A DNA stretch of 64,000 bases from a virus. Both the position numbers and the translations under genes were made by a program. Below the pieces are notes generated by a model. The model was not told the origin of the DNA. It made no database searches and saw only the letters and a program-made list of their open reading frames with translations. The DNA is taken from IMG/VR virus record IMGVR_UViG_3300024999_001421, one strand, 5' to 3'. Of the stretch, positions 1 through 64,000 are shown in pieces. The stretch's first letter is position 1. The number at the start of each line of letters is the position of its first letter.

Positions 1-301
1 TGTGACACATTTCAGTATTGTATTAGGTTAGACAATAAGGATATGGATATAAGGCATACATGCGGCGGTTTATGCGAAGATGGATACGGATTAATCGTGT
101 TGCCTAGACATTTAACCTTAATCACCAACAAAACAGCATGAACACACAAGAATATTCAGACTTAGCCAGAATAACCGCATCATGGGCGCATGGTATTCGC
201 AATGGACAAGCAGTATTAGTCGCAGAAACACTTGAAAGAGTGTCGGCGTATTGCTTGGAGCAGTCGAGTGCGCCTGATGAATATATGAGGGAGTCCTTCA
301 G

Positions 302-478
302 ATGTCCGTGTGTGAACGCTGTGGAAGTGAGTTGGTGGAAGTTGCTGTCCCCAGTACCAATATGGAGGTTGTTGCAGGGTTTTTGGTTGAAAGAGAAACG
401 CAAGACTACCGCCTGATTTGTCCGAATTTGGATTGTTATGATGTGATGGAGAGTGAACCGGACGTAATACCATTTTGA
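302..478 (+). CDS. small Zn-ribbon-like protein (58 aa, not in ORF track)
   Basis: MSVCERCGSELVEV...CPNLDC...PF*, GAGGGAG RBS upstream, ends just before RBS of next gene. Confidence 0.6.
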   Translation: MSVCERCGSELVEVAVPSTNMEVVAGFLVERETQDYRLICPNLDCYDVMESEPDVIPF

Positions 479-490
479 GGAGGATTAACT

Positions 491-1036
491 TTGAGAGAGA
501 AATTTGACGCACTATTCGCGGAAATTAAAAGACCGGGGAAAGATGATTTACTCACGTATTTGGAAAACAATAGCTATTTTACCTGTCCTAGTTCAAGCCA
601 ATACCACGGCGCAGAGGAAGCAGGAAACTTTAAGCATAGCATTATCGTTACCGAAACAGCATTAAAACTTAGAGATACATTAGCACCGGAGTTGCCGAGA
701 GAATCAGTTATTATTGCCGGACTGTTTCATGACTTAGGTAAAGCGCAGTTTTTAGATAAACCTAACTATATACCGAATCTATTAAAGAGTGGCAAAATGT
801 CCGACAGTAAACCCTATATGACCAATCCAGACAGGTTGCCGATACCGCACCAAACAGTATCAGCGTTGATTTTAAGTAAGTTTATCGACTTAACTGAGGA
901 TGAATATTATGCGGTGCTTTATCACAATGCACTATATACGCCAGATGGAAGGGTAATACAGGGCAGGGAAACCCCACTGTTAATGCTTACCCATTGGGCC
1001 GATATGTGGGCTAGTAGGTTTTTAGAAAATAGATAG
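491..1036 (+). CDS. HD-domain phosphohydrolase
   Basis: YHG...HS...GLFHDLGK...H...HN...WAD HD motif; AGGAGG RBS. Confidence 0.85.
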   Translation: MREKFDALFAEIKRPGKDDLLTYLENNSYFTCPSSSQYHGAEEAGNFKHSIIVTETALKLRDTLAPELPRESVIIAGLFHDLGKAQFLDKPNYIPNLLKSGKMSDSKPYMTNPDRLPIPHQTVSALILSKFIDLTEDEYYAVLYHNALYTPDGRVIQGRETPLLMLTHWADMWASRFLENR

Positions 1037-1052
1037 CGAGGTGATGTTTTAA

Positions 1053-1994
1053 ATGGCAGATAACGCCTTAGAAATGATTATCCCTAGGACAAACGAAAAC
1101 ATTCAGACAGCGCAGCAATTTCAATACAACCAAGACCAAATCAATACTATTAGGGAAACGGTTGCTAAGGGTGCAACAGACACGGAACTTAAAATGTTCC
1201 TGCACCTTTGCCAAAAATACAATCTCGATCCTTTTCTCAAGGAAATATGGTTCGTTAAACGTGCTAAAAAAACCAAGGATAAAAACGGCAATTGGGACTA
1301 TCGGAGATTACCGGACGGAAATATAGACTATACCGGCGCTGAAACTATGATAATGACCAGTCGAGACGGCTATCTAAGAGTGGCTCAGGACGATATTAAC
1401 TTCAACGGAATTAAATCCTTCACAGTTAAAGAAGGTGACGTTTTTGAGGTTGACGCACAAACAGATCAGATTGTTCATAAGTTCGGACTTAAACGTGGTC
1501 GCATATTAGGCGCATGGTCAGCGGTTTATCATAAGCAACGCAGACCAGTAATATGTTTCGCTGAGTTCTCCGAGTATAACGATGATAAGTCAACAACATG
1601 GAAAAAATACCCATCCGCTATGATTATGAAAGTAGCAGAAGTATTTGCACTAAAACGTCAATTCGGTATCAGCGGATTAACTACCCAGGAAGAATTGACG
1701 GCAGTAGCGGAGCAGGAAAATATCATTGAAATATCGCACGAAAAACCTATTGAGATTACGGGAACCGCGGAAACGCCGCAACCAGTCAATTGGCCAGCAT
1801 TTTGGGCAGGAGTCAAGTCAAAGCTTGGTTATAGCGAAGATGATGTTCATGGTATTGCCAGTGCTATGCGCAAAACACAGATTACCAGTCTTTCGGATTG
1901 GTCGCGCGAAGAAGTGTCTGAGTTAATGGAAAAACTTAAACAGGTATATGCAGAGGATCAGATAAAACTTAAAGAAATGGAAGGGGATAAATAA
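1053..1994 (+). CDS. bet: phage recombinase, RecT/Bet family single-strand annealing protein
   Basis: GATDTELKMFLHLCQKYNLDPFLKEIWFVK, SRDGY, WKKYPSAMIMKVAEVFALKRQF. Confidence 0.9.
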   Translation: MADNALEMIIPRTNENIQTAQQFQYNQDQINTIRETVAKGATDTELKMFLHLCQKYNLDPFLKEIWFVKRAKKTKDKNGNWDYRRLPDGNIDYTGAETMIMTSRDGYLRVAQDDINFNGIKSFTVKEGDVFEVDAQTDQIVHKFGLKRGRILGAWSAVYHKQRRPVICFAEFSEYNDDKSTTWKKYPSAMIMKVAEVFALKRQFGISGLTTQEELTAVAEQENIIEISHEKPIEITGTAETPQPVNWPAFWAGVKSKLGYSEDDVHGIASAMRKTQITSLSDWSREEVSELMEKLKQVYAEDQIKLKEMEGDK

Positions 1995-3392
1995 ATGCAA
2001 ATAGTAGGATTGCAAGTTGAAAATTTCAAGAGAATCAAGGCAGTCGAGATTATACCGCAGGGCAATACGGTTATTATCTCAGGAGCAAATGGTCAGGGCA
2101 AAACATCTATCTTAGACGCTATTTGGGCGGCATTAGGAGGTGCTAAAGCTGATAAAGCGCAGGGAACCATTGAACCAATTCACGGCAACGAGAAAAGAGC
2201 AGTCATATCGGTTGACCTGGGAGATATTAAAGTTACTCGCAAATGGACAAGCAATGATAAATCAACCTTGGTGGTGGAAAATCAGCAGGGCGCGAAGTTT
2301 AAAAGTCCCCAGGCAATGCTGGATAAATTGGTCGGTAGTTTATCTTTTGACCCGTTGGCGTTCTCTCAAATGGAGGACAAGCAACAGGTTGAAACATTAA
2401 CTGGATTGGTCAAGTTTTCGATTGACCCGAAGGAACTTGATAGGCAGAAGAAAGAACTGTTTGACGAGAGAACCATTATTAACCGCATGGTTAGTCAGAA
2501 CAAGGCAAAACTTGATGGTTTGCCAGTGCCGGACGAGGATACACCTACAGAGGAATTGTTTGTCAGTGAAATATTAGAGCAGATTCAGACTGCTAGTGAG
2601 ACTTTGACCGCTAACAATGTCAAAAGATCTGATTTACAAAAACTTGGTCAGCAAATGAACGGTCACAAGGCAGAGATAAAATCTTTCAATGATCAGATTG
2701 ATGGACTGAATGAGCAAATTACCAGACTCGGCAAAAGGATTGACGATGAACAGGTAAAACTTAACGAAGTCATAGAGAAGGGAAAAGCGTTGCAGGCAGA
2801 AGTTAAGGACTTGATTGACCCAGACAAAACCGGACTGCAACAGCAAATGACAGACATTGAGAAAAACAATAAGGCATACAGAAGTGCCACTGAATACCGT
2901 GAGGTAGAGCAGAAATTTAAAACCTCACAGGAAGAAAGTCAAGCGTTCACCAATAAGATACAGGCAATTGAACGGCAGAAAGAAACCATGCTTAAAGAAG
3001 CAAAATTCCCGATTGATGGTTTAGGGTTCAATGAGCAGGGTGTTACTTTTAATAGTATTCCGTTTAAACAGTGTTCCAGTGCTGAAAGACTCAAAGTTTC
3101 ACTTGCCATGGCAATGGCGTTAAATCCTGAGTTGAAAGTTATCCGCATAACCAACGGCAACCTGCTTGACAGTAGTAATATGGCCGTAGTTGAGCAAATG
3201 GCGAAAGATAATGACTATCAGATTTGGCTTGAAATGGTTGACGAAAGCGGCAAGATGGGGATTTATATTGAGGATGGGGAAGTAGTCACGATGCCGACAA
3301 TTGCCGCAGTCAAAGCAGAACCGGAGCAGGCCAATAAAGTTAAAACGGTAGACGAGGTACTTGCTTCACTAGACGAAGATGTTCTTTTTTAA
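1995..3392 (+). CDS. SMC/Rad50-like ABC-type ATPase with coiled coil
   Basis: VENFKRIK, Walker A GANGQGKTS, long coiled coil, degenerate signature CSSAE. Confidence 0.85.
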   Translation: MQIVGLQVENFKRIKAVEIIPQGNTVIISGANGQGKTSILDAIWAALGGAKADKAQGTIEPIHGNEKRAVISVDLGDIKVTRKWTSNDKSTLVVENQQGAKFKSPQAMLDKLVGSLSFDPLAFSQMEDKQQVETLTGLVKFSIDPKELDRQKKELFDERTIINRMVSQNKAKLDGLPVPDEDTPTEELFVSEILEQIQTASETLTANNVKRSDLQKLGQQMNGHKAEIKSFNDQIDGLNEQITRLGKRIDDEQVKLNEVIEKGKALQAEVKDLIDPDKTGLQQQMTDIEKNNKAYRSATEYREVEQKFKTSQEESQAFTNKIQAIERQKETMLKEAKFPIDGLGFNEQGVTFNSIPFKQCSSAERLKVSLAMAMALNPELKVIRITNGNLLDSSNMAVVEQMAKDNDYQIWLEMVDESGKMGIYIEDGEVVTMPTIAAVKAEPEQANKVKTVDEVLASLDEDVLF

Positions 3393-3596
3393 ATAAACTA
3401 CTACAAGGAGGCAGAACATGGATAATCCCTACGAAAATGGTTTTCGCGCCGGTTATTTGGGCAGACCTAAACTGCCTCCCAGCGGTAAGCACGAAAATAA
3501 AATTTACTGCACCGGATACCGTGATGGGCGTATATCGGCTAATAGAAATGCCGTGGTTGCCCGGTGGGTACAGGGTGCAGCGAGAGGGAGAGCGAT

Positions 3597-3989
3597 ATGA
3601 TGCAAGAAGGGGAGTTCTGTTTTTCGCTAACCGATTCAGAGCAAAGTTACCATTCCTCATTTAAAACCAAAGAGGAGGCGATAGTTGAGGGTAAGAACGA
3701 AGCAAAATTCTATAAAAAGGATAAATTTTATGTAGGCGAAATAAAGACAGTTGCGCTTCCGTGTGTTGACGTGGATTATATTCTTGATAATTGCACCGAA
3801 AGCATGATAGAGGAATATGGCGAGGTAGCAGAAAGTTACCTTTGTTGTTTGCCGCAAGAAGATAGAGACAGTTTACAGAATAAACTTGACGATGTTTTTC
3901 ATAAGTGGTTAATAGATAATAACCATGTTCCTGATTTTTTTGCTGTTAAGAATGTCGAGGAAGTAAAGATCGGGCAGGGGGACGATTGA
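3597..3989 (+). CDS. hypothetical phage protein
   Basis: ORF with RBS, overlaps neighbours in operon. Confidence 0.6.
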   Translation: MMQEGEFCFSLTDSEQSYHSSFKTKEEAIVEGKNEAKFYKKDKFYVGEIKTVALPCVDVDYILDNCTESMIEEYGEVAESYLCCLPQEDRDSLQNKLDDVFHKWLIDNNHVPDFFAVKNVEEVKIGQGDD

Positions 3990-4298
3990 TGCCATACGTA
4001 ACAGTAGAGGTTGAAAGCGGCAGGTTAACCCTACTTGGCGGCGACGAGGCAATGAGGGATGTTATCGAACAATACAGTCCTATCGAAAGAGCGTTTAGAT
4101 TGGTATTCGAGGACTCGTACCGCTATCCCGATGGAACTCATCTAAACGTATACGGCAACGTTCGCGGCAGAGGATTGGACGAGCATATACTTTGGTCTGA
4201 TGTGGAGGTAGCTAACTAGCTACAGAATGACAGCAAACAGCACTCATGGCGTTGTATAGACGAGTAAATGTATTTTAGGTATAAACGGAGGTTAGACA

Positions 4299-4580
4299 AT
4301 GCAAGTAGAGATTAACGACGATTACAGAATATCAACTGATCCGCATAATTATATTTTAGAAACGAAACGCATTGCCGGAAAAAAATCAGCAGAACCGGGC
4401 AGGGTTATGTGGGATGCGGTTGGGTTTTATTCTTCGCTGGGCGGGGCAATAAATGGATGCCTGTCTTGGAGTATTAAAACGGAGGATTTAAAGAGCGTAC
4501 AGGAGATTAAAAACCATTTAGATACTTTAGGTGCTGAAATCCTAAAAAGCCTTCAAAAACACTTTGAGGGGGTTAAGTAG
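4299..4580 (+). CDS. DUF5405-like phage protein
   Basis: EINDDYRISTDPHNYIL...W...GFYSSL pattern. Confidence 0.55.
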   Translation: MQVEINDDYRISTDPHNYILETKRIAGKKSAEPGRVMWDAVGFYSSLGGAINGCLSWSIKTEDLKSVQEIKNHLDTLGAEILKSLQKHFEGVK

Positions 4581-4764
4581 TGAGAGATTTAGAGCGAGCA
4601 ATTGCGGCAGAGGCAGAGGTTGAGAGGTTGCGGAAAGTCTTAGAGGGAGTCTTGGACGGCTCAGTAAATTCTATGGACATACACGAGGCACTTGATGGGT
4701 GTAAATAGTTTTACCCTAACCTACTGCATCCGGTAGGCAGAAACTTTTGACGGGAGGTAATCAA

Positions 4765-4920
4765 ATGTCCGAAGCAGAAAAACAAGAGTTGTTAACGCAG
4801 ATAGAAGCAGGGCAACAAAAGATGTATGCCGCCGTGACTGATTTTGACCTGACTGCTACTGATGTTATACAAGCTTCGCAGGAGTTGGACAAGCTTATTT
4901 TGCAGTATATGAGGGGTTGA
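4765..4920 (+). CDS. Spo0E-family aspartyl-phosphate phosphatase (51 aa, not in ORF track)
   Basis: MSEAEKQELLTQIEAGQQKMYAAVTDFDLTATDVIQASQELDKLILQYMRG: exact SQELD signature, GGGAGG RBS. Confidence 0.85.
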   Translation: MSEAEKQELLTQIEAGQQKMYAAVTDFDLTATDVIQASQELDKLILQYMRG

Positions 4921-5594
4921 GCATGGATATTTTACGACGCATTGATGTTGCTTTATTGCGAATGAAGCAGGTCGGACACGAAAACACAATACATTACAAA
5001 AATTTAGAAAATAAGCGTATATTGGCTGCTTTTGGAAAAGGTAGGGTTATTGACGTAACAGAGGAAACTATTGGGGCAGTAGGTGGATTACTTGCAAGAA
5101 TTAGCATAGCCCACAGAATGGATAAGTTTAATATTGATTTTTAGGGTGGTTGAGTATGGACATAACAAATCCCTATAAGACGATGGATATGTCAGGCATT
5201 GATTATATGATAGATTGGCCTGAACGTGTCGTTTATGTTGATGACTTACAGAAGTTAGCTGAACATTTAGGCACTAATTGGTCGCCGTTGGCCGCGGAAG
5301 TTGAATGGCGAGGGTGGACTTGGAGGAATTTGAGATGAGATTGAATTTATCGGGGGGGGGTGCTGGCAGTAACTAAGGATAAATGTCCGAAGTGCGGTTG
5401 TCGGTCGGTACAGGAAATACCGTCTAAGACTTTTGTCTATAAACTATGTCAGCATTGCAGGCATAAGTGGAGGCAGGGTTATGGGTTTTCGCTCAGAGAA
5501 GCAAATGATCGATATCATTAATGCTACTTTTGGCCTTAACCGTGTCGTTACCGGGTTGGTTATTAGCTAGTTAGCGGCAAAGGAGCAACCGCCT

Positions 5595-5771
5595 TTATTG
5601 CCGGGGTTGCTCCTGGGACTTGTGAGAGAGGGCGTATTCAATGAGGTTACGGACTGCTTCGGCGGTTGGAGGTACTTTGTCTAAGGTTTTGCGGTATTCT
5701 TCGATTTGATTAAGTAGTCTTTGGCTGATGGCAAAATTAAACCTTTTATCGTTCTTCTCTTTATGACACAA
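5595..5771 (-). CDS. ribbon-helix-helix (CopG/Arc-like) regulator (58 aa, not in ORF track)
   Basis: KRFNFAISQRLLNQIEEYRK...PPTAEAVRNLIEYAL; TTG start, no clear RBS. Confidence 0.55.
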   Translation of the reverse strand: MCHKEKNDKRFNFAISQRLLNQIEEYRKTLDKVPPTAEAVRNLIEYALSHKSQEQPRQ

Positions 5772-6036
5772 TTATAAGGGGGTATAGGTTATCACTTGGG
5801 ATCAAATAGTGTCGATTGAACCGAGATTGAAGGTGCTTGCGTCGCGTGCCAGATTTGATGCAAATAAGGATATTCGCGATAAAACTAAGTTATGGTATTC
5901 ATTTTATAAGCCGGAATTATCAAAGTTAGTTGGCTTTCAGAGTACAAACAAAGAACTCCAATTGCCGATAATTTTTGAAATAGCATCATGGAAAATTTGT
6001 GAGTTATTGCGGTACTAAAGGGGGGCGGTTGCCCTG

Positions 6037-6786
6037 TTGAGGGGGTGGTTTAAAGTGAATCGCGACATAATAAAGAGGGCCATTTTTGACGATGCGGAAT
6101 TACTGAGACTTTATATATACCTCCAAGCAGATGCCTATTATGAACCGTACGAAAAATTAATTGACGGTGAAGTAGTGCAACTGGTTCCTGGGCAGGGTAC
6201 GTTTGGCACAAGGCAATTGGCTGGAACATTAAACACTAACCATTCCACTACATACAAAAGACTTAAAAAATTAGAAAAGTTAGGGTTTATAAAAATAGAA
6301 TCTTATAGGGAAATGTCGGTGTTTACCCTGCTTGAAATGGAAATAGAAAAAGTTGAAAAAGTAAACGCTGATGAAACAGATACAGGTCAGGAAACACAAG
6401 GCTTACAGGACTTGCCGGAAGAAGAAAGTAAACAATGCGGAAATGAAAAGGAAACACAAAGTAAAACACTTAAAGAAGGTAGAAGTAATAAAGAAAATAT
6501 ATATACATCAGAATTTGAATTATGGTGGGAAGGTTATCCTAAAAAAGCAGGTAAAGCAGATGCAAGAAAGGCATGGGCGAAATTAAGGAAGTCGGGTAAG
6601 ACTGTTGAAGAAATTACTTTGTATCGAGATAGATATATTACCAAGATACAAGAAGGTAAGACGGAAAAACAATTTATTCTTAATGGCAGCACTTTTTTGA
6701 ATGGTAGATGGGAAGATCACAAAGAAGATAAACCGGAGCAGTCAGCAGTAGAAAGAATCTTAGGTGGAAGGAAATTTATTAAATGA
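6037..6786 (+). CDS. phage replication initiator (wHTH + C-terminal DnaD-like domain)
   Basis: GWFKVNR N-terminus, HTH, FELWWEGYPKKAGK...TFLNGRWED; directly upstream of primase-helicase. Confidence 0.75.
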   Translation: MRGWFKVNRDIIKRAIFDDAELLRLYIYLQADAYYEPYEKLIDGEVVQLVPGQGTFGTRQLAGTLNTNHSTTYKRLKKLEKLGFIKIESYREMSVFTLLEMEIEKVEKVNADETDTGQETQGLQDLPEEESKQCGNEKETQSKTLKEGRSNKENIYTSEFELWWEGYPKKAGKADARKAWAKLRKSGKTVEEITLYRDRYITKIQEGKTEKQFILNGSTFLNGRWEDHKEDKPEQSAVERILGGRKFIK

Positions 6787-8525
6787 CACCTACTGATTTT
6801 GCGGAAAAATATTTTAGGGATTACCGGATAAAGGGAAATGAGATAGTACCAACATATTGCCCATTTTGTCAAGGCGGAAAAAGTCACGATAAGCATACAT
6901 TTGCCATGAACGCTGAAACTGGTACATTTAACTGTAAGCGTGGTAGTTGTGCATCTAGTGGTACATTTAATCAACTACTCAAAGAATTTGGGGAAAAAAC
7001 AGTGAACCAAAAAAACTATGAGATTAAGCAAAGGCCAAGAGTAAACTACAAAATACCGGAAACTGAGATAGTACCGATTAGCCAGGCAGAGAAGTATTTA
7101 AAGAGCAGAAAAATATCTAAGGCAACATGGGAAAGTCGTGGGGTAGGGGAAGATGCCAAGGGCAATATTGTTTTCCCTTATTTTGAAGGCGGCAAATTGG
7201 TACTGGTAAAGTTTCGCCCCAGTCACAAAGTTAAACCGGACGAAAAGAAGGGTTGGCGTGAGACTGGCGGTAAACCTGTATTTTGGGGCATGGATTTGTG
7301 TAATACCGAAAAACCGCTGGTTATAGTTGAGGGTGAAATTGATGCACTTTCGCTAGATGAGGCAGGTATACCGAATGTAGTAAGCGTTCCGTCAGGATCG
7401 AACGACTTAAACTGCGTTGACCTGTGTTGGGACTGGTTGAGTCAATTTAAGAAAGTTGTAATATGGGTAGATAAAGACGAACCGGGGCAGGAGTTGCAAC
7501 GTAATCTAATTAATCGACTAGGTGCTTGGCGTTGTAGTATAGTTGACCATGTAGGGCGTAAAGATGCAAATGAGGTTTTATTTTACGAAGGACCGGAAGC
7601 GTTGAGAAGTTATTTCAGGAAAGCGGTTGAAGTTCCAATAACCGGACTTGTTAGGGTTTCGGAAATTGCAATGTTTGACTACTCCAATACTACCAGGATA
7701 CCTTCGGGGATAAGAGGTATTGACGAAGCAATAGGCGGTTTTATGACTGGAGAAGTAAGTATATGGACCGGCAAGCGTGGTGGCGGTAAATCTACCGTAT
7801 TGGGACAAGTCCTGTTAGAAGCGATAAATAATAGATTTGTTGTTTGCTCATACTCAGGAGAATTAAAGCAGGCTATTTTTCGTTATTGGATTGACTTGCA
7901 AGCTGCCGGACCCGGTAATATGGAAATGAAATTTGACAAGATAAAAAACAAAGAGGTAGCACACCCTAAAAAAGAAGTTGCAAGTAAAATAAGAGAATGG
8001 TATAAAGACTACTTCTTCCTGATTGATAGTTATGGTTCAGTTACAGATAAAAGCCTTATTGAAACTTTTGAATATGCGGCAATGAGATACGGTTGTAAGG
8101 TATTTTCGATAGATAACCTTATGACTACAGAATTTACGAGCGAGGATAGGGACTTTTACCGCAAGCAATCTGAATTCGTGAAAAAGTTAATTGTCTTTGC
8201 TCAAAAGTACGATGCACATATTCACCTTGTAGCGCATCCAAGAAAATCTGATAATTCCGTATCTGGTACAGCAGACACAGAAAACAGAGCGGATAATATT
8301 TTCATAGTTAATCGGTTAAGCGACAAGGATAAATCAGATTTGGGCGTTGATACAGTTATAAACATAGATAAGAACCGTTTTAGCGGAACTCAGGACGTTT
8401 CGGTAGGACTTAATTTTATACCAGAGTGTAAGAGATTTTGCATGTTTGGAGAAAGTCCGAAACAGTTTGGTTGGGACGAACCAACAATTGCCGAAGTAGA
8501 ACAATTATTCGCAACCGAGGCATAA
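6783..8525 (+). CDS. Twinkle/T7 gp4-like primase-helicase
   Basis: Zn finger CPFC, TOPRIM IVEGEIDALS and VDKD, Walker A TGKRGGGKST, IDNL, LVAHPRK, KNR. Confidence 0.9.
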   Translation: MTPTDFAEKYFRDYRIKGNEIVPTYCPFCQGGKSHDKHTFAMNAETGTFNCKRGSCASSGTFNQLLKEFGEKTVNQKNYEIKQRPRVNYKIPETEIVPISQAEKYLKSRKISKATWESRGVGEDAKGNIVFPYFEGGKLVLVKFRPSHKVKPDEKKGWRETGGKPVFWGMDLCNTEKPLVIVEGEIDALSLDEAGIPNVVSVPSGSNDLNCVDLCWDWLSQFKKVVIWVDKDEPGQELQRNLINRLGAWRCSIVDHVGRKDANEVLFYEGPEALRSYFRKAVEVPITGLVRVSEIAMFDYSNTTRIPSGIRGIDEAIGGFMTGEVSIWTGKRGGGKSTVLGQVLLEAINNRFVVCSYSGELKQAIFRYWIDLQAAGPGNMEMKFDKIKNKEVAHPKKEVASKIREWYKDYFFLIDSYGSVTDKSLIETFEYAAMRYGCKVFSIDNLMTTEFTSEDRDFYRKQSEFVKKLIVFAQKYDAHIHLVAHPRKSDNSVSGTADTENRADNIFIVNRLSDKDKSDLGVDTVINIDKNRFSGTQDVSVGLNFIPECKRFCMFGESPKQFGWDEPTIAEVEQLFATEA

Positions 8526-8683
8526 CCACGCCCCGACCAACCGTAAGCGGTAGGAATATTCTGAATATAGGAGGATTGCTATGTTGGAAATAGGGCCGAA
8601 TTTATTAGATTTGATAAAGTCTATAGCTGGATTTGCTGCGCTTGTAGTGATATGCTGGATTATTTTTAAGTAGGAGGATTGTT

Positions 8684-9091
8684 ATGGAACCAGTAGTTAA
8701 ATATCATTGTCCGGTATGTGATAAAGAATACAGCACACCGGAAGAGGCGAAAAATTGTTTTGTGCCGCTAGGGGAGAGATTTAAGCAGGGAGACATAATT
8801 GTAATGGGATATATTAATAACCCCAAAAGGGTTATGTATCCCATAAGACCTGATGAAATGGGTATAACGGCAGAATTAATTGCTGAACATAGCATTGCTA
8901 CATGTCAACCGGTTAAGAAAGGTATAGATGCTAGGGGTTATTACGTGGGTTCTGGAATGTCTCTTTGCGGTGCCAAGAAGTATCCTCTCGGAGAAGCTAA
9001 AAAGTTAGTTAGCGACTTACGCCGCCGGTTGAAAAATGCCGAGAAGTTTTTGGAAATGGTGAAGAAAATGTATGAGGAGGTAAATAAGTGA
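8684..9091 (+). CDS. hypothetical protein with CxxC motif
   Basis: YHCPVCDKEY; AGGAGG RBS. Confidence 0.6.
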   Translation: MEPVVKYHCPVCDKEYSTPEEAKNCFVPLGERFKQGDIIVMGYINNPKRVMYPIRPDEMGITAELIAEHSIATCQPVKKGIDARGYYVGSGMSLCGAKKYPLGEAKKLVSDLRRRLKNAEKFLEMVKKMYEEVNK

Positions 9092-9492
9092 GTGAATTTA
9101 TCTGCATTAACTGCGGTCAGTGTTGCACTGTCGTCCCAATCTCAAATACGGACTGGGATAAGATTGTAACAGCAGCAGGAAATATGAACTTTGCCAACAT
9201 TGAACATCTTATGAAACAGAAAAGGGATAGTATGACCTGCATTTTCCGCGACACTTTTTATAATAAGTGTGCGATACATGAACACAGGCCGCTAATTTGC
9301 CGCTTACAAGGCACTCAGGAAGGATTACCTTGCCCGAATATGCCGAGATACGGTAAGGGTGATGATGGTAAAGTCGCTTTGTACCGTGAGTTTGGAGAGA
9401 AGAACGAATATTTTAAGGGAATTCTGAGTGACAGTATTGGCTGGAAAGAAATTTTGGAAGTTGTTAGAAGGAAGGAGGAAAACAATGCCTAG
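9088..9492 (+). CDS. YkgJ-family Zn/Fe-chelating (CxxCxxCC) protein
   Basis: CINCGQCC...CIF...CAIHEHRPLICR. Confidence 0.85.
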   Translation: MSEFICINCGQCCTVVPISNTDWDKIVTAAGNMNFANIEHLMKQKRDSMTCIFRDTFYNKCAIHEHRPLICRLQGTQEGLPCPNMPRYGKGDDGKVALYREFGEKNEYFKGILSDSIGWKEILEVVRRKEENNA

Positions 9493-9892
9493 ACCAACAG
9501 TATATTTAGCCGGAAAAATGTCCGGACTGAGCAAAGAAGAAATGTCCGAATGGAGAGAAAAGGCAGCGGAAGACCTAATTGAAGCAGGTTTTAACATACT
9601 TAATCCGGTAAATACCGACTTCGGAACCAATGTATCCGATAGCGAAATTATCCACAGTAACGACTTTCAGATTAGTCACAGCGATATCATTCTTGCTGAG
9701 CTGGATTATGATAATATCTCTATCGGTACAATTTGCGAGATTGTGGAAGCGAGAAGGCAGGGTAAACCAGTTATTGCATGGGGTACTGCCTACAACATCA
9801 TCAATCATCCGCATATCAGGGGCAGGATTACGCGGCACTTCGAGGATTTGGAAAATGCCGTTCAGTACATTATCGAAAACTATTATTTGTAG
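9485..9892 (+). CDS. nucleoside 2-deoxyribosyltransferase-like protein
   Basis: VYLAGKM, ILNP, D...SIGTICEI, KPVI. Confidence 0.85.
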   Translation: MPRPTVYLAGKMSGLSKEEMSEWREKAAEDLIEAGFNILNPVNTDFGTNVSDSEIIHSNDFQISHSDIILAELDYDNISIGTICEIVEARRQGKPVIAWGTAYNIINHPHIRGRITRHFEDLENAVQYIIENYYL

Positions 9893-10257
9893 GAGGTTAT
9901 GTATTGCTAGAATTATTTGACAAGGCATTGCTTTATACAACCGTATGTTTAACCTGCTTGCCGTGGATTGTCTTTATTATAATAGGCATTAGGGGCGGCA
10001 AGGTAACTGTTGAGTTTGGAAGGAAGAAGAAGGAGGACACCACAAATGCCCAAACAGAAACGTCATAGACAACCTAAGCTGAAAATCATCGTTGACCTGC
10101 CCAATGACGGCAACCGGAAATGGTACGACGAGAAGTACCGGAATATGTTCCGGGATCGCAGGGGAGTTTTGCTGCACGACTATAGGGACGGAATGTCGCC
10201 GGGGTATTGCGTGGCAGCGGTGGAGGTATTTAATTGATTAATGAAAGGAGATCTCCA

Positions 10258-10584
10258 ATGCAAAACAAAACCACAAAATTACTTTTGGCTCTAGGGGTAC
10301 CACCGGAAACATCCGGTTATCTATACGCAAGAGAAGCAATTCTGCTAACTATGAATACTCCGAACTCCGCGTACCGTTGGTGCGAAACCTACGACAAAGT
10401 AGGCGAAAAATTCAGCACAACCGGCAAGAGAGTTGAAAGATGTATCCGTCATGCTATTAAGAAAACTCAGGAAAACGGAACGGTAGAATATGCCGAAATG
10501 TTTCACGGGAACATAACTAAACCGCCTATCGTAAGTAGATTTCTAGCGACAGTTGCCGAGCACTTGAAAATGCAGGATAGTTAG
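10258..10584 (+). CDS. Spo0A C-terminal (DNA-binding) domain protein lacking receiver domain
   Basis: LLLALGVP...GYLYAREAI...Y.KVGEKFSTTGKRVERCIRHAI...KP...FLATVAEHL. Confidence 0.9.
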   Translation: MQNKTTKLLLALGVPPETSGYLYAREAILLTMNTPNSAYRWCETYDKVGEKFSTTGKRVERCIRHAIKKTQENGTVEYAEMFHGNITKPPIVSRFLATVAEHLKMQDS

Positions 10585-11588
10585 TTAATTAGATTAAAAA
10601 ATAACCGCAAAATTAGCCCCGCACAGGCGACTTAATATTGCAGGAATAGTTTTGTACCTGCTGTCGTTAATGGGGCATGGGAGGGGGTTTTAAGATGCCA
10701 CCACAGGCAAGAGTTTTGCTTAAGGAAGAAATTGCATACATGAAGCAATGGGGAAGTAAAGCATCATGCTCCGATATTGGAGTAAATTTACTAATGTCCG
10801 AGCAACAACTTGGCGTATATATGAAAAAGCACGGCATATCGAGGGCCAGTAAGGGTGCTAGACACCTTGTCGCACCAGACAAATACGAAGGACCAACATC
10901 TTATGTGCAGAGAGGAAAGGACAATAGATTTGTGAATCTCTTTAGTAGGCAGAAATTAGAAGGAAATATTAGACCGCCGGATAAACCCTGGAGCATGGAA
11001 GAAAGTTTTGCTAACCCGATAGTGCAAGTTAGCGCAATAGCAGGTGTTATGGTTTGGCGTAATAGCGGTAAAGGTGAATGTCTATGATTAATATTAACGA
11101 TAAAGTAAAACCTCTCCGGGGGCGTAATAAAAACAAAGAGGGAGAGGTGAGGTCGATATACAAAAACGGTTTGTGCTATGTGTATTTCGGCATAAATAAC
11201 TACAGTTTTTACTTTCCCAAAAATTTGGAGGTGGTAAGGGGTGGGGAGAACAGGGGCGAGACTTAGAGGGCTAGAGCGTAAGAATGAAATATTACTTAGA
11301 ATTATCTGTAGGCAGATTGTTTCGAGTTCTGATTTATGCCGAACATTAGACGGTTATAGCGTTATACTTAAAGATTTAATTGGTGACATGGAAGCACTAA
11401 AGCGTAGTAACTTCGATTACCAGATTAAATTGCTGAGTAAGAACTTGGACGATGCGCAGGAAATTATCGTCGGACTAGCTGCCAAGGTTGATAAACTCGA
11501 AAACACCGCATGGAGAAGGTTTTGTCGGTGGATTGGCAGGAAATAACCTACCGTTTGCGGTATAATATTACTTAAAGTAGGAGGCACT

Positions 11589-11780
11589 ATGACACCAAAA
11601 CCAGGAGAAGTATACATCCATTTCAAAGGTGGTCTGTACGATATTGTTTCAGTCATAAATGACATCGTGAAATATCGTAGTTGGAATACTGGTGAAGTGT
11701 ACGAGAGAAGTTTAGAAGAATTTACCGATTATGTTTGCCGTGGCTTTAGACTTCGGAAAAGATTTGAGAGGTTGGAATAA
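11589..11780 (+). CDS. DUF1653-like protein
   Basis: PGEVYIHFKGGLY...VKYR...YERSLEEF. Confidence 0.75.
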   Translation: MTPKPGEVYIHFKGGLYDIVSVINDIVKYRSWNTGEVYERSLEEFTDYVCRGFRLRKRFERLE

Positions 11781-11884
11781 TGGGGCGCAAAATTAGTAGG
11801 CCAAAGCAGGATAGGCAGGCACTATATAGCGAGTTTAAGAGTGCGGCCAAAGTTAATTTGCCTAAGAAGAAGGGGGATAAGTAA

Positions 11885-12535
11885 GTGAAAGTTTTACTAA
11901 CAAGTTACATTCCTAACCCAGAACAGGTAATTATTGAAGCTGCGGCAACGTGCTGGAAATCTGTACCGAGAGAAGGAATATTGGATCATATTATTAAGGC
12001 AGGTCATTTAACTCCTACAGAGTTTGCCGTATTTAATTTCCGCATCGAAGGTGTGAGTAGGTCGTTAATGGCTCAGTTGACTCGTAAGCGGTCAGGTGTA
12101 GCGTTTGCGGTGGAGAGTCAGAGGTATGTAAACTATGAAAACGGATTCACCAGCATTGTTCCTGAAAGTATAAGGAGTAATTTTTCATTACTTAATAAAT
12201 ACGGCGATTTAATAGCTAAAATTGCCAATACCTATAATGATTTTATTGAAAATGATATACCCGAAGAAGATGCCCGTTTTATTTTACCTAACGCATGTAC
12301 TACGACAATTAGTATGTCAATTAACTATCATGCCTTAATTGACTTATGCCGTGAACGTCTATGTGGCAGGGCGCAATGGGAGATCAGGGAACTTGTTGTA
12401 GAAATCAAGAAAATGGTTTCCGAAGTTTCTCCGAAGTTGGCAAGTTATCTACAACCTAAGTGTTATTGGCTGAAGCATTGTCCAGAGGGTAAGAGATGTA
12501 ATAATTATGCCGGTATTGTGCAGGAGGTTAACTGA
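11885..12535 (+). CDS. thyX: FAD-dependent thymidylate synthase
   Basis: GH.TPTEF, GVSRSLMAQLTR, SQRYV, EDARFILP, RLCGRAQWEIR. Confidence 0.92.
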   Translation: MKVLLTSYIPNPEQVIIEAAATCWKSVPREGILDHIIKAGHLTPTEFAVFNFRIEGVSRSLMAQLTRKRSGVAFAVESQRYVNYENGFTSIVPESIRSNFSLLNKYGDLIAKIANTYNDFIENDIPEEDARFILPNACTTTISMSINYHALIDLCRERLCGRAQWEIRELVVEIKKMVSEVSPKLASYLQPKCYWLKHCPEGKRCNNYAGIVQEVN

Positions 12536-13009
12536 ATGAGTTTTATGTTTATGAAAATGGCAGATGAAGTAGCCAAAAAATCAGACTGCCTATCGCGACA
12601 GGTCGGGGCAGTTTTAGTGGGAGAAAACTTCCTTTTTGAAATGGCAAATACTTCGGTAAATAATCCTGAAAGTTGCAAGAAAGACGGTCAATGCCTACGC
12701 CGAAAAATGGGTATACCGAGCGGCGAGAGGTTAGAATTGTGCAGGATAATCCATGCTGAGGTTTCAGTAATTATTCAGGCACTAAGGTTTACTAAAACTA
12801 CTACCGGAGCAACGCTATATGTTACATGTCCACCGTGTAATATCTGCGCTCACATAATTGTAGGCACCGGAATTAAGAAGGTTGTTTATAAGGACGACTA
12901 CCCCGGCAATGGTCTTGACGTGCTTAGGCGGGGCGGCGTTGAGGTTGAGAGATACCAAGAATCGGACCCGATTATTAAGGAAAATCCCGACGAAGGAGCG
13001 ATTGAATAA
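12536..13009 (+). CDS. dCMP deaminase
   Basis: RQVGAV, HAE, PCNIC zinc-binding motifs. Confidence 0.92.
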   Translation: MSFMFMKMADEVAKKSDCLSRQVGAVLVGENFLFEMANTSVNNPESCKKDGQCLRRKMGIPSGERLELCRIIHAEVSVIIQALRFTKTTTGATLYVTCPPCNICAHIIVGTGIKKVVYKDDYPGNGLDVLRRGGVEVERYQESDPIIKENPDEGAIE

Positions 13010-13602
13010 TGGATAACTACCGAAGCAGGATAATTGCCTTGCATGAAGCGCAAACACGAAAGGGCATGGATAAATACGGAACCGTCCTAGAGCAAAACAC
13101 CGACGATATTTTTAAGCGGTTGGAGCATTTCAGGCAGGAGATGTTGGATGGACTGAACTACTCGTTTTGGTTGGAGGACGAACTTAGGAAGTTGGTAATT
13201 GGTAAATCGTGCAATAGTTGTATTAACCGTTTTGAAATAAGCGGTAAATGTATTTATTATCCTGAAAAACAAAAAATCTGCATAGAAAGTGACTACTGCT
13301 TTTGGGATCAGAGCAAGTCTTTACTTAAAGATTGCCAAAATTGCACCAATAGCACGCCGAAAGGTTGTGATTTTGGCCTTGGATGGTATACGAAAGACTA
13401 CTGTATAGAGCATGACTATTGCCACCATTCAGCCAACGAGAAACATGAGGGATGTGAGGGATGCGCTAATCAGAGAGCTAATCATCCAAACGGCTGTCAG
13501 TTTCATCCGCAAGTAAGTAGTTATTGCCGCAAATATGGATTTTGCCATTATGTATCGGAAGATGCTGTGTTAGAAATTTCTGGGCCGGAGGTAACTTGTT
13601 GA
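13009..13602 (+). CDS. hypothetical: all-alpha N-terminal domain + three Cys-rich repeats
   Basis: KGMDKYG...QEMLDGLNY then repeated CxxC...C...YC units. Confidence 0.5.
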   Translation: MDNYRSRIIALHEAQTRKGMDKYGTVLEQNTDDIFKRLEHFRQEMLDGLNYSFWLEDELRKLVIGKSCNSCINRFEISGKCIYYPEKQKICIESDYCFWDQSKSLLKDCQNCTNSTPKGCDFGLGWYTKDYCIEHDYCHHSANEKHEGCEGCANQRANHPNGCQFHPQVSSYCRKYGFCHYVSEDAVLEISGPEVTC

Positions 13603-13907
13603 TGATTAATGGCAAAACAAAAACCATAAAACTGCCGAAACTTCGAGAAGGTTTATATAAATCTCCTATATCTCAGTTTATGCAAATTTCCGAGGAAATG
13701 GGCGAGTTGTCGGAGAGATTGGGGCAATTGACCGGAGAAACAGGAAAGCGCAAAGACGTTCCTGCTGATATAAGAAATAAGGTGATTGAAGAAGCAATGG
13801 ACGTGGCGCAGGCAGCGGTAGAGTTAGTATTTAATCTTTGCATTTTCTACGATGTTGCCGAAGAAATGCATTGGCGTAAGATGATTGAGCGAGGGTATCT
13901 TGAATGA
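13602..13907 (+). CDS. MazG-like NTP pyrophosphohydrolase
   Basis: EEMGEL...EEAMDV motifs. Confidence 0.8.
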   Translation: MINGKTKTIKLPKLREGLYKSPISQFMQISEEMGELSERLGQLTGETGKRKDVPADIRNKVIEEAMDVAQAAVELVFNLCIFYDVAEEMHWRKMIERGYLE

Positions 13908-14854
13908 TCGCAAAATGGAAATGTGGGTGCGGTCAGGAAAATTGGTCAAATGTATATAGCGCAGGCACCACGACAGTTAAATGCGTGAAATGTTATGCCG
14001 ACTATGCGCTTACTACTAAGATTGTTATGGTGCAGTTAATGGGAGGTAGAACAGAAAAAGGGAGTTGATATCATGAGTAGGGCATGGAGCGACGAGGAAA
14101 AGCGAATAGCTAGTCTCCATTTGCCAATTAAGGATATATATAAAATTTACCGTGCCGCCGGATTTGTCAGAAGTAAAAACAGTATCCGCAGATGGAGAAA
14201 TGTAAACGGTATGAGAAGCTTAAAAGAATCTGACTTAAATGCTCCAGAGATAGAGATAAAAACAAAAGAACGCAAACGCTTTCCTGTCGGACTTCGGGAT
14301 TGGCTGATGTTTGGATGAAAAAGCGCAGACGAAAGAAAAAGCAACCTCATTGCGGGTGGTGTCTCTCAAAACTTCACCCCGGCAAAATGGGGTGGATGCG
14401 GGTACTAAGCAAAAACTGCCTGCACAAGAACGGCAGGTTTAAACCTTGCAGACATTTTAGGCCGAACATGGATCATCCTAAGTGGAAATATGAAGGATTT
14501 GTGGACATTGGAGGGTGTTAAATGAGCGAGTACAAAGAAGAATTATCCGCACTTGTCGAGAAGATTCGGCAGGATGGGGCGAAGGAAGAACGCAGGAGAA
14601 TTGCCGAGAAATTAGCTGATTGGGATTTTTGCGTATTAGATATAGATAAAAATGCTAATTGTATTAATGATTGTGTTGAGCATTTTGAAAGACTGCTTAA
14701 TGAGGCAAATAATGTCTAGTCAAGAAAACGGCCAAGTGCTGGACAAACTAACCATTACTGACGTTATGGACTATGTTAAGAAAAACTGCTTTCTATATAA
14801 AGAACAATGGTGGTTGGATAGAAAAACGTATGGACATTTGGAGGAAAAGAAAAA

Positions 14855-15379
14855 ATGAAAGTTTGCGGAGTAGATGCCAGTCTTACGAGTACAGGAATAG
14901 CAATATTACATTGCGACAATGAACCGATAACTACAGCGGTAAAGAATAGTTTAACCGGGATACTAAGGTTAATTTATGTGCGCGACTATGTTAAACAGGT
15001 TGTTGAGGGCGCAGACTTAGCGGTTATCGAAGGATATGCTTTCAGTAAGGGCGATTTTGCCCATGCGAAGGGTGAATTGGGCGGTGTATTGCGCTTGATG
15101 ATTGTTGATAGCGGAATAAAACTGTTGGAAGTTACGCCTAATCAGTTAAAAAAGTTTGCAACTGGGGAGCATAACGCAAGTAAGGAAAAGGTTGCTGTTG
15201 GTGTATATAAGCGTTGGGGTAAGGAATTTAAGGAAAATGACGAAACGGATGCCTATGTTCTAGCTGAAATCGGAAGGGCATATTTAGGGTTAACAGACAA
15301 ACTTACCACATATCAGCAGGAAGTAATCGACGCTCTGCATGGCAAGTCGGAGGTCAAGAAAAAGCGTAAGAAAAAATGA
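14855..15379 (+). CDS. RuvC-like Holliday junction resolvase
   Basis: GVDASLTSTG, VIEG, KKFATG...ASKE, DETDA. Confidence 0.88.
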   Translation: MKVCGVDASLTSTGIAILHCDNEPITTAVKNSLTGILRLIYVRDYVKQVVEGADLAVIEGYAFSKGDFAHAKGELGGVLRLMIVDSGIKLLEVTPNQLKKFATGEHNASKEKVAVGVYKRWGKEFKENDETDAYVLAEIGRAYLGLTDKLTTYQQEVIDALHGKSEVKKKRKKK

Positions 15380-16256
15380 GATTGACGGCAGAAATTGAAC
15401 GACAACTAACTGACGAGTTTATCACGTTTTGCGAACTTAACCGGGACAAGTTGGCCGGGATGAAGGATAATTCTACCCGGATGAATTTTATGCAGGAGAA
15501 ATTGCCACACATACCGCAGTATTTAGTTTTGAGGAAGGTTAGACCTTATCTGACTAAGGGGGTTTGATATGTGGATTATACTAAGTAAGATTATTTTATC
15601 AGTTTTTATATTCTACCTTTTGGTTAACGTGCTTGCTTTTTTAGCTACGGTTAATCAGTTTCTAAATATTGGAACATATGAACTAACATATCTACTTTTG
15701 TTTTGTGTGGTTATTTACGGGATATATAGAATCTTACCATTCTAAGGGGGTTTAGTTTATTTATACTTTATTCTGCATGACTTATTCTGAATTTTTACGA
15801 AGGACGAGTAAGAATATGTTTAAAGTTAACGTATTACCGCTTTGGCAGGTTAGAAGTTTTTCCGAGAAGGATAATTTCCGCAATATTGGCACCAATTTCT
15901 GCCGCAATCATTTACGCAGGGCCAGGGCAAATTTATGGTCGGGGCAGAGAAAAAGGCAGGGGGTTGAGGCATAATGTTTGGTTTAGGTTTAGCTATCGGT
16001 CTATTTGTTGGCTGCATGGTCGGGATGTTTATCATGTCTCTAATGTTCATTGCTAGAAAAGAAGATGCGGAGATTATGAGAAATGCCGAACAGTAGATTA
16101 AAGAAAGTAGTCGGACCCGATCCTCGCCTGATTAGCGAGCAGGTTCCGATAAACTTTAAGAACGTAGACGGGGAAATGGTCTATATTCCGAATTGGTGGG
16201 TAGATATACCGGAACCGCCGAAGTTTGTGGAAGTTAAGAAAAAGAAAAAATAAGGG

Positions 16257-17123
16257 GTGGTTGGGTTAATAAAATTTTATGTGTCAAAGACAGGAAATAA
16301 ACTTAACCGTCGCCCGTGGGTTCCCGAATTTGTAACCGATAATCTGTGTCTTAACCCGATGTATAGTCGGGTAAGACTGCAGAGGGGGGGGGTAAATATC
16401 CTCCTTGACTCTGGAGCGTTTCAGGATGTGGATAAGGATAAACGGTTGACTTTTGAGGAAGCACTTATTCGTCAGCTTAAATTTGAACAAACAGCAGGGT
16501 TTATCTCTCAAAGAATAGTCAGTTATGACAGGTTAGTTGATGAACAATTAAAGGACGGCAAGAAGGTAAAATGTCGGGTAGACGACGATAAAGGTTGGGA
16601 ATATGTCAAGGACACCGTTGGAGCTGCACAATATCTAGTTAGTCAACGAGAGAAATTAGAACCTCGTCAGTTGGTTTTGTCCAATCAGGGTACTACAACA
16701 GAGCAATACTTACAGTGTTTGCGAGAGGTGTTAAGGATAGCACAACCGCAGGACTGTATTGGGATGGGTGGATTTTGTATAATCGGGAGCAGAAAAACAC
16801 TACAACCGCAGTTTTTTGAGATACAAGAGAAGGCGTTTCCACTAATAAAATCTGCTGGCATAACTGATATACACCTGTTTGGGGTAACTACTATCCCGGT
16901 ATTAACAAAGTGGTCAGAGTTGGCAAGACCATACGACTTTAACTTGTCGGTTGATAGTTCGTCAGCAGAGCGCAGATCGGTTTTTGGTAGTGTATTCAGT
17001 CCAGATACAGGTAAATGGGAATTAAAATATACAAGACAAGACAAATACATTGCCTATCACCCCAGGGACTTAGCATTGATTAACACAATAAACTTTAAGG
17101 ATTATCTGGAGGGCATAGCGTGA
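16257..17123 (+). CDS. tRNA-guanine transglycosylase-fold protein (DpdA/TGT-like)
   Basis: LLDSGAF, IGMGG, IHLFG, SVDSSS motifs. Confidence 0.75.
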   Translation: MVGLIKFYVSKTGNKLNRRPWVPEFVTDNLCLNPMYSRVRLQRGGVNILLDSGAFQDVDKDKRLTFEEALIRQLKFEQTAGFISQRIVSYDRLVDEQLKDGKKVKCRVDDDKGWEYVKDTVGAAQYLVSQREKLEPRQLVLSNQGTTTEQYLQCLREVLRIAQPQDCIGMGGFCIIGSRKTLQPQFFEIQEKAFPLIKSAGITDIHLFGVTTIPVLTKWSELARPYDFNLSVDSSSAERRSVFGSVFSPDTGKWELKYTRQDKYIAYHPRDLALINTINFKDYLEGIA

Positions 17124-17638
17124 TAGTATTCCTTTATATGGCGGCAATTTTGACCGGAAATTGGTTAAGTAGTATGTTTGTACCGGTTGAAATTGGCCCA
17201 TTTTTAATAAGTTTAGGAACCTTTACAGTAGGGTCAACCTTTATACTTAGGGATTTGGTGCAGAATAAACATGGAAGATATAAGACGTATACATTTATAT
17301 GCTCAGCACTTCTTTTGTCGCTGATACAGTCGGCAATAATGGGACAAGGTTTGCCTGTGGTTATTGCTTCCTCTCTGGCATTTGCGGTGAGCGAGACAAC
17401 CGACACTGAAATTTATACAAGACTTAAATTGCCGGTCCATTGGCGCATCTGGTGGTCAGGTTTTGCCGGAGGTATCCTTGATAGTGCTGTGTTTATCGTA
17501 CTGGGATTATCTCCGCTTGGTATGAATTTTATGCCTTGGTCGGTGGTTCCAATGGCCATAATTGGTCAATCATTGATAAAGTTAATCATGCAGGCAATAG
17601 GGGCAGGTATAATAAAAATCATGGGAGGGCATAGATGA
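17120..17638 (+). CDS. VUT/YhhQ-family queuosine-precursor transporter
   Basis: multi-TM; F.LRDLVQ..G, ASSLAFAVSE..D..IY, DS..F motifs; overlaps TGT-like gene. Confidence 0.85.
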   Translation: MIVFLYMAAILTGNWLSSMFVPVEIGPFLISLGTFTVGSTFILRDLVQNKHGRYKTYTFICSALLLSLIQSAIMGQGLPVVIASSLAFAVSETTDTEIYTRLKLPVHWRIWWSGFAGGILDSAVFIVLGLSPLGMNFMPWSVVPMAIIGQSLIKLIMQAIGAGIIKIMGGHR

Positions 17639-18072
17639 GAAAACCTCTCGCTGACCCATTTAAGCAGGAAAAACAAATAGTCGCTAGCTATCTAGTTAAC
17701 TATTTTGAGATAAAGTTACAGTATGAGCAGGACCGGGAGAGGATACTTGAAAACTCTCCCCCGCCCGCTGACGGTATGCCTCGCGGTAGCAGTGTTGGTA
17801 ATAAAACAGCTAGTGCAGGTATCGCGTTGGCATCATTGGCGGTAACAGGAACATGGCTGCGGGTAGTTAATGAACTGGTAGCAGGTTTGAACGATGATGA
17901 TAAATTGTTGCTAAGATTGAAACGGACGTATGGGGAACATATTAAAGGAAATTCGGTTAAGGAAAGAATTGCTAGAGAATTGAGGGTGAATATAAAAACG
18001 GCGTATAACCGCTGGCAGGGTATATTGGAGAAGGGACAGGAGCTGGCGGTTAAAAGGGGATTGTTGAGGTAG
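17635..18072 (+). CDS. ArpU/RinA-like late transcription activator
   Basis: GMPRGSSVGNKT, C-terminal sigma4-like HTH; last gene of operon. Confidence 0.65.
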   Translation: MRKPLADPFKQEKQIVASYLVNYFEIKLQYEQDRERILENSPPPADGMPRGSSVGNKTASAGIALASLAVTGTWLRVVNELVAGLNDDDKLLLRLKRTYGEHIKGNSVKERIARELRVNIKTAYNRWQGILEKGQELAVKRGLLR

Positions 18073-18100
18073 GCAGGGGAAAGATCCCCTGCTTTTTTAT
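18072..18100 (+). terminator. intrinsic terminator at convergent junction
   Basis: GCAGGGGA-AAGA-TCCCCTGC followed by T6. Confidence 0.8.
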
Positions 18101-18167
18101 GCAAAAAAAATTTACTATTTCCTGGTAGGCGGCTTTTAACGGGTATACCTCCATAAACCGGTGAGAG

Positions 18168-18509
18168 TTAAGCAGTAGCGTCTGTTGATTCGGCAATCGC
18201 GTCGTCAAGCCACTGAATTTCAGCTTGACGACGCTTTTTGTCTGCCTCAACATCGGCAATATACTGTTGGATGCAGAGTAATGCTTCTTTGCGCTGTATT
18301 GGATAATAATTTCTTGCCGGGTGACTGTGGCATTGGCAGGTGCCAAGACCTAGGTCGGAACTGCTGTAACAATTGATTTCTGTAATCATCCATTCGCCGT
18401 CATGGAAATACAGGGATTTTTCGGCAATATTGTCGCCGTACTGGTTGATTCTGGTTTCCAAAACTAAATCTTGACCTGCGCGTAAATTTTCAAGCATACC
18501 TTTTAGCAT
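18168..18509 (-). CDS. hypothetical early protein
   Basis: GGGAGG RBS before MLKGML. Confidence 0.65.
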   Translation of the reverse strand: MLKGMLENLRAGQDLVLETRINQYGDNIAEKSLYFHDGEWMITEINCYSSSDLGLGTCQCHSHPARNYYPIQRKEALLCIQQYIADVEADKKRRQAEIQWLDDAIAESTDATA

Positions 18510-18589
18510 TTCAATTCCTCCCTTAGTTTTTAATCTCCTACCCAACGCCTTCTTGGACGCTTGGCAGGGGATTAAACCCCTGCTAACAA

Positions 18590-18967
18590 CTATTCGACTA
18601 TTTGCGGATGCGCCACTGATTCCCAACCGTCACCTGTCCAGCGATAAGATTCTCCCATTGTAGGGATAACCATATCGCAACCATAGACAGTTTCATGCAC
18701 AAACTTTCCGTCGTAGCGTATAATTTCTTCAAGGATAAAGTCTTTCTTGTGACTTAACTCACTGGTGTTTCCTGATGTGGAAAACCCTGTGCGCTGTAGT
18801 TTTTCCGATCCGCTTCCTGGCATTGTGTACCATTTCGCAACCGGAACCGGCATTGCATCAAATGGACCAACCCTAGATTCCGATCTTTTGCTTTTGGAAC
18901 CACTTTCAGTTGTGTATCCTTCAGCGACCGCATACCACTTTCCGCTAGTTTGAAACATATTCATCAT
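18590..18967 (-). CDS. hypothetical early protein
   Basis: AGGAGG RBS, overlaps upstream gene. Confidence 0.65.
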   Translation of the reverse strand: MMNMFQTSGKWYAVAEGYTTESGSKSKRSESRVGPFDAMPVPVAKWYTMPGSGSEKLQRTGFSTSGNTSELSHKKDFILEEIIRYDGKFVHETVYGCDMVIPTMGESYRWTGDGWESVAHPQIVE

Positions 18968-19119
18968 TTTTCCTCCTTCGCCGGTTCTCCCGGCACTAAT
19001 TTTTTAACCACAATCTCGCTAATCCCCTTCCCTTCAAATGCCGCCTGTTCGCGTAGTTTTTCAGCAAGCGACTTAGGGAAGGTTATGCTGATACGTATTT
19101 TGTCTCTCGGTATGGTCAT
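18964..19119 (-). CDS. ribbon-helix-helix regulator
   Basis: KIRISITFPKSLAEKLREQAAFEGKGISEIV. Confidence 0.75.
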   Translation of the reverse strand: MTIPRDKIRISITFPKSLAEKLREQAAFEGKGISEIVVKKLVPGEPAKEEK

Positions 19120-19340
19120 ACTTCCCATTTCCCTTCGGTCACGCATAGTATTTGACCAACGGAATCGGAACAAAGGTGTAGAGAACGGTATAATTTAGCT
19201 GTTTCCTCGCGGTTTCTGCCGAGATAGCGCGATGCTTCAACTGCATCACGGAAACTTTTAACAACATTGTCGTTGCGCTGTGGGAGTGCTTGGAATTTTC
19301 TCTCCCAATTACAGGTATCGAAAACTTGCTCTAACGTCAT
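19116..19340 (-). CDS. hypothetical protein
   Basis: AGGAGG RBS before MTLEQV. Confidence 0.6.
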   Translation of the reverse strand: MTLEQVFDTCNWERKFQALPQRNDNVVKSFRDAVEASRYLGRNREETAKLYRSLHLCSDSVGQILCVTEGKWEV

Positions 19341-19361
19341 GGTATGCGCCTCCTTTTGCTT

Positions 19362-19403
19362 AGGTGATGCACTTATTATATAGCTTAGTGCATCACCTGT
19401 CAA
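19362..19403 (-). promoter_or_regulatory. consensus sigmaA promoter with 12-bp inverted-repeat operator
   Basis: TTGACA-17-TATAAT; AGGTGATGCACT (19362-73) / AGTGCATCACCT (19387-98) flank the -10. Confidence 0.85.
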
Positions 19404-20478
19404 GCAAAAAAAATATTAAAGTTTAGCCATAATTTCCGACATTGCATATTTGATATTGTTTAACTTACTTTGCTCTATATCAATCAGGTTAACGAGTGCT
19501 AATGTATCCTCGCTGGACATATTATATTTACCGGACAATTCCCAGACTAACTTTTTAATCTCTCCAAGTCTGGATTGCTTTAGTTCATCGAAGCGTTGCG
19601 GTTGTGGTTTTGGTTGATTAGGATTAATCACTGTACCACCTCCACCCACTCTGCCGCTCTAAAATGCTCTGCCGTCCACTGACAGGCATCCAACGGCGAA
19701 GTTCCCCAGACTTCCTTCCGATCCACCCCAGCAGGGATAGTAGTTTTGCCTATGCGTAAGTCGGGGAAATGGACTGACAATCGGTATTTGCTTAACCCAG
19801 GTGTATTTGTACCTGTCGGCGTTTTGCCCCGCTGTATCGGGTTGCTAGACGTGTTTATGGTCATTGTGTTGCCTCCAATGTGCTTTCCTCTAACATCTTC
19901 CTAAGTTCCCTCGCCACGTTACCCAAAGCATCCGACTTACCACGATAATAACCTTCTAGGTACTCTTGGTTATTACGTTTCATTATTTCCATTTCGGTCT
20001 TAGCATTTATAGAACTCGTGGCGTAGTTTTGGATTAAAATCTCTATGTATTCCCGCATATAACGACCTCCCTCATAGTATTGGGGTAATCCCCTCCCGAA
20101 ACCCTCCTGCTAGAGAGTTTAGGCAAGGGACGTTAGTCCCTGCAATTATCCTGTAAGATGCAAATACCAAATTGATCTACCAGACTTATATCTTTTGTTT
20201 TCCTTGGTTACAAACTTAGTAACTTTAAACCTTACATAATTACTTCCATCCCTTCTAACACTGCCCGAAATGTTATTTCCTTTCATATACTTTTTTACTG
20301 CCTCGGTTGCATTTTTAGCTATTACTACCGCATCATCATTAAATAAACCTTTGTTTCCATCATAGATTAAATATGTATTAGTCATAAATCTAACCCCCTT
20401 TTAATTTTACCAAAATCCCCTCTTGTGACACTTTGGTAAAACTGCGGCGTTAAGGTGCCGCTTGCCTCATACTTGTTG

Positions 20479-21111
20479 CTAATCCAGTAAACGTGTTAAT
20501 TTATTTCCCTTGAATGGCTTTAGCGTTTCACTATCGTTCCACCAATGCCATTCTCCCCCGAAAAGTTTAGGAATGAAAATTTGCTGTTCTTTGTCTAGTG
20601 TGTACCTAAGATTATCCATATCAAGTGAAAATGTTTCCATGTCCTTCTGCATCTTTTCGCCTTGAATAATTCGCGCCCTCTGGATTTTAACCCTGCCGGT
20701 TTTTGTGTGACTGATAACTACTACAAGTGATTCTTGTGTCGTGTAGTACCAGTCCTTAACCGCAAAACCGTTTATTTTTAATATTTCCTGTGCCTTCTGT
20801 AAAGCTGTTTTGCCGTCCTTGTCGGTTGTCGGTTGTGCTGCGCCTATCGGTAATAGGTTGTTAATGTCTGTGGTATTACTTCCCTTTGTGCTACCGTTGC
20901 GAGCAATCTTTAAAACTCTAACTTGAGTAAATGTAGAGTAACAATAAATATGGTCAATGCGGTAAGTGCCGTTCCACTCCTTGACCTGGCACTCCTGACC
21001 AACCTTCCAACCGTCGAACTCCTGCACATATCCAGTTTTGACCTCTTGCCGTGGTGCTGTTGCTGTGATAATCGGCATTTGAGCGTTAGAGAAATTTATT
21101 ATCTTTGTCAT
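20479..21111 (-). CDS. hypothetical early protein
   Basis: 210 aa ORF, AGGAGG RBS. Confidence 0.7.
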   Translation of the reverse strand: MTKIINFSNAQMPIITATAPRQEVKTGYVQEFDGWKVGQECQVKEWNGTYRIDHIYCYSTFTQVRVLKIARNGSTKGSNTTDINNLLPIGAAQPTTDKDGKTALQKAQEILKINGFAVKDWYYTTQESLVVVISHTKTGRVKIQRARIIQGEKMQKDMETFSLDMDNLRYTLDKEQQIFIPKLFGGEWHWWNDSETLKPFKGNKLTRLLD

Positions 21112-21209
21112 GGTATGACCTCCTATGTTATAATATCGGTGGACATATATTTTCCCTGCTCCCCGGTTTTACTGCTCACAACAGCTACCGGGGAGTTTGA
21201 ATTTGTATA

Positions 21210-21836
21210 TTAACAGGCGTATTTTCCCAGTACGGTTTTAGTTGTATTTTCCTTCCAGTTTGCGCTATTTATTATCGACCAATGTTTATTATAGCCGTTA
21301 AAATGCCTCAATAAATGGAGTATTTCGCGGTTATCCTGATCTACCCATAAGGAAAAGTTAGGGTATTGCTTGCCCTCGCTTTTTTCCAAGGCGTAAAAAT
21401 AGGCTTTAATTTCCTCTGCGCGGGCGGTAAGTTCTGCGTTAAATTTGAATTCATCCCCGAAGTTATGACCCTCGCGGTCTTTAAAAACTCGATAACCGGC
21501 CAAGTCAGGAAGAATAACAACCTCGTCAAAACTGCAACCCAGAGAATTTACAATACTGAGAATTTCGGATTTGGTGTACTTAAAAGTTTTGTGTCTCATA
21601 CTGACGATGCTGTGCTTGTTACAATCGTCGTCATTATGGATATAATGGCAATGGTCAACTATCCCGGCAAAGGTAAATTGTTTAACGCTTTTGACGCTGT
21701 TTTTGGTTACTTCAAAACCAGACATTTCTAAGTAGATTGCCTCCCCTTTGTCATTGTGAAAAGCTGTTCTAATGCGGCAATTTTCAACCATTCCGCGCGG
21801 TACGCATCCGGCACCTTCAAAATATAAAGTTTTCAT
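21210..21836 (-). CDS. hypothetical early protein
   Basis: GGGAGG RBS before MKTLYFEGAGC. Confidence 0.7.
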   Translation of the reverse strand: MKTLYFEGAGCVPRGMVENCRIRTAFHNDKGEAIYLEMSGFEVTKNSVKSVKQFTFAGIVDHCHYIHNDDDCNKHSIVSMRHKTFKYTKSEILSIVNSLGCSFDEVVILPDLAGYRVFKDREGHNFGDEFKFNAELTARAEEIKAYFYALEKSEGKQYPNFSLWVDQDNREILHLLRHFNGYNKHWSIINSANWKENTTKTVLGKYAC

Positions 21837-22484
21837 AATTTTAGCCTCCCTCATAGTTTTAACTAAACCCTCTCGCAAAAGGATTTAGGTAAAACTGCGA
21901 CTTTAGGTAGTCGCGGACCTGCTACCTAGTCCAATATTTCCTTTGATTTTGCCATAAACTAAATGCCTGAGATTCGGTTGGAGCAATGTTAAGTAAGGAA
22001 TTATAATTGTAGTAATTGCCCGACCTTCCTATTTTTACTTGAAGTAGGAATTTATTACCATATGAAAATACGGTGAATATATTTTTAAAACTCTTGAACT
22101 CGTTTACTATCATAATATCCCTCCTATATTTACCTCAACAAAACCCCTCTCTAAAGGAGTTTTGGCGAAGCAGGGACCGGAGTCCCTATTCCTTGCACAT
22201 CCCAGAAACTTGTCGCTTGTGTATTTGCATTTCTATAGTAGCAAGTTCCAAGTATGCTTCTACTTTTTGATCCCAATGTGCCGGGACTTGCGGATCGTTG
22301 ACAATTTCCAGAATTTCAAGCGCATCCTTCTTTTCTTGCAGTATTTCTGAATCTTGAAGCGTCTCAAGGTGCTTCCAAATAGATTCCATGAATATTACTT
22401 TTTCCTCAAACATAATTATCATCCTCCTTAGATTTTACGTCCAACCCCTACAGGGACCAGAGGTAAAACCTAGCGAGTGCTAGG

Positions 22485-22808
22485 TTAGTGCCTGCCATAT
22501 TCTATGGTTAATTCTAAAGTGTCCTTTTCGACATCTCTCCTTAATTTTGCCGTACTCCTACAGTCTTTATTTTCCTCTTTCCAATCAATACCCATTTGGC
22601 GAAAATATAATGTTACTTCGGTCAAATCACCCTTAAGCAAGTCCTTCCATGTGTAGTCAAAGAAAATTAACAAGTCTGTACAGTAGCAGTCGCATTGCTT
22701 AACCGCTTCGCGCAGTAACGCTTCTTTTATCGACTGCGTGTTTTGTTCTTCACCGTAAGAATTGCAAACCTGAAGTTCCTTAATGTTTACTTTCGGCATA
22801 ATCATCAA
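22485..22808 (-). CDS. hypothetical early protein
   Basis: AAGGAG RBS. Confidence 0.65.
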   Translation of the reverse strand: MMIMPKVNIKELQVCNSYGEEQNTQSIKEALLREAVKQCDCYCTDLLIFFDYTWKDLLKGDLTEVTLYFRQMGIDWKEENKDCRSTAKLRRDVEKDTLELTIEYGRH

Positions 22809-23027
22809 TCTCCTTTTAGTTTAAATTCACGTCAATTCCCTTGTGGGTACTCACGCAAACCTAAACTACCATGCTTCCCCTTTTCTGCACCTCTAGCGGA
22901 TATCCCTTCGGGTCCAGTGTTCGCTTGCCTTGGCTGGCCCTTTCGGATTATGCCGACTTCGCTGGTTCGCGCTGTGGGGTTTTTGTATTCTTTTCTGCGT
23001 GTGCGGTGCGCTTTGTTGCTGTGGTTT

Positions 23028-23085
23028 CCCACTATGGCCACTTTCGGCCATTTCGACTTGTTACCGTCAAGTCTCGTCAGGTGGG
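23028..23085 (-). ncRNA. type I hammerhead ribozyme (HH2)
   Basis: CCCAC CUGACGA GACUUG-acgguaa-CAAGUC GAAA UGGCC-gaaagu-GGCCA UA GUGGG; all core nucleotides and three stems present. Confidence 0.93.
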
Positions 23086-23086
23086 T

Positions 23087-23371
23087 TTATGCTGTCCTAT
23101 AGTGTTCAATCGCTCCTGTGCTAAGTTGCATTAACAGGTTTGTCATGTGACTTAACTTCCAACTTTCTACTAGACTTGAAGTTCCGAACAATCTGTCTAT
23201 TGCTACATATCTTCCGTACCAAACCATTAGTTCGATTGGGTTTTTTCTATTTTTGGTGTAGTAGTCGAAGTTTTCATTAAACTTTCTTGCCGCCAACTCC
23301 AGTTCTTCCTGTAATAATGCGTTTTCAGCTTTGTTTAGTTTTTTTATGCTGATGCTTTCGGCTGTTTTCAT
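23087..23371 (-). CDS. hypothetical protein bracketed by two hammerheads
   Basis: 94 aa, AAGGAGG RBS. Confidence 0.75.
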   Translation of the reverse strand: MKTAESISIKKLNKAENALLQEELELAARKFNENFDYYTKNRKNPIELMVWYGRYVAIDRLFGTSSLVESWKLSHMTNLLMQLSTGAIEHYRTA

Positions 23372-23423
23372 ACTGTCTGCCTCCTTCGATATTCTGTTTT
23401 CGTGTTGTGCAGCTTACTTTCAT

Positions 23424-23474
23424 CCTGCTATGGGGTTTTATCCCCATTTCGCTGTCTACAGCTCATCAGGCAGG
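23424..23474 (-). ncRNA. type I hammerhead ribozyme (HH1)
   Basis: CCUGC CUGAUGA GCUG-uaga-CAGC GAAA UGGGG-auaaaa-CCCCA UA GCAGG. Confidence 0.93.
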
Positions 23475-23874
23475 CTAGAATTTAATGCTGTGAAATACGC
23501 AGAAGTTGCAAAAGTCGATTAACTTAGTTCTGTTTAGGTTTACCGCTTTTTCTAGTCCTACCGATTTGGTGTACTGCTTGATTTTGCGCTTTAGCTGTTT
23601 GGTCATTTTGTTTCCCCCTTATTTAATTTGTAGCTAATAAGTAACCCATGTATCCGATTCCTACCAGGAGAGCGATTCCCATTCCTACCGGGTGAAACAT
23701 TGTAGTTACTGCTAATGCTGTGGCGGTGTATTTAAGAAGTTTTTTCATGTCTGCGCCTCCCGTTCGTGTGTTGCTGTGTTCCATGTGCTTATACTATCAT
23801 CTGGATACCCATGCCGTAAAGCCTCAAATAACCTTATATTCAGCCATTTATGGGTATCCAGATTATCCTGCCTG

Positions 23875-24075
23875 CTAAATACTAGCTGTATCTGCCTTTT
23901 TCAGCGTTTTTTGAAGTTCCGCAAGTTCTTTTTTGATAGCATTTCTGGCTATTTCGGATGCTGGAACCCGCGTATCTGCTGATATTTCGGCTAGTTTTGC
24001 TTTATCCTCGGTTGACAGGCGCAGGTTAAAACTTTCCCAGCCATCTCTATATTTTTCTTTTCTTTTTGCCGACAT
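23875..24075 (-). CDS. ribbon-helix-helix regulator
   Basis: SFNLRLSTEDKAKLAEISADTRVPASEIARNAI; GGAGG RBS. Confidence 0.75.
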   Translation of the reverse strand: MSAKRKEKYRDGWESFNLRLSTEDKAKLAEISADTRVPASEIARNAIKKELAELQKTLKKADTASI

Positions 24076-24335
24076 TTTGACCACCTCCAAAGACAGTATA
24101 CTACATGGGCTTCCATATGGCAACCCAGCCATTAGACGGATCTGCATTTGCCGGAAATGCTATATATAGAAGGAAAACGGAAAGTTTTGCTTGAAAATGG
24201 GCTTTGGCCGTGGTAAAATGGTAGTGTGGGGGTTTTATACCATGTTGTTTTTACCTACTGTATTGAGTAGGGATATATCGTTTTCGAGGCACCTGAGAGG
24301 GTGCTTTTTGCTTTACATAGAAGGAAGGTGAATTT

Positions 24336-24854
24336 GTGTCTGACAAAGATATTGTTTTACAGGAGTTCGCCAAAACGGTGAATCGTTTGAAATCAAAGGG
24401 CGTTGACTTGACAAATACCTATTATGGTTTCCGCGAGGATATTTCCGAAGAGCAGGATCGCGTTCTCTGGCAGCCTGAAAAGAAATTCGTAAAAGTTTTT
24501 CCTGACGAACTGGCTAATGTTGTAACGATGCTTGACGATGAAGGAAAACGCCTCAGCGGTGCAGAGCTGGCTATTGTCATGTTGCTCATGGGACATATCA
24601 GCTACAACAGCGGAATGTTGACAAAAGGCGGCGGTAACCCGGTTAGTCAATCAGACATTGAAAAGATTACCGGGTTTAATAGGATTACCGTTGTTAAGAG
24701 CATGGACAGGTTAGTTCGTAAAAAAGTTTTCGCTCGTAACAAGGTAGGCAAAAGTTATCAATACTTCGCAAATCCGTACATCTTTTTCCGGGGCCGGTTT
24801 ATAAACGCGACTCTGGTGGATATGTTTAAAACCTACAACGCTAATGATAGTTAG
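24336..24854 (+). CDS. RepL-like winged-helix protein
   Basis: SQSDIEKITGFNRITVVKSMDRL...YFANPYIFFRG. Confidence 0.7.
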   Translation: MSDKDIVLQEFAKTVNRLKSKGVDLTNTYYGFREDISEEQDRVLWQPEKKFVKVFPDELANVVTMLDDEGKRLSGAELAIVMLLMGHISYNSGMLTKGGGNPVSQSDIEKITGFNRITVVKSMDRLVRKKVFARNKVGKSYQYFANPYIFFRGRFINATLVDMFKTYNANDS

Positions 24855-24923
24855 TTTGCGGTATCTTAGAGTTAATAGAGGCATCTAAAGCCTAAAAAGT
24901 GTCGCTCATGCCTTGTGTTTGCT

Positions 24924-24997
24924 GGACTACAACCGACTTATAACATGTAGTCTGTAGTATACCTATAGTGGCATTTCATGTAGTCTGTGGACTACAT
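24924..24997. repeat. short direct/inverted repeats (CATGTAGTCTGT x2, GGACTACA x2) downstream of RepL-like gene
   Basis: 24944 CATGTAGTCTGTAG; 24977 CATGTAGTCTGTGGACTACAT (palindromic). Confidence 0.6.
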
Positions 24998-25564
24998 ATC
25001 AAAGATACCTCTTAGGCCAATAGCGACAACGACTAGAAGGTGTTTTGAACGCAATAGACTCCTCTTATTACTCTAAGATGTTTTGGTAACTATGTTTTAA
25101 AGTGTTGGGAGTGCTGAAAAGTGACATTATTTCAAGCCAAAGTTCATTGTGTGAAATGTAATAATGCAATGGAAGTAACGCTAACAAAGAAAAGTTATGT
25201 AAAATTTGTTTCTAATATATTTCAGTGTTATTTTACGTGCAATGACTGTTTGAGAGAAGCAGGACATAAATTAGCAAAGAAAAATACGGCATTGATGGAA
25301 ATGGAAATAGAAATGCCTGATTGATTTTGTAGGTACTAAACCACTTAAAACAATTTTAAGCGGCTGTACGAGGCTGTGAGAGGTGAGAAAAGCATGGGAT
25401 TTGGTTTTCCGACAGGCAAGGACATACTTAAAGTTGTAGTTGTACTTGTTTTTGTGTCAGCATTGGCAGGTGCAGGAGTTTTGAAGCTGATACAGATTAT
25501 GTGAGAATTGACCTTTGCCGATGGTGAAGGTGAGTTTTCGTATTATAGGAAGGAAGTGAGTTGA

Positions 25565-26026
25565 ATGCCAGCAGGAAGACCGACGAAGTACAAGGAAGAA
25601 TACAACGAACAGGCGTATAAATTGTGCCTGTTGGGAGCAACGGACAAAAGTTTAGCTGATTTCTTTGAGGTTGACGAAGCTACTGTAAATAGATGGAAGC
25701 TGGAATATCCATTATTTTGCGAGTCCTTAAAGAGAGGGAAGGTAATTGCTGACACGGAAATAGCGCAAAGTCTGTATCAAAGAGCGAAAGGTTACTCACA
25801 TCCGGAGGACAAAATATTTGTCCATGATGGTCTGCCGGTTATTGTGCCAACAGAAAAGCACTATCCACCAGACACGGGCGCAGCCATGGCCTGGCTAAAA
25901 AATCGGAAACCTGATTCGTGGTCTGATACACAAAAATTGGAGTTGACAGGCGCGGACGGCGGACCTGTAGATGTTCGCATAGCTGGTATGTCGGATGCGG
26001 AGTTGGAGCAGTTGTTGGAGGACTAA
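25565..26026 (+). CDS. terS: terminase small subunit
   Basis: GRPTKY, GATDKSLADFF, AQSLYQRAKGY, PPDTGAAMAWLKNR, ELTGADGGP. Confidence 0.88.
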   Translation: MPAGRPTKYKEEYNEQAYKLCLLGATDKSLADFFEVDEATVNRWKLEYPLFCESLKRGKVIADTEIAQSLYQRAKGYSHPEDKIFVHDGLPVIVPTEKHYPPDTGAAMAWLKNRKPDSWSDTQKLELTGADGGPVDVRIAGMSDAELEQLLED

Positions 26027-26451
26027 TTACCCCGAAAGTCGTTTAGCTATGTACGCGCTGTACCTATTTACGTTCTCATAATGAGCATTATGTCAACTAG
26101 ATAAGGCCAAAAGTGCCGTATTTCCTGGGTTTTTTGGATATTCGCTTGGTTGTTGGTTCCATGTCCTGCACTGGTGGACGTTTTACCGTATCTACCCACC
26201 TTCGCAGGCGCAGGGTTGCGACACTGTATTGTACGCACAGAGCGCAGCGCATACGCGAGCAGGGACGCAAGCGCACGTATTTAGATAGGATATTCGCCAA
26301 AAAGAGGGGGTGGGGGTCAAACACCCCCGGTATGGATTGGCGGGACTCCGGCGGCGGGTAACAGTACCTTATACTATCACCATCCAGACAGTTACGTATT
26401 TTACTAAACTCCGAAATGTTATGTAATTAAGTGGAAAAAGGAGATCTGATA

Positions 26452-26772
26452 ATGGAAAGTAAAACCCTTGATATTGACTGCATCAAAACAGCAAAAGCAA
26501 ATATCTCTGACATTAAAGTGTTCGGTGATAGAGATACATTTGCCCTGCTCTGTAAGGCTTCTAGCGAGTCTCAGGGATGGATGAAATCAACTAAGGTATG
26601 TAATGTATTTGGTGGTTGTATCGTGCAGGTATCTACCCAACAGAAGAATCCTGACGGAAGTTATGCGGTTGCTGAGGCACTTACCTTTATTCCCGGTGTG
26701 CATATGGACAAGAAGTCTGAACCTAGAAGATTTGTTAGTGCTAGTTTTGTGTACTTGCCACAATATGAATAA
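26452..26772 (+). CDS. conserved hypothetical phage protein
   Basis: AAGGAG RBS; GWMKSTK...AEALTFIPGV. Confidence 0.6.
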   Translation: MESKTLDIDCIKTAKANISDIKVFGDRDTFALLCKASSESQGWMKSTKVCNVFGGCIVQVSTQQKNPDGSYAVAEALTFIPGVHMDKKSEPRRFVSASFVYLPQYE

Positions 26773-27182
26773 ATTTAACCGAGGACGGTGTAAATAATGA
26801 CAGAACAAATCAAAGAATCATCAATTGAGGAATATGTAAACGCTTTTATGAATTTAAAGCACGAGACTCTTTCCAACGCAACCGCCGCTATCGTTAAGAA
26901 AACTCAGGAACTATTGGCGGCGGGTGAAATTGACCCCATAGATAGTGACGTTTCGAAAAATCCAGTCGAAAAAAATATTCCTTTGTGTTCATATTTTACC
27001 AGAAGTGTTCCTGCATATTCTCCATTATTGAACTGTGACGGTTCTGGTGAAATTATACTCAAAGACACTCGCCCCATATGTCCTGACTGTAAAACCATTA
27101 TGGTCAAAACTCATATCGAGTTAAGTGATGGTAGTGGTTGGTTTACTGGTTGGGCATGTGATTGTAAATATGAGGAATGTTT

Positions 27183-27596
27183 ATGAACGAACCAATTTTA
27201 GGTAAAGCAGAACCGCATGGATATGATCATAAACCTATTACTTGGAGTGACTTTTTGAAACTGAGAGAATTTGCTCAGAAAGCAGCGGATGATTTTGGCT
27301 ATCCTGTTTATCTGGTTGGTTCAGTTCTATATAAAGAAATTCCAAGGGATATAGATATATCGGTAATAATGCCACTTGACAAATATGAAGAAATGTTCAA
27401 AAAACTACCTATAAAGCAGGAGTATTACGGTGCTTATTTAGGCAGAGTATTTCATAGATCATATGAAAAAGTGCATAAACACTTACAGTTTTGTATTGAC
27501 TACCATTTAGATATTAAAGTGTGTCCTGATACGTGGTGGTCGGAAAAGCCAAAAATGTTGTTGGCAGAACCAAGAAGTAAATTAGATGGTGAATGA
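27183..27596 (+). CDS. minimal nucleotidyltransferase (Pol-beta superfamily)
   Basis: VYLVGS...RDIDI...LDI motif. Confidence 0.65.
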   Translation: MNEPILGKAEPHGYDHKPITWSDFLKLREFAQKAADDFGYPVYLVGSVLYKEIPRDIDISVIMPLDKYEEMFKKLPIKQEYYGAYLGRVFHRSYEKVHKHLQFCIDYHLDIKVCPDTWWSEKPKMLLAEPRSKLDGE

Positions 27597-28200
27597 GATG
27601 AATAATATTAAGCGCATATTTCCCGGCCCCGTCAATGGACTAATCAATTGGATGGAAGAAAACTTTGACAGTATAGACGAGTTTATTGTTACCTTTCATC
27701 TTAAAGACGGCACTACAATGACTGTCTATGATGTTTATAGTTACTTTAATGCGCTAGCAATAACTGAGATAAGTAAGGATACTATCCATAAATTGTCTCA
27801 CGATAATGAATTGATACTGAAAACTAAATGAGAACATGGAGGAATTGAAATGAATTTTCCGCAGAATAATGAATTAAAAAGTTATAGTAATATATCTACA
27901 CCGATGAATGAACCTGTATGCGCTAGGGAGTTAACCCCACTAGAAAGCACATTGGAGGCAATAACCCAATCTGTGTATGAAAACAGCAATGTTATCTCTA
28001 TACTCGAAGGAGTTGTGCGGCAACCATATCCTGTATCATGCGAAAGTGGTTCAAAGAATAACGATGTTACATTGTATGAAAAACTATACACTTTGGCCGG
28101 AATTATGGTAGACAATAACAAGGCATTATGGGATCTATCCGACAGACTTAAAAAAGAAATCGGCGACATTAAACTAATCTAGTCACAATAAGGTGATCTT

Positions 28201-29799
28201 ATGACTGACCAACAGAAGGAAAAGAAAAAACTATCCGCTCAGAAGTTAAGGGAAAAAGCGGCAGCGAAAGTTGAATTAGAATATCGTAAATCCTCTAAGA
28301 GTGTAGAGTATTTCATAGATAAATACGCTTATATTGAGGATAGAGATGTTCCTGACCTAGTTGCTAAACTTAATTTATGGGACGGTCAGAAGGAAGCGTT
28401 AAGGAAGATTATTGACAGTAAGTTGTCGATTATTCTTAAAGCTAGGCAGTTAGGTTTTACTTGGCTATCTCTTATTTACGGATTGCACGGGGTTATATTT
28501 AGACCTGGATATTCTGTTGTTGCTCTATCTAAGAGGGAAGAAGATGCTAAGGAACTTATTAGGCGTATATGCTTTATTCTTAGGTACCTACCTTCATGGA
28601 TGATTCGTCACGTTAAGGGTACTCCTAAGCAATACCCTAACCCTACATGGGATTCAACAGTATTGTCGGTTACTATCTACCATAAGGGCAAGGAACCTGC
28701 TGTTTTTAACGCTATGTCTGCTGGTCCTGACAGTGGACGTTCTTTCACGGCAAACCTCGTAATACTCGACGAATGGGCGTTTCAGATGTTCGCTAGAGAT
28801 ATTTGGTCTGCTGCTTACCCGACTATTAATCGTCCTACTGGTGGGCAGGTTATTGGGTTGTCTACCGCTAAAAAAGGTACCTTATTTGAGGAAATATTTT
28901 GGAAGGCGTACAACGGTGAAAATACGTTTACGCCTATATTTATGCCTTGGAGTACCGACCCTAGACGTACCCAGGAGTGGTATGAGCAGGTTAAAAAAGA
29001 CTTACCTCATAGTTATATGGCAGAGTATCCAGCGACTCCAGAAGAGGCGTTTACTGCCGGTGAAGGGCAGTTCTTTAAAGAGTTTCGTCGTGATGTGCAT
29101 GTCGTTAAACCGTTTAAGATACCGTCCTGGTGGAAACGGTTCTGCTCTTTAGACTATGGACTTGATATGTGTTCTTGTCACTGGTGGGCAGTATCACCAG
29201 AAGGGATTATGTATGCTTATCGTGAGTTATATCAACCAAACTTAACACTTAGTCAGGCGGCGAAAAAGATTATCTCCATGACACCCAAAGACGAGAAAAT
29301 AAGTTATACGGTTGCTTCTCCTGACTTATGGAATAGACGGCAAGAGACAGGGACAAGCGGCAGGGAGATAATGAACCGTGCCGGGCTAAATAACCTGAGA
29401 AAAGCAAAGCATGAGCGTAAGGCAGGGTGGAGGGCGGTAAGAGAGTATCTGTTAGCTAGGGAAGAAAAGCAGGATATTATGACAGATGAAGGTATTAAGA
29501 CGGAGACTATTTTTACTGCTAAACTAAAAATATTTGATACCTGTAAAAATATGATACGTTGCTTGCCGTTACTTGAACATGATAAAAACGACTCTGAGGA
29601 TGCGGCAGATACTCCACACGAGGTCACGCACAGCAACGAAAGTTTACGCTATTGCGTAATGTCAAGACCTCCCATTTCTAAGGATGAAAAGTTTAACTTT
29701 CCCGATGATATGTCGTTATCTGAGCAGTCAGCAGTTTTAAATAACATTGCGTTTGAGAAAGAATACGAGAAGTTACAGGAACATATTGTAGGTTTTTAA
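28201..29799 (+). CDS. terL: terminase large subunit
   Basis: LKARQLGFT Walker A, VILDE Walker B, C-terminal RNase H-like LDYG...YREL. Confidence 0.93.
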   Translation: MTDQQKEKKKLSAQKLREKAAAKVELEYRKSSKSVEYFIDKYAYIEDRDVPDLVAKLNLWDGQKEALRKIIDSKLSIILKARQLGFTWLSLIYGLHGVIFRPGYSVVALSKREEDAKELIRRICFILRYLPSWMIRHVKGTPKQYPNPTWDSTVLSVTIYHKGKEPAVFNAMSAGPDSGRSFTANLVILDEWAFQMFARDIWSAAYPTINRPTGGQVIGLSTAKKGTLFEEIFWKAYNGENTFTPIFMPWSTDPRRTQEWYEQVKKDLPHSYMAEYPATPEEAFTAGEGQFFKEFRRDVHVVKPFKIPSWWKRFCSLDYGLDMCSCHWWAVSPEGIMYAYRELYQPNLTLSQAAKKIISMTPKDEKISYTVASPDLWNRRQETGTSGREIMNRAGLNNLRKAKHERKAGWRAVREYLLAREEKQDIMTDEGIKTETIFTAKLKIFDTCKNMIRCLPLLEHDKNDSEDAADTPHEVTHSNESLRYCVMSRPPISKDEKFNFPDDMSLSEQSAVLNNIAFEKEYEKLQEHIVGF

Positions 29800-29974
29800 G
29801 GGAGGGACATATGTGTTCAGTAAATTAATGTGGTATGCAAAACAGATTTTACCTCTTAAATACAAAACAGTATATAAAGAAAACGATGTATGGCACTTTA
29901 CCGAATGGAGAATGTTTTTCGGAAGGTGCTTTTTTATTAACGATATTAAGTTAGATTTTTAAGGGTGTGAACAA

Positions 29975-32089
29975 ATGGACTGGAAAAAACCATTTCGTGC
30001 GTTAAAAAAGAAGGTGAGAGAAATAGTAGCACCTGCTGTAGAATACGATCAAGAGACCCTTGATTTGCTGAAATACTGGCAAGATCAGTTCGAGATTGAC
30101 CGTCAAACGAAGAAAAAGTACGATCTTCTTATGGATTCGTGGGAAAATATGTATAACGGTAATCGCGAATTCGAGAACGTCAACAATAGGCAAGATAAGG
30201 AAGCGAGAACAGTTGTTAACTTCCCTCGCCTAATTATAGAAGCGTTAATTGACATGACTATTCCTGACCATGACTTTAAACCTGTTACCGCTGCCGATGA
30301 AGTGCCGGTTAATGCTTTAAAAAGTTACGTCGGTTATGTGCTGAGAAGTTCTTCACCTTCACTTGAAGAAATGAATATGTCAGACGAGCGCAGAGTAAGT
30401 AAACTTGGCGGTACATTCAAAAAGGTTCACTGGAATAACAACATTAAACGTGCTGGATATGTCGGTGAGATTGAGATTAGCAACCCTCACCCGAAGGATA
30501 TTATACCTAACAAATCATCTATTAACTTCGGCGACGACATGGAGCATTATCATCATCCGGTTAACCGTACACAAAAGTATATTCTTCGCAAATGGAAGGA
30601 TATAACGAGTGACATGCTGGAAGAAAAGGCAATTCTGTATGCCGAGTATGACGAGATATTGGGCGACCAAAGAATAACTACCGTTACCGACACTACCGGA
30701 GTTTCTAAGGATACGGGACTTGGCAAGTATACAATTATTGAGACTACCTACCGCGACGATGACGGAGATATTTGTAAGTTGTGGTGGTCCGGTGATTTAC
30801 TGATTAAGCACCTGCCGAAGTTCTTTTATCGTAGGGACGAGGAAACAGGCGAACCCTATATGACTGAAACTATTGAAGCAGGATCTATGTTGAGAAAGAG
30901 TATAGACGAGCAAGGTAATCCTATCTACTCGAAAATAGACAGCGATATTGAAGCAGAACACTACATACCTACTTGCTGGGATATAGTCTACCAACCGTTT
31001 ATTATGCGTGATAAATGTTGTTGGGGTATATCTATTATGGAAGATGTTTGGGACTTGCAGGAGAGTATTAAGAAAGCAGTGCATATGTATGAAGAATCTT
31101 TCCTTCGTGGTAGGAAGAAGATTTTAACCGATTCTCTTGAAGTGCAAAGAAAACTTATGGACCCAACATCAGAGATAATCCATGTTAATGATCCGAATTC
31201 TGTCAAGGAAGTTGATTTAAGTACCAATATTGACGGTATTCAATTGGTTGATAAATTCAAAGAATGGATGCAACTTATTACCGGCGTAACCGATGCTTCA
31301 TTAGGAGTTCATCAACCAGGAGTAACTTCCGGAGATCAAGCGCAGGCATATATCAGTCAGTCAAGTAATAAATTAGCGATTAAGTCTGCCTATAAGTCAA
31401 CCTCATACAAGACTCTTTACCGCACTATTGCCGAGTTTGCATTGGCGTTCTGTGATGATGATAGACCTTTTCGTATTACAGGAGAGAAGGGCGAGAATAA
31501 ATACGGTCAGTTTAACCGCTTGTCTATGCTTCGTGACGTTAACGGTGACTTAATTTATCCAGACTTCGATATTGAGATTAGTGCAGAAGTCGGATTCATG
31601 AAGAATAAGTCGGAAATGATGAATTCTATCGTGTCTCTTGCAGGGCAGGGACGTTTTGAACCTACTCCTGGAAATATGCTGATACTGAAAATTCTTGATA
31701 AAATCGGTGTTCCGCACCTTAAGGAAGTTATTGGGCAAATGGAGCAGGATATACAGCAGGCACAGGAGATGCAGGCAAAGCAGGAAGAGCAGGCGAAGCA
31801 GATACAGGAACAGCAACTACAGCAGAGTACCGATATGATGCTTGCTAAACAGCAGCATGAGAAAGAACTTGCTGTTACGAAACAGCAGGGAGAACTAAAC
31901 CGCCAGCAGCAATCGCACGACCTTGAAAGTAGTAAAGAGGCTATGAGCGGCGAGTTGCAACAGGGCGCAGTTATGAGTTTTGTGGACAAGTTAAATCAGA
32001 TTAAAGAGAACGATCCTGATACCTTTGTTCAAATCATGCAACTACCGGCAGAACAGCAGGTGCAGGCGGTAATGAGTATGGTAGGTTAG
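29975..32089 (+). CDS. portal protein (P22-like) with Q-rich C-terminal coiled coil
   Basis: position after TerL, 704 aa, WGISIMED...LQ, ITGV...LG...SG. Confidence 0.85.
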   Translation: MDWKKPFRALKKKVREIVAPAVEYDQETLDLLKYWQDQFEIDRQTKKKYDLLMDSWENMYNGNREFENVNNRQDKEARTVVNFPRLIIEALIDMTIPDHDFKPVTAADEVPVNALKSYVGYVLRSSSPSLEEMNMSDERRVSKLGGTFKKVHWNNNIKRAGYVGEIEISNPHPKDIIPNKSSINFGDDMEHYHHPVNRTQKYILRKWKDITSDMLEEKAILYAEYDEILGDQRITTVTDTTGVSKDTGLGKYTIIETTYRDDDGDICKLWWSGDLLIKHLPKFFYRRDEETGEPYMTETIEAGSMLRKSIDEQGNPIYSKIDSDIEAEHYIPTCWDIVYQPFIMRDKCCWGISIMEDVWDLQESIKKAVHMYEESFLRGRKKILTDSLEVQRKLMDPTSEIIHVNDPNSVKEVDLSTNIDGIQLVDKFKEWMQLITGVTDASLGVHQPGVTSGDQAQAYISQSSNKLAIKSAYKSTSYKTLYRTIAEFALAFCDDDRPFRITGEKGENKYGQFNRLSMLRDVNGDLIYPDFDIEISAEVGFMKNKSEMMNSIVSLAGQGRFEPTPGNMLILKILDKIGVPHLKEVIGQMEQDIQQAQEMQAKQEEQAKQIQEQQLQQSTDMMLAKQQHEKELAVTKQQGELNRQQQSHDLESSKEAMSGELQQGAVMSFVDKLNQIKENDPDTFVQIMQLPAEQQVQAVMSMVG

Positions 32090-33608
32090 TAACGGAGAAC
32101 CGGGGAGGATAAGCAATGTTTTTCAAGAAAAAAGACATGGATGTTGTTAAGTGCAGTAATTGTGACCAGAAAATAGGTAATGGAGGTAATGGAAAAGAGT
32201 TTATTGTCGGAGGTTATGGTAAAATATCTTCTAAATTTCCGATAAAACTTGAAATGTGCTACCGCGTTTTCTGTAAAAAATGTTGGTCACATAACATCGT
32301 GCCTGTCTATGCTATTGAGGTAAAGAACGGTTCCGAAATGACCACAATTAAAGAGGCATTGCATATTTGCGGACTTCCCTTAAATTATCAAAGTTTGAGG
32401 AATTTAAGATATTCCATAAGTCCAGCAATTGAAGTAGTTGAAATGAAACTAATTAAAGATATTACTGTTTATTTCAGCAATAAATACTACATGGAAGGGG
32501 ACGGAAATGCAGTTATCTTAAATGTTGTTATTGATGATAGCAAGGATATGTTTTTTAGTGACAGGATAGTTATACCGCAGGACAATGTTATATGCTCTTA
32601 TGTAATACCTGATTTTATAACAAATAACGGATAACCGGAGGTAAGCAATGCTAACTAACAAAGAAAAGAAAGTAATCGACAAAATGAAGTCTACTCCTTG
32701 GGGAACTATCATCGTCAAGATGAAGGGCGGTAAACCTGTTATGCTGAGTGTGACTGAGGATATTAAACTTGATTAGGAGGCGACAACTATGGCAGGTTGT
32801 AAGGTCAAGGGCAAAGGTATGAAGGGTATGCCTAAGTCCGACAAGAAAGAAATGGGCATGGGTAAGGGTTACGGTAAAAAGATGAAATAATAGCCGAGGA
32901 CGGTGAGATATATTGAATGATAATGCTAATTGGGATAATAATACTGTTGCTAAGCTAAATCCTGATAATCTAAAAAGTTTTTTAGATAGTGTGATTGATG
33001 GTTCTAGTTTTAGAAAATACGAAGAAGAAACAAGGGAAAGAATAAATAAGTCCTTTGATTTTTACAATTGGTTGAAGGATAACTGTAATGACGAAATAAT
33101 TGTCTCGATAGGAGGAAGTAGTATTGGTGTTCCAATGCTTCCTCCGTTTATGTATGACAAAATAAAACCTTGGATTGACAGGTACGAGCAGGAAAAAGTA
33201 ACTAAATAACCAATCCTTAGTAGGAAAACCACAGGGATAGTGTACGAGAGAGTGCTTAACCGCATTGTCTCATGCACTATCCCTATTTTTATTGCCTAAA
33301 TTCAGGAAAGGAGGTGTTAGACGTGGCTAAAAATCTCGACAAAGCTATGCCTTGTAGCGGTACTTTTACTTATGGAAATACTGGCAGTCGGCAAGCAGAT
33401 GTTACCCGTGTCATAAAAGGCGGCGATCTGCGTTCACGCCCCGGCAAAAACAACGGTGCTGTTAAATAGTTAAGGCAGGGTAAAACCTGCTTTTTCTATT
33501 ATCCTACATAACATTGTTCCGCTTTAGGGTGGCAGTTGGGAATAGACAACAGACACGCCGGAAAGACGGTGAATATATCGCTGACGAGCGTAAACGTGGG
33601 GTGTAAAT

Positions 33609-34439
33609 ATGGAAGATCAAGTATTAGAAACAGGAACAGAGGAAGTCGTTTCACCTCAAACAGACATTGACACTAACGATCAAACCGATACCGGGGACGT
33701 AACCGGCACTCAACAAATGAGTGATGCTGAAGTCGTTGAACAGCAGAAGCAGAAACAAACACAGGAACAAAACAGGGCATTTGCTCAAATGCGCAGAGAA
33801 GCACAAGAGGCTAAGCGCAAGGCAGATGAACTTGAACAGTGGAAACGTGACTTTGAGCAGAAGAATAACGCACAGCAACAGAGACAGTTGCAGGCAGATA
33901 TGGATGCTCAGAGGGAAAAACTTGCCGCAGAGTTAGAAGAACAGGGATTTCCTGTTAGTCAAATTAACAAATATCTGAAAATGGACCCTGCTTTTCAGCA
34001 GATGCAGGCAGAGCTAAACGCCAATAAGCAGCAGTTAGAGCAAGAAAGACACCTGAGAAATAGGCAGGAGGCAGAACAGCAGATTGTGAAGGACCATGCC
34101 TATTTAAAGGGTAAGTACGGTGACATTGTTCCCGACTTGAATAATCTTGACCAAGCAACCGTTGATATGCTGTATAGCGGTATGCCGCTTAAATCAGCAT
34201 GGTTGACTGCTAACGAGGATGCTATTGCCGAGGCGTTGCAGAAAAAAGCGGCGCATAAGGCGATTAAGCAGGTGGGCAGTAAGGCGCACTTGGGTACTGA
34301 GAAATCTAATGATAGTACGGATTTGGGTACTCAAGTTAGTTTGAGCGCGGAGCAGATGAAAACCTGGAAGTCAATGTTTCCTGGCGAAACAGAGGCACAA
34401 CTTAAAAAACGTGCCGCAAAATACGTTAAGAAGAAATAG
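33609..34439 (+). CDS. capsid scaffolding protein
   Basis: acidic N-terminus, EQNRAFAQMRRE, coiled coil, upstream of capsid genes. Confidence 0.75.
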   Translation: MEDQVLETGTEEVVSPQTDIDTNDQTDTGDVTGTQQMSDAEVVEQQKQKQTQEQNRAFAQMRREAQEAKRKADELEQWKRDFEQKNNAQQQRQLQADMDAQREKLAAELEEQGFPVSQINKYLKMDPAFQQMQAELNANKQQLEQERHLRNRQEAEQQIVKDHAYLKGKYGDIVPDLNNLDQATVDMLYSGMPLKSAWLTANEDAIAEALQKKAAHKAIKQVGSKAHLGTEKSNDSTDLGTQVSLSAEQMKTWKSMFPGETEAQLKKRAAKYVKKK

Positions 34440-34449
34440 GGGGTTTATC

Positions 34450-34875
34450 ATGGCATTAAGAATTATTGGGAGCATTTTGACTGGTGCTTCGAGGGATAAG
34501 TTTATTGATAACATCTATATGACCGATTCGGAGGCGGCAGTAGCGGGGCGTGGTTATTATCTTGCCTCAGGTAGATGGACTAAATCCGCAACAACCGCAG
34601 CAATTGAGGCAATTTGCGTTAAGGCGGCAGATGCCGGTACCGATGTATTGCCGATTATGGCGGTCGTTAAGACTGGTGACATTATTGAGGCAGATTACAC
34701 AGGAACCGCAGATGCAGCATTTTTGCCAGGTCTTACTGTAGCAATTTTGGATTCTAATGGAGACAATGTGGATGCCGCAACCGTTACTGGTGGTCATGCG
34801 GTCATCTTGGAAAAGGATACCGTTGGACTGAAAGTAAAGATGATTGTCAAAAAGAATTTCACTGAGGCCAGCTAA
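34450..34875 (+). CDS. capsid cement/decoration protein
   Basis: small beta-rich protein between scaffold and major capsid genes. Confidence 0.6.
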   Translation: MALRIIGSILTGASRDKFIDNIYMTDSEAAVAGRGYYLASGRWTKSATTAAIEAICVKAADAGTDVLPIMAVVKTGDIIEADYTGTADAAFLPGLTVAILDSNGDNVDAATVTGGHAVILEKDTVGLKVKMIVKKNFTEAS

Positions 34876-34917
34876 TTAGTTGGTCTTTTTATTTTGTAAA
34901 TTGAGAGGAGATATGAA

Positions 34918-35889
34918 ATGGCAGTTTTAATTCAAGAAAGCGGAGATTTTGAACAGTTAGTTGGGAAATATGAACATGCGCTCTTGGAATTTTGGCAGGA
35001 CGGTTTTACCGATGCTATTCAAGATAGTATGATTGACGAGTTGTATACTCCTGAGCAATCAGATAACCCCACTGAGGCAATCGGTGAGATGGTTGGGGCG
35101 ATTGACTACAGTAAGTGGAACGGTGAATTCACTTATGGCACCATGAAACAAGGCGATACGAAGATCTGGACCCCAATCGTGTGGCAGGCGGGCATGGAGT
35201 ATGACAGATTCTTACTGTCTAATGCTAAACTTATTAATTTAAAGGATGATTTTTCCGGTTTCTCTATTGGCGCAGCAAGACACCGCGAAGCGTGCGCATC
35301 CGGTTTACTTACTTATGCCGACCAGACAAGTTTTATGGTTAACGGAACTCCTGTTAACTGGACTTTGACAGCCAATGGGTTGCCGCTTGCTTCAAACGCT
35401 CAGACTTCTGCTAACTATGGAAGCACTCAGGATAACTTAGAGGCCCTAGAACTCAACGACGAGAATCTCGAAATTTTATGTCAAAAAATGTTTGATGTTA
35501 AGGACAGTTCGGGCAAGGACGCAAATCTTCAACCTGATACTTTAATTGTGCCTACAGCCCTTCGCAAGAAAGGTTTGGAATTAATCGGCGGTGAAGGTAA
35601 AGTAGATTCTTCCGACAACAACCCGAACATTTACAACGGTTCGATGAAATTGATTGTCTATAAGCAATTCCGTCGTCAAGCAGGAAAGACCGGTCAACCA
35701 TGGTGTGTTATGGACTCTAAGATGGCTAAAAAATCCATGAAGTGGATTAATCGCCTAGAATCTGGGGATAAATACGATATTATCTCTTGGAAGAATATGG
35801 AGAATCAGGTCTGGAAAGTAGGTTCCATAATGTGGTATTCTTGTGGCAGTAAGTCGTGGAGGCCTTTCCAATTCAGTATTCCTGTGTAA
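34918..35889 (+). CDS. major capsid protein (Mu gpT-like)
   Basis: NGLPLAS, LQPDTLIVPTAL, NNPN, G...WR C-terminus. Confidence 0.82.
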   Translation: MAVLIQESGDFEQLVGKYEHALLEFWQDGFTDAIQDSMIDELYTPEQSDNPTEAIGEMVGAIDYSKWNGEFTYGTMKQGDTKIWTPIVWQAGMEYDRFLLSNAKLINLKDDFSGFSIGAARHREACASGLLTYADQTSFMVNGTPVNWTLTANGLPLASNAQTSANYGSTQDNLEALELNDENLEILCQKMFDVKDSSGKDANLQPDTLIVPTALRKKGLELIGGEGKVDSSDNNPNIYNGSMKLIVYKQFRRQAGKTGQPWCVMDSKMAKKSMKWINRLESGDKYDIISWKNMENQVWKVGSIMWYSCGSKSWRPFQFSIPV

Positions 35890-35953
35890 TGTGAAATATT
35901 TATATTGAAATGTACTCCGATATGTGATATAATAAATAAAACACATATCGGAG

Positions 35954-36787
35954 GTGTATATTTTGATAGAGAAATGCCCAAGATGCGGCAAGGAATTTAA
36001 TGCAACCAGATCGCAGAAGTATTGTAGTTCTGAGTGCAGGGAAAATTCAAGGAAAGAAAGGCATTTAAGACCACCCCTAACTGAAAGAAAGTGTAAATAT
36101 TGTGGTGTAGTTTTTATGCCTTCGTCTGGTAAGCAAAAATATTGCTGCAAAGAGCATACGTTTAAGGGAATATACCTTGAAAATGCCGAAGAAAAGAAAG
36201 AGAAGTCTCGTGAATATAGACTTAAAAATATTGATGCTATTCGCCTAAAAGATAGGGAGCGTAACGCTAAAAGAATGGATTATAAAAGGGCGAGTGATGC
36301 AAAAAATCACGACAAAACAAGATTCTCAGGAAATAGGGAATTGGTTTTGGAGCGTGATGGATATAAATGTGTTGAATGTGGTGCAGTAGAAAAACTTGCT
36401 GTCCACCACAAGGACCATACCGGACAAACAGAAAACCGCAACGATGATCCTAGCAACCTAATTACCCTATGTTCATCTTGTCACGGCAAACAGCACGGCA
36501 AACCAATTAATCAAGAAATACATATAATTGCGGTATGCGGTGTTTGTGGTAAGGAGTTTAATACAACAACCTACCTCATAGAGGGTGGCAGGGGTAAGTA
36601 TTGTAGTGCGGAGTGTCAAAAGAAACGTAACTCAAAAACCAATACAGTAACTTTAAACTGCGAATATTGCGGTAAGGAATTTACAGTACCACTATCGAGA
36701 TATAAAAGGGGTAAGGTAAAATACGATAGCATGGAATGTCGCAGAGCAGCAGGTTACGCTTGGACAAATAAGCAATCAACAAACTAG
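35954..36787 (+). CDS. free-standing HNH endonuclease with multiple Zn-finger repeats
   Basis: VLERDGYKCVECG...VHHKD...NLITLCSSCH; repeated C..CGKEF...YCS..C; own TTGAAA-17-TATAAT promoter. Confidence 0.88.
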   Translation: MYILIEKCPRCGKEFNATRSQKYCSSECRENSRKERHLRPPLTERKCKYCGVVFMPSSGKQKYCCKEHTFKGIYLENAEEKKEKSREYRLKNIDAIRLKDRERNAKRMDYKRASDAKNHDKTRFSGNRELVLERDGYKCVECGAVEKLAVHHKDHTGQTENRNDDPSNLITLCSSCHGKQHGKPINQEIHIIAVCGVCGKEFNTTTYLIEGGRGKYCSAECQKKRNSKTNTVTLNCEYCGKEFTVPLSRYKRGKVKYDSMECRRAAGYAWTNKQSTN

Positions 36788-36830
36788 ACACCTAACGGTG
36801 TCTTTTAATTTTCCCACAAGGAGGTACAAA

Positions 36831-37784
36831 ATGGCAACATATTCACACAACAAAAAGGTATGCGGTATTGAAGGTTTATACGTCGGTGCCGTAGGTTCTG
36901 AGAAAGCAGTAGTTGACGCACTCGGAAGAATGTATCTTAACTTTGAACCCGGCAGCCAATTCTTCGTTGACTCTGCCACAGGCAGCGCAACCAATGATGG
37001 ATTAACATGGGCAACAGCACTGGCAAGTATCGACTCAGCAGTAGGAAAATGTACTGCCAGCAAGGGAGACGTTATTTGGGTAGCACCAGGTCATAACGAG
37101 GGCATAACTACTGCCGCCAACATCGACCTTGATGTAGCAGGAATAACCGTTATTGGCTTAGGTAGCGGTTCCCTAAAACCCACAATCGACTTCGACAATA
37201 CCGCAGCTAGTGTAGCGATAGGGGCCAACGATGTAACTATCAGCAATATTAGGTTCAGAACTTCAGCTAATGCGGTGGTTGTTGGACTTGACATTGAAGC
37301 AGGAAAAGACTATGCAAAAGTCTTAGACTGTGAGTTTGGATTTGCCGAAACAGCAACGGACGAGTTTGCAATTGCCCTGAGAAATAACGCAGGTTGTGAC
37401 GGTACAGTAATTGACGGTTGTTTCTTCGGGGCAGGGGCACAGGCAGCAGTAACAGCAATAAGCATTACTGGTGCTTCTGACGATGTAACCATTAAAAATT
37501 GTCGCTTTACCGGCGCACATTCTACCGCCTGCATTAACGGCATAACCACACTTAGCACTAATCTACTCATAAAAGATAACATTATGCAGCAAGGAGCAAC
37601 AGAACCAGGGATTGAATTGCTTACTGGTACAACTGGTATTATAGCGAATAACTATATTGCAACAAACTTAACTACTATTGCCGCATCCATTGTTGCTGAT
37701 GGTTGTTGGTTGTTTGAGAACTACTACAGTGAGGTTGCCCCTGAGACTGGTGCGCTGATTGGTACTGCTTCGGTTAACGACTAA
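36831..37784 (+). CDS. virion beta-helix (pectate-lyase-like) protein
   Basis: FFVDS...DGLTWATA...GDVIWVAPGH, parallel beta-helix repeats. Confidence 0.7.
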   Translation: MATYSHNKKVCGIEGLYVGAVGSEKAVVDALGRMYLNFEPGSQFFVDSATGSATNDGLTWATALASIDSAVGKCTASKGDVIWVAPGHNEGITTAANIDLDVAGITVIGLGSGSLKPTIDFDNTAASVAIGANDVTISNIRFRTSANAVVVGLDIEAGKDYAKVLDCEFGFAETATDEFAIALRNNAGCDGTVIDGCFFGAGAQAAVTAISITGASDDVTIKNCRFTGAHSTACINGITTLSTNLLIKDNIMQQGATEPGIELLTGTTGIIANNYIATNLTTIAASIVADGCWLFENYYSEVAPETGALIGTASVND

Positions 37785-38027
37785 AAGTAGGGGTAAATAC
37801 CCCTACTTTATTTTTGAGGTGCTTTATGCAATACACCAAAAAACCGGAAAATTTTACCGATACAGAGAGATTGCTTTTAGGCATATTGGAGGAATTGCGT
37901 AAAATATCCTCACTTTTACATACACCAAAAGCAGTTGAAACGCCCAAGAAAGATATTGTGCGTACTGTATCGGTAAAGAAACCTAAGTCAACAAAAAAGT
38001 ATTCGTGTAGAAAGTGCGGCAGGGAGT

Positions 38028-40109
38028 TTGATAATGCCCGTGTCCGCACTAACCACGAAAAGAACTGTAAGGGTGGTGTTAAAGATAGCAACTAACATTC
38101 AAGGGAAAAACCCTGTTGGCGTAACTGCGGCTAATACTAACCCCGTCACTATTGGCGGAGTTGATGGTGACAATGATATAGTCTGTCTAGTCCTAAATTC
38201 AGACGGTTCAGTAACTGCAAAATTGGGTGCAGGTACGTCGATAGTAGGTAAGTTTATTCCTGTAGATGCGGACGGTACAGAGAAGTTTACTACTACTAAT
38301 CCGGCAATAGTTGACAGTAATTTCGACGGCGGCATAGCGACTGGTGGAAGTAAAACTACCATTGCCGATACATCGAAAAACTTTGAAACTAATATGTTCG
38401 CCGGGAATGTGGCGAGAGTTACCATTAGCGGAGTTGACTATTACCGCACAGTAGCGAGTAATACAGCAACAATTTTGACAATTGCTACTCTCCCTGGTGC
38501 GGCGGCAAGTGCTATTGTTGGCACTCTCGACACAGCAGAAGTTACGGTAGTTTATGTAAATGAGGGAGTTGCAGGTAACTCGATAACTGCTGAAGTAGTG
38601 GCAGCACCAGGGGATAATGACAACCTGTCGGCATCTTTTACCGATAATGTTCTTACTGTTTATCTTGGTAAAACTGCCGGAGAATTAGACGATACCAAAA
38701 ATACTGCCACTCTCGTTGCAGTTAAGATTGATGAATTAGCAGAATTTACCGCAACCATGACTGGTTCTGATGGGGTTGTACCTGTTACCGTTACTCCCGT
38801 TGAATTTTCTGGTGGTGTTGCAGTTGTAAGCGCCTCCTCCGGTTCTGTATATCAGATTATGCGGAAGAATGTTATTGCTGATGGTGGCGGTAGTATTACT
38901 GTTGATCAGTCTATACACGACAACTTTAACGCCAACGCCAATCTGCAAGTAGGTAATGCTGACGTTGCAGCGGGAAACCCGATACCTGCTGTATTGACTG
39001 CTTTGCCTGTTGACGCTGCAACCGAAACTACTCTTGCGGAACTCGAGGATAAAGACTTCGCAACTCAAACAACTCTTGCAGCAGTCTTAGCTAAAATTAT
39101 CGCCTCCCCGGCTACCGAGTCTAAACAGGACACGCTTATAGCAAAAGACTTCGCTACACAGACAACTTTGGCCGCTATACTGGCTAAGATTATAGCGGCA
39201 CCGGCGACTGAGGCGACTTTAGCGGCTGTACAGGCCACATTAGCACAAGGCGGTATCCCGGCAACAACTCTGGAAACCACGCACCAAAACGCAGCAACGA
39301 CAGACGGCAATGGTACCGCCGCTACGGTAAGCGGGTATGGGCCGATATCTTTTCAGATTACCGGAACCCCTGATGGTGCAACAGTAACTTGGGAAGGTTC
39401 TGTTGACGGTACAAACTATACGGCTTTTAGTGCCACAAAAACAGATACGGGTGTGGAAGCGACAACGGCAACAGCGGAAGGAATTTACTCTACCAACGTA
39501 TCCGGCTATAAATCCGTGAGGGCGGTAATTTCTACAGCAGGGGCAGGTACGAGTCTAACTGTTAAATCTCTTGCCGTGGGCGTTGCTAGACCGCTTACCG
39601 CTAATGTAACTACTGTAGGTAGTTCAGCCCATGATGCCGCCGCCACGGGAAATCCCGTACAGGTTGGTGGTGTGTATCGTACAACTGATCCGGTGCTTGC
39701 AGATGGTGATGCAGGTTCTATACGTGTTAACGCTAAGGGCGAGGCACTTGTCCAAGTAACTGGTAGTTTAATGCCGATAGTTGTGGAGACTTTAGCAACT
39801 AGCCTAAATGTACCAGCATCAAGTATCGTATATGTTACCAATCTATACGATTTTATATATGATTGTAGTTATACAATCTCAGTAAGAGAGATAAACTCAC
39901 AAGCACATACGATGAAGGGAAATGTCGAATACAAAGATGTTGCCGGAAATACGATTCTTAGTCAGGAATTACTTAGTAGTGCAACTGGTTCGTTTATTAT
40001 GAATAGAGCTACATTGCGTAGTCGATATATAGCTTTTAGTATTAATAATACAGACGCGACAAATGCCCACAATTATGAGGTTATTTTAACAAAATTTTAT
40101 AATATTTAA
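38028..40109 (+). CDS. virion fibre-like structural protein (start uncertain)
   Basis: A/T/G/V-rich, internal KDFATQTTLAA repeats. Confidence 0.6.
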   Translation: MIMPVSALTTKRTVRVVLKIATNIQGKNPVGVTAANTNPVTIGGVDGDNDIVCLVLNSDGSVTAKLGAGTSIVGKFIPVDADGTEKFTTTNPAIVDSNFDGGIATGGSKTTIADTSKNFETNMFAGNVARVTISGVDYYRTVASNTATILTIATLPGAAASAIVGTLDTAEVTVVYVNEGVAGNSITAEVVAAPGDNDNLSASFTDNVLTVYLGKTAGELDDTKNTATLVAVKIDELAEFTATMTGSDGVVPVTVTPVEFSGGVAVVSASSGSVYQIMRKNVIADGGGSITVDQSIHDNFNANANLQVGNADVAAGNPIPAVLTALPVDAATETTLAELEDKDFATQTTLAAVLAKIIASPATESKQDTLIAKDFATQTTLAAILAKIIAAPATEATLAAVQATLAQGGIPATTLETTHQNAATTDGNGTAATVSGYGPISFQITGTPDGATVTWEGSVDGTNYTAFSATKTDTGVEATTATAEGIYSTNVSGYKSVRAVISTAGAGTSLTVKSLAVGVARPLTANVTTVGSSAHDAAATGNPVQVGGVYRTTDPVLADGDAGSIRVNAKGEALVQVTGSLMPIVVETLATSLNVPASSIVYVTNLYDFIYDCSYTISVREINSQAHTMKGNVEYKDVAGNTILSQELLSSATGSFIMNRATLRSRYIAFSINNTDATNAHNYEVILTKFYNI

Positions 40110-40414
40110 TATTAAGGAGAGATAATAATGCCAATAATTACCGTTAAATTTCAAAACCAAGAACCTAATATAACTCTTTCTCAGGATTACCAAATCTTAG
40201 ATTTTTACCGTGATTATAATGCAGGGATTGACGAGGTGTTAATTGTAGGTGATGATGGCAATTTTTTATGGACGGCAAAATCCAATGTATTGGTTCAGTC
40301 AATAACGAACTAACAAGGTGCGAGAGTTGGTTGGTTCCCATTAACCCTATAGTTAGTTACGATAACCGCAGGGAGGTCTAACCGCCTCCCATTTTACATA
40401 AAGAAGGTGATAAA

Positions 40415-41254
40415 ATGTCCTTCACACTAACAAGCTGCAAAACAATTGCAGATTCATTGCTAAACGAAACGATAGATGATACTAACCTGCTAATATGGGG
40501 TAAGGAATGTCTGCAAGACAATATCCCTTCTCAACTATGGCAAGAGAACTCAAAAGAGTACAAATCAGTAGTCGCAAAGAGGTCGTATAACCTTCCTAGC
40601 GACTTTTTTAGTTTAGTCAGTCTATCAACTACTATTGGATCTCCGGCAGGACTAGCAGTAACACCAACCGGAACTACCGGAGCGACTACATATAAATACC
40701 AAGTTACGGCAGTTACCGAATCGGGAGAGACTATCCCTTGTTCTGAGGTTACATCAACCTCCGGCAACGCTACATTATCCGAAACAAACTACAACGCCCT
40801 GTCTTGGGTCGAGGTTGACGATGCCACAAGTTATAACATATACCGTACTTATGGAGGCACTACAACGGGCTTAATTGGGACAACTACAGATACTACCTTG
40901 GATGATACGGGACTTGCCGGTGACTCTGAAAATGCCCCTACCGAGGATACTACTGGCAATCAATATGATTATTATTCTATCCGCAATAGAAAAATTTCCT
41001 TTACCGATGCTGATGATTACGCATTAACATATATAGCATATCCAACAGTTTCCAGTATATCTGTGAATGTACCCCTGCCAGATGCCTGCGAGTACGCAAT
41101 GGCTAAATTTATCGCTTCAAGATTCAGAAGTAATGATGATTCCGAGGATGCCGATTCTTCGAGATGGATGCTAGAGTTCCAGAACTCCATCAATAAACTG
41201 ATTAATGAAATGGAGATAGATAGTAATTCATTTCAGGTGAAAATGGCATGGTGA
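40415..41254 (+). CDS. head-tail adaptor with inserted Ig/FN3-like domain
   Basis: YNLPSDF...; TYKYQVTAV...LSW...SYNIYR insert. Confidence 0.6.
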   Translation: MSFTLTSCKTIADSLLNETIDDTNLLIWGKECLQDNIPSQLWQENSKEYKSVVAKRSYNLPSDFFSLVSLSTTIGSPAGLAVTPTGTTGATTYKYQVTAVTESGETIPCSEVTSTSGNATLSETNYNALSWVEVDDATSYNIYRTYGGTTTGLIGTTTDTTLDDTGLAGDSENAPTEDTTGNQYDYYSIRNRKISFTDADDYALTYIAYPTVSSISVNVPLPDACEYAMAKFIASRFRSNDDSEDADSSRWMLEFQNSINKLINEMEIDSNSFQVKMAW

Positions 41255-42681
41255 TGGCGAAGATACCTAAAAGGGGCGGCAGTAGCAATAAAATATCTAT
41301 CGAAATAAAAAGTTTTGGTGGAATAAATACACTACCTTCCAGGCAGATAGGACAATCTTCCGCTGGGAAGAATTTTTATACCGTTGGAGGTGTTTTTAAA
41401 ACACGTCCTGGACTGATTGCTGCTCCCGGTATAAATGCACTTACGAAAGAAATTAGATCACTTCATTTTGCAAAGACGGGAAGTTCCGATGAAAGATTTC
41501 TAGCCGAAACCGTTGATGGAATATATTACTACGACAACGGTTGGGACTTACTAGACGCTGGATATGCTAACAATTATGGGTTTTCATCTACTATATGGCG
41601 CAACGAAATCATTTTAGCAGGCGGCAATCAGATGAACCTTTTCGGCATCGAAACACCTACGCTGACAGTTGATTTTACTGCTGGCGATATAGGTGGTGGT
41701 ACTTCCGGTGAAGGCGTTGCCGTATTTAAAGATAGGGCGTTTTTGTTCGGACCGAATTATACGCACTACGAAATCCCATTCAACGGCTATAGATATGTTT
41801 GGGATGAAGAGGCAGAAGAATACACTGAGGAAATCGAGGACGTTGACATACTTGCATGGCCCGAGAAGTTTAAGTTATCTGCCAGTGATGGCGGAGATGT
41901 ATTATCCGTTATTCCTGTCGGATCTAGCGTATTTATCTTGACCGACATGGGTTATTGGCATTTATACGGTAATAATGAGGATGATTTTGAAATAATCCGC
42001 GAGGGAAATGTAGGGTGCTATAACCTAAATCATGGTCAGTTAGTTGGAGATGTAATATGCTGGCTAGGTAAAGATAAAAAAGTTTATATCTATACCGGAA
42101 GTACAGCAGAGCATATTAGCTTGCCCGTAGATAAGTTTCTATCAGCGCAAACATTCAACAGTACTGTACGTTGTTATAGTTTCGGCAATCAATTCTGGAT
42201 TATTTTTAGGGGCGCAACAACCAAGGCGTATGTTTTCGATACCCACGAAAAAGAGTGGTATATTTACGAATTTCCTGTGAATATTTCTGCTGCCTGTATG
42301 CGGAATGGAATAATTCATTTTGGCACATCTACCGGGACTATTTTACAACTTAAAGACAGTGTAAACGATGCCGGAACAGCTATAACAACTGAATCTACGA
42401 TAGGCCCGATAAATATGCAGTCAAGAAAAATCAAGGTTAAAAATTTTCATATCAACGCAAAACCAGTAAACTACTTCGATCTTGATGTGTCTTCTGTCGT
42501 GGATGATTACGAGGAATCAGACTATGAGACTTGTAGTTTTAGCGAAGGATCAGAATCAACCCAGACTGTAAAAGTAAATAGTCGGAAAGGTTTTGATGTT
42601 TCTATTAAAATATCAAGTACGGATATCATTAACGAGTTAACCGGAGGAACTATTATGGTAACTGCCGGGCAATTAAAGTAA
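41248..42681 (+). CDS. tail nozzle/stabilisation protein (P22 gp10/T7 gp12-like beta-propeller)
   Basis: SFGGINT...TRPG N-terminus; position. Confidence 0.65.
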   Translation: MVMAKIPKRGGSSNKISIEIKSFGGINTLPSRQIGQSSAGKNFYTVGGVFKTRPGLIAAPGINALTKEIRSLHFAKTGSSDERFLAETVDGIYYYDNGWDLLDAGYANNYGFSSTIWRNEIILAGGNQMNLFGIETPTLTVDFTAGDIGGGTSGEGVAVFKDRAFLFGPNYTHYEIPFNGYRYVWDEEAEEYTEEIEDVDILAWPEKFKLSASDGGDVLSVIPVGSSVFILTDMGYWHLYGNNEDDFEIIREGNVGCYNLNHGQLVGDVICWLGKDKKVYIYTGSTAEHISLPVDKFLSAQTFNSTVRCYSFGNQFWIIFRGATTKAYVFDTHEKEWYIYEFPVNISAACMRNGIIHFGTSTGTILQLKDSVNDAGTAITTESTIGPINMQSRKIKVKNFHINAKPVNYFDLDVSSVVDDYEESDYETCSFSEGSESTQTVKVNSRKGFDVSIKISSTDIINELTGGTIMVTAGQLK

Positions 42682-42697
42682 AAGGAGTTGGTTTGAG

Positions 42698-43111
42698 TTG
42701 GCAGATATTCATATTTACAAAGGAACTGTTACTGCTGGCGGCACTAATGGAACATTGGTGTCTGAGGCAGGGGCGCAGACTTCGCCTATCGAAATAGGCC
42801 AACTGAACGCCACAAATAACGAAGTATCTACAGACCAAAAACTGGCTATTCGTTGTGATACTGGTTATACTACTTCCGGGGATACGACAATTACTCCTAC
42901 CGGCACGACTGCCGCAAAATGGGCGTTAGCACCGGATAACGCAGGAGCAGCAGGTACTTATGGAGCATATGGAGCGGCACTTACCATTTCCAGCGCAATA
43001 GATGCTACAAATACGATATTTTGGGTGAAGGCTAAGGCTACAAGTGACGAGAGTCCGTCGAATGACGTATCTGTTAGCTTGCAAGTATCTGCGACTGTCG
43101 CAGCTGCGTAG
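42698..43111 (+). CDS. virion structural protein
   Basis: beta-rich, in tail cluster. Confidence 0.55.
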   Translation: MADIHIYKGTVTAGGTNGTLVSEAGAQTSPIEIGQLNATNNEVSTDQKLAIRCDTGYTTSGDTTITPTGTTAAKWALAPDNAGAAGTYGAYGAALTISSAIDATNTIFWVKAKATSDESPSNDVSVSLQVSATVAAA

Positions 43112-43126
43112 AGGCGGTGATGTGGG

Positions 43127-44359
43127 ATGGCTAATGGATTATTTGGTGGTGGTAACGGAACTGAGTTAACGCCATACTTAATTGAGGATTTACTCGACCT
43201 AGATGCGGTAAGGAATGATCTAACCACCTATTATGAACTTATTAACAATATTGATGCAAGTGATACGGTTAACTGGAATAGCGGCGCAGGATTCATTCCT
43301 ATAGGAAATTTTACGACTAAGTTTAGCGGTTCGTTTGACGGCAAGGGCTATAGAGTAACTGGGTTATATGTCAAGAGAAGTGTCGATAATAATGGCTTAT
43401 TTGGTTATGTTTCGTCTAGTGGAGTAGTGAAAAATTTAGGTATGGTTGACGGAAGAATAGAGGCAATTGGATCAACATTATTTAATCATGGGGCAATAGT
43501 TGGTAATAATTACGGAGCTATACAGAAGTGCTTTGCTGTAGGAGGCTATGTTAAAGCGTTAAATAGCGGTTATAACGCCGGAGGGATAGCTGGTAGCAAT
43601 AGCGGCACAATAACAGATTGTTTTGCTGGCGTAGCTGTAAATTGTCCCAATAAAGGTGCGGGATTAATAGGAGGACACTCAACAGGAACGATATCAAATT
43701 GCTACTCCATAGGAGTCGTTACTGGATTAGCGGCTAATTATTGCGGAGGATTGATTGGATATACGTATAGCGGTTCAGTAATTAATTGCTTTTGGGATAC
43801 GGAAACCTCCGGTCAAACTACTTCTGGTGGAGGAACCGGCAAAACTACAGCGCAAATGAAACAGCAGGCGACTTTTGCGAATTGGGATTTTAATAGCATA
43901 TGGTCTATAAATGAGGGTGTGTCTTACCCGGCATTACTTGTTTTCGCTACAGGAGTTATGCAAACCATAAATGCAGACATGTTACGCCAAACCGTTGTTA
44001 CCGAGTCAGTATTAATTGACATGTTACGCCAAACCGTTGTTACCGAGTCAGTATTTTCCGATACTCTTAGGAGGATAATCGAGGGTATTGAACAAACCGC
44101 AAACATAGATACGCTACGGCAGATCATTAGGAGTGAATTAGTCTCAGTTAGTACAAAACGCACTATCTTAGTTAACGAGACTATTCTTGCCGATACTCTA
44201 AGGAATGTTTACGACGATACTTATGACATTTCATTAATAGAGATAACGCTTGATTGCACGGTAGTTAAAGAGTTTGTTTCAATCTTAAGCGTTTCTAAGA
44301 GTATTTCTCTTGACGCTAATGTTGCAGATGAAATTTCTTTTAACATGGAAGTGGGTTGA
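43127..44359 (+). CDS. GLUG-motif tail/adhesin protein
   Basis: GGGNGT..PYLI, FSGSFDGKG, GLFG, repeated GG(I/L)xG, WDF..IW. Confidence 0.75.
   Translation: MANGLFGGGNGTELTPYLIEDLLDLDAVRNDLTTYYELINNIDASDTVNWNSGAGFIPIGNFTTKFSGSFDGKGYRVTGLYVKRSVDNNGLFGYVSSSGVVKNLGMVDGRIEAIGSTLFNHGAIVGNNYGAIQKCFAVGGYVKALNSGYNAGGIAGSNSGTITDCFAGVAVNCPNKGAGLIGGHSTGTISNCYSIGVVTGLAANYCGGLIGYTYSGSVINCFWDTETSGQTTSGGGTGKTTAQMKQQATFANWDFNSIWSINEGVSYPALLVFATGVMQTINADMLRQTVVTESVLIDMLRQTVVTESVFSDTLRRIIEGIEQTANIDTLRQIIRSELVSVSTKRTILVNETILADTLRNVYDDTYDISLIEITLDCTVVKEFVSILSVSKSISLDANVADEISFNMEVG
43976..44055 (+). repeat. in-frame tandem duplication (38 nt identical, 42-nt period)
   Basis: GACATGTTACGCCAAACCGTTGTTACCGAGTCAGTATT at 43976 and 44018. 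Confidence 0.9.
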
Positions 44360-44363
44360 TGTT

Positions 44364-44672
44364 ATGACGCAGAGAATAAAGCAGAACGACAAAGGTACAA
44401 AGTTGACTTTTAACGTAAAAGATAATCAGGATTTATCCTTAAACTTAACCAATTCTACGATAACTTGTACTATTTCAGGCGGCGACATCTATAAAAAAAT
44501 AACTAAATCTTGTACCATAAAGGATGCCGAAGAAGGTATTTGTTACTGTGTACTAACTTCTTCGGATACAGATACTCCGGGTTCCTATGCCGCGGAAGTT
44601 AAGGTTGATTTTGGTATTACCAGTTTTACTACTGTAGATGAGATAAGACTTAAATTACTAAGCGTTCTATAG
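44364..44672 (+). CDS. BppU-N-like protein
   Basis: QNDKGTKL.F...LNLTN...DAEEG...LT...PGSY.AEV. Confidence 0.7.
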   Translation: MTQRIKQNDKGTKLTFNVKDNQDLSLNLTNSTITCTISGGDIYKKITKSCTIKDAEEGICYCVLTSSDTDTPGSYAAEVKVDFGITSFTTVDEIRLKLLSVL

Positions 44673-44684
44673 TGTGGTGATATA

Positions 44685-46028
44685 GTGGCTGTATTTTTTA
44701 AGAAACCTACTACCCTTAACGTAAAAAACATCATCGATGCCTGTAATTGCTATTACAGGATACTTGAATCTGCATTTAATATCAGTCTAAAAAGAATAAG
44801 TTACTCAGATAATGAGCAGAGAATAGCAAATATTAATAACGATAATTTTCGGTTACTCGAAGCATTTTTCCTTAAGGCTGTGATTTTAGGAAATAGCGTA
44901 TCGTCGCACGAAACAACCGTCCCTGCCGGATACGTCGGGGTTTATACTGCCCAGGACTTATATAACGTCCGAAATAACCTATCAGGCAAATATATCCAAA
45001 TGGCAGATATAGACCTATCGGTTTATGCTAATTTCGCCAAGATAGGCAGTACGGCTAATAGGTTTGTTGGCGTGTATAACGGCAATAATTTTCCCATAAG
45101 CAACCTAAACATGAACGATCCTACGTTATATGTGGGACTTTTCGGCTACGTTGGTGTCGGTGGGGTAGTTAAAAAAGTTAAATTAATAGACCCGTCCGTA
45201 TACGCTGGCATCGGCCCTACAACAACTTACGAAGATCAATACAAAGGCATATACACAGGTCCAATAGCTGGTTATAATGCTGGGACAATTGAGGATTGTA
45301 CTGTTGAAGGGGGTGCTGTTGAGGGTTCTTATTATGTCGGGGGTATTGCTGGCATATCTTCTTCTAGTGGCAAGATAGTTAGATGCGGTTCAAATATAAC
45401 CACAATTGCCAATAGTTCTGCTCAAGTATGGGTGTATTACCCCACTGATTATGTATACGATCCCGTTCTCGGCGTAACCATTATCCCCGCACATTGGGAA
45501 ATGACTTCCAGATCATACGACTATGTGGGTGGTATCGCGGGTAGTTGTCATTCTGCGGAAAACTGCTATTCGCTTGGCCCTGTACGTTCTACGCTTACTC
45601 TTGGACACGGCGTTAGATGTGGTGGTGCATTCGGTTATGTTTCTAGTTCAGCGACTAAATGTTATTCTACTGGATTAGTATATGTTGCATATGGGGGCGG
45701 TAAGGCACTTGCCGGAAGTAAAGCAACAGTCGCTACAATAAGTGACTGTTATTACGACTCCCAAACCGCTGGGGTGTCGGACTCCTACGCAACAGCAAAA
45801 ACTACGGCGCAAATGAAAACTCGGTCAACTTTTACTGACTGGGATTTTAACGAGGTATGGGGTATTAACTCCGGGGAATATCCGCATTTGGGCGTAAATA
45901 CTGCCGTAGAACCGACACCTTACGGCCCGATAAGTCTTAAAAGATGTTCCCCAAATATGCGCAGTATTATTAATGTCTGCTGTGAAAATTTCAGAAACCT
46001 AGAATCATATCTCAATAGAAAGAGGTGA
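44685..46028 (+). CDS. GLUG-motif tail protein
   Basis: Y.QMADIDLS, VGLFG, VGGIAG, WDFNEVW. Confidence 0.7.
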   Translation: MAVFFKKPTTLNVKNIIDACNCYYRILESAFNISLKRISYSDNEQRIANINNDNFRLLEAFFLKAVILGNSVSSHETTVPAGYVGVYTAQDLYNVRNNLSGKYIQMADIDLSVYANFAKIGSTANRFVGVYNGNNFPISNLNMNDPTLYVGLFGYVGVGGVVKKVKLIDPSVYAGIGPTTTYEDQYKGIYTGPIAGYNAGTIEDCTVEGGAVEGSYYVGGIAGISSSSGKIVRCGSNITTIANSSAQVWVYYPTDYVYDPVLGVTIIPAHWEMTSRSYDYVGGIAGSCHSAENCYSLGPVRSTLTLGHGVRCGGAFGYVSSSATKCYSTGLVYVAYGGGKALAGSKATVATISDCYYDSQTAGVSDSYATAKTTAQMKTRSTFTDWDFNEVWGINSGEYPHLGVNTAVEPTPYGPISLKRCSPNMRSIINVCCENFRNLESYLNRKR

Positions 46029-46960
46029 TATTATTGGCATATACTAAGCCGACAGGGGATCAAGGTAATCTTGGTTTCCTTAAGGGTGCCTTAAATAATC
46101 CTAATTATAAGCCCAAGAATTACTACGATTGGCAATACATAGCTGATCAGCAGGTGGCAAATCCTAATTACGGAGATGTGTATAGAGGATTAAACCAGGC
46201 AAGAAACACGGCAGGTGACAGAGAGAGGGCATCTTACCGGGATTCAAAAGGAACGCTTACGGCTAACCGGACAGGCAGTATTAACTCAGCCGTGAAACGA
46301 TCTATTGCCGCAGGACTAGGCGGGGCAGGGGAAGGATCGGGCATAGGCGGGTATCGCTCACAGGAGATAACGGACAGCTATCAGCCTTCGTTAGACAGTT
46401 TGAAGCGTAGGCACTCAGAAAATATTGCAGATATAAACACTAACTACCGCAGTGGTGTTGCAAAGATTGATGCCAAGAAAGAAGATCGCGGATTAAAAGT
46501 TGCTGCCGAGGCGACAAGGTTAATGCAAGCTGATACTAAGGGGTTTCGTGACTGGAAGAGTTCTTTAGCTGATACCCTACAGAAATACGGTTCAGAGCAG
46601 GCCGATATGTCATACAAGCAGCAGCAGGATGCTTACAAGAGACAGCAGGACGAGTTTTCCAATAACTTAGCAATGCAGAGATTTAGCTGGGATAAGGAAA
46701 GGTCTATGTTACCTTATCAATACCCCTCTGCTAATTCGTTGTTGCAGTATAATATGGGACCGACGCCATATCAGCAAGCGCAGCTTAGTAAGAGCGGTGG
46801 CAATGACAAGTCTGCTGCATATGCCGCTGCTTATCAGGCCATATCGTCAAACCCTACCGTGATTAGCGATCCTGAGTTTATACAGTCGTTTTTAGCTGCT
46901 GGACTGACACCGAGCGATTACCAGGCGTTGCTTGAAATGACTAAAGACGAAGATAGCTAA
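46025..46960 (+). CDS. putative internal virion/DNA ejection protein
   Basis: alpha-helical, Q/A-rich, after tail genes. Confidence 0.55.
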   Translation: MILLAYTKPTGDQGNLGFLKGALNNPNYKPKNYYDWQYIADQQVANPNYGDVYRGLNQARNTAGDRERASYRDSKGTLTANRTGSINSAVKRSIAAGLGGAGEGSGIGGYRSQEITDSYQPSLDSLKRRHSENIADINTNYRSGVAKIDAKKEDRGLKVAAEATRLMQADTKGFRDWKSSLADTLQKYGSEQADMSYKQQQDAYKRQQDEFSNNLAMQRFSWDKERSMLPYQYPSANSLLQYNMGPTPYQQAQLSKSGGNDKSAAYAAAYQAISSNPTVISDPEFIQSFLAAGLTPSDYQALLEMTKDEDS

Positions 46961-46982
46961 AAAGTGACTAATATCAAGGCAG

Positions 46983-49900
46983 GTGATTTTATTGGCCTAC
47001 GATTTATACAAAGGGCCGTATAGTAACTTTAATTCATACAGTCAAAGTAGAGATACTTCCAGGGAAGATGCCATTAGAAGGTTGCTTAGTTTTTCGAGCA
47101 ACCAACAAATAACTAACGATCCTGGCATGGCAGATGTAGATTATAGCACTACAATGCCTCCTGTACCGGAAATGAAAGTACCTATGCCACCTAAAAGAAG
47201 TCTATATGAATCTCTGGATAATAAATTTGGCGGGGTGTTGCCGGGAGGTACTATATTTAAGCCAGGAGATTACGGAATAAGCGAAAAGTTTGCGGAAAAT
47301 AACCCAACTATTAGTCGGGGATTAGCGACGATTGCTAGTCCTTTCAAGGCTATCATGGATAATCCATTTATGAATCGTTCAAGTCAAACTGCTGGGGAAA
47401 TCGTTACATTAACCGACAGGCCAGAAAAGACTTCTACCGGTAATGATAACAGGGACATGATTGCCGATTTAGTTGGTGGACTTGTTGGTTTTGGTGCTAA
47501 TCCTGAGAGCGCAGGGGCAAAACTATTTGGACTTAGCGAAAAAGCTATAGCTAAAGGATTGCAGTATATCCCCAAAGCTGAAAATTTGCCTAAAATATTG
47601 CAAACAGGTGCTAAGATTGGCGGGGCGACAGTCCCGTATGAAGCAACCGTAGCGGCACTGAACGACCGTGAATTTAAACCGGGAGAAGCGGCAGAGGCAG
47701 GCTTGTCTAATGCTGCCCTGGCTATGCTATTACATGGTGCAGGGAGTGCCTTAAGCAAACGCAATACACCGCCCAAAACTACTGATTTTAAGATGCCTGA
47801 GTATAAAGAACCGGATATGTCAGATTTTACGCCGGAGGAACTGGCTAATTTCAGGAGTAAGTCAAGTCTTGGGGAGATGATAACTCCTGAGACAGTCACC
47901 ACTAAAGAGGTAGCGGCGGCGCAGAGAACGCTTAGAAATACGCTGAATGTCGAAAAGGCCAATCAGATACTAAACGAATTCCCGGAACTTGAAAGCGAGT
48001 TTCCGCACTTTAGACTACAGCAAGGCGATACAGTTATTCTGCCAAATGGAAAAGAAGCAATAGTTAAAACAGCGGACAAGATGATTATTCAAGTTGATGT
48101 TGATGGAAAGACGGTTAGTATTGGTCGTAAAGTCGTTAAGGTTCCGGAGGTTAAGACAGAAGTTCCGGAGGTTGTGAGTGAGGCAATGCCGGAAGTGCCG
48201 GAGACTACGACTCCTGAGATTAAACAGCAACCCGTTATTAGCGATGTTCCGCGACTAAATAACAGAAGTGGTGCCGAGACTTTTGCTGACGAAAATATAC
48301 CTGATGTATCAGTCAAGCAGGAACCAATTGTCGCGCAGGAAATATTGCCGCAATTAACAGGCGAACCTGTTAAATTAACAGCAGAACAGCAACAGTCGAT
48401 AGATAAGTTAGTCAAGGATTCTGGATTCAATTCCCTCGAGGATGCTCGAAAGGCAATAACATCATATAGAAATATGGTTAATGACGGACAGGTATTTTAT
48501 CGTGGGGAAATGGTTCCAGAGGGAGCAAAAGGTAAGAAAAATAATATTATCCGTCAAAAAAGCATAGAAGATGTTCTTAATTGGACTCCTGATAATCTAA
48601 TCAAGAAGCATGAAGCAAACATAGCAAGACAAGAAAATATAAAGGAAAAGGCACAGGAAATTCTTGATACTACTGATCCGCTTAAGGATTACGGTAAACG
48701 CGACAATGCTAAAATGGAAATAGAGAATTCTAACTATTGGATTGGTAATTATCAAAAGGAGATTGATAAACTTAGGAAGCAGATAAAAAATGACGAAGAA
48801 ATAAGTAAGATAGCAGAAGAAAACAATCTCCTTTACATTACAAGTCAAAAAGAAAATGCCCTGTCTTATGCTAAGCAACTCGAAGGTAAGTCTGAAATAT
48901 TATTTGGAGAGAAGCCAGAAGGCTATAACCCAACCGTGTATGAGTTAAAAGGAAAATTTGACAATACTTTTGACTTGACTAAGTATGAGAATGGTCTAAT
49001 AAGTTTAGACGAAGTAGATAACCTATTAAACGACTTAGGAATTAAGCTAGATGATAAGCAGTTTAACGAATTTATAAATAGACTTGGTATTGATGAAATG
49101 GAACAGAATAGCGGTCAAGTATTTGGTCTATTCCGTGGTGAAAACCTTCCTATCATGCTTAATGCGCTTAAAAAAGGTAAATACGATTCGGTTCATTATG
49201 CGGAAGGATTGCAAGATAACTGGATCGTCTTAGATAGAAATAAGGTTGCTATTAAGGATGATTTAGATAAGGCAAGTAAACTTGATTCTGTAACGCAAGA
49301 CAAGATACTTAGATTTAAGTCTGGGCAGGACAAACCAGCACCTCCCGAAGTATTAAAGGACTATCCTGAGTTATCCGCAGAAGTAGGAAGTAAGTCTACA
49401 TCGGAAACTAAAGTCATGGCAGAGGATATCGGACTAAAACCGGAAAAAGCGGAAACTTATGACGAAGGGACGATTGGGGCGGCAAGGTTAACCGTACCGG
49501 AAAAGCAATCAACTCTCCCCGGTACTGACGAAAAAGTCAGGTCGTTTAATGTTTCCGTTGCTAATTCTGAAATAGCTTCTCCGGACGTTAAAATAGCCAA
49601 TATTATGGAAATGTATCCAGGAGGACTAGGGGCATATAGCCCCATAAAACTACGTGAGGTAGACGTTGAAGCACAAAATTTAATTTCCCAGAACATAGAA
49701 AAGGCTACTCGCTTTGTTCTTGAAGGAGAAGAACCTTCTGCACTTAAAACAGCAACAGGTATTCGTTTAATTGAAAAATACCAAAACGCCGGTAATTACG
49801 AGAGGGCCATAGATGTTTCGCTAGCTATGGCAGAGAGACTAACGAAAGTTGGTCAAGAAATTAGTGCCGCTAGAATTATGGGGGCACTAAAACCTGATGG

Positions 49901-51959
49901 TATTTTAGTTTTTGCACAACGACAAATAAATAAACTTAACAGCGGTAAAAAATTCGGTAAGGACATTGAATTAACTCCCGAAATGGCTAAAATACTAAAG
50001 GAACTTGCCAATAGACTTAAAAATGCAACCGATGAAAATGCCAGATTGGAGGCAGGTCAAGAATTACAGGGAGCACTGAATTCTCTAAAACCTTCTGGGA
50101 TACTTAGAAAAATAGATTCGGCGCAAACCATTTCGATGTTATTAAATCCTAAAACTTTAATTAGGAACACAGTTGGCAATGAAATGTTTTATCGCCTAGA
50201 AAGGTTAAATAAAATAGTTGCTACACCTATTGACTGGACAGTTAGTAAACTGACCGGAGCAGACCGCCAGGTAACATTTAGAACGGCTGGGCAAGGTGGT
50301 TACTGGCAGGGATTTTTCAAGGGCGCAAAAGCTGGTTGGAAAGGTGTTAACCCAGAAGGTATACAGACACAATACGACTTGGGTCGATCACCGGCATTTA
50401 ATATTAATCCCGAAAGAGCTAAAAACGCAAATACGACAACTGGGAAAGTTGTTGGTGGCACATTTGATTTTGCTGAAAAAACTATGGCTTATCTTGAAAG
50501 AACTCTAGGTGCAGCCTTGAAAGGTTTTGATTTTGCGGCATATACCAGGGCAAAAAATAACACTATTGGAGAACTAGCTACCTTAAAGGCTATAAATACT
50601 ACTGGAAAAGCTGATAAGACTATAGTACAGGGGTTTATGAAAGATATTGAGGATAATGTCCTGAATATTGCTGACCAATATGGAAAATATGTTACATTTC
50701 AAGATAACAATGTTATTTCTCGTGGACTACAAGGAGTAAAGGATGCCTTAAACATAAATCAGGATTGGGGTGTAGGGAGTGTTATTCTTAAATTCCCACG
50801 CACACCGGGGGCTTTAATAGCAAGAGGATTAGAATACTCGCCTGCTGGCTTTCTAAAGTCTGCCTACGAACTAGCAAAAGTAACAGGTATATTTAAGGGC
50901 AATCCTAGTCAAAGAGAAACAACACTTGCGTTATCAAGGGCCATAACTGGCACAGCAGGATTAACTGGATTAGGTTATTTTCTTGCCGATCAAGGAATTA
51001 TAACAGGTTCAATAGAAAAAGATAAAGACCTAAGAGATTTACAGCGACAGACAGGGCAAGGACAATATCGTATAAATCTAAGCGCATTATCTAGGTGGGT
51101 GCAAAGCGGTTTTAATAAAGATACTGCGCAACCTATTGCTGGTGATAAAATAATTAACTATGATTGGGCGCAGCCAATTGCAATGGCACTAAGCATAGGC
51201 GCAAATATCAGCAAAAACCTTAATGATGGACAAGGCAAACTAGATAATATATCCTCAACTATTGCTGGTAGTCTTGAAGGTGCTTTAAATACAGTTGCCG
51301 AGCAACCTGTTTTGCAAGGTCTTACACGGGCAGTACAAGGATATGATATGGGAGAAAATGTAACCAATACAGTTAAAAATATTCCCTCTAGTTTTGCACC
51401 AACATTAGCTAATCAAGTAAGACAGTATATAGACAATACAACTCGCTCAACATATGACCCCTCATGGGTAGAGGAATCGAAAAATAAAGTTAAAGGCAAA
51501 ATACCGGGAATTGCTGGCAACTTGCCTGTCGCATATGATACTTTCGGAAAACCGAAGGAAATATATCAAGATGGAGGTAATGATGCTTTCAATGTATTCT
51601 TTAATCCAGCATTTACATCGAAATACAAAGTTCCAGAAGAAGCGAAGTTGGCCATAGAAACATTTAGAAATACCGGAGAAACAAAGCAACTACCTAGAGT
51701 TGCATCTAAGTCATTTACTATTAGTGGGCAAAAAATAGAACTAACTGCCAAAGAATATAGCGATATGCAAAGGATTGTTGGAGAAAGAACACTAAAAGAA
51801 TTTTCCAGAATACCGCAAAATGCTAGTGATGACAAAAAGATACGCAGGATGATCGATGCTTTAGGTAAAGCCGGACTAGAGGGCAGAAAATTTGTATTAC
51901 AACAAAGGGGTATTGGCTTTAGGAATAAGGGCAATGGGATAGTGCTTAGACAACAATAA
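46983..51959 (+). CDS. large internal virion/ejection polyvalent protein with ART-like domain
   Basis: 1658 aa; FYRG...LYITS...ALSYA...VYEL...FDL...KYDSV; helical C-terminal half (MLLNPKT.IRN, FPRTP). Confidence 0.7.
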   Translation: MILLAYDLYKGPYSNFNSYSQSRDTSREDAIRRLLSFSSNQQITNDPGMADVDYSTTMPPVPEMKVPMPPKRSLYESLDNKFGGVLPGGTIFKPGDYGISEKFAENNPTISRGLATIASPFKAIMDNPFMNRSSQTAGEIVTLTDRPEKTSTGNDNRDMIADLVGGLVGFGANPESAGAKLFGLSEKAIAKGLQYIPKAENLPKILQTGAKIGGATVPYEATVAALNDREFKPGEAAEAGLSNAALAMLLHGAGSALSKRNTPPKTTDFKMPEYKEPDMSDFTPEELANFRSKSSLGEMITPETVTTKEVAAAQRTLRNTLNVEKANQILNEFPELESEFPHFRLQQGDTVILPNGKEAIVKTADKMIIQVDVDGKTVSIGRKVVKVPEVKTEVPEVVSEAMPEVPETTTPEIKQQPVISDVPRLNNRSGAETFADENIPDVSVKQEPIVAQEILPQLTGEPVKLTAEQQQSIDKLVKDSGFNSLEDARKAITSYRNMVNDGQVFYRGEMVPEGAKGKKNNIIRQKSIEDVLNWTPDNLIKKHEANIARQENIKEKAQEILDTTDPLKDYGKRDNAKMEIENSNYWIGNYQKEIDKLRKQIKNDEEISKIAEENNLLYITSQKENALSYAKQLEGKSEILFGEKPEGYNPTVYELKGKFDNTFDLTKYENGLISLDEVDNLLNDLGIKLDDKQFNEFINRLGIDEMEQNSGQVFGLFRGENLPIMLNALKKGKYDSVHYAEGLQDNWIVLDRNKVAIKDDLDKASKLDSVTQDKILRFKSGQDKPAPPEVLKDYPELSAEVGSKSTSETKVMAEDIGLKPEKAETYDEGTIGAARLTVPEKQSTLPGTDEKVRSFNVSVANSEIASPDVKIANIMEMYPGGLGAYSPIKLREVDVEAQNLISQNIEKATRFVLEGEEPSALKTATGIRLIEKYQNAGNYERAIDVSLAMAERLTKVGQEISAARIMGALKPDGILVFAQRQINKLNSGKKFGKDIELTPEMAKILKELANRLKNATDENARLEAGQELQGALNSLKPSGILRKIDSAQTISMLLNPKTLIRNTVGNEMFYRLERLNKIVATPIDWTVSKLTGADRQVTFRTAGQGGYWQGFFKGAKAGWKGVNPEGIQTQYDLGRSPAFNINPERAKNANTTTGKVVGGTFDFAEKTMAYLERTLGAALKGFDFAAYTRAKNNTIGELATLKAINTTGKADKTIVQGFMKDIEDNVLNIADQYGKYVTFQDNNVISRGLQGVKDALNINQDWGVGSVILKFPRTPGALIARGLEYSPAGFLKSAYELAKVTGIFKGNPSQRETTLALSRAITGTAGLTGLGYFLADQGIITGSIEKDKDLRDLQRQTGQGQYRINLSALSRWVQSGFNKDTAQPIAGDKIINYDWAQPIAMALSIGANISKNLNDGQGKLDNISSTIAGSLEGALNTVAEQPVLQGLTRAVQGYDMGENVTNTVKNIPSSFAPTLANQVRQYIDNTTRSTYDPSWVEESKNKVKGKIPGIAGNLPVAYDTFGKPKEIYQDGGNDAFNVFFNPAFTSKYKVPEEAKLAIETFRNTGETKQLPRVASKSFTISGQKIELTAKEYSDMQRIVGERTLKEFSRIPQNASDDKKIRRMIDALGKAGLEGRKFVLQQRGIGFRNKGNGIVLRQQ

Positions 51960-51966
51960 GACCGAC

Positions 51967-52326
51967 TTAATTAAGTCGGTCTTTCTCTGTGGCGTTTACT
52001 AATGTATCTACTGCGATATAGCCAATTATTAATTTAATCCCATTATACAACATTATTATTAATGTATTTCTAATAGTATCCGCTTCTGACAGCCAGTAAC
52101 TACCCAGAAAAATAAGTAGAAAAGCTCTACTGTATCTAAAAGTGAGTGTGTTGTTGGTTAGAAAGTTTTTTAGTCTCTTAGTTAAAGCATTGTCTGGGAA
52201 CTTAGTATGCATTAGAATAGTAAGAGTAAAAAGTACGGCAAGCACCCATATAGGTATATATAGTACCAATAGAGAGTATAAGAAAGTAATTATAGTTATC
52301 ACCCCTTTTAAAACTATATTCAACAT
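51967..52326 (-). CDS. membrane protein (moron)
   Basis: hydrophobic, low GC. Confidence 0.55.
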   Translation of the reverse strand: MLNIVLKGVITIITFLYSLLVLYIPIWVLAVLFTLTILMHTKFPDNALTKRLKNFLTNNTLTFRYSRAFLLIFLGSYWLSEADTIRNTLIIMLYNGIKLIIGYIAVDTLVNATEKDRLN

Positions 52327-52346
52327 GGTGGATTAGTTTCCTTCTT

Positions 52347-52550
52347 TTATTTACCGTCGACATATTCAAATAGATCTCCCGGTTGACATCTAAGTGTAGC
52401 ACAAAGACGATCTATAACTTCCAATGAAACATATTCGTTGGTATTTAGTTTTGCCATAGTGCCTCCAGATATTTTGGCTTGTTTCATTAAATCTTGTTTT
52501 TTTATATTTTTATCAATCAACATTTTTTGGAATAGTTTATAGCTAATCAA
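52347..52550 (-). CDS. Cro/C1-type HTH (HTH_26) regulator
   Basis: ISYKLF..L....IKKQDL...VSLEVIDRLC..L.CQPGDLFEYV. Confidence 0.88.
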   Translation of the reverse strand: MISYKLFQKMLIDKNIKKQDLMKQAKISGGTMAKLNTNEYVSLEVIDRLCATLRCQPGDLFEYVDGK

Positions 52551-52719
52551 ATTAATTTACCTCCTGTTTACTATATCTTAAATATATATATTATTATATC
52601 AAAAAATATTCGACAAATCAAAGATAATTATATTGACTTATATTTATGATATGTTATAATAATATTTAAGAAGTTGTAAATAATTACATACCAATAAGGT
52701 GTCTTAGGAGGAATACGGC

Positions 52720-53352
52720 ATGGGCAAAAACATTCTAACGGCAACAATCGAAATAAAAGGAATTAGACCTCTGTTGTGGCATGTATTTGGTCCTGATTCT
52801 TTGCCACTTGAAAAACAAGAGAGGACAGGAGTTGCCGGACACGATCCGGAGGAATGGCGCAAAACATATGTAGCAACCAAGAGTGGACAGTTATATTTAC
52901 CTGGTTCTTATTTCTTCGGAACATACATTGCAGGCGCTAAGTTCATTAAGAAGGGCAAAGGCTCAATTCAAAGTTTGGTATCAGCAACATTGCAGGTACT
53001 TGATGATAAGGTATTGGTTAATCGTAATTTACCGGAAGATATTCACGAAAAACCGCATAAGTATTATAATGCTGACGAAGAATTGGTTTATATTGACGTT
53101 CGCTCAGTACGTAATCCGTCAACCAAGTCTAGAAACATTCGTTATCGCGTTGCTACTTGCCCCGGATGGGAGTGTAAATTTTCAATAATGTTCGATAAAA
53201 CGGTTGTTAGTCGCCAAGAGATGCACTCTGCTATTATTGATGCAGGTAAATTGTCCGGCATTGGCGATGGTCGTTCTGTTGGATATGGAAGATTTGATGT
53301 ATTATCTTTTGAAATACAGGAGGAAGATAATGCCGAGGAAAAGACCTCCTAA
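52720..53352 (+). CDS. solitary Cas7/Csm3-like RAMP protein
   Basis: IEIKGIRPLL (beta1), LYLPGSYF, C-terminal Gly-rich loop GIGDGRSVGYGRF. Confidence 0.8.
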   Translation: MGKNILTATIEIKGIRPLLWHVFGPDSLPLEKQERTGVAGHDPEEWRKTYVATKSGQLYLPGSYFFGTYIAGAKFIKKGKGSIQSLVSATLQVLDDKVLVNRNLPEDIHEKPHKYYNADEELVYIDVRSVRNPSTKSRNIRYRVATCPGWECKFSIMFDKTVVSRQEMHSAIIDAGKLSGIGDGRSVGYGRFDVLSFEIQEEDNAEEKTS

Positions 53353-53620
53353 AGAAATATGGCAAAAACTAAGAACAATAGTCTGGGAACGAGATAAGGG
53401 TAAATGTAAGCACTGTGGCAAACTAGTTGACTTAGATAAATGTCACATAGATCATATTCGTTCTGGTAAGTTAGGAACAAATAAGTTAAGCAATCTTAGA
53501 ACTCTATGTCGTTGCTGTCATGTTTTGCGTGAGGATGGGCGACATAGAGGGATGATTAGCAAGGCACTTAAAGATGGTATTATTCCTCCGAATTGGCGTG
53601 AGTTGGTTTGGGGTGATTAA
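53330..53620 (+). CDS. small HNH endonuclease (96 aa) overlapping RAMP stop
   Basis: W..LR..VWERDKGKCKHCG...HIDHI...GTNKLSNLRTLCRCCH; AGGAGG RBS inside RAMP gene. Confidence 0.9.
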   Translation: MPRKRPPKEIWQKLRTIVWERDKGKCKHCGKLVDLDKCHIDHIRSGKLGTNKLSNLRTLCRCCHVLREDGRHRGMISKALKDGIIPPNWRELVWGD

Positions 53621-53639
53621 TATACTGTATAATTAATCA

Positions 53640-53734
53640 GGTCGGGAACGAAGCGGAATGGTGAGTTGCGGTCCGGAGTGGTACGGAGAGCTGAGGCATG
53701 GCACGTTAAGGTGCGCAATGAAATGGTAAGGATT
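53640..53734 (+). repeat. pentameric G(G)HNN array 1 (19 units), candidate guide RNA
   Basis: G at every 5th base 19/19, GG 13/19; TATAAT at 53628-33 immediately upstream. Confidence 0.85.
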
Positions 53735-53738
53735 CGAA

Positions 53739-53796
53739 ACTACCCTTCGGGGTAGTCCTACAGGTTAGCCTCCTGTAGTTGACAAGATGGGCTAAC
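53739..53796 (+). ncRNA. structured linker: UUCG hairpin + H-type pseudoknot
   Basis: ACTACCC-TTCG-GGGTAGT; CTACAGG-ttagcct-CCTGTAG with loop complementary to GGGCTAA at 53789-95. Confidence 0.75.
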
Positions 53797-53798
53797 AT

Positions 53799-53883
53799 GG
53801 AAAGGTCTGGACTGGAACGGAACGTAGGGGCATGGAAAGTTCCGGAGTGGTTTGGTTCGGATTGGCTAGTTAAGGCAAGGGTA
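53799..53883 (+). repeat. pentameric G(G)HNN array 2 (17 units), candidate guide RNA
   Basis: G at every 5th base 17/17, GG 14/17. Confidence 0.85.
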
Positions 53884-53885
53884 AT

Positions 53886-53925
53886 AAGAGAAATAACCAC
53901 TTCATATGAAGTGGTTATTTCTCTT
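53886..53925. terminator. perfect 40-bp palindrome, likely bidirectional terminator
   Basis: AAGAGAAATAACCACTTCAT|ATGAAGTGGTTATTTCTCTT between convergent units. Confidence 0.75.
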
Positions 53926-54124
53926 CCGGCACATATTCAAATAAATCTCCTGGCTGACATTTGAGGACTTGACACAACTTGCTGATCTGCTCTATCTCTA
54001 TTCTCCTAGAAGTACCGTGCCATAACTGACTTACTGTATTTGGCCTAATTCCTGTCATAATGGATAATTGTTTCATTGTTATTTTTCTTTTACCCATCAT
54101 ATCTGATACTTTTATTATCATCAT
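53915..54124 (-). CDS. Cro/C1-type HTH (HTH_26) regulator
   Basis: QLSIMTGIRPNTVS...LC.VL.CQPGDLFEYV. Confidence 0.88.
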   Translation of the reverse strand: MMIIKVSDMMGKRKITMKQLSIMTGIRPNTVSQLWHGTSRRIEIEQISKLCQVLKCQPGDLFEYVPEEK

Positions 54125-54292
54125 TGCATTTTACACCTCCTACCGCATACAGTATAACACTAAGAGTTATCGAATTGCAATATTAAATTTCAAAATAACT
54201 CCTAAAGCTATTGACATGAAATTTATAAAGATATATAATAACCTTAGAGGTTAAAGCATATATATAGAAGTTAAATACGGGGAGGTAGAAAG

Positions 54293-54577
54293 ATGGAAAA
54301 AAGTTTCAAGGACAGTTTTGCGGAGTTATGCGCTGACCGGGCGAGTGATGCAATCGTATCGGCGCGACAGAAGGATACTGAGTATGTCGAGGTGATGGAC
54401 AAGCTAAAAATTGCAAGTAATCGGGTTAGTCAATTATTGAGTCCAGATAATCGGGGATTACTTACACAATTACTTGATGCTTATTCCTACAGGCAGATTT
54501 GCGAAACTCGTTTAGCATATGAGCAGGGCATGAGGGATGGGTTGCGCTTGAATAAGATAGTGGGAGGTATGGCATGA
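54293..54577 (+). CDS. hypothetical (DUF6809-like) protein
   Basis: AYEQGMRDG motif; GGGGAGG RBS. Confidence 0.55.
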   Translation: MEKSFKDSFAELCADRASDAIVSARQKDTEYVEVMDKLKIASNRVSQLLSPDNRGLLTQLLDAYSYRQICETRLAYEQGMRDGLRLNKIVGGMA

Positions 54578-55452
54578 ACAATCAACTTATTCCGGTAGAG
54601 CAGAAACTTGTTAACTTTAATGGTGCTGAGATTATGGCGGTTAAGGCCAGTGACGATAAAGTTTACGTGGGAGTTAGTTGGGTGTGTGATGGTTTAGGCC
54701 TTAAAGAAAACCAAACCAAAGCACAGAGAGACAAAATTAATAGCGATATTGTACTTTCTAAAGGGGGGCGTAAAATCTCCACCCTTACTGCCGGGGGAAA
54801 TCAAGATATTTTAGTTCTAGAGTTAGACTTTCTCCCGATATGGTTGGCTAAAATTAATGCCAATATCATTGAGAGCGAAGAAGTGCAGAACAGACTTGTC
54901 GAATACCAATTAAAGGCGAAGGACGTTTTAGCAGAAGCATTTTTACATAAATCGAAGTCGCTTCGCCGCCGGATGCCGACATGGGATCGTGAAGCAATGG
55001 CAGAAATAAGATTCGCTAAAGAATTTGCCAAGGCAATAGGTATTAGACCGGAACGTGCGGTTGCAGTTGCCATTGCCAGAACTGAGAAGGAAACAGGCAG
55101 ACAGCTAACCGACTACCGCAAACTTTTACCTGCTGTCAGCGAAGAAGATGCCGAGATTTTAACCGCTAGTCAAATAGGTGAGCAGTTAGACATGAAATCC
55201 AGCGCAGTTAATTTACTACTAGAGGAAATGGGTTTTCAATACGGCATAAGAGAAGCAGGTAAGAAACCTGGGACTGAAAGATTGGTAAAGCGAAACCCAT
55301 GGAAATTGACCGAAAAGGGCAAAGAATACGGAATGATGCAGGATGCCGCTAATAATAAGTGGGAAGGATTTCAGATACTTTGGAAACCAAAGGTCCTTAA
55401 TGCGATCAATGACTTTCTTAACAGTAAGTCTGGTGCCGGTCAGGAGGTTTGA
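54574..55452 (+). CDS. phage antirepressor (P22 AR N-terminal domain)
   Basis: VNFNG.EI...VCDGLGL...LPIWLAKI...YQLKAKDVLAEAF; WKLTEKGKEYG. Confidence 0.85.
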   Translation: MNNQLIPVEQKLVNFNGAEIMAVKASDDKVYVGVSWVCDGLGLKENQTKAQRDKINSDIVLSKGGRKISTLTAGGNQDILVLELDFLPIWLAKINANIIESEEVQNRLVEYQLKAKDVLAEAFLHKSKSLRRRMPTWDREAMAEIRFAKEFAKAIGIRPERAVAVAIARTEKETGRQLTDYRKLLPAVSEEDAEILTASQIGEQLDMKSSAVNLLLEEMGFQYGIREAGKKPGTERLVKRNPWKLTEKGKEYGMMQDAANNKWEGFQILWKPKVLNAINDFLNSKSGAGQEV

Positions 55453-55689
55453 TGTGAGCAAGAAGCATAACTTTATAATATGTTTAGTCGAAACATGCCT
55501 TTATAATGACGGTGAAGGTGGTTGCATATCTAGTGTTGGGAATACAATTATCTCTCCAAAAGGCGAAGAGGCGGTTTGTTGTTGCTATGAACACAAGGAA
55601 GAAAAAACTATTCGCTTGGTTGTCGATAATAAGAAATAGTTTATTTTAAGGCACCCCTCCGGGGTGATGATTTTGTAAATAATAGAGGT

Positions 55690-56064
55690 GTGTTCATGGG
55701 AGATATAAAAGATCGCATATTTAATCATCTTGACGATGTTTTGCTTGGACGCAAAACATATGCTAGTGCCTGCACTAATGATAATAAAGAAAGTGCGTTT
55801 ACATTAGACAGTCTTAATAAAGCTATTGAGATTGCAAACAGCGTTACCAAGAGAACCCCACTTGATGACGTAATAGCTGATTTTATAGCTAAAAATAACT
55901 GCTCTATTAAGGACATTACTATGTATATGCAGGGCGATCCTTGCGATGCAGTTGTTCACACATTTAGTGGTAGTTTAAAGGTTAGATACAGCAAACATAT
56001 TCCTGGTTCTTTTATTGCCCTGGATGCAAATGTTTTTTGGAATAACATTAATAAAAAAAGATAA
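55690..56064 (+). CDS. hypothetical moron flanked by direct repeats
   Basis: GCACCCCTCCGGGGTG on both sides. Confidence 0.55.
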   Translation: MFMGDIKDRIFNHLDDVLLGRKTYASACTNDNKESAFTLDSLNKAIEIANSVTKRTPLDDVIADFIAKNNCSIKDITMYMQGDPCDAVVHTFSGSLKVRYSKHIPGSFIALDANVFWNNINKKR

Positions 56065-56269
56065 GCACCCCTCCGGGGTGTTTTATTTTACCCATTACAG
56101 AAAAATTAATCTAAATATGGTATAATTAATTAACTATTTATCGACAAAAACAAAAACGTGATGCCCGCCGACCCAGGAGGTCTTACGGCGGTGGGTGGTT
56201 ACGACACCCTGCATCACGTAAACAGTATAGCATAGTCTGATTAATCTGACTACCAGGAGGTACGCTAAT

Positions 56270-56503
56270 GTGACACAGGAACAGGACGTTGTGCGATTAC
56301 AGGAGCAGGTAAAGACATTATTTGCAGCTCAGAAGGATTTATCGGTAGATTTAGAGCGACATGAGCAAGAAGATAAACAAGCATTTGCGGAGGTATTGAA
56401 GCGCATGGATGAAATGTATAAAACATTCCAGAACCGTCCTCCAGTATGGGCATCAACACTCATAGCGGCACTAATGGGCATTTGTGGGTGGTTGGCTAAA
56501 TGA
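56270..56503 (+). CDS. holin/XhlA-like protein
   Basis: coiled coil + single C-terminal TM; first gene of lysis cassette. Confidence 0.65.
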   Translation: MTQEQDVVRLQEQVKTLFAAQKDLSVDLERHEQEDKQAFAEVLKRMDEMYKTFQNRPPVWASTLIAALMGICGWLAK

Positions 56504-56787
56504 AAATACATCGTGGACAAGTATCGGTAATCTTATTATCCATTATCTTATCTACAGCAGTATTGTTTTTCGTCTGCACTATTGGGGAGAAGCAGGACAT
56601 TAACCAACTAACCGACAATCAACTAAGGTCAGAATTGGTCAGTATTAAGGGTATGGGACCAGTGCTGACTGAGAGAGTAATTGAGTATCGACAGAAACAT
56701 AAACCTATCGTATTGAAAGAGTTGGATTTGATTAGGGGCATCGGGGACAAGAGACTGGCCTTGATTAAGAAGAAGTTTAGGGAGTAG
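56500..56787 (+). CDS. ComEA-like helix-hairpin-helix membrane protein
   Basis: N-terminal TM, DIN...L.SIKGMGP....RVIEYR...EL..IRGIG.KR. Confidence 0.85.
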   Translation: MKIHRGQVSVILLSIILSTAVLFFVCTIGEKQDINQLTDNQLRSELVSIKGMGPVLTERVIEYRQKHKPIVLKELDLIRGIGDKRLALIKKKFRE

Positions 56788-56802
56788 GGAGGATAACCCG
56801 CT

Positions 56803-57480
56803 ATGGAAATAAAACAAAAACTGAGTAAGAATTTTAGCAGCAGACAGGGCAGCAAGATTATTGCCATTGTCGATCATATCACTTCGGGGGCGTTTCCCGG
56901 GTGTCGTGACTGGCTATGCAATCCTCAGTCTCAAGCAAGCGCACATTATGTTATTACCCGTGCCGGAGAAATATATCAGTTAGTTGCTGATGAAAACAAA
57001 GCATGGCACGCCGGGGCAGTAAATAAACCTAATTGGCCAGTATACGACGGTACCAATCCCAACAACTATACTATCGGTATTGAGCATGAAGGATATACTG
57101 GTGCCGGTGGTGATGGAAATTTGACCGAGGAACAATATCAAGCAACTCTCCGACTACATAAGCAGTTAATCGCTAAGCATGGTATTCCCATAGATAAGGA
57201 TCACATCATCGGACATTACCGCATTGACAGCGTTAACCGTCCCAATTGTCCGGGTCAGGCGTTTCCATGGGATAGGTTATTTACTGACTTACGGACTGTT
57301 CCTGGTCCATTCCCTGACGTTGCCGGGGATAGGTGGAGTGCTGGACATATCGCTAGAGTCAAGGAACTTGGCTTGATGGTAGGCGGCGGAGATGGATACT
57401 TTAATCCGGAGGCGGCATTAACCCGTGAGCAAATGGCCGCTATTATATGCAAAATGTTGGATAAGGGGATGATAAAATGA
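56803..57480 (+). CDS. endolysin: N-acetylmuramoyl-L-alanine amidase (Amidase_2) + SLH domain
   Basis: IVDHIT, SAHY, AWHAG, IGIEHEG, IGHY...CPG; F.DV...W...GLM.G...F.P...LTREQMA. Confidence 0.93.
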   Translation: MEIKQKLSKNFSSRQGSKIIAIVDHITSGAFPGCRDWLCNPQSQASAHYVITRAGEIYQLVADENKAWHAGAVNKPNWPVYDGTNPNNYTIGIEHEGYTGAGGDGNLTEEQYQATLRLHKQLIAKHGIPIDKDHIIGHYRIDSVNRPNCPGQAFPWDRLFTDLRTVPGPFPDVAGDRWSAGHIARVKELGLMVGGGDGYFNPEAALTREQMAAIICKMLDKGMIK

Positions 57481-57701
57481 AAGAATTTACTAAGATGGAC
57501 TGGTTTTTTGCTGGGTGCATGGCTATTTGCCTGACTACATATCTATATACGTGTCTAATCGGCAAACCACTAGACAACATAAAAGAACTAATATTCATCT
57601 TCGGTACAAGCATAGGATTAGCGACTGGCGGTAGATTCTACAGCAACTTAGTCGGTGCGGAAACGAATAAAGATACCGACAAAGCGGTTAAACTACAATA
57701 A
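57477..57701 (+). CDS. putative holin
   Basis: two TM segments, follows endolysin. Confidence 0.55.
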   Translation: MKEFTKMDWFFAGCMAICLTTYLYTCLIGKPLDNIKELIFIFGTSIGLATGGRFYSNLVGAETNKDTDKAVKLQ

Positions 57702-57821
57702 CGCGAATAATTTTCTTATTACCCGGTGAACTTGTAAGCAATTCTTACAGGTTGCCGGGTTTTTATTTTTGCGCAAAAAAATACTCTCCTTAATGTAAAC
57801 TAAAGAGAGTATCTTGTGTTT

Positions 57822-57897
57822 TGGCTGTGAAGGTAGGTCTCGAACCTACGACAAGTTGATTAACAGTCAACCACTCTACCAACTGAGTTACTCCACA
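57822..57897 (-). tRNA. tRNA-Asn (GUU)
   Basis: TGTGGAG..ACTC AGTTGGTA GAGT..GTTGA CT GTT AA TCAAC..GTAGG TTCGAGA CCTAC CTTCACA G CCA cloverleaf with encoded CCA. Confidence 0.95.
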
Positions 57898-57933
57898 ATA
57901 TGCTTATTATCCGGCAAGGGCAGGCCGGTTTAA

Positions 57934-58392
57934 TTAGTCTAGTTTCTCGGCTAAACCTTTTTCGATCATCCATTCTGTTTCTGCCTTAAGAACGCTACTA
58001 ACAGTATCAACATCTATTCCAATCTTAACTGAAACATCTGCGGCAACTTCGTCAGTATCCATGGTATGAGGTAAGCTAAGAACCTTTCTTGCTTCGTCAT
58101 AATCCCTCTTAGTCTCAGCAGCATCTTCGGGAGAAACCTCTCCGCCCATTTCTACCTCTTGTTTCCATTCCCCAAGAACATCAACAACAAGATCGGTAAC
58201 GGTATTACAAATGCCATTTAAGATACTCTCAACTAACTTCTTATTTGCCCGAAGTCGCGGATCTCCTGCATCAGCATAAATGCTCTCAAGCACGTTAAAA
58301 ATATGCGCTTTCCCCTTATTATAGATAGAACTTGTTACCTCAACTGCCAACCACTCAGCATCAATAGTTCCTTTTACTGTTTCTTTACTCAA
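57934..58392 (-). CDS. hypothetical acidic protein
   Basis: GAGG RBS, own promoter at 58440-58468. Confidence 0.65.
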   Translation of the reverse strand: MSKETVKGTIDAEWLAVEVTSSIYNKGKAHIFNVLESIYADAGDPRLRANKKLVESILNGICNTVTDLVVDVLGEWKQEVEMGGEVSPEDAAETKRDYDEARKVLSLPHTMDTDEVAADVSVKIGIDVDTVSSVLKAETEWMIEKGLAEKLD

Positions 58393-58511
58393 CTTTATTA
58401 CCTCGCTTTTCTTTGCTCTGCCCTTTACCTATGTAGATAATTATATCACCGCAAAGTATTATTTTCAACTCAATACTGTAAATTTATTCTGTACTCAGTA
58501 GGGCTTTTACG

Positions 58512-58684
58512 CAAAAAAAGGAACGCCGCAGCGTCCGTACAAAAACTTAACCTTATGGATTACACTACTAGATTCAACAACAATTACTCGCTACACGGAG
58601 GAATTCACCTACCTTTATATTATATTTGTCGGAGTGACCGCCATGTGCGCTTGTCACGCGAGACAGAGGCGTAGCGGTTCAATG
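58512..58684 (-). ncRNA. candidate ~170-nt sRNA
   Basis: TTGCAA-17-TATAAT promoter, no credible ORF, GGACGC/GCGTTCC-T7 terminator. Confidence 0.6.
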
Positions 58685-58801
58685 AGATTATTATATCACT
58701 CGGTTAGTTATGTTGCAACCGTTTACGGTAGAAGTGTGCTGTATAAAGTTTATGGGCAAATAAAAAACTCCCTCGGTTAGAGAGAGTTTTGTGTGTTTAA
58801 G

Positions 58802-59287
58802 TTAGTTAACTATTTCCCAATCATCAGCAAGAAGATCGGTTATACTTGGAATCCATGTATTGTATTTGCCGTGTACGTTATACAGCACAAGGCATTTATT
58901 GTCAATTGGAACATTATCGGCAGTATATAGATTGAGTATATTAATGTGCATATTTTTCCCATTCCAGCCGACACGGGCAATTGATAAACCTTTTTCGAGT
59001 GCCTTCCACGCCTGCCCGAAGTTAAGTCCTGTCTTTTGGGTACCGTCCCTTGTCTCAATACTTAAATCATCCAATGCCTGCAAGACAGTATTAACGGTTA
59101 CGCGGTCATAGTCCTTTATGTTTTCAGCTAAATCAGCGTAAGGAATCATGTCGGTGTGGCATTTGGTACAAGACGAACAACCGTCCCTATGATATGAAGG
59201 TGCATGAAAACCCTGTGCTGCTTTCTCCATCATCCAAGCATCATGTACTTTCTCGGATAACTTTTCAATCAAATCTTTGGTATCCAT
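58802..59287 (-). CDS. RyR-domain + DUF2829/Tad2-like fusion
   Basis: VHDAWM.EK..QG...IPYADL....KDYDR; LNFGQA...L..G..IAR.GWNGK.M...WIPS.TDLLADDW. Confidence 0.8.
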   Translation of the reverse strand: MDTKDLIEKLSEKVHDAWMMEKAAQGFHAPSYHRDGCSSCTKCHTDMIPYADLAENIKDYDRVTVNTVLQALDDLSIETRDGTQKTGLNFGQAWKALEKGLSIARVGWNGKNMHINILNLYTADNVPIDNKCLVLYNVHGKYNTWIPSITDLLADDWEIVN

Positions 59288-59554
59288 TATTTTATCCCTC
59301 CATAGTCCTCTATTAGTCATTCAATTATACCACTCGGTAAATAAAAATTCAACCGTTTACGGTATATTCATACCGTTTGCAGGAGAAACAATGTCCGACA
59401 TAGAATAATAATAGTACATTTTACCGGATTATCTTATTGGCATAAAATAATCCCAAGTATATCTATCAAAGGTCGCCTTCCACGGTCGGCCTATTTTTTT
59501 TGAGAAACTTTAAGCGGTTATCGTTTCTTAACGTCAATAACTAAGAAACACACA

Positions 59555-59809
59555 AAACAAAACTCCCCTAAATTAATAGGAGAGTTTGCCCGGCAGTCGT
59601 TCCTCACGCGCAGAAGTAACGATTATGCCTAAATTTATGCCTGGTAGTGGTCGGGTTAGCTCCCATGCCGTATGTCGCAGAGGGGTTTTGTCCCGCGGGC
59701 GGTTATTAACCACTTTTAGCCACCAGTAACTTGTTATGTCTGACCATTGTTGTCGTTTGCCGTCCCACCCTGGTACGCTTTTAGTGAAGGAAGCGTGGCG
59801 GGATCTGTT
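59555..59809 (-). ncRNA. candidate ~250-nt structured RNA
   Basis: TTGAAA-17-TATAAT promoter, multiple stems, AAACTCTCCTA/TAGGGGAGTTT terminator. Confidence 0.55.
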
Positions 59810-60273
59810 AGAACATTATACCACCCTTCAGAATACATTTCAACTATTTTCCCTAAAATTACCTGCAATATGGACAAATTCCCCCTGCATAACTTATAAC
59901 AAAGTGGGGTGGTCAGTTGTTCGATATGCTTATGGCACATTCTCATGCTAAATCCCTTGATAACAAAGCAATGTTTGATACCTTGGATTCTATCTATCCC
60001 GAAAGAGAACTTTACAGCATGTCCTTAGATTGGCGAAAGGATAAGCAGTATATCCTTAAGGCCAAGGGTGTAAAGGGAGATGTGCTTGTAGGATGGAAAG
60101 AAGTAAAATATTCAAAGGAGTGGAAGGAAGCATGGCTTTAGTGACAATCGGCACAACATTACTAACTATCAGCGTTTATAGTTTAATCGAAATACTTTAT
60201 ATGAAACGGGAGAAAATTAAGTCGGTGTGGACTGAGACAGACAATATCCCGGACAGTAAGGAGTCGTGGGGAA

Positions 60274-61509
60274 ATGAGTAACGGTTACGGTTCGGCCAAT
60301 GCGTTTGACGGATTAGGTAAAGGTATTTGGATGGGCGTGGATGCTGGGGCCCGCTGTATCACCGATGTGGTGAAATATTTTGCAGATAAGTACGGTGATA
60401 ATAAGCGAGATAAGGCCAAGGAGTTATTCAGAAATGTTGGCATGGTACGAAAAGACGGAGAAACCGGGAAAATCAATCAACCGGTAATTATGAAGCAGAT
60501 TAAGACGGATTACGGAATTCATATGATTGTTAAACCTTACCCTGGCATATGGATAGGTGACTTTTTTAAATACCATGCGCAGTTAGAGTCTGCCTTAAAT
60601 GCCGAGGTGCAGATTACGCAGGACAGTAAGGGGTATATACACCTGAGAGTGTTTACAAGGGGCATACCGAGGCGTTTTAAGTATGTAGGTAGTTTAGCTA
60701 GTAGAGCAAAGAAATACCCTTGTGCCGTGCCTGTGGGCATTGGCAGGGAGGGTTTGGTTATGCTCAATCTATCTGACGATGAATGTTTTTCCGTGTTAGT
60801 TGCTGGGATGCCCGGGGGCGGCAAATCATCGTTTATCCGGCAGGCGTTAATGTCTCTTGTCATTAACTATGCTTTAAATGAAGTTATTCTGTACCTGGTT
60901 GATATGAAGCAGGGCGGCGTTGAATTGTCGGGGTTCCAATTGGCTCCGCACGTTAAAGATTTTGCCTGCAATTTGGCCGGCGCTAAGAGAGTTCTTACCG
61001 CTGCATTTGCCGAATTGGATTATCGGGCTAAGTTGATCAGTAAGGCCAACGTGTCCTCTATTGCCGACTACAATAAGGCAAGTAAGGATAAAATGTCTCA
61101 TGCCGTTATTGTTATTGACGAATGGATGAGTCTTGACGAGGACGCTAAAAAGTTAGCATTAACACTTGTGCAGCAGGGTCGGTTTGCCGGGATCCACACT
61201 ATTATTTGCACTCAGCACCCTTCATGTAAGGTGGTATCCGGCGAAGTTAGAAGTTTAATCCCGGCAACGATAGCTTTTAAGGTGAGCTCGCGCCGGTATT
61301 CCAGGATGGTATTAGGCGAAGAACGTAACCAGGCCGCATATCTTGAATGTCCCGGTAGGTGTATATTCCAGGCCAAAGAGCGTATGCGAAAGGTTCAAGT
61401 TATGGATTTGCACCCCGGCATGGTTAAGAAGATGATTAAAGAGGTATACCCGTCCGATAAGGTTGTTACTGTTTTGGCTACCGAGGAAGATAAGGTTTTA
61501 AGTTGGTGA
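60274..61509 (+). CDS. FtsK/SpoIIIE-family ATPase
   Basis: LVAGMPGGGKS, LVDMK, IVIDE, GRFAGIH.I..TQ.P, GR. Confidence 0.9.
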   Translation: MSNGYGSANAFDGLGKGIWMGVDAGARCITDVVKYFADKYGDNKRDKAKELFRNVGMVRKDGETGKINQPVIMKQIKTDYGIHMIVKPYPGIWIGDFFKYHAQLESALNAEVQITQDSKGYIHLRVFTRGIPRRFKYVGSLASRAKKYPCAVPVGIGREGLVMLNLSDDECFSVLVAGMPGGGKSSFIRQALMSLVINYALNEVILYLVDMKQGGVELSGFQLAPHVKDFACNLAGAKRVLTAAFAELDYRAKLISKANVSSIADYNKASKDKMSHAVIVIDEWMSLDEDAKKLALTLVQQGRFAGIHTIICTQHPSCKVVSGEVRSLIPATIAFKVSSRRYSRMVLGEERNQAAYLECPGRCIFQAKERMRKVQVMDLHPGMVKKMIKEVYPSDKVVTVLATEEDKVLSW

Positions 61510-61791
61510 GGTGATTTATAATGTTTTTTGAATTTAAATTCAGTCTTGAACCAACCTTAATCGAAGGAACAAGTTATGATTCTGCTAAGCAAGACGGTTG
61601 CTCCTTATTGGCGGATGAACTTGAATATATTTCCAGGAAACTTAAAGAGGGGAATGTTAGCGGTGATTATCCTGCTTGGGAAATAAGTATCAATGAGACT
61701 ACTGAGAGGTTTTAGGCTGGTAGATATACCGATACTTTTATTAATCAGCGTATCATAAACCACTTGTTTTAAATGTGAGGTGTTAACCTTT

Positions 61792-62421
61792 ATGTCCGTT
61801 GAAAATTTGGCGTTTGTTAGTTTTCCGATTCGTTCCACTCAAAGACGTTTTGATATTATTAACTTTCTTAAAGATTTTGGTGTTCTTTCTCGTTGGCAGA
61901 TTAATCAGTTAGTGTTCGATGATTCCAATTATGGTCAGCACAAATGCAGAACGGAGCTAAAAAAACTCTTTGATGCAAAGCTGATTTACCGTGGCAGGTG
62001 TATGTCTACTAACGATTATATTTATTGGATGGGAAAGCAGCCGAAGCACGTTGAACATAGATTGGGAGTCAATCAGATATACCTTAATTTGCGGCATATT
62101 AGCACCATATTTAAGAGTGATTTTGACTTTAGTATTGGCGTAGCTGATGCGTTTATAGTGGTCGAAAATAGGCCGTATTTTGTTGAATATCAGAGGGCGA
62201 TTAATCATTCCGATATGTCGGTTAAGATTCAGCAATACGATCAATATGCTCTTAGTCGTAAATGGGATACCGAAGGTTGGCCGATGCCGGGTAAGTTTGC
62301 AAGAGTTGTTGTAGTTGTTGATAATCTCAAAGACAAAGCAAGGATTGAGAAGTTGGTTAAGGTTAGTAAAGTTGTGGTTCGTGTGTGTCTACTAAGTGAA
62401 GTAAAGGACGTGATTAAATGA
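61792..62421 (+). CDS. replication-relaxation family protein (wHTH + PD-(D/E)xK-like)
   Basis: HVEHRL..N, ADAF...YFVEYQ...KI.QY; downstream of FtsK. Confidence 0.7.
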   Translation: MSVENLAFVSFPIRSTQRRFDIINFLKDFGVLSRWQINQLVFDDSNYGQHKCRTELKKLFDAKLIYRGRCMSTNDYIYWMGKQPKHVEHRLGVNQIYLNLRHISTIFKSDFDFSIGVADAFIVVENRPYFVEYQRAINHSDMSVKIQQYDQYALSRKWDTEGWPMPGKFARVVVVVDNLKDKARIEKLVKVSKVVVRVCLLSEVKDVIK

Positions 62422-62745
62422 GTTTAGCGGGAGCAGGTCGGGGCATTGGTTATATTCTGGGAACTCTTTATCATTTGGGCCCGCCGGACAATACTCCTGA
62501 CCATGAGAAATATTACAAGAAACAGGTGCGAAAGGAAAAGATATTCAATAAGCGCATGGAGTCGTTGTACGGCGATGCCTGGGAGAAGATACGGGATAAA
62601 CGTGTTGCCGCTAATATGGATAGAATGTTAGGTCGTTAACCCGAAAGGGTTATTTTTTTCGGTAAATTTGTGCTGGATACGGTAGAAATGTATTGCATTA
62701 ATAAATAAATTAATATATAATATATGTAAGGTGAGGTGAATTATT

Positions 62746-62898
62746 TTGGCTAAAAAAGCTAATGCAACAGTTACTTTTCAGATTAGAATATCTCCTGAGT
62801 TGCACGATAAGATTATTACGGAGTCGGAAAAGAAGGGAGAAAGTAAGACTGCCGTTGCTGTGCGGATAATGAAACAATACTTTGATGCTAAAAAATAA
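62746..62898 (+). CDS. Arc-like ribbon-helix-helix protein (50 aa, not in ORF track)
   Basis: TFQIRISPELHDKI..ES.K.GES; GAGGTG RBS; TAATG overlap with next gene. Confidence 0.7.
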   Translation: MAKKANATVTFQIRISPELHDKIITESEKKGESKTAVAVRIMKQYFDAKK

Positions 62899-63221
62899 TG
62901 TCTAAATACAAAGAAGGTAACTATATTCAGTTGTCGCGCGAACTCTTTAATGATGATAGGTTTAAGGGGTTGTCACTTAACGCGAAATGGCTATATGTTG
63001 TTCTTAATGAATTAGAGCATAAGTTTACTGGAAGGAAGGAAAACTATTTTTTTCGCTCAAATGAGGACTTAGCAAATGACACAGGATTAAGTATTTCATC
63101 TATTAAGAGAGCAAAAGAAGAACTTAGACCAATCGTTCAAATGTGGCAAATGCACTGGAAGGATACTGAAACAGGTAAGTTATCTAAGAAGAAAATAACC
63201 GCTTTTCGCATTAAAGAATAG
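62898..63221 (+). CDS. HTH replication-initiator-like protein
   Basis: YIQLSRELF...LSLNAKWLY..L...FFRSNEDLA...GLS. Confidence 0.7.
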   Translation: MSKYKEGNYIQLSRELFNDDRFKGLSLNAKWLYVVLNELEHKFTGRKENYFFRSNEDLANDTGLSISSIKRAKEELRPIVQMWQMHWKDTETGKLSKKKITAFRIKE

Positions 63222-63222
63222 G

Positions 63223-63293
63223 TCAAAGGTTCTGTGAGGACTTTTGATATCAAAGGTTCTTTAGGAACCTATATCAAAGGTTCTGTGTGAACC
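63223..63293. repeat. three TCAAAGGTTCT iteron-like repeats followed by AT-rich tract
   Basis: copies at 63223, 63250, 63274, each with a partial inverted half. Confidence 0.7.
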
Positions 63294-64000
63294 ACTATTT
63301 AAGAGTTGATGTTAATCTAACAATTGACTTTATTTATTATAATTAAGATTTAGTAAATAACATAGTCGTTTTGCTTCGCAAATTCGACGGCGTGAAATGG
63401 AGTGAGATAATGAGAGTATATAAATATATGGTTATCTATAATTACAAAGACGGAATAGGAAGAATATGTGTTACTAGAAATCAAAAAATTTCTTCTTATG
63501 ATGATATAGAGGAAATAGACAAATTTATTGCTGAGAAAAAAGGTCTATATGTTGTCGTGGTAACTGACTATAAACTTCTCAGTAGTTACAAGGATGATAG
63601 GTATAGCGACAATGCACAATTAACTTTTGATATGCCTGAATGTTGCACTGATTGTATTGTTAGTTGTGTTGATAATTCGGATCACGGCAAGAAAATTCCC
63701 CTACTCTTTTGCAATGCGATAGCTGAGTATTGTCCTGAGTCTGGAAGGCATAAAGATTGTCCAATTATTGAACTAGGGGAGGAAAACTAACTCTTGGATG
63801 AATTAGTTTGTTATGTTGGGTGTATCGGAAGTCCTACTGGTTGGCTACTTGCTTCGGAGAGTAGACGCGAACATTTTTGGGATAATTTCAGGTCTATGGT
63901 TGAAGCAAAGATAAATTGGCATTGGGAGATATTAGATAAGCATGCTATTTACCATTTTTGTGATGCTTGGTTGTATTAAGAAGGAGGAAACCAATTGACT

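What the first reader, a model, noticed from the sequence alone, without database searches (positions are those of the whole stretch)
53799..53883. Array 2: second, different guide with the same periodicity (multiplexing)
Seen: GGA AA|GGT CT|GGA CT|GGA AC|GGA AC|GTA GG|GGC AT|GGA AA|GTT CC|GGA GT|GGT TT|GGT TC|GGA TT|GGC TA|GTT AA|GGC AA|GGG TA. It has the same scaffold and similar length as array 1 but an unrelated NN string (AA CT CT AC AC GG AT AA CC GT TT TC TT TA AA AA TA). Both arrays contain GTTAAGG towards the 3' end. Inference: a conserved frame with independent variable content argues for information storage rather than a decaying microsatellite.
Basis: partly seen in the sequence, partly recalled or inferred. 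Interest (0 to 1): 0.8.

Follow-up and report, generated by a model that had tools for sequence, protein, structure and literature searches.

The report
Second VIPR guide RNA in a phage
The tract is a real guide RNA of a VIPR system, a phage-borne relative of CRISPR first described in 2026 preprints, and its variable dinucleotides spell a gene of another mobile element; it is a well-supported new example of a known system, not a new kind.

Summary
Window 53799-53883 holds 17 pentamers G(G/T)NNN. Together with array 1 (53640-53734) it gives the strongest period-5 G signal in the window.

The locus is a VIPR system (bioRxiv 10.64898/2026.04.26.720920). It contains:
- a Vipr RAMP gene (52720-53352), homologous to the solved SUSP1 Vipr;
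- a 96-aa HNH accessory gene;
- two vrRNA arrays, separated by a type II hammerhead-like ribozyme and closed by a hairpin.

Across 97 arrays from related loci, G1 and G2 are conserved, position 3 is mostly a pyrimidine, and positions 4-5 are random.

Under the published "1-nt skip" rule, units 1-13 of array 2 match 26/26 bases, in codon register, in an LPD38 polyvalent-protein gene on two public contigs. Array 1 matches 29/30 in the large virion-protein gene of two related phages, starting exactly where that gene diverges from the window phage's own copy. There is no self-target.

A 96%-identical relative carries different NN strings that hit the same two genes at other sites.

The last four units of each array do not match the targets, and NN of the last units is partly conserved across the family. 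I read them as a 3' handle.

Cleavage of the target by the HNH protein is inferred, not shown.

Verdict: new member of a known kind. Other notes of this scan on this same window had flagged the locus.

The parts
52633..52660 (+). Promoter-like site upstream of vipr (TTGACT, 16-nt spacer, TATAAT, with TG). Likely the operon promoter.
   Evidence: 11 of 12 consensus matches, the best site in 52500-54200. Consensus match only; function not shown.
52720..53352 (+). vipr: a 210-aa single-RRM RAMP protein with a Cas7-like fold. Predicted to be the filament subunit that binds one pentamer per protomer.
   Evidence: A profile of 26 family members against SUSP1 Vipr gives hhalign probability 97.2%, E 4e-11. 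PDB 36pp_D 'SUSP1 Vipr protein' matches at E 7.7e-9 over the full length. The AF2 model (pLDDT 70) has Csm3/Cas7 chains as top Foldseek hits, E about 1e-8. phrog_4652 matches at E 2e-13.
53330..53620 (+). vap: a 96-aa HNH endonuclease-like accessory gene whose start overlaps the end of vipr by 23 nt.
   Evidence: Pfam HNH E 3.7e-6. NCBIfam IscB HNH region E 1.6e-7. A homolog lies on the vipr strand beside vipr in 57 of 66 fetched loci.
53640..53734 (+). vrRNA array 1, 19 pentamers. Units 1-15 (53640-53714) are the guide; units 16-19 are read as the 3' handle and overlap hammerhead stem II.
   Evidence: Units 1-15 match 29/30 at 1-nt skip on L077 and L080.
53732..53796 (+). Type II hammerhead-like ribozyme between the arrays. 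The core is UUGACAA (U3...A8) instead of CUGAUGA. A loop/tail pseudoknot pairs 53765-53770 with 53790-53795. Predicted cleavage is after C53757.
   Evidence: Model R1, built without the window from the inter-array elements of relatives (seven are Rfam Hammerhead_II hits in L045), hits here at 53.1 bits, E 2e-13, over the full length. Rfam itself gives no hit in the window. Cleavage is not shown.
53799..53883 (+). vrRNA array 2, the finding itself: 17 pentamers. Units 1-13 (53799-53863) are the guide; units 14-17 (53864-53883) are read as the 3' handle.
   Evidence: Units 1-13 match 26/26 at 1-nt skip on L081 and L082, in codon register.
53886..53925 (.). Perfect 19-bp palindromic hairpin that closes the unit, between convergent genes. 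Terminator-like and possibly a 3' cap of vrRNA2.
   Evidence: the hairpin is picked up by several hairpin models. It is conserved in L004 and in L080. It is not called by the simple terminator scan, because it is AT-rich and lacks a T run.

Best explanation
Window 53799-53883 is the second guide RNA (vrRNA) of a phage-borne VIPR system.

Proposed mechanism:
- vipr, the HNH gene and both arrays are transcribed rightward as one unit.
- A type II hammerhead-like element between the arrays is predicted to cut after C53757. This would separate vrRNA1 from vrRNA2.
- Vipr protomers are expected to polymerise along each array, one per pentamer. They hold G1, G2 and base 3 and expose bases 4-5.
[quoted passage not shown] - For array 2 the target is the KLLTTGINPVFSL motif of an LPD38 'polyvalent' protein gene of another mobile element.
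- For array 1 the target is the allele-specific part of a related phage's large virion/ejection-protein gene.
- The last four units would act as a conserved 3' handle.
- The 96-aa HNH protein is proposed to cut the bound DNA.

Shown here by computation: homology of the protein to the solved SUSP1 Vipr; conservation of the G frame and randomness of NN among relatives; guide turnover; the target matches and their controls; absence of a self-target; homology of the linker to hammerheads.

Taken from the VIPR preprints (established for phage SUSP1 only): filament formation, base flipping, dsDNA binding and silencing.

Inferred: transcription and processing in this phage, the role of the handle, and HNH cleavage (about 50% likely, against silencing only).
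For: Protein:
- The family profile matches SUSP1 Vipr (hhalign 97.2%, E 4e-11; PDB 36pp_D E 7.7e-9).
- The fold is Cas7/Csm3-like.
- The SUSP1 RNA- or DNA-contact residues H17, K33, R138, D177 and R179 align to H21, R35, R143, D183 and R185. These are invariant or nearly so in the family, with R/K at position 35.

Arrays:
- 56 of 62 distinct related contigs carry G-phased pentamer arrays on the vipr strand beside the gene.
- A logo over 1499 units gives G1 97%, G2 82%, position 3 C/T 82%, and positions 4-5 at 0.08 and 0.03 bits.

Turnover:
- Window against L004: vipr is 91% identical at DNA level and third codon positions are 80% identical. NN positions are 20/72 identical.

Targets:
- Array 2 units 1-13 match 26/26 on L081/L082 in frame.
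- Controls for array 2: other skip lengths reach at most 17/26, 200 unit-order shuffles at most 18/26, and unit positions 3-4 reach 16/26.
- Array 1 units 1-15 match 29/30 on L077 and L080. These two contigs differ from each other only at skipped bases within the site.
- L004's different guides hit the same two genes: 27/30 on L080, on the very next 15 codons, and 23/26 on L081.
- The best self-match in the window is 62%, within the shuffle null.
- The array 1 site begins exactly where the target ortholog diverges from the window's own gene.

Against: - There are no expression data for this phage.
- Position 3 is A in 16 of 36 units here, whereas the SUSP1 pocket excludes purines. SUSP1 W178, which stacks on G2, is an invariant Gly in this clade. 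RNA recognition must therefore differ in detail.
- The hammerhead core departs from consensus at C3 and G8, and stem II has only 2-3 pairs. Self-cleavage is uncertain.
- The array 2 target contigs are short Logan assemblies of unknown host, so co-occurrence with this phage is not shown.
- The simple scan found no promoter directly before array 1.
- Nothing here shows that the HNH protein acts with the RNP.
Confidence: 0.87

Rival explanations
1. The RNA is a VIPR guide, but the system acts only as a transcriptional silencer, as shown for SUSP1. On this reading the small HNH protein has another role, such as a homing or packaging-type nuclease or a DNA-binding accessory. Everything else is as in the best explanation.
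For: Only silencing has been demonstrated experimentally for VIPR. Small HNH genes are common in phages for unrelated reasons; one search lists many HNH PHROGs, one of them annotated as terminase small subunit.
Against: The HNH gene overlaps vipr by 23 nt. It is kept beside vipr in 57 of 66 fetched loci from many phyla, sometimes with an array between the two genes. Both Cys pairs and the His/Asn motif residues are present. The preprint itself reads nuclease accessory genes as target destruction.
Confidence: 0.4
2. The pentamer tract is only a protein-binding scaffold or sponge. A multimeric protein would read the phased G residues, as TRAP reads its triplet repeats. The NNN bases would be unconstrained filler that drifts neutrally and carries no target information.
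For: Positions 4-5 are statistically random across relatives, which is also what neutral filler would look like.
Against: Filler would not match foreign genes 26/26 and 29/30 in codon register only at skip 1. Nor would a relative's different filler hit the same two genes. NN identity between close relatives is 28%, far below the 80% seen at neutral third codon positions. That means replacement, not drift.
Confidence: 0.03
3. The tract is a decaying G-rich microsatellite or a run of two-tier G-quadruplex motifs (GGN3GG) with a structural or regulatory role in DNA or RNA, unrelated to the upstream genes.
For: GGNNN repeats could in principle form two-quartet G-quadruplexes (general knowledge, not tested here).
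Against: G1 is kept in 36/36 units, while G2 is replaced in 9/36 units that still sit in register and still match the target. The arrays follow the vipr gene in 56 of 62 contigs across phyla. The period is never broken by indels.
Confidence: 0.02
4. The tract is translated: the 61-codon ORF 53779-53964 (+) or the 64-codon ORF 53706-53900 (-) encodes a small protein.
For: Both ORFs exist in the mechanical ORF list.
Against: A 5-nt period puts the conserved G in all three codon positions in turn. The NN content is fully replaced in a 96%-identical relative, so no protein sequence is conserved.
Confidence: 0.01

Closest known systems
VIPR system of Escherichia phage SUSP1 (type II; bioRxiv 10.64898/2026.04.26.720920 and 10.64898/2026.04.26.720927; PDB 36pp)
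   Same: - A homologous ~200-aa single-RRM RAMP.
- A two-gene operon followed by pentamer arrays with the unit GG-x-NN.
- NN hypervariable among relatives.
- The 1-nt skip code, with the skipped base on the codon wobble position.
- Targets in competing mobile elements and no self-target.
- Several vrRNAs per locus.
   Different: - The accessory gene is a 96-aa HNH nuclease, not the DNA-binding vap1.
- Position 3 is H (A in 16 of 36 units), not Y.
- SUSP1 W178, E71 and M72 align to Gly184, Ser63 and Tyr64 here.
- G2 is replaceable.
- The arrays are 19 and 17 units long, and the last 4 units do not match the targets.
- The arrays are separated by a hammerhead-like element instead of each ending in a pseudoknotted tail.
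Nuclease-associated VIPR types (III and V) and hammerhead-interspersed VIPR arrays (types I and V) of the same preprint
   Same: An HNH-domain accessory protein and ribozyme-separated vrRNAs are both described there. Alternative repeat consensi such as NNNGG are also mentioned.
   Different: Those types are reported as enriched in cellular defence islands and as targeting viruses. This locus sits in a phage accessory-gene slot and targets a sister phage's ortholog. I could not assign the type, because the classification figures and tables are not held.
Class 1 CRISPR backbone (Cas7/Csm3 filament on crRNA)
   Same: RAMP fold. One protomer per fixed RNA step, with periodic flipped bases (from the paper).
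   Different: The step is 5 nt with three sequestered bases, against 6 nt with one. There is no repeat-spacer array, no cas1/cas2 and no other cas genes nearby. The guide is noncontiguous.
Type II hammerhead ribozyme (Rfam RF02276)
   Same: The order GAAAC, stem III, UC, stem I, core, stem II. A loop-I/3'-tail pseudoknot. A full-length match to a model built from related inter-array hammerheads.
   Different: The core reads UUGACAA (U3 and A8 instead of C3 and G8). There is no Rfam hit. The U3-A8 covariation is known in natural hammerheads (PMC4209133), but activity is untested here.

Membership tests
VIPR system | A Vipr protein: a small single-RRM RAMP homologous to characterised Vipr proteins | tested here: met
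   hhalign probability 97.2%, E 4e-11 against SUSP1 Vipr. PDB 36pp_D 'SUSP1 Vipr protein' E 7.7e-9, residues 9-192 against 6-190. Foldseek top hits are Csm3/Cas7 chains.
VIPR system | Conservation of the residues that hold G1/G2 and the target backbone in SUSP1 (H17, K33, R138, D177, R179) | tested here: met
   They align to H21, R35 (R/K in the family), R143, D183 and R185, which are invariant or nearly so among 26 family members (residue roles).
VIPR system | A pyrimidine-only pocket for base 3 and a Trp that stacks on G2 (SUSP1 E71, M72, W178) | tested here: not met
   These residues align to S63, Y64 and an invariant G184. Consistently, base 3 is A in 16/36 units and G2 is replaced in 9/36 units in the window. 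This is a clade-level variation. The preprint lists related consensi such as NNNGG.
VIPR system | Tandem 5-nt units with a fixed GG(Y) and a variable NN, at least 4 units, beside vipr on the same strand | tested here: met
   19 and 17 units, starting 20 nt after the HNH stop. Arrays are present in 56 of 62 related contigs.
VIPR system | NN hypervariable and scaffold conserved among relatives | tested here: met
   Logo over 1499 units. Window against L004: NN 20/72 identical, against 80% identity at third codon positions of the flanking genes.
VIPR system | Natural targets under the 1-nt skip rule with at least 80% NN match, in foreign elements, and no self-target | tested here: met
   Array 2: 26/26 over units 1-13, 28/34 (82%) over all 17 units, on L081/L082. 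Array 1: 29/30 over units 1-15, 31/38 (82%) over all units, on L077/L080. Controls. Best self-match 62%.
VIPR system | An invariant structured 3' tail after the repeat tract | tested here: inconclusive
   NN of the last 2-4 units is partly conserved (AA-rich), and the last 4 units of both window arrays do not match the targets. Array 1 is followed by the hammerhead-like element and array 2 by a hairpin. No SUSP1-type tail is present.
VIPR system | An accessory (vap) gene in an operon with vipr | tested here: met
   An HNH gene overlaps the end of vipr. A homolog is conserved in 57 of 66 fetched loci.
VIPR system | vrRNA is expressed, co-purifies with Vipr, and the RNP binds dsDNA | not testable with these tools
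   Needs small-RNA sequencing, pull-down and binding assays.
Hammerhead ribozyme, type II | The conserved core (CUGANGA ... GAAA), three stems with stem II open, and a cleavage-site UH | tested here: inconclusive
   Stems I and III, GAAA, the UC site and the pseudoknot are present, and model R1 gives 53.1 bits, E 2e-13. The core has U3/A8 and stem II has only 2-3 pairs. Rfam gives no hit.
CRISPR-Cas | A repeat-spacer array plus cas genes, including an adaptation module | tested here: not met
   No direct-repeat array, and no Cas family above threshold apart from weak RAMP similarity.

The most novel reading that the evidence does not exclude
This widespread clade has more than 1,200 homologs (E <= 0.001) in public assemblies. 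The relatives fetched here come from viral contigs and from MAGs and genomes of many phyla. The clade may be a VIPR type armed with a 96-aa HNH. In that case the Vipr-vrRNA filament would direct DNA cleavage, not only silencing, of a rival phage's virion-gene allele. It would do so with a relaxed G-(G)-H scaffold code and ribozyme-processed multiplex guides. That would make it one of the smallest natural RNA-guided nucleases (210 aa plus 96 aa). It would also be a case of allele-specific warfare between sister phages.
Probability: 0.4. Interest if true: 0.65.

Novelty: new member of a known kind. Interest (0 to 1): 0.45.

Why it matters
VIPR was described only in 2026, and experiments so far cover phage SUSP1 and a Pseudomonas prophage clade. 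This locus adds four things.
- A fully worked natural example from a different, very large HNH-linked clade, with both guides assigned to natural targets.
- Evidence that sister phages keep the target gene for each array position while replacing the guide sequence.
- A case where the guide starts exactly where the rival's ortholog diverges from the carrier's own gene, which would give self/non-self discrimination.
- A relaxed scaffold (A tolerated at base 3, G2 dispensable) together with matching substitutions in the protein.

These points give concrete constructs for testing whether HNH-associated VIPRs cut DNA. They do not change the concept.

Tried and rejected
- Tandem Repeats Finder found nothing.
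- Rfam has no family for the arrays and no hammerhead hit in the window.
- blastn of the locus against GenBank phages found no match.
- No whole genome is held for the window, so no host genome could be searched.
- IMG/VR scan with array 2 units 6-14: two hits that did not extend, judged chance. This pattern included unit 14, which turned out to lie outside the matched part.
- IMG/VR scan with array 1 units 1-9: two hits, 21 and 26 of 38, not convincing. Three of the five hits for units 5-13 were also chance.
- JGI metagenome scans: a 12-unit exact pattern gave 0 hits. A degenerate pattern returned only the source contigs of L068 and L069.
- The L001 guides found no target among the held loci.
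- No array 2 site (3 mismatches or fewer) and no LPD38 homolog on the L080 and L077 contigs. The two arrays therefore may aim at different elements. Those contigs are only 66% and 46% complete.
- The two target proteins are not detectably related to each other.
- CsrA-type sponge, TRAP-like attenuator and G-quadruplex readings were considered early, and dropped once the targets were found.
- No complex prediction was run.

Full report
**1. Observation**

Window 53799-53883 reads as 17 pentamers. A period-5 G score is 31/34 here and 28/34 for array 1 (53640-53734, 19 units). The window mean is 8.0 with sd 2.7, and the next best value on either strand is 21. An array caller finds no other array of 8 or more units in the 64 kb. 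Tandem Repeats Finder sees nothing, because only the G frame repeats.

The tract is intergenic. Upstream lie a 210-aa ORF (52720-53352) and a small HNH ORF whose likely ATG start is at 53330 and which ends at 53620. Downstream lie a perfect palindromic hairpin (53886-53925) and a convergent HTH_26 gene.

**2. What the neighbours are**

The 210-aa protein gives only sub-threshold Cas6/Csm4 (RAMP) hits in Pfam, PADLOC and NCBIfam. It matches phrog_4652 (function unknown) at E 2e-13. It belongs to a large family: 1293 proteins at E <= 0.001, and the 120 best listed are about 55-66% identical apart from two closer ones. None of them is named.

A full-text search led to bioRxiv 10.64898/2026.04.26.720920, which describes VIPR systems:
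- a ~20-kDa ancestral RAMP (Vipr);
- an accessory gene (vap);
- vrRNAs made of 9-16 GGY/NN pentamers, whose NN bases pair with dsDNA under a "1-nt skip" rule (target xNN-xNN, with the skipped base usually the codon wobble position);
- natural targets in competing phages, satellites and prophages, and no self-targets;
- seven types, some with nuclease accessory genes (an HNH domain is named) and some with hammerhead-interspersed arrays.

A companion paper gives the structure. There is one protomer per repeat, G1, G2 and Y3 are sequestered, and N4 and N5 are exposed.

**3. Membership of the protein**

tblastn against GenBank phages hit a hypothetical gene of phage phiSUSP1 and of Felixounavirus-like phages of Escherichia and Salmonella. 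That gene (L005:2072-2659) is flanked by pentamer arrays, as published. A 26-sequence profile of the window's family aligns with it over the full length (hhalign 97.2%, E 4e-11). The profile also hits PDB 36pp_D, "SUSP1 Vipr protein", at E 7.7e-9. The AlphaFold model (pLDDT 70) has Csm3/Cas7 chains as its best Foldseek matches.

The SUSP1 contact residues H17, K33, R138, D177 and R179 align to H21, R35, R143, D183 and R185, which are conserved in the family. In contrast, W178 (which stacks on G2) and E71/M72 (the pyrimidine pocket) align to an invariant Gly184 and to Ser63/Tyr64.

**4. The arrays in relatives**

I fetched 66 related loci, from 62 distinct contigs, out of IMG/VR and GTDB genomes. 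They come from Bacillota, Chloroflexota, Cyanobacteriota, Acidobacteriota, Armatimonadota and other phyla. Of the 62 contigs, 56 carry G-phased pentamer arrays on the vipr strand next to the gene.

Over 97 distinct arrays (1499 units):

| Unit position | Composition | Information |
|---|---|---|
| 1 | G 97% | 1.73 bits |
| 2 | G 82% | 1.05 bits |
| 3 | C 45%, T 37%, A 13%, G 5% | 0.36 bits |
| 4 | near uniform | 0.08 bits |
| 5 | near uniform | 0.03 bits |

. This is the published GGY/NN logo. In the window, position 3 is A 16, T 14, C 5 and G 1, that is "GGH".

NN of the last two to four units is partly conserved (AA in 32, 29 and 19 of 79 arrays at units -2, -3 and -4).

An HNH homolog lies beside vipr in 57 of 66 fetched loci, sometimes with an array between the two genes. 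It is therefore the accessory gene of this clade.

**5. Guide turnover**

L004 has a Vipr that is 96% identical. Its vipr and HNH genes are 91% and 88% identical to the window's at DNA level, and third codon positions are about 80% identical. Its arrays have the same numbers of units, 19 and 17. G1 is identical in 36/36 units, but NN in only 20/72 bases, which is chance level. The NN content has been replaced, not mutated slowly.

**6. Targets**

There is no self-target. The best window match is 62% for array 2 and 58% for array 1, both within the shuffled-guide range.

*Array 2.*
- An exact IMG/VR scan with units 1-9 at 1-nt skip gave two hits.
- Both lie in codon register on the same conserved motif (KLLTTGINP) of roughly 1050-aa LPD38 "polyvalent" proteins.
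- The guide predicted Val, Phe, Ser (TCN) and Leu (TTR) next.
- A protein search around the motif returned P0122, which carries exactly KLLTTGINPVFSL.
- Its DNA, on Logan contigs L081 and L082, matches units 1-13 at 26/26 and all 17 units at 28/34, or 82%.

*Array 1.*
- Units 5-13 hit five IMG/VR contigs.
- Two of them, L077 and L080, extend to 29/30 over units 1-15 (31/38 overall), in frame on the peptide RTAIDAPVTDDMTKA of a 2029-aa ORF.
- L077 and L080 differ from each other only at skipped bases within the site.

*Controls on the target loci.* Skips of 0, 2 and 3 give at most 18/30 and 17/26. Two hundred unit-order shuffles give at most 21/30 and 18/26. Using unit positions 3-4 instead of 4-5 gives 18/30 and 16/26.

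Units with GT, GA or GC at positions 1-2 still match in register, so G2 is not essential.

The last four units of both arrays do not match.

**7. Independent confirmation from a relative**

I scanned 85 guides from all loci against all held DNA. L004's array 1 hit L080 at 27/30, on the very next 15 codons (GLLVDIYAEGPGAYK). L004's array 2 hit L081 at 23/26, on FAGRPIVPGYMQGM. Both are in codon register. By a binomial estimate (my own calculation), the chance expectation for these over about 1.4 million positions is about 1e-7 and 2e-5. So the two sister phages use different guides against the same two genes, array position by array position.

**8. Who is targeted**

L077 and L080 are relatives of the window phage, with 71-88% DNA identity in several syntenic blocks. 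The 2029-aa gene is the ortholog of the window's own large ORF at 47001-51956, with 44-54% amino-acid identity. The two proteins are nearly identical up to ...EKVRSF and then diverge. The array 1 site begins at that point. The guide therefore distinguishes the rival's allele from the carrier's own.

L080 comes from the same metagenome (3300024999) as L004's contig. In L080, the slot that holds VIPR in the window holds a different cassette.

The window has no homolog of the LPD38 gene. No LPD38 homolog was found on the incomplete L077 and L080 contigs either.

**9. The linker**

Between the arrays, the window, L001, L004, L016 and L045 share the order GAAAC, hairpin, UC, hairpin, CUGAUGA-like core. 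L060 has the same order with longer stems. L045 has seven Rfam Hammerhead_II hits that alternate with arrays. A covariance model built from ten such elements, without the window, hits 53732-53796 at 53.1 bits and E 2e-13 over its full length.

The window core is UUGACAA, that is U3 and A8 in place of the C3-G8 pair. The same covariation is reported in natural hammerheads (PMC4209133). The loop UUAGCC (53765-53770) can pair with GGCUAA (53790-53795). Cleavage after C53757 would release vrRNA1 and vrRNA2. Activity is not shown.

**10. Transcription**

The best promoter-like site lies upstream of vipr, at 52633-52660. A TATAAT at 53628-53633 lacks a good -35 element and is deleted in L004 and L001. 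An operon transcript is therefore the simpler reading. This is inferred.

**11. Verdict**

It is a vrRNA of a VIPR system, a kind described in 2026 preprints and recovered again by a language-model survey. It is a new member, from an HNH-linked clade with a relaxed scaffold, and natural targets are now assigned to both guides. HNH-mediated cleavage of the target remains a hypothesis.

Noticed in passing
window 47001-51956 (+) and L080:3612-9701 (-): The array 1 target is the ortholog of the window's own large ORF (1652 codons open). The two proteins are almost identical up to the motif EKVRSF and then diverge sharply, and the guide site starts at that boundary. This suggests a mosaic, allele-specific segment in this virion/ejection-type protein.
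   Followed up: partly
L080:2270-3610 (read on the - strand): In the related target phage, the slot that holds VIPR in the window holds another cassette: a secreted protein with a Cu_amine_oxidN1 domain and a small Cys-rich ORF. It ends in a hairpin homologous to window 53886-53925. This looks like an accessory-gene hot spot.
   Followed up: partly
L045:4866-5814 (Marinithermofilum abyssi): Seven Rfam Hammerhead_II ribozymes are spread along the vrRNA array region downstream of a vipr-HNH pair, one of them ahead of the first array. This is a fully ribozyme-processed multiplex locus in a cultured bacterium, and a good experimental model for this clade.
   Followed up: partly
window 52347-52550 (-) and 53915-54124 (-): Two paralogous HTH_26 (Cro/CI-type) genes bracket the VIPR cassette, and their products end in similar motifs (QPGDLFEYV). 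Whether one of them regulates the cassette, or whether they mark an insertion by duplication, was not examined.
   Followed up: no
L012, L017/L046, L020, L025, L028 (- strand arrays 1-3 kb from vipr): Several related loci carry additional pentamer arrays on the opposite strand, at a distance from vipr. These may be solo or divergently transcribed vrRNAs.
   Followed up: no
L031, L032, L041, L047, L065 (vipr-HNH loci without called arrays): Five loci have vipr and HNH homologs, but my GG-based caller found no array. They may use a non-GG scaffold, as reported for divergent VIPRs (10.64898/2026.10.21.760802), or the arrays may lie outside the fetched DNA.
   Followed up: no
window 54574-55452 (+): A gene with a P22 antirepressor N-terminal domain (Pfam E 9e-22), preceded by a DUF6809 gene, lies just downstream of the cassette. 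This fits a temperate-phage regulatory region.
   Followed up: no
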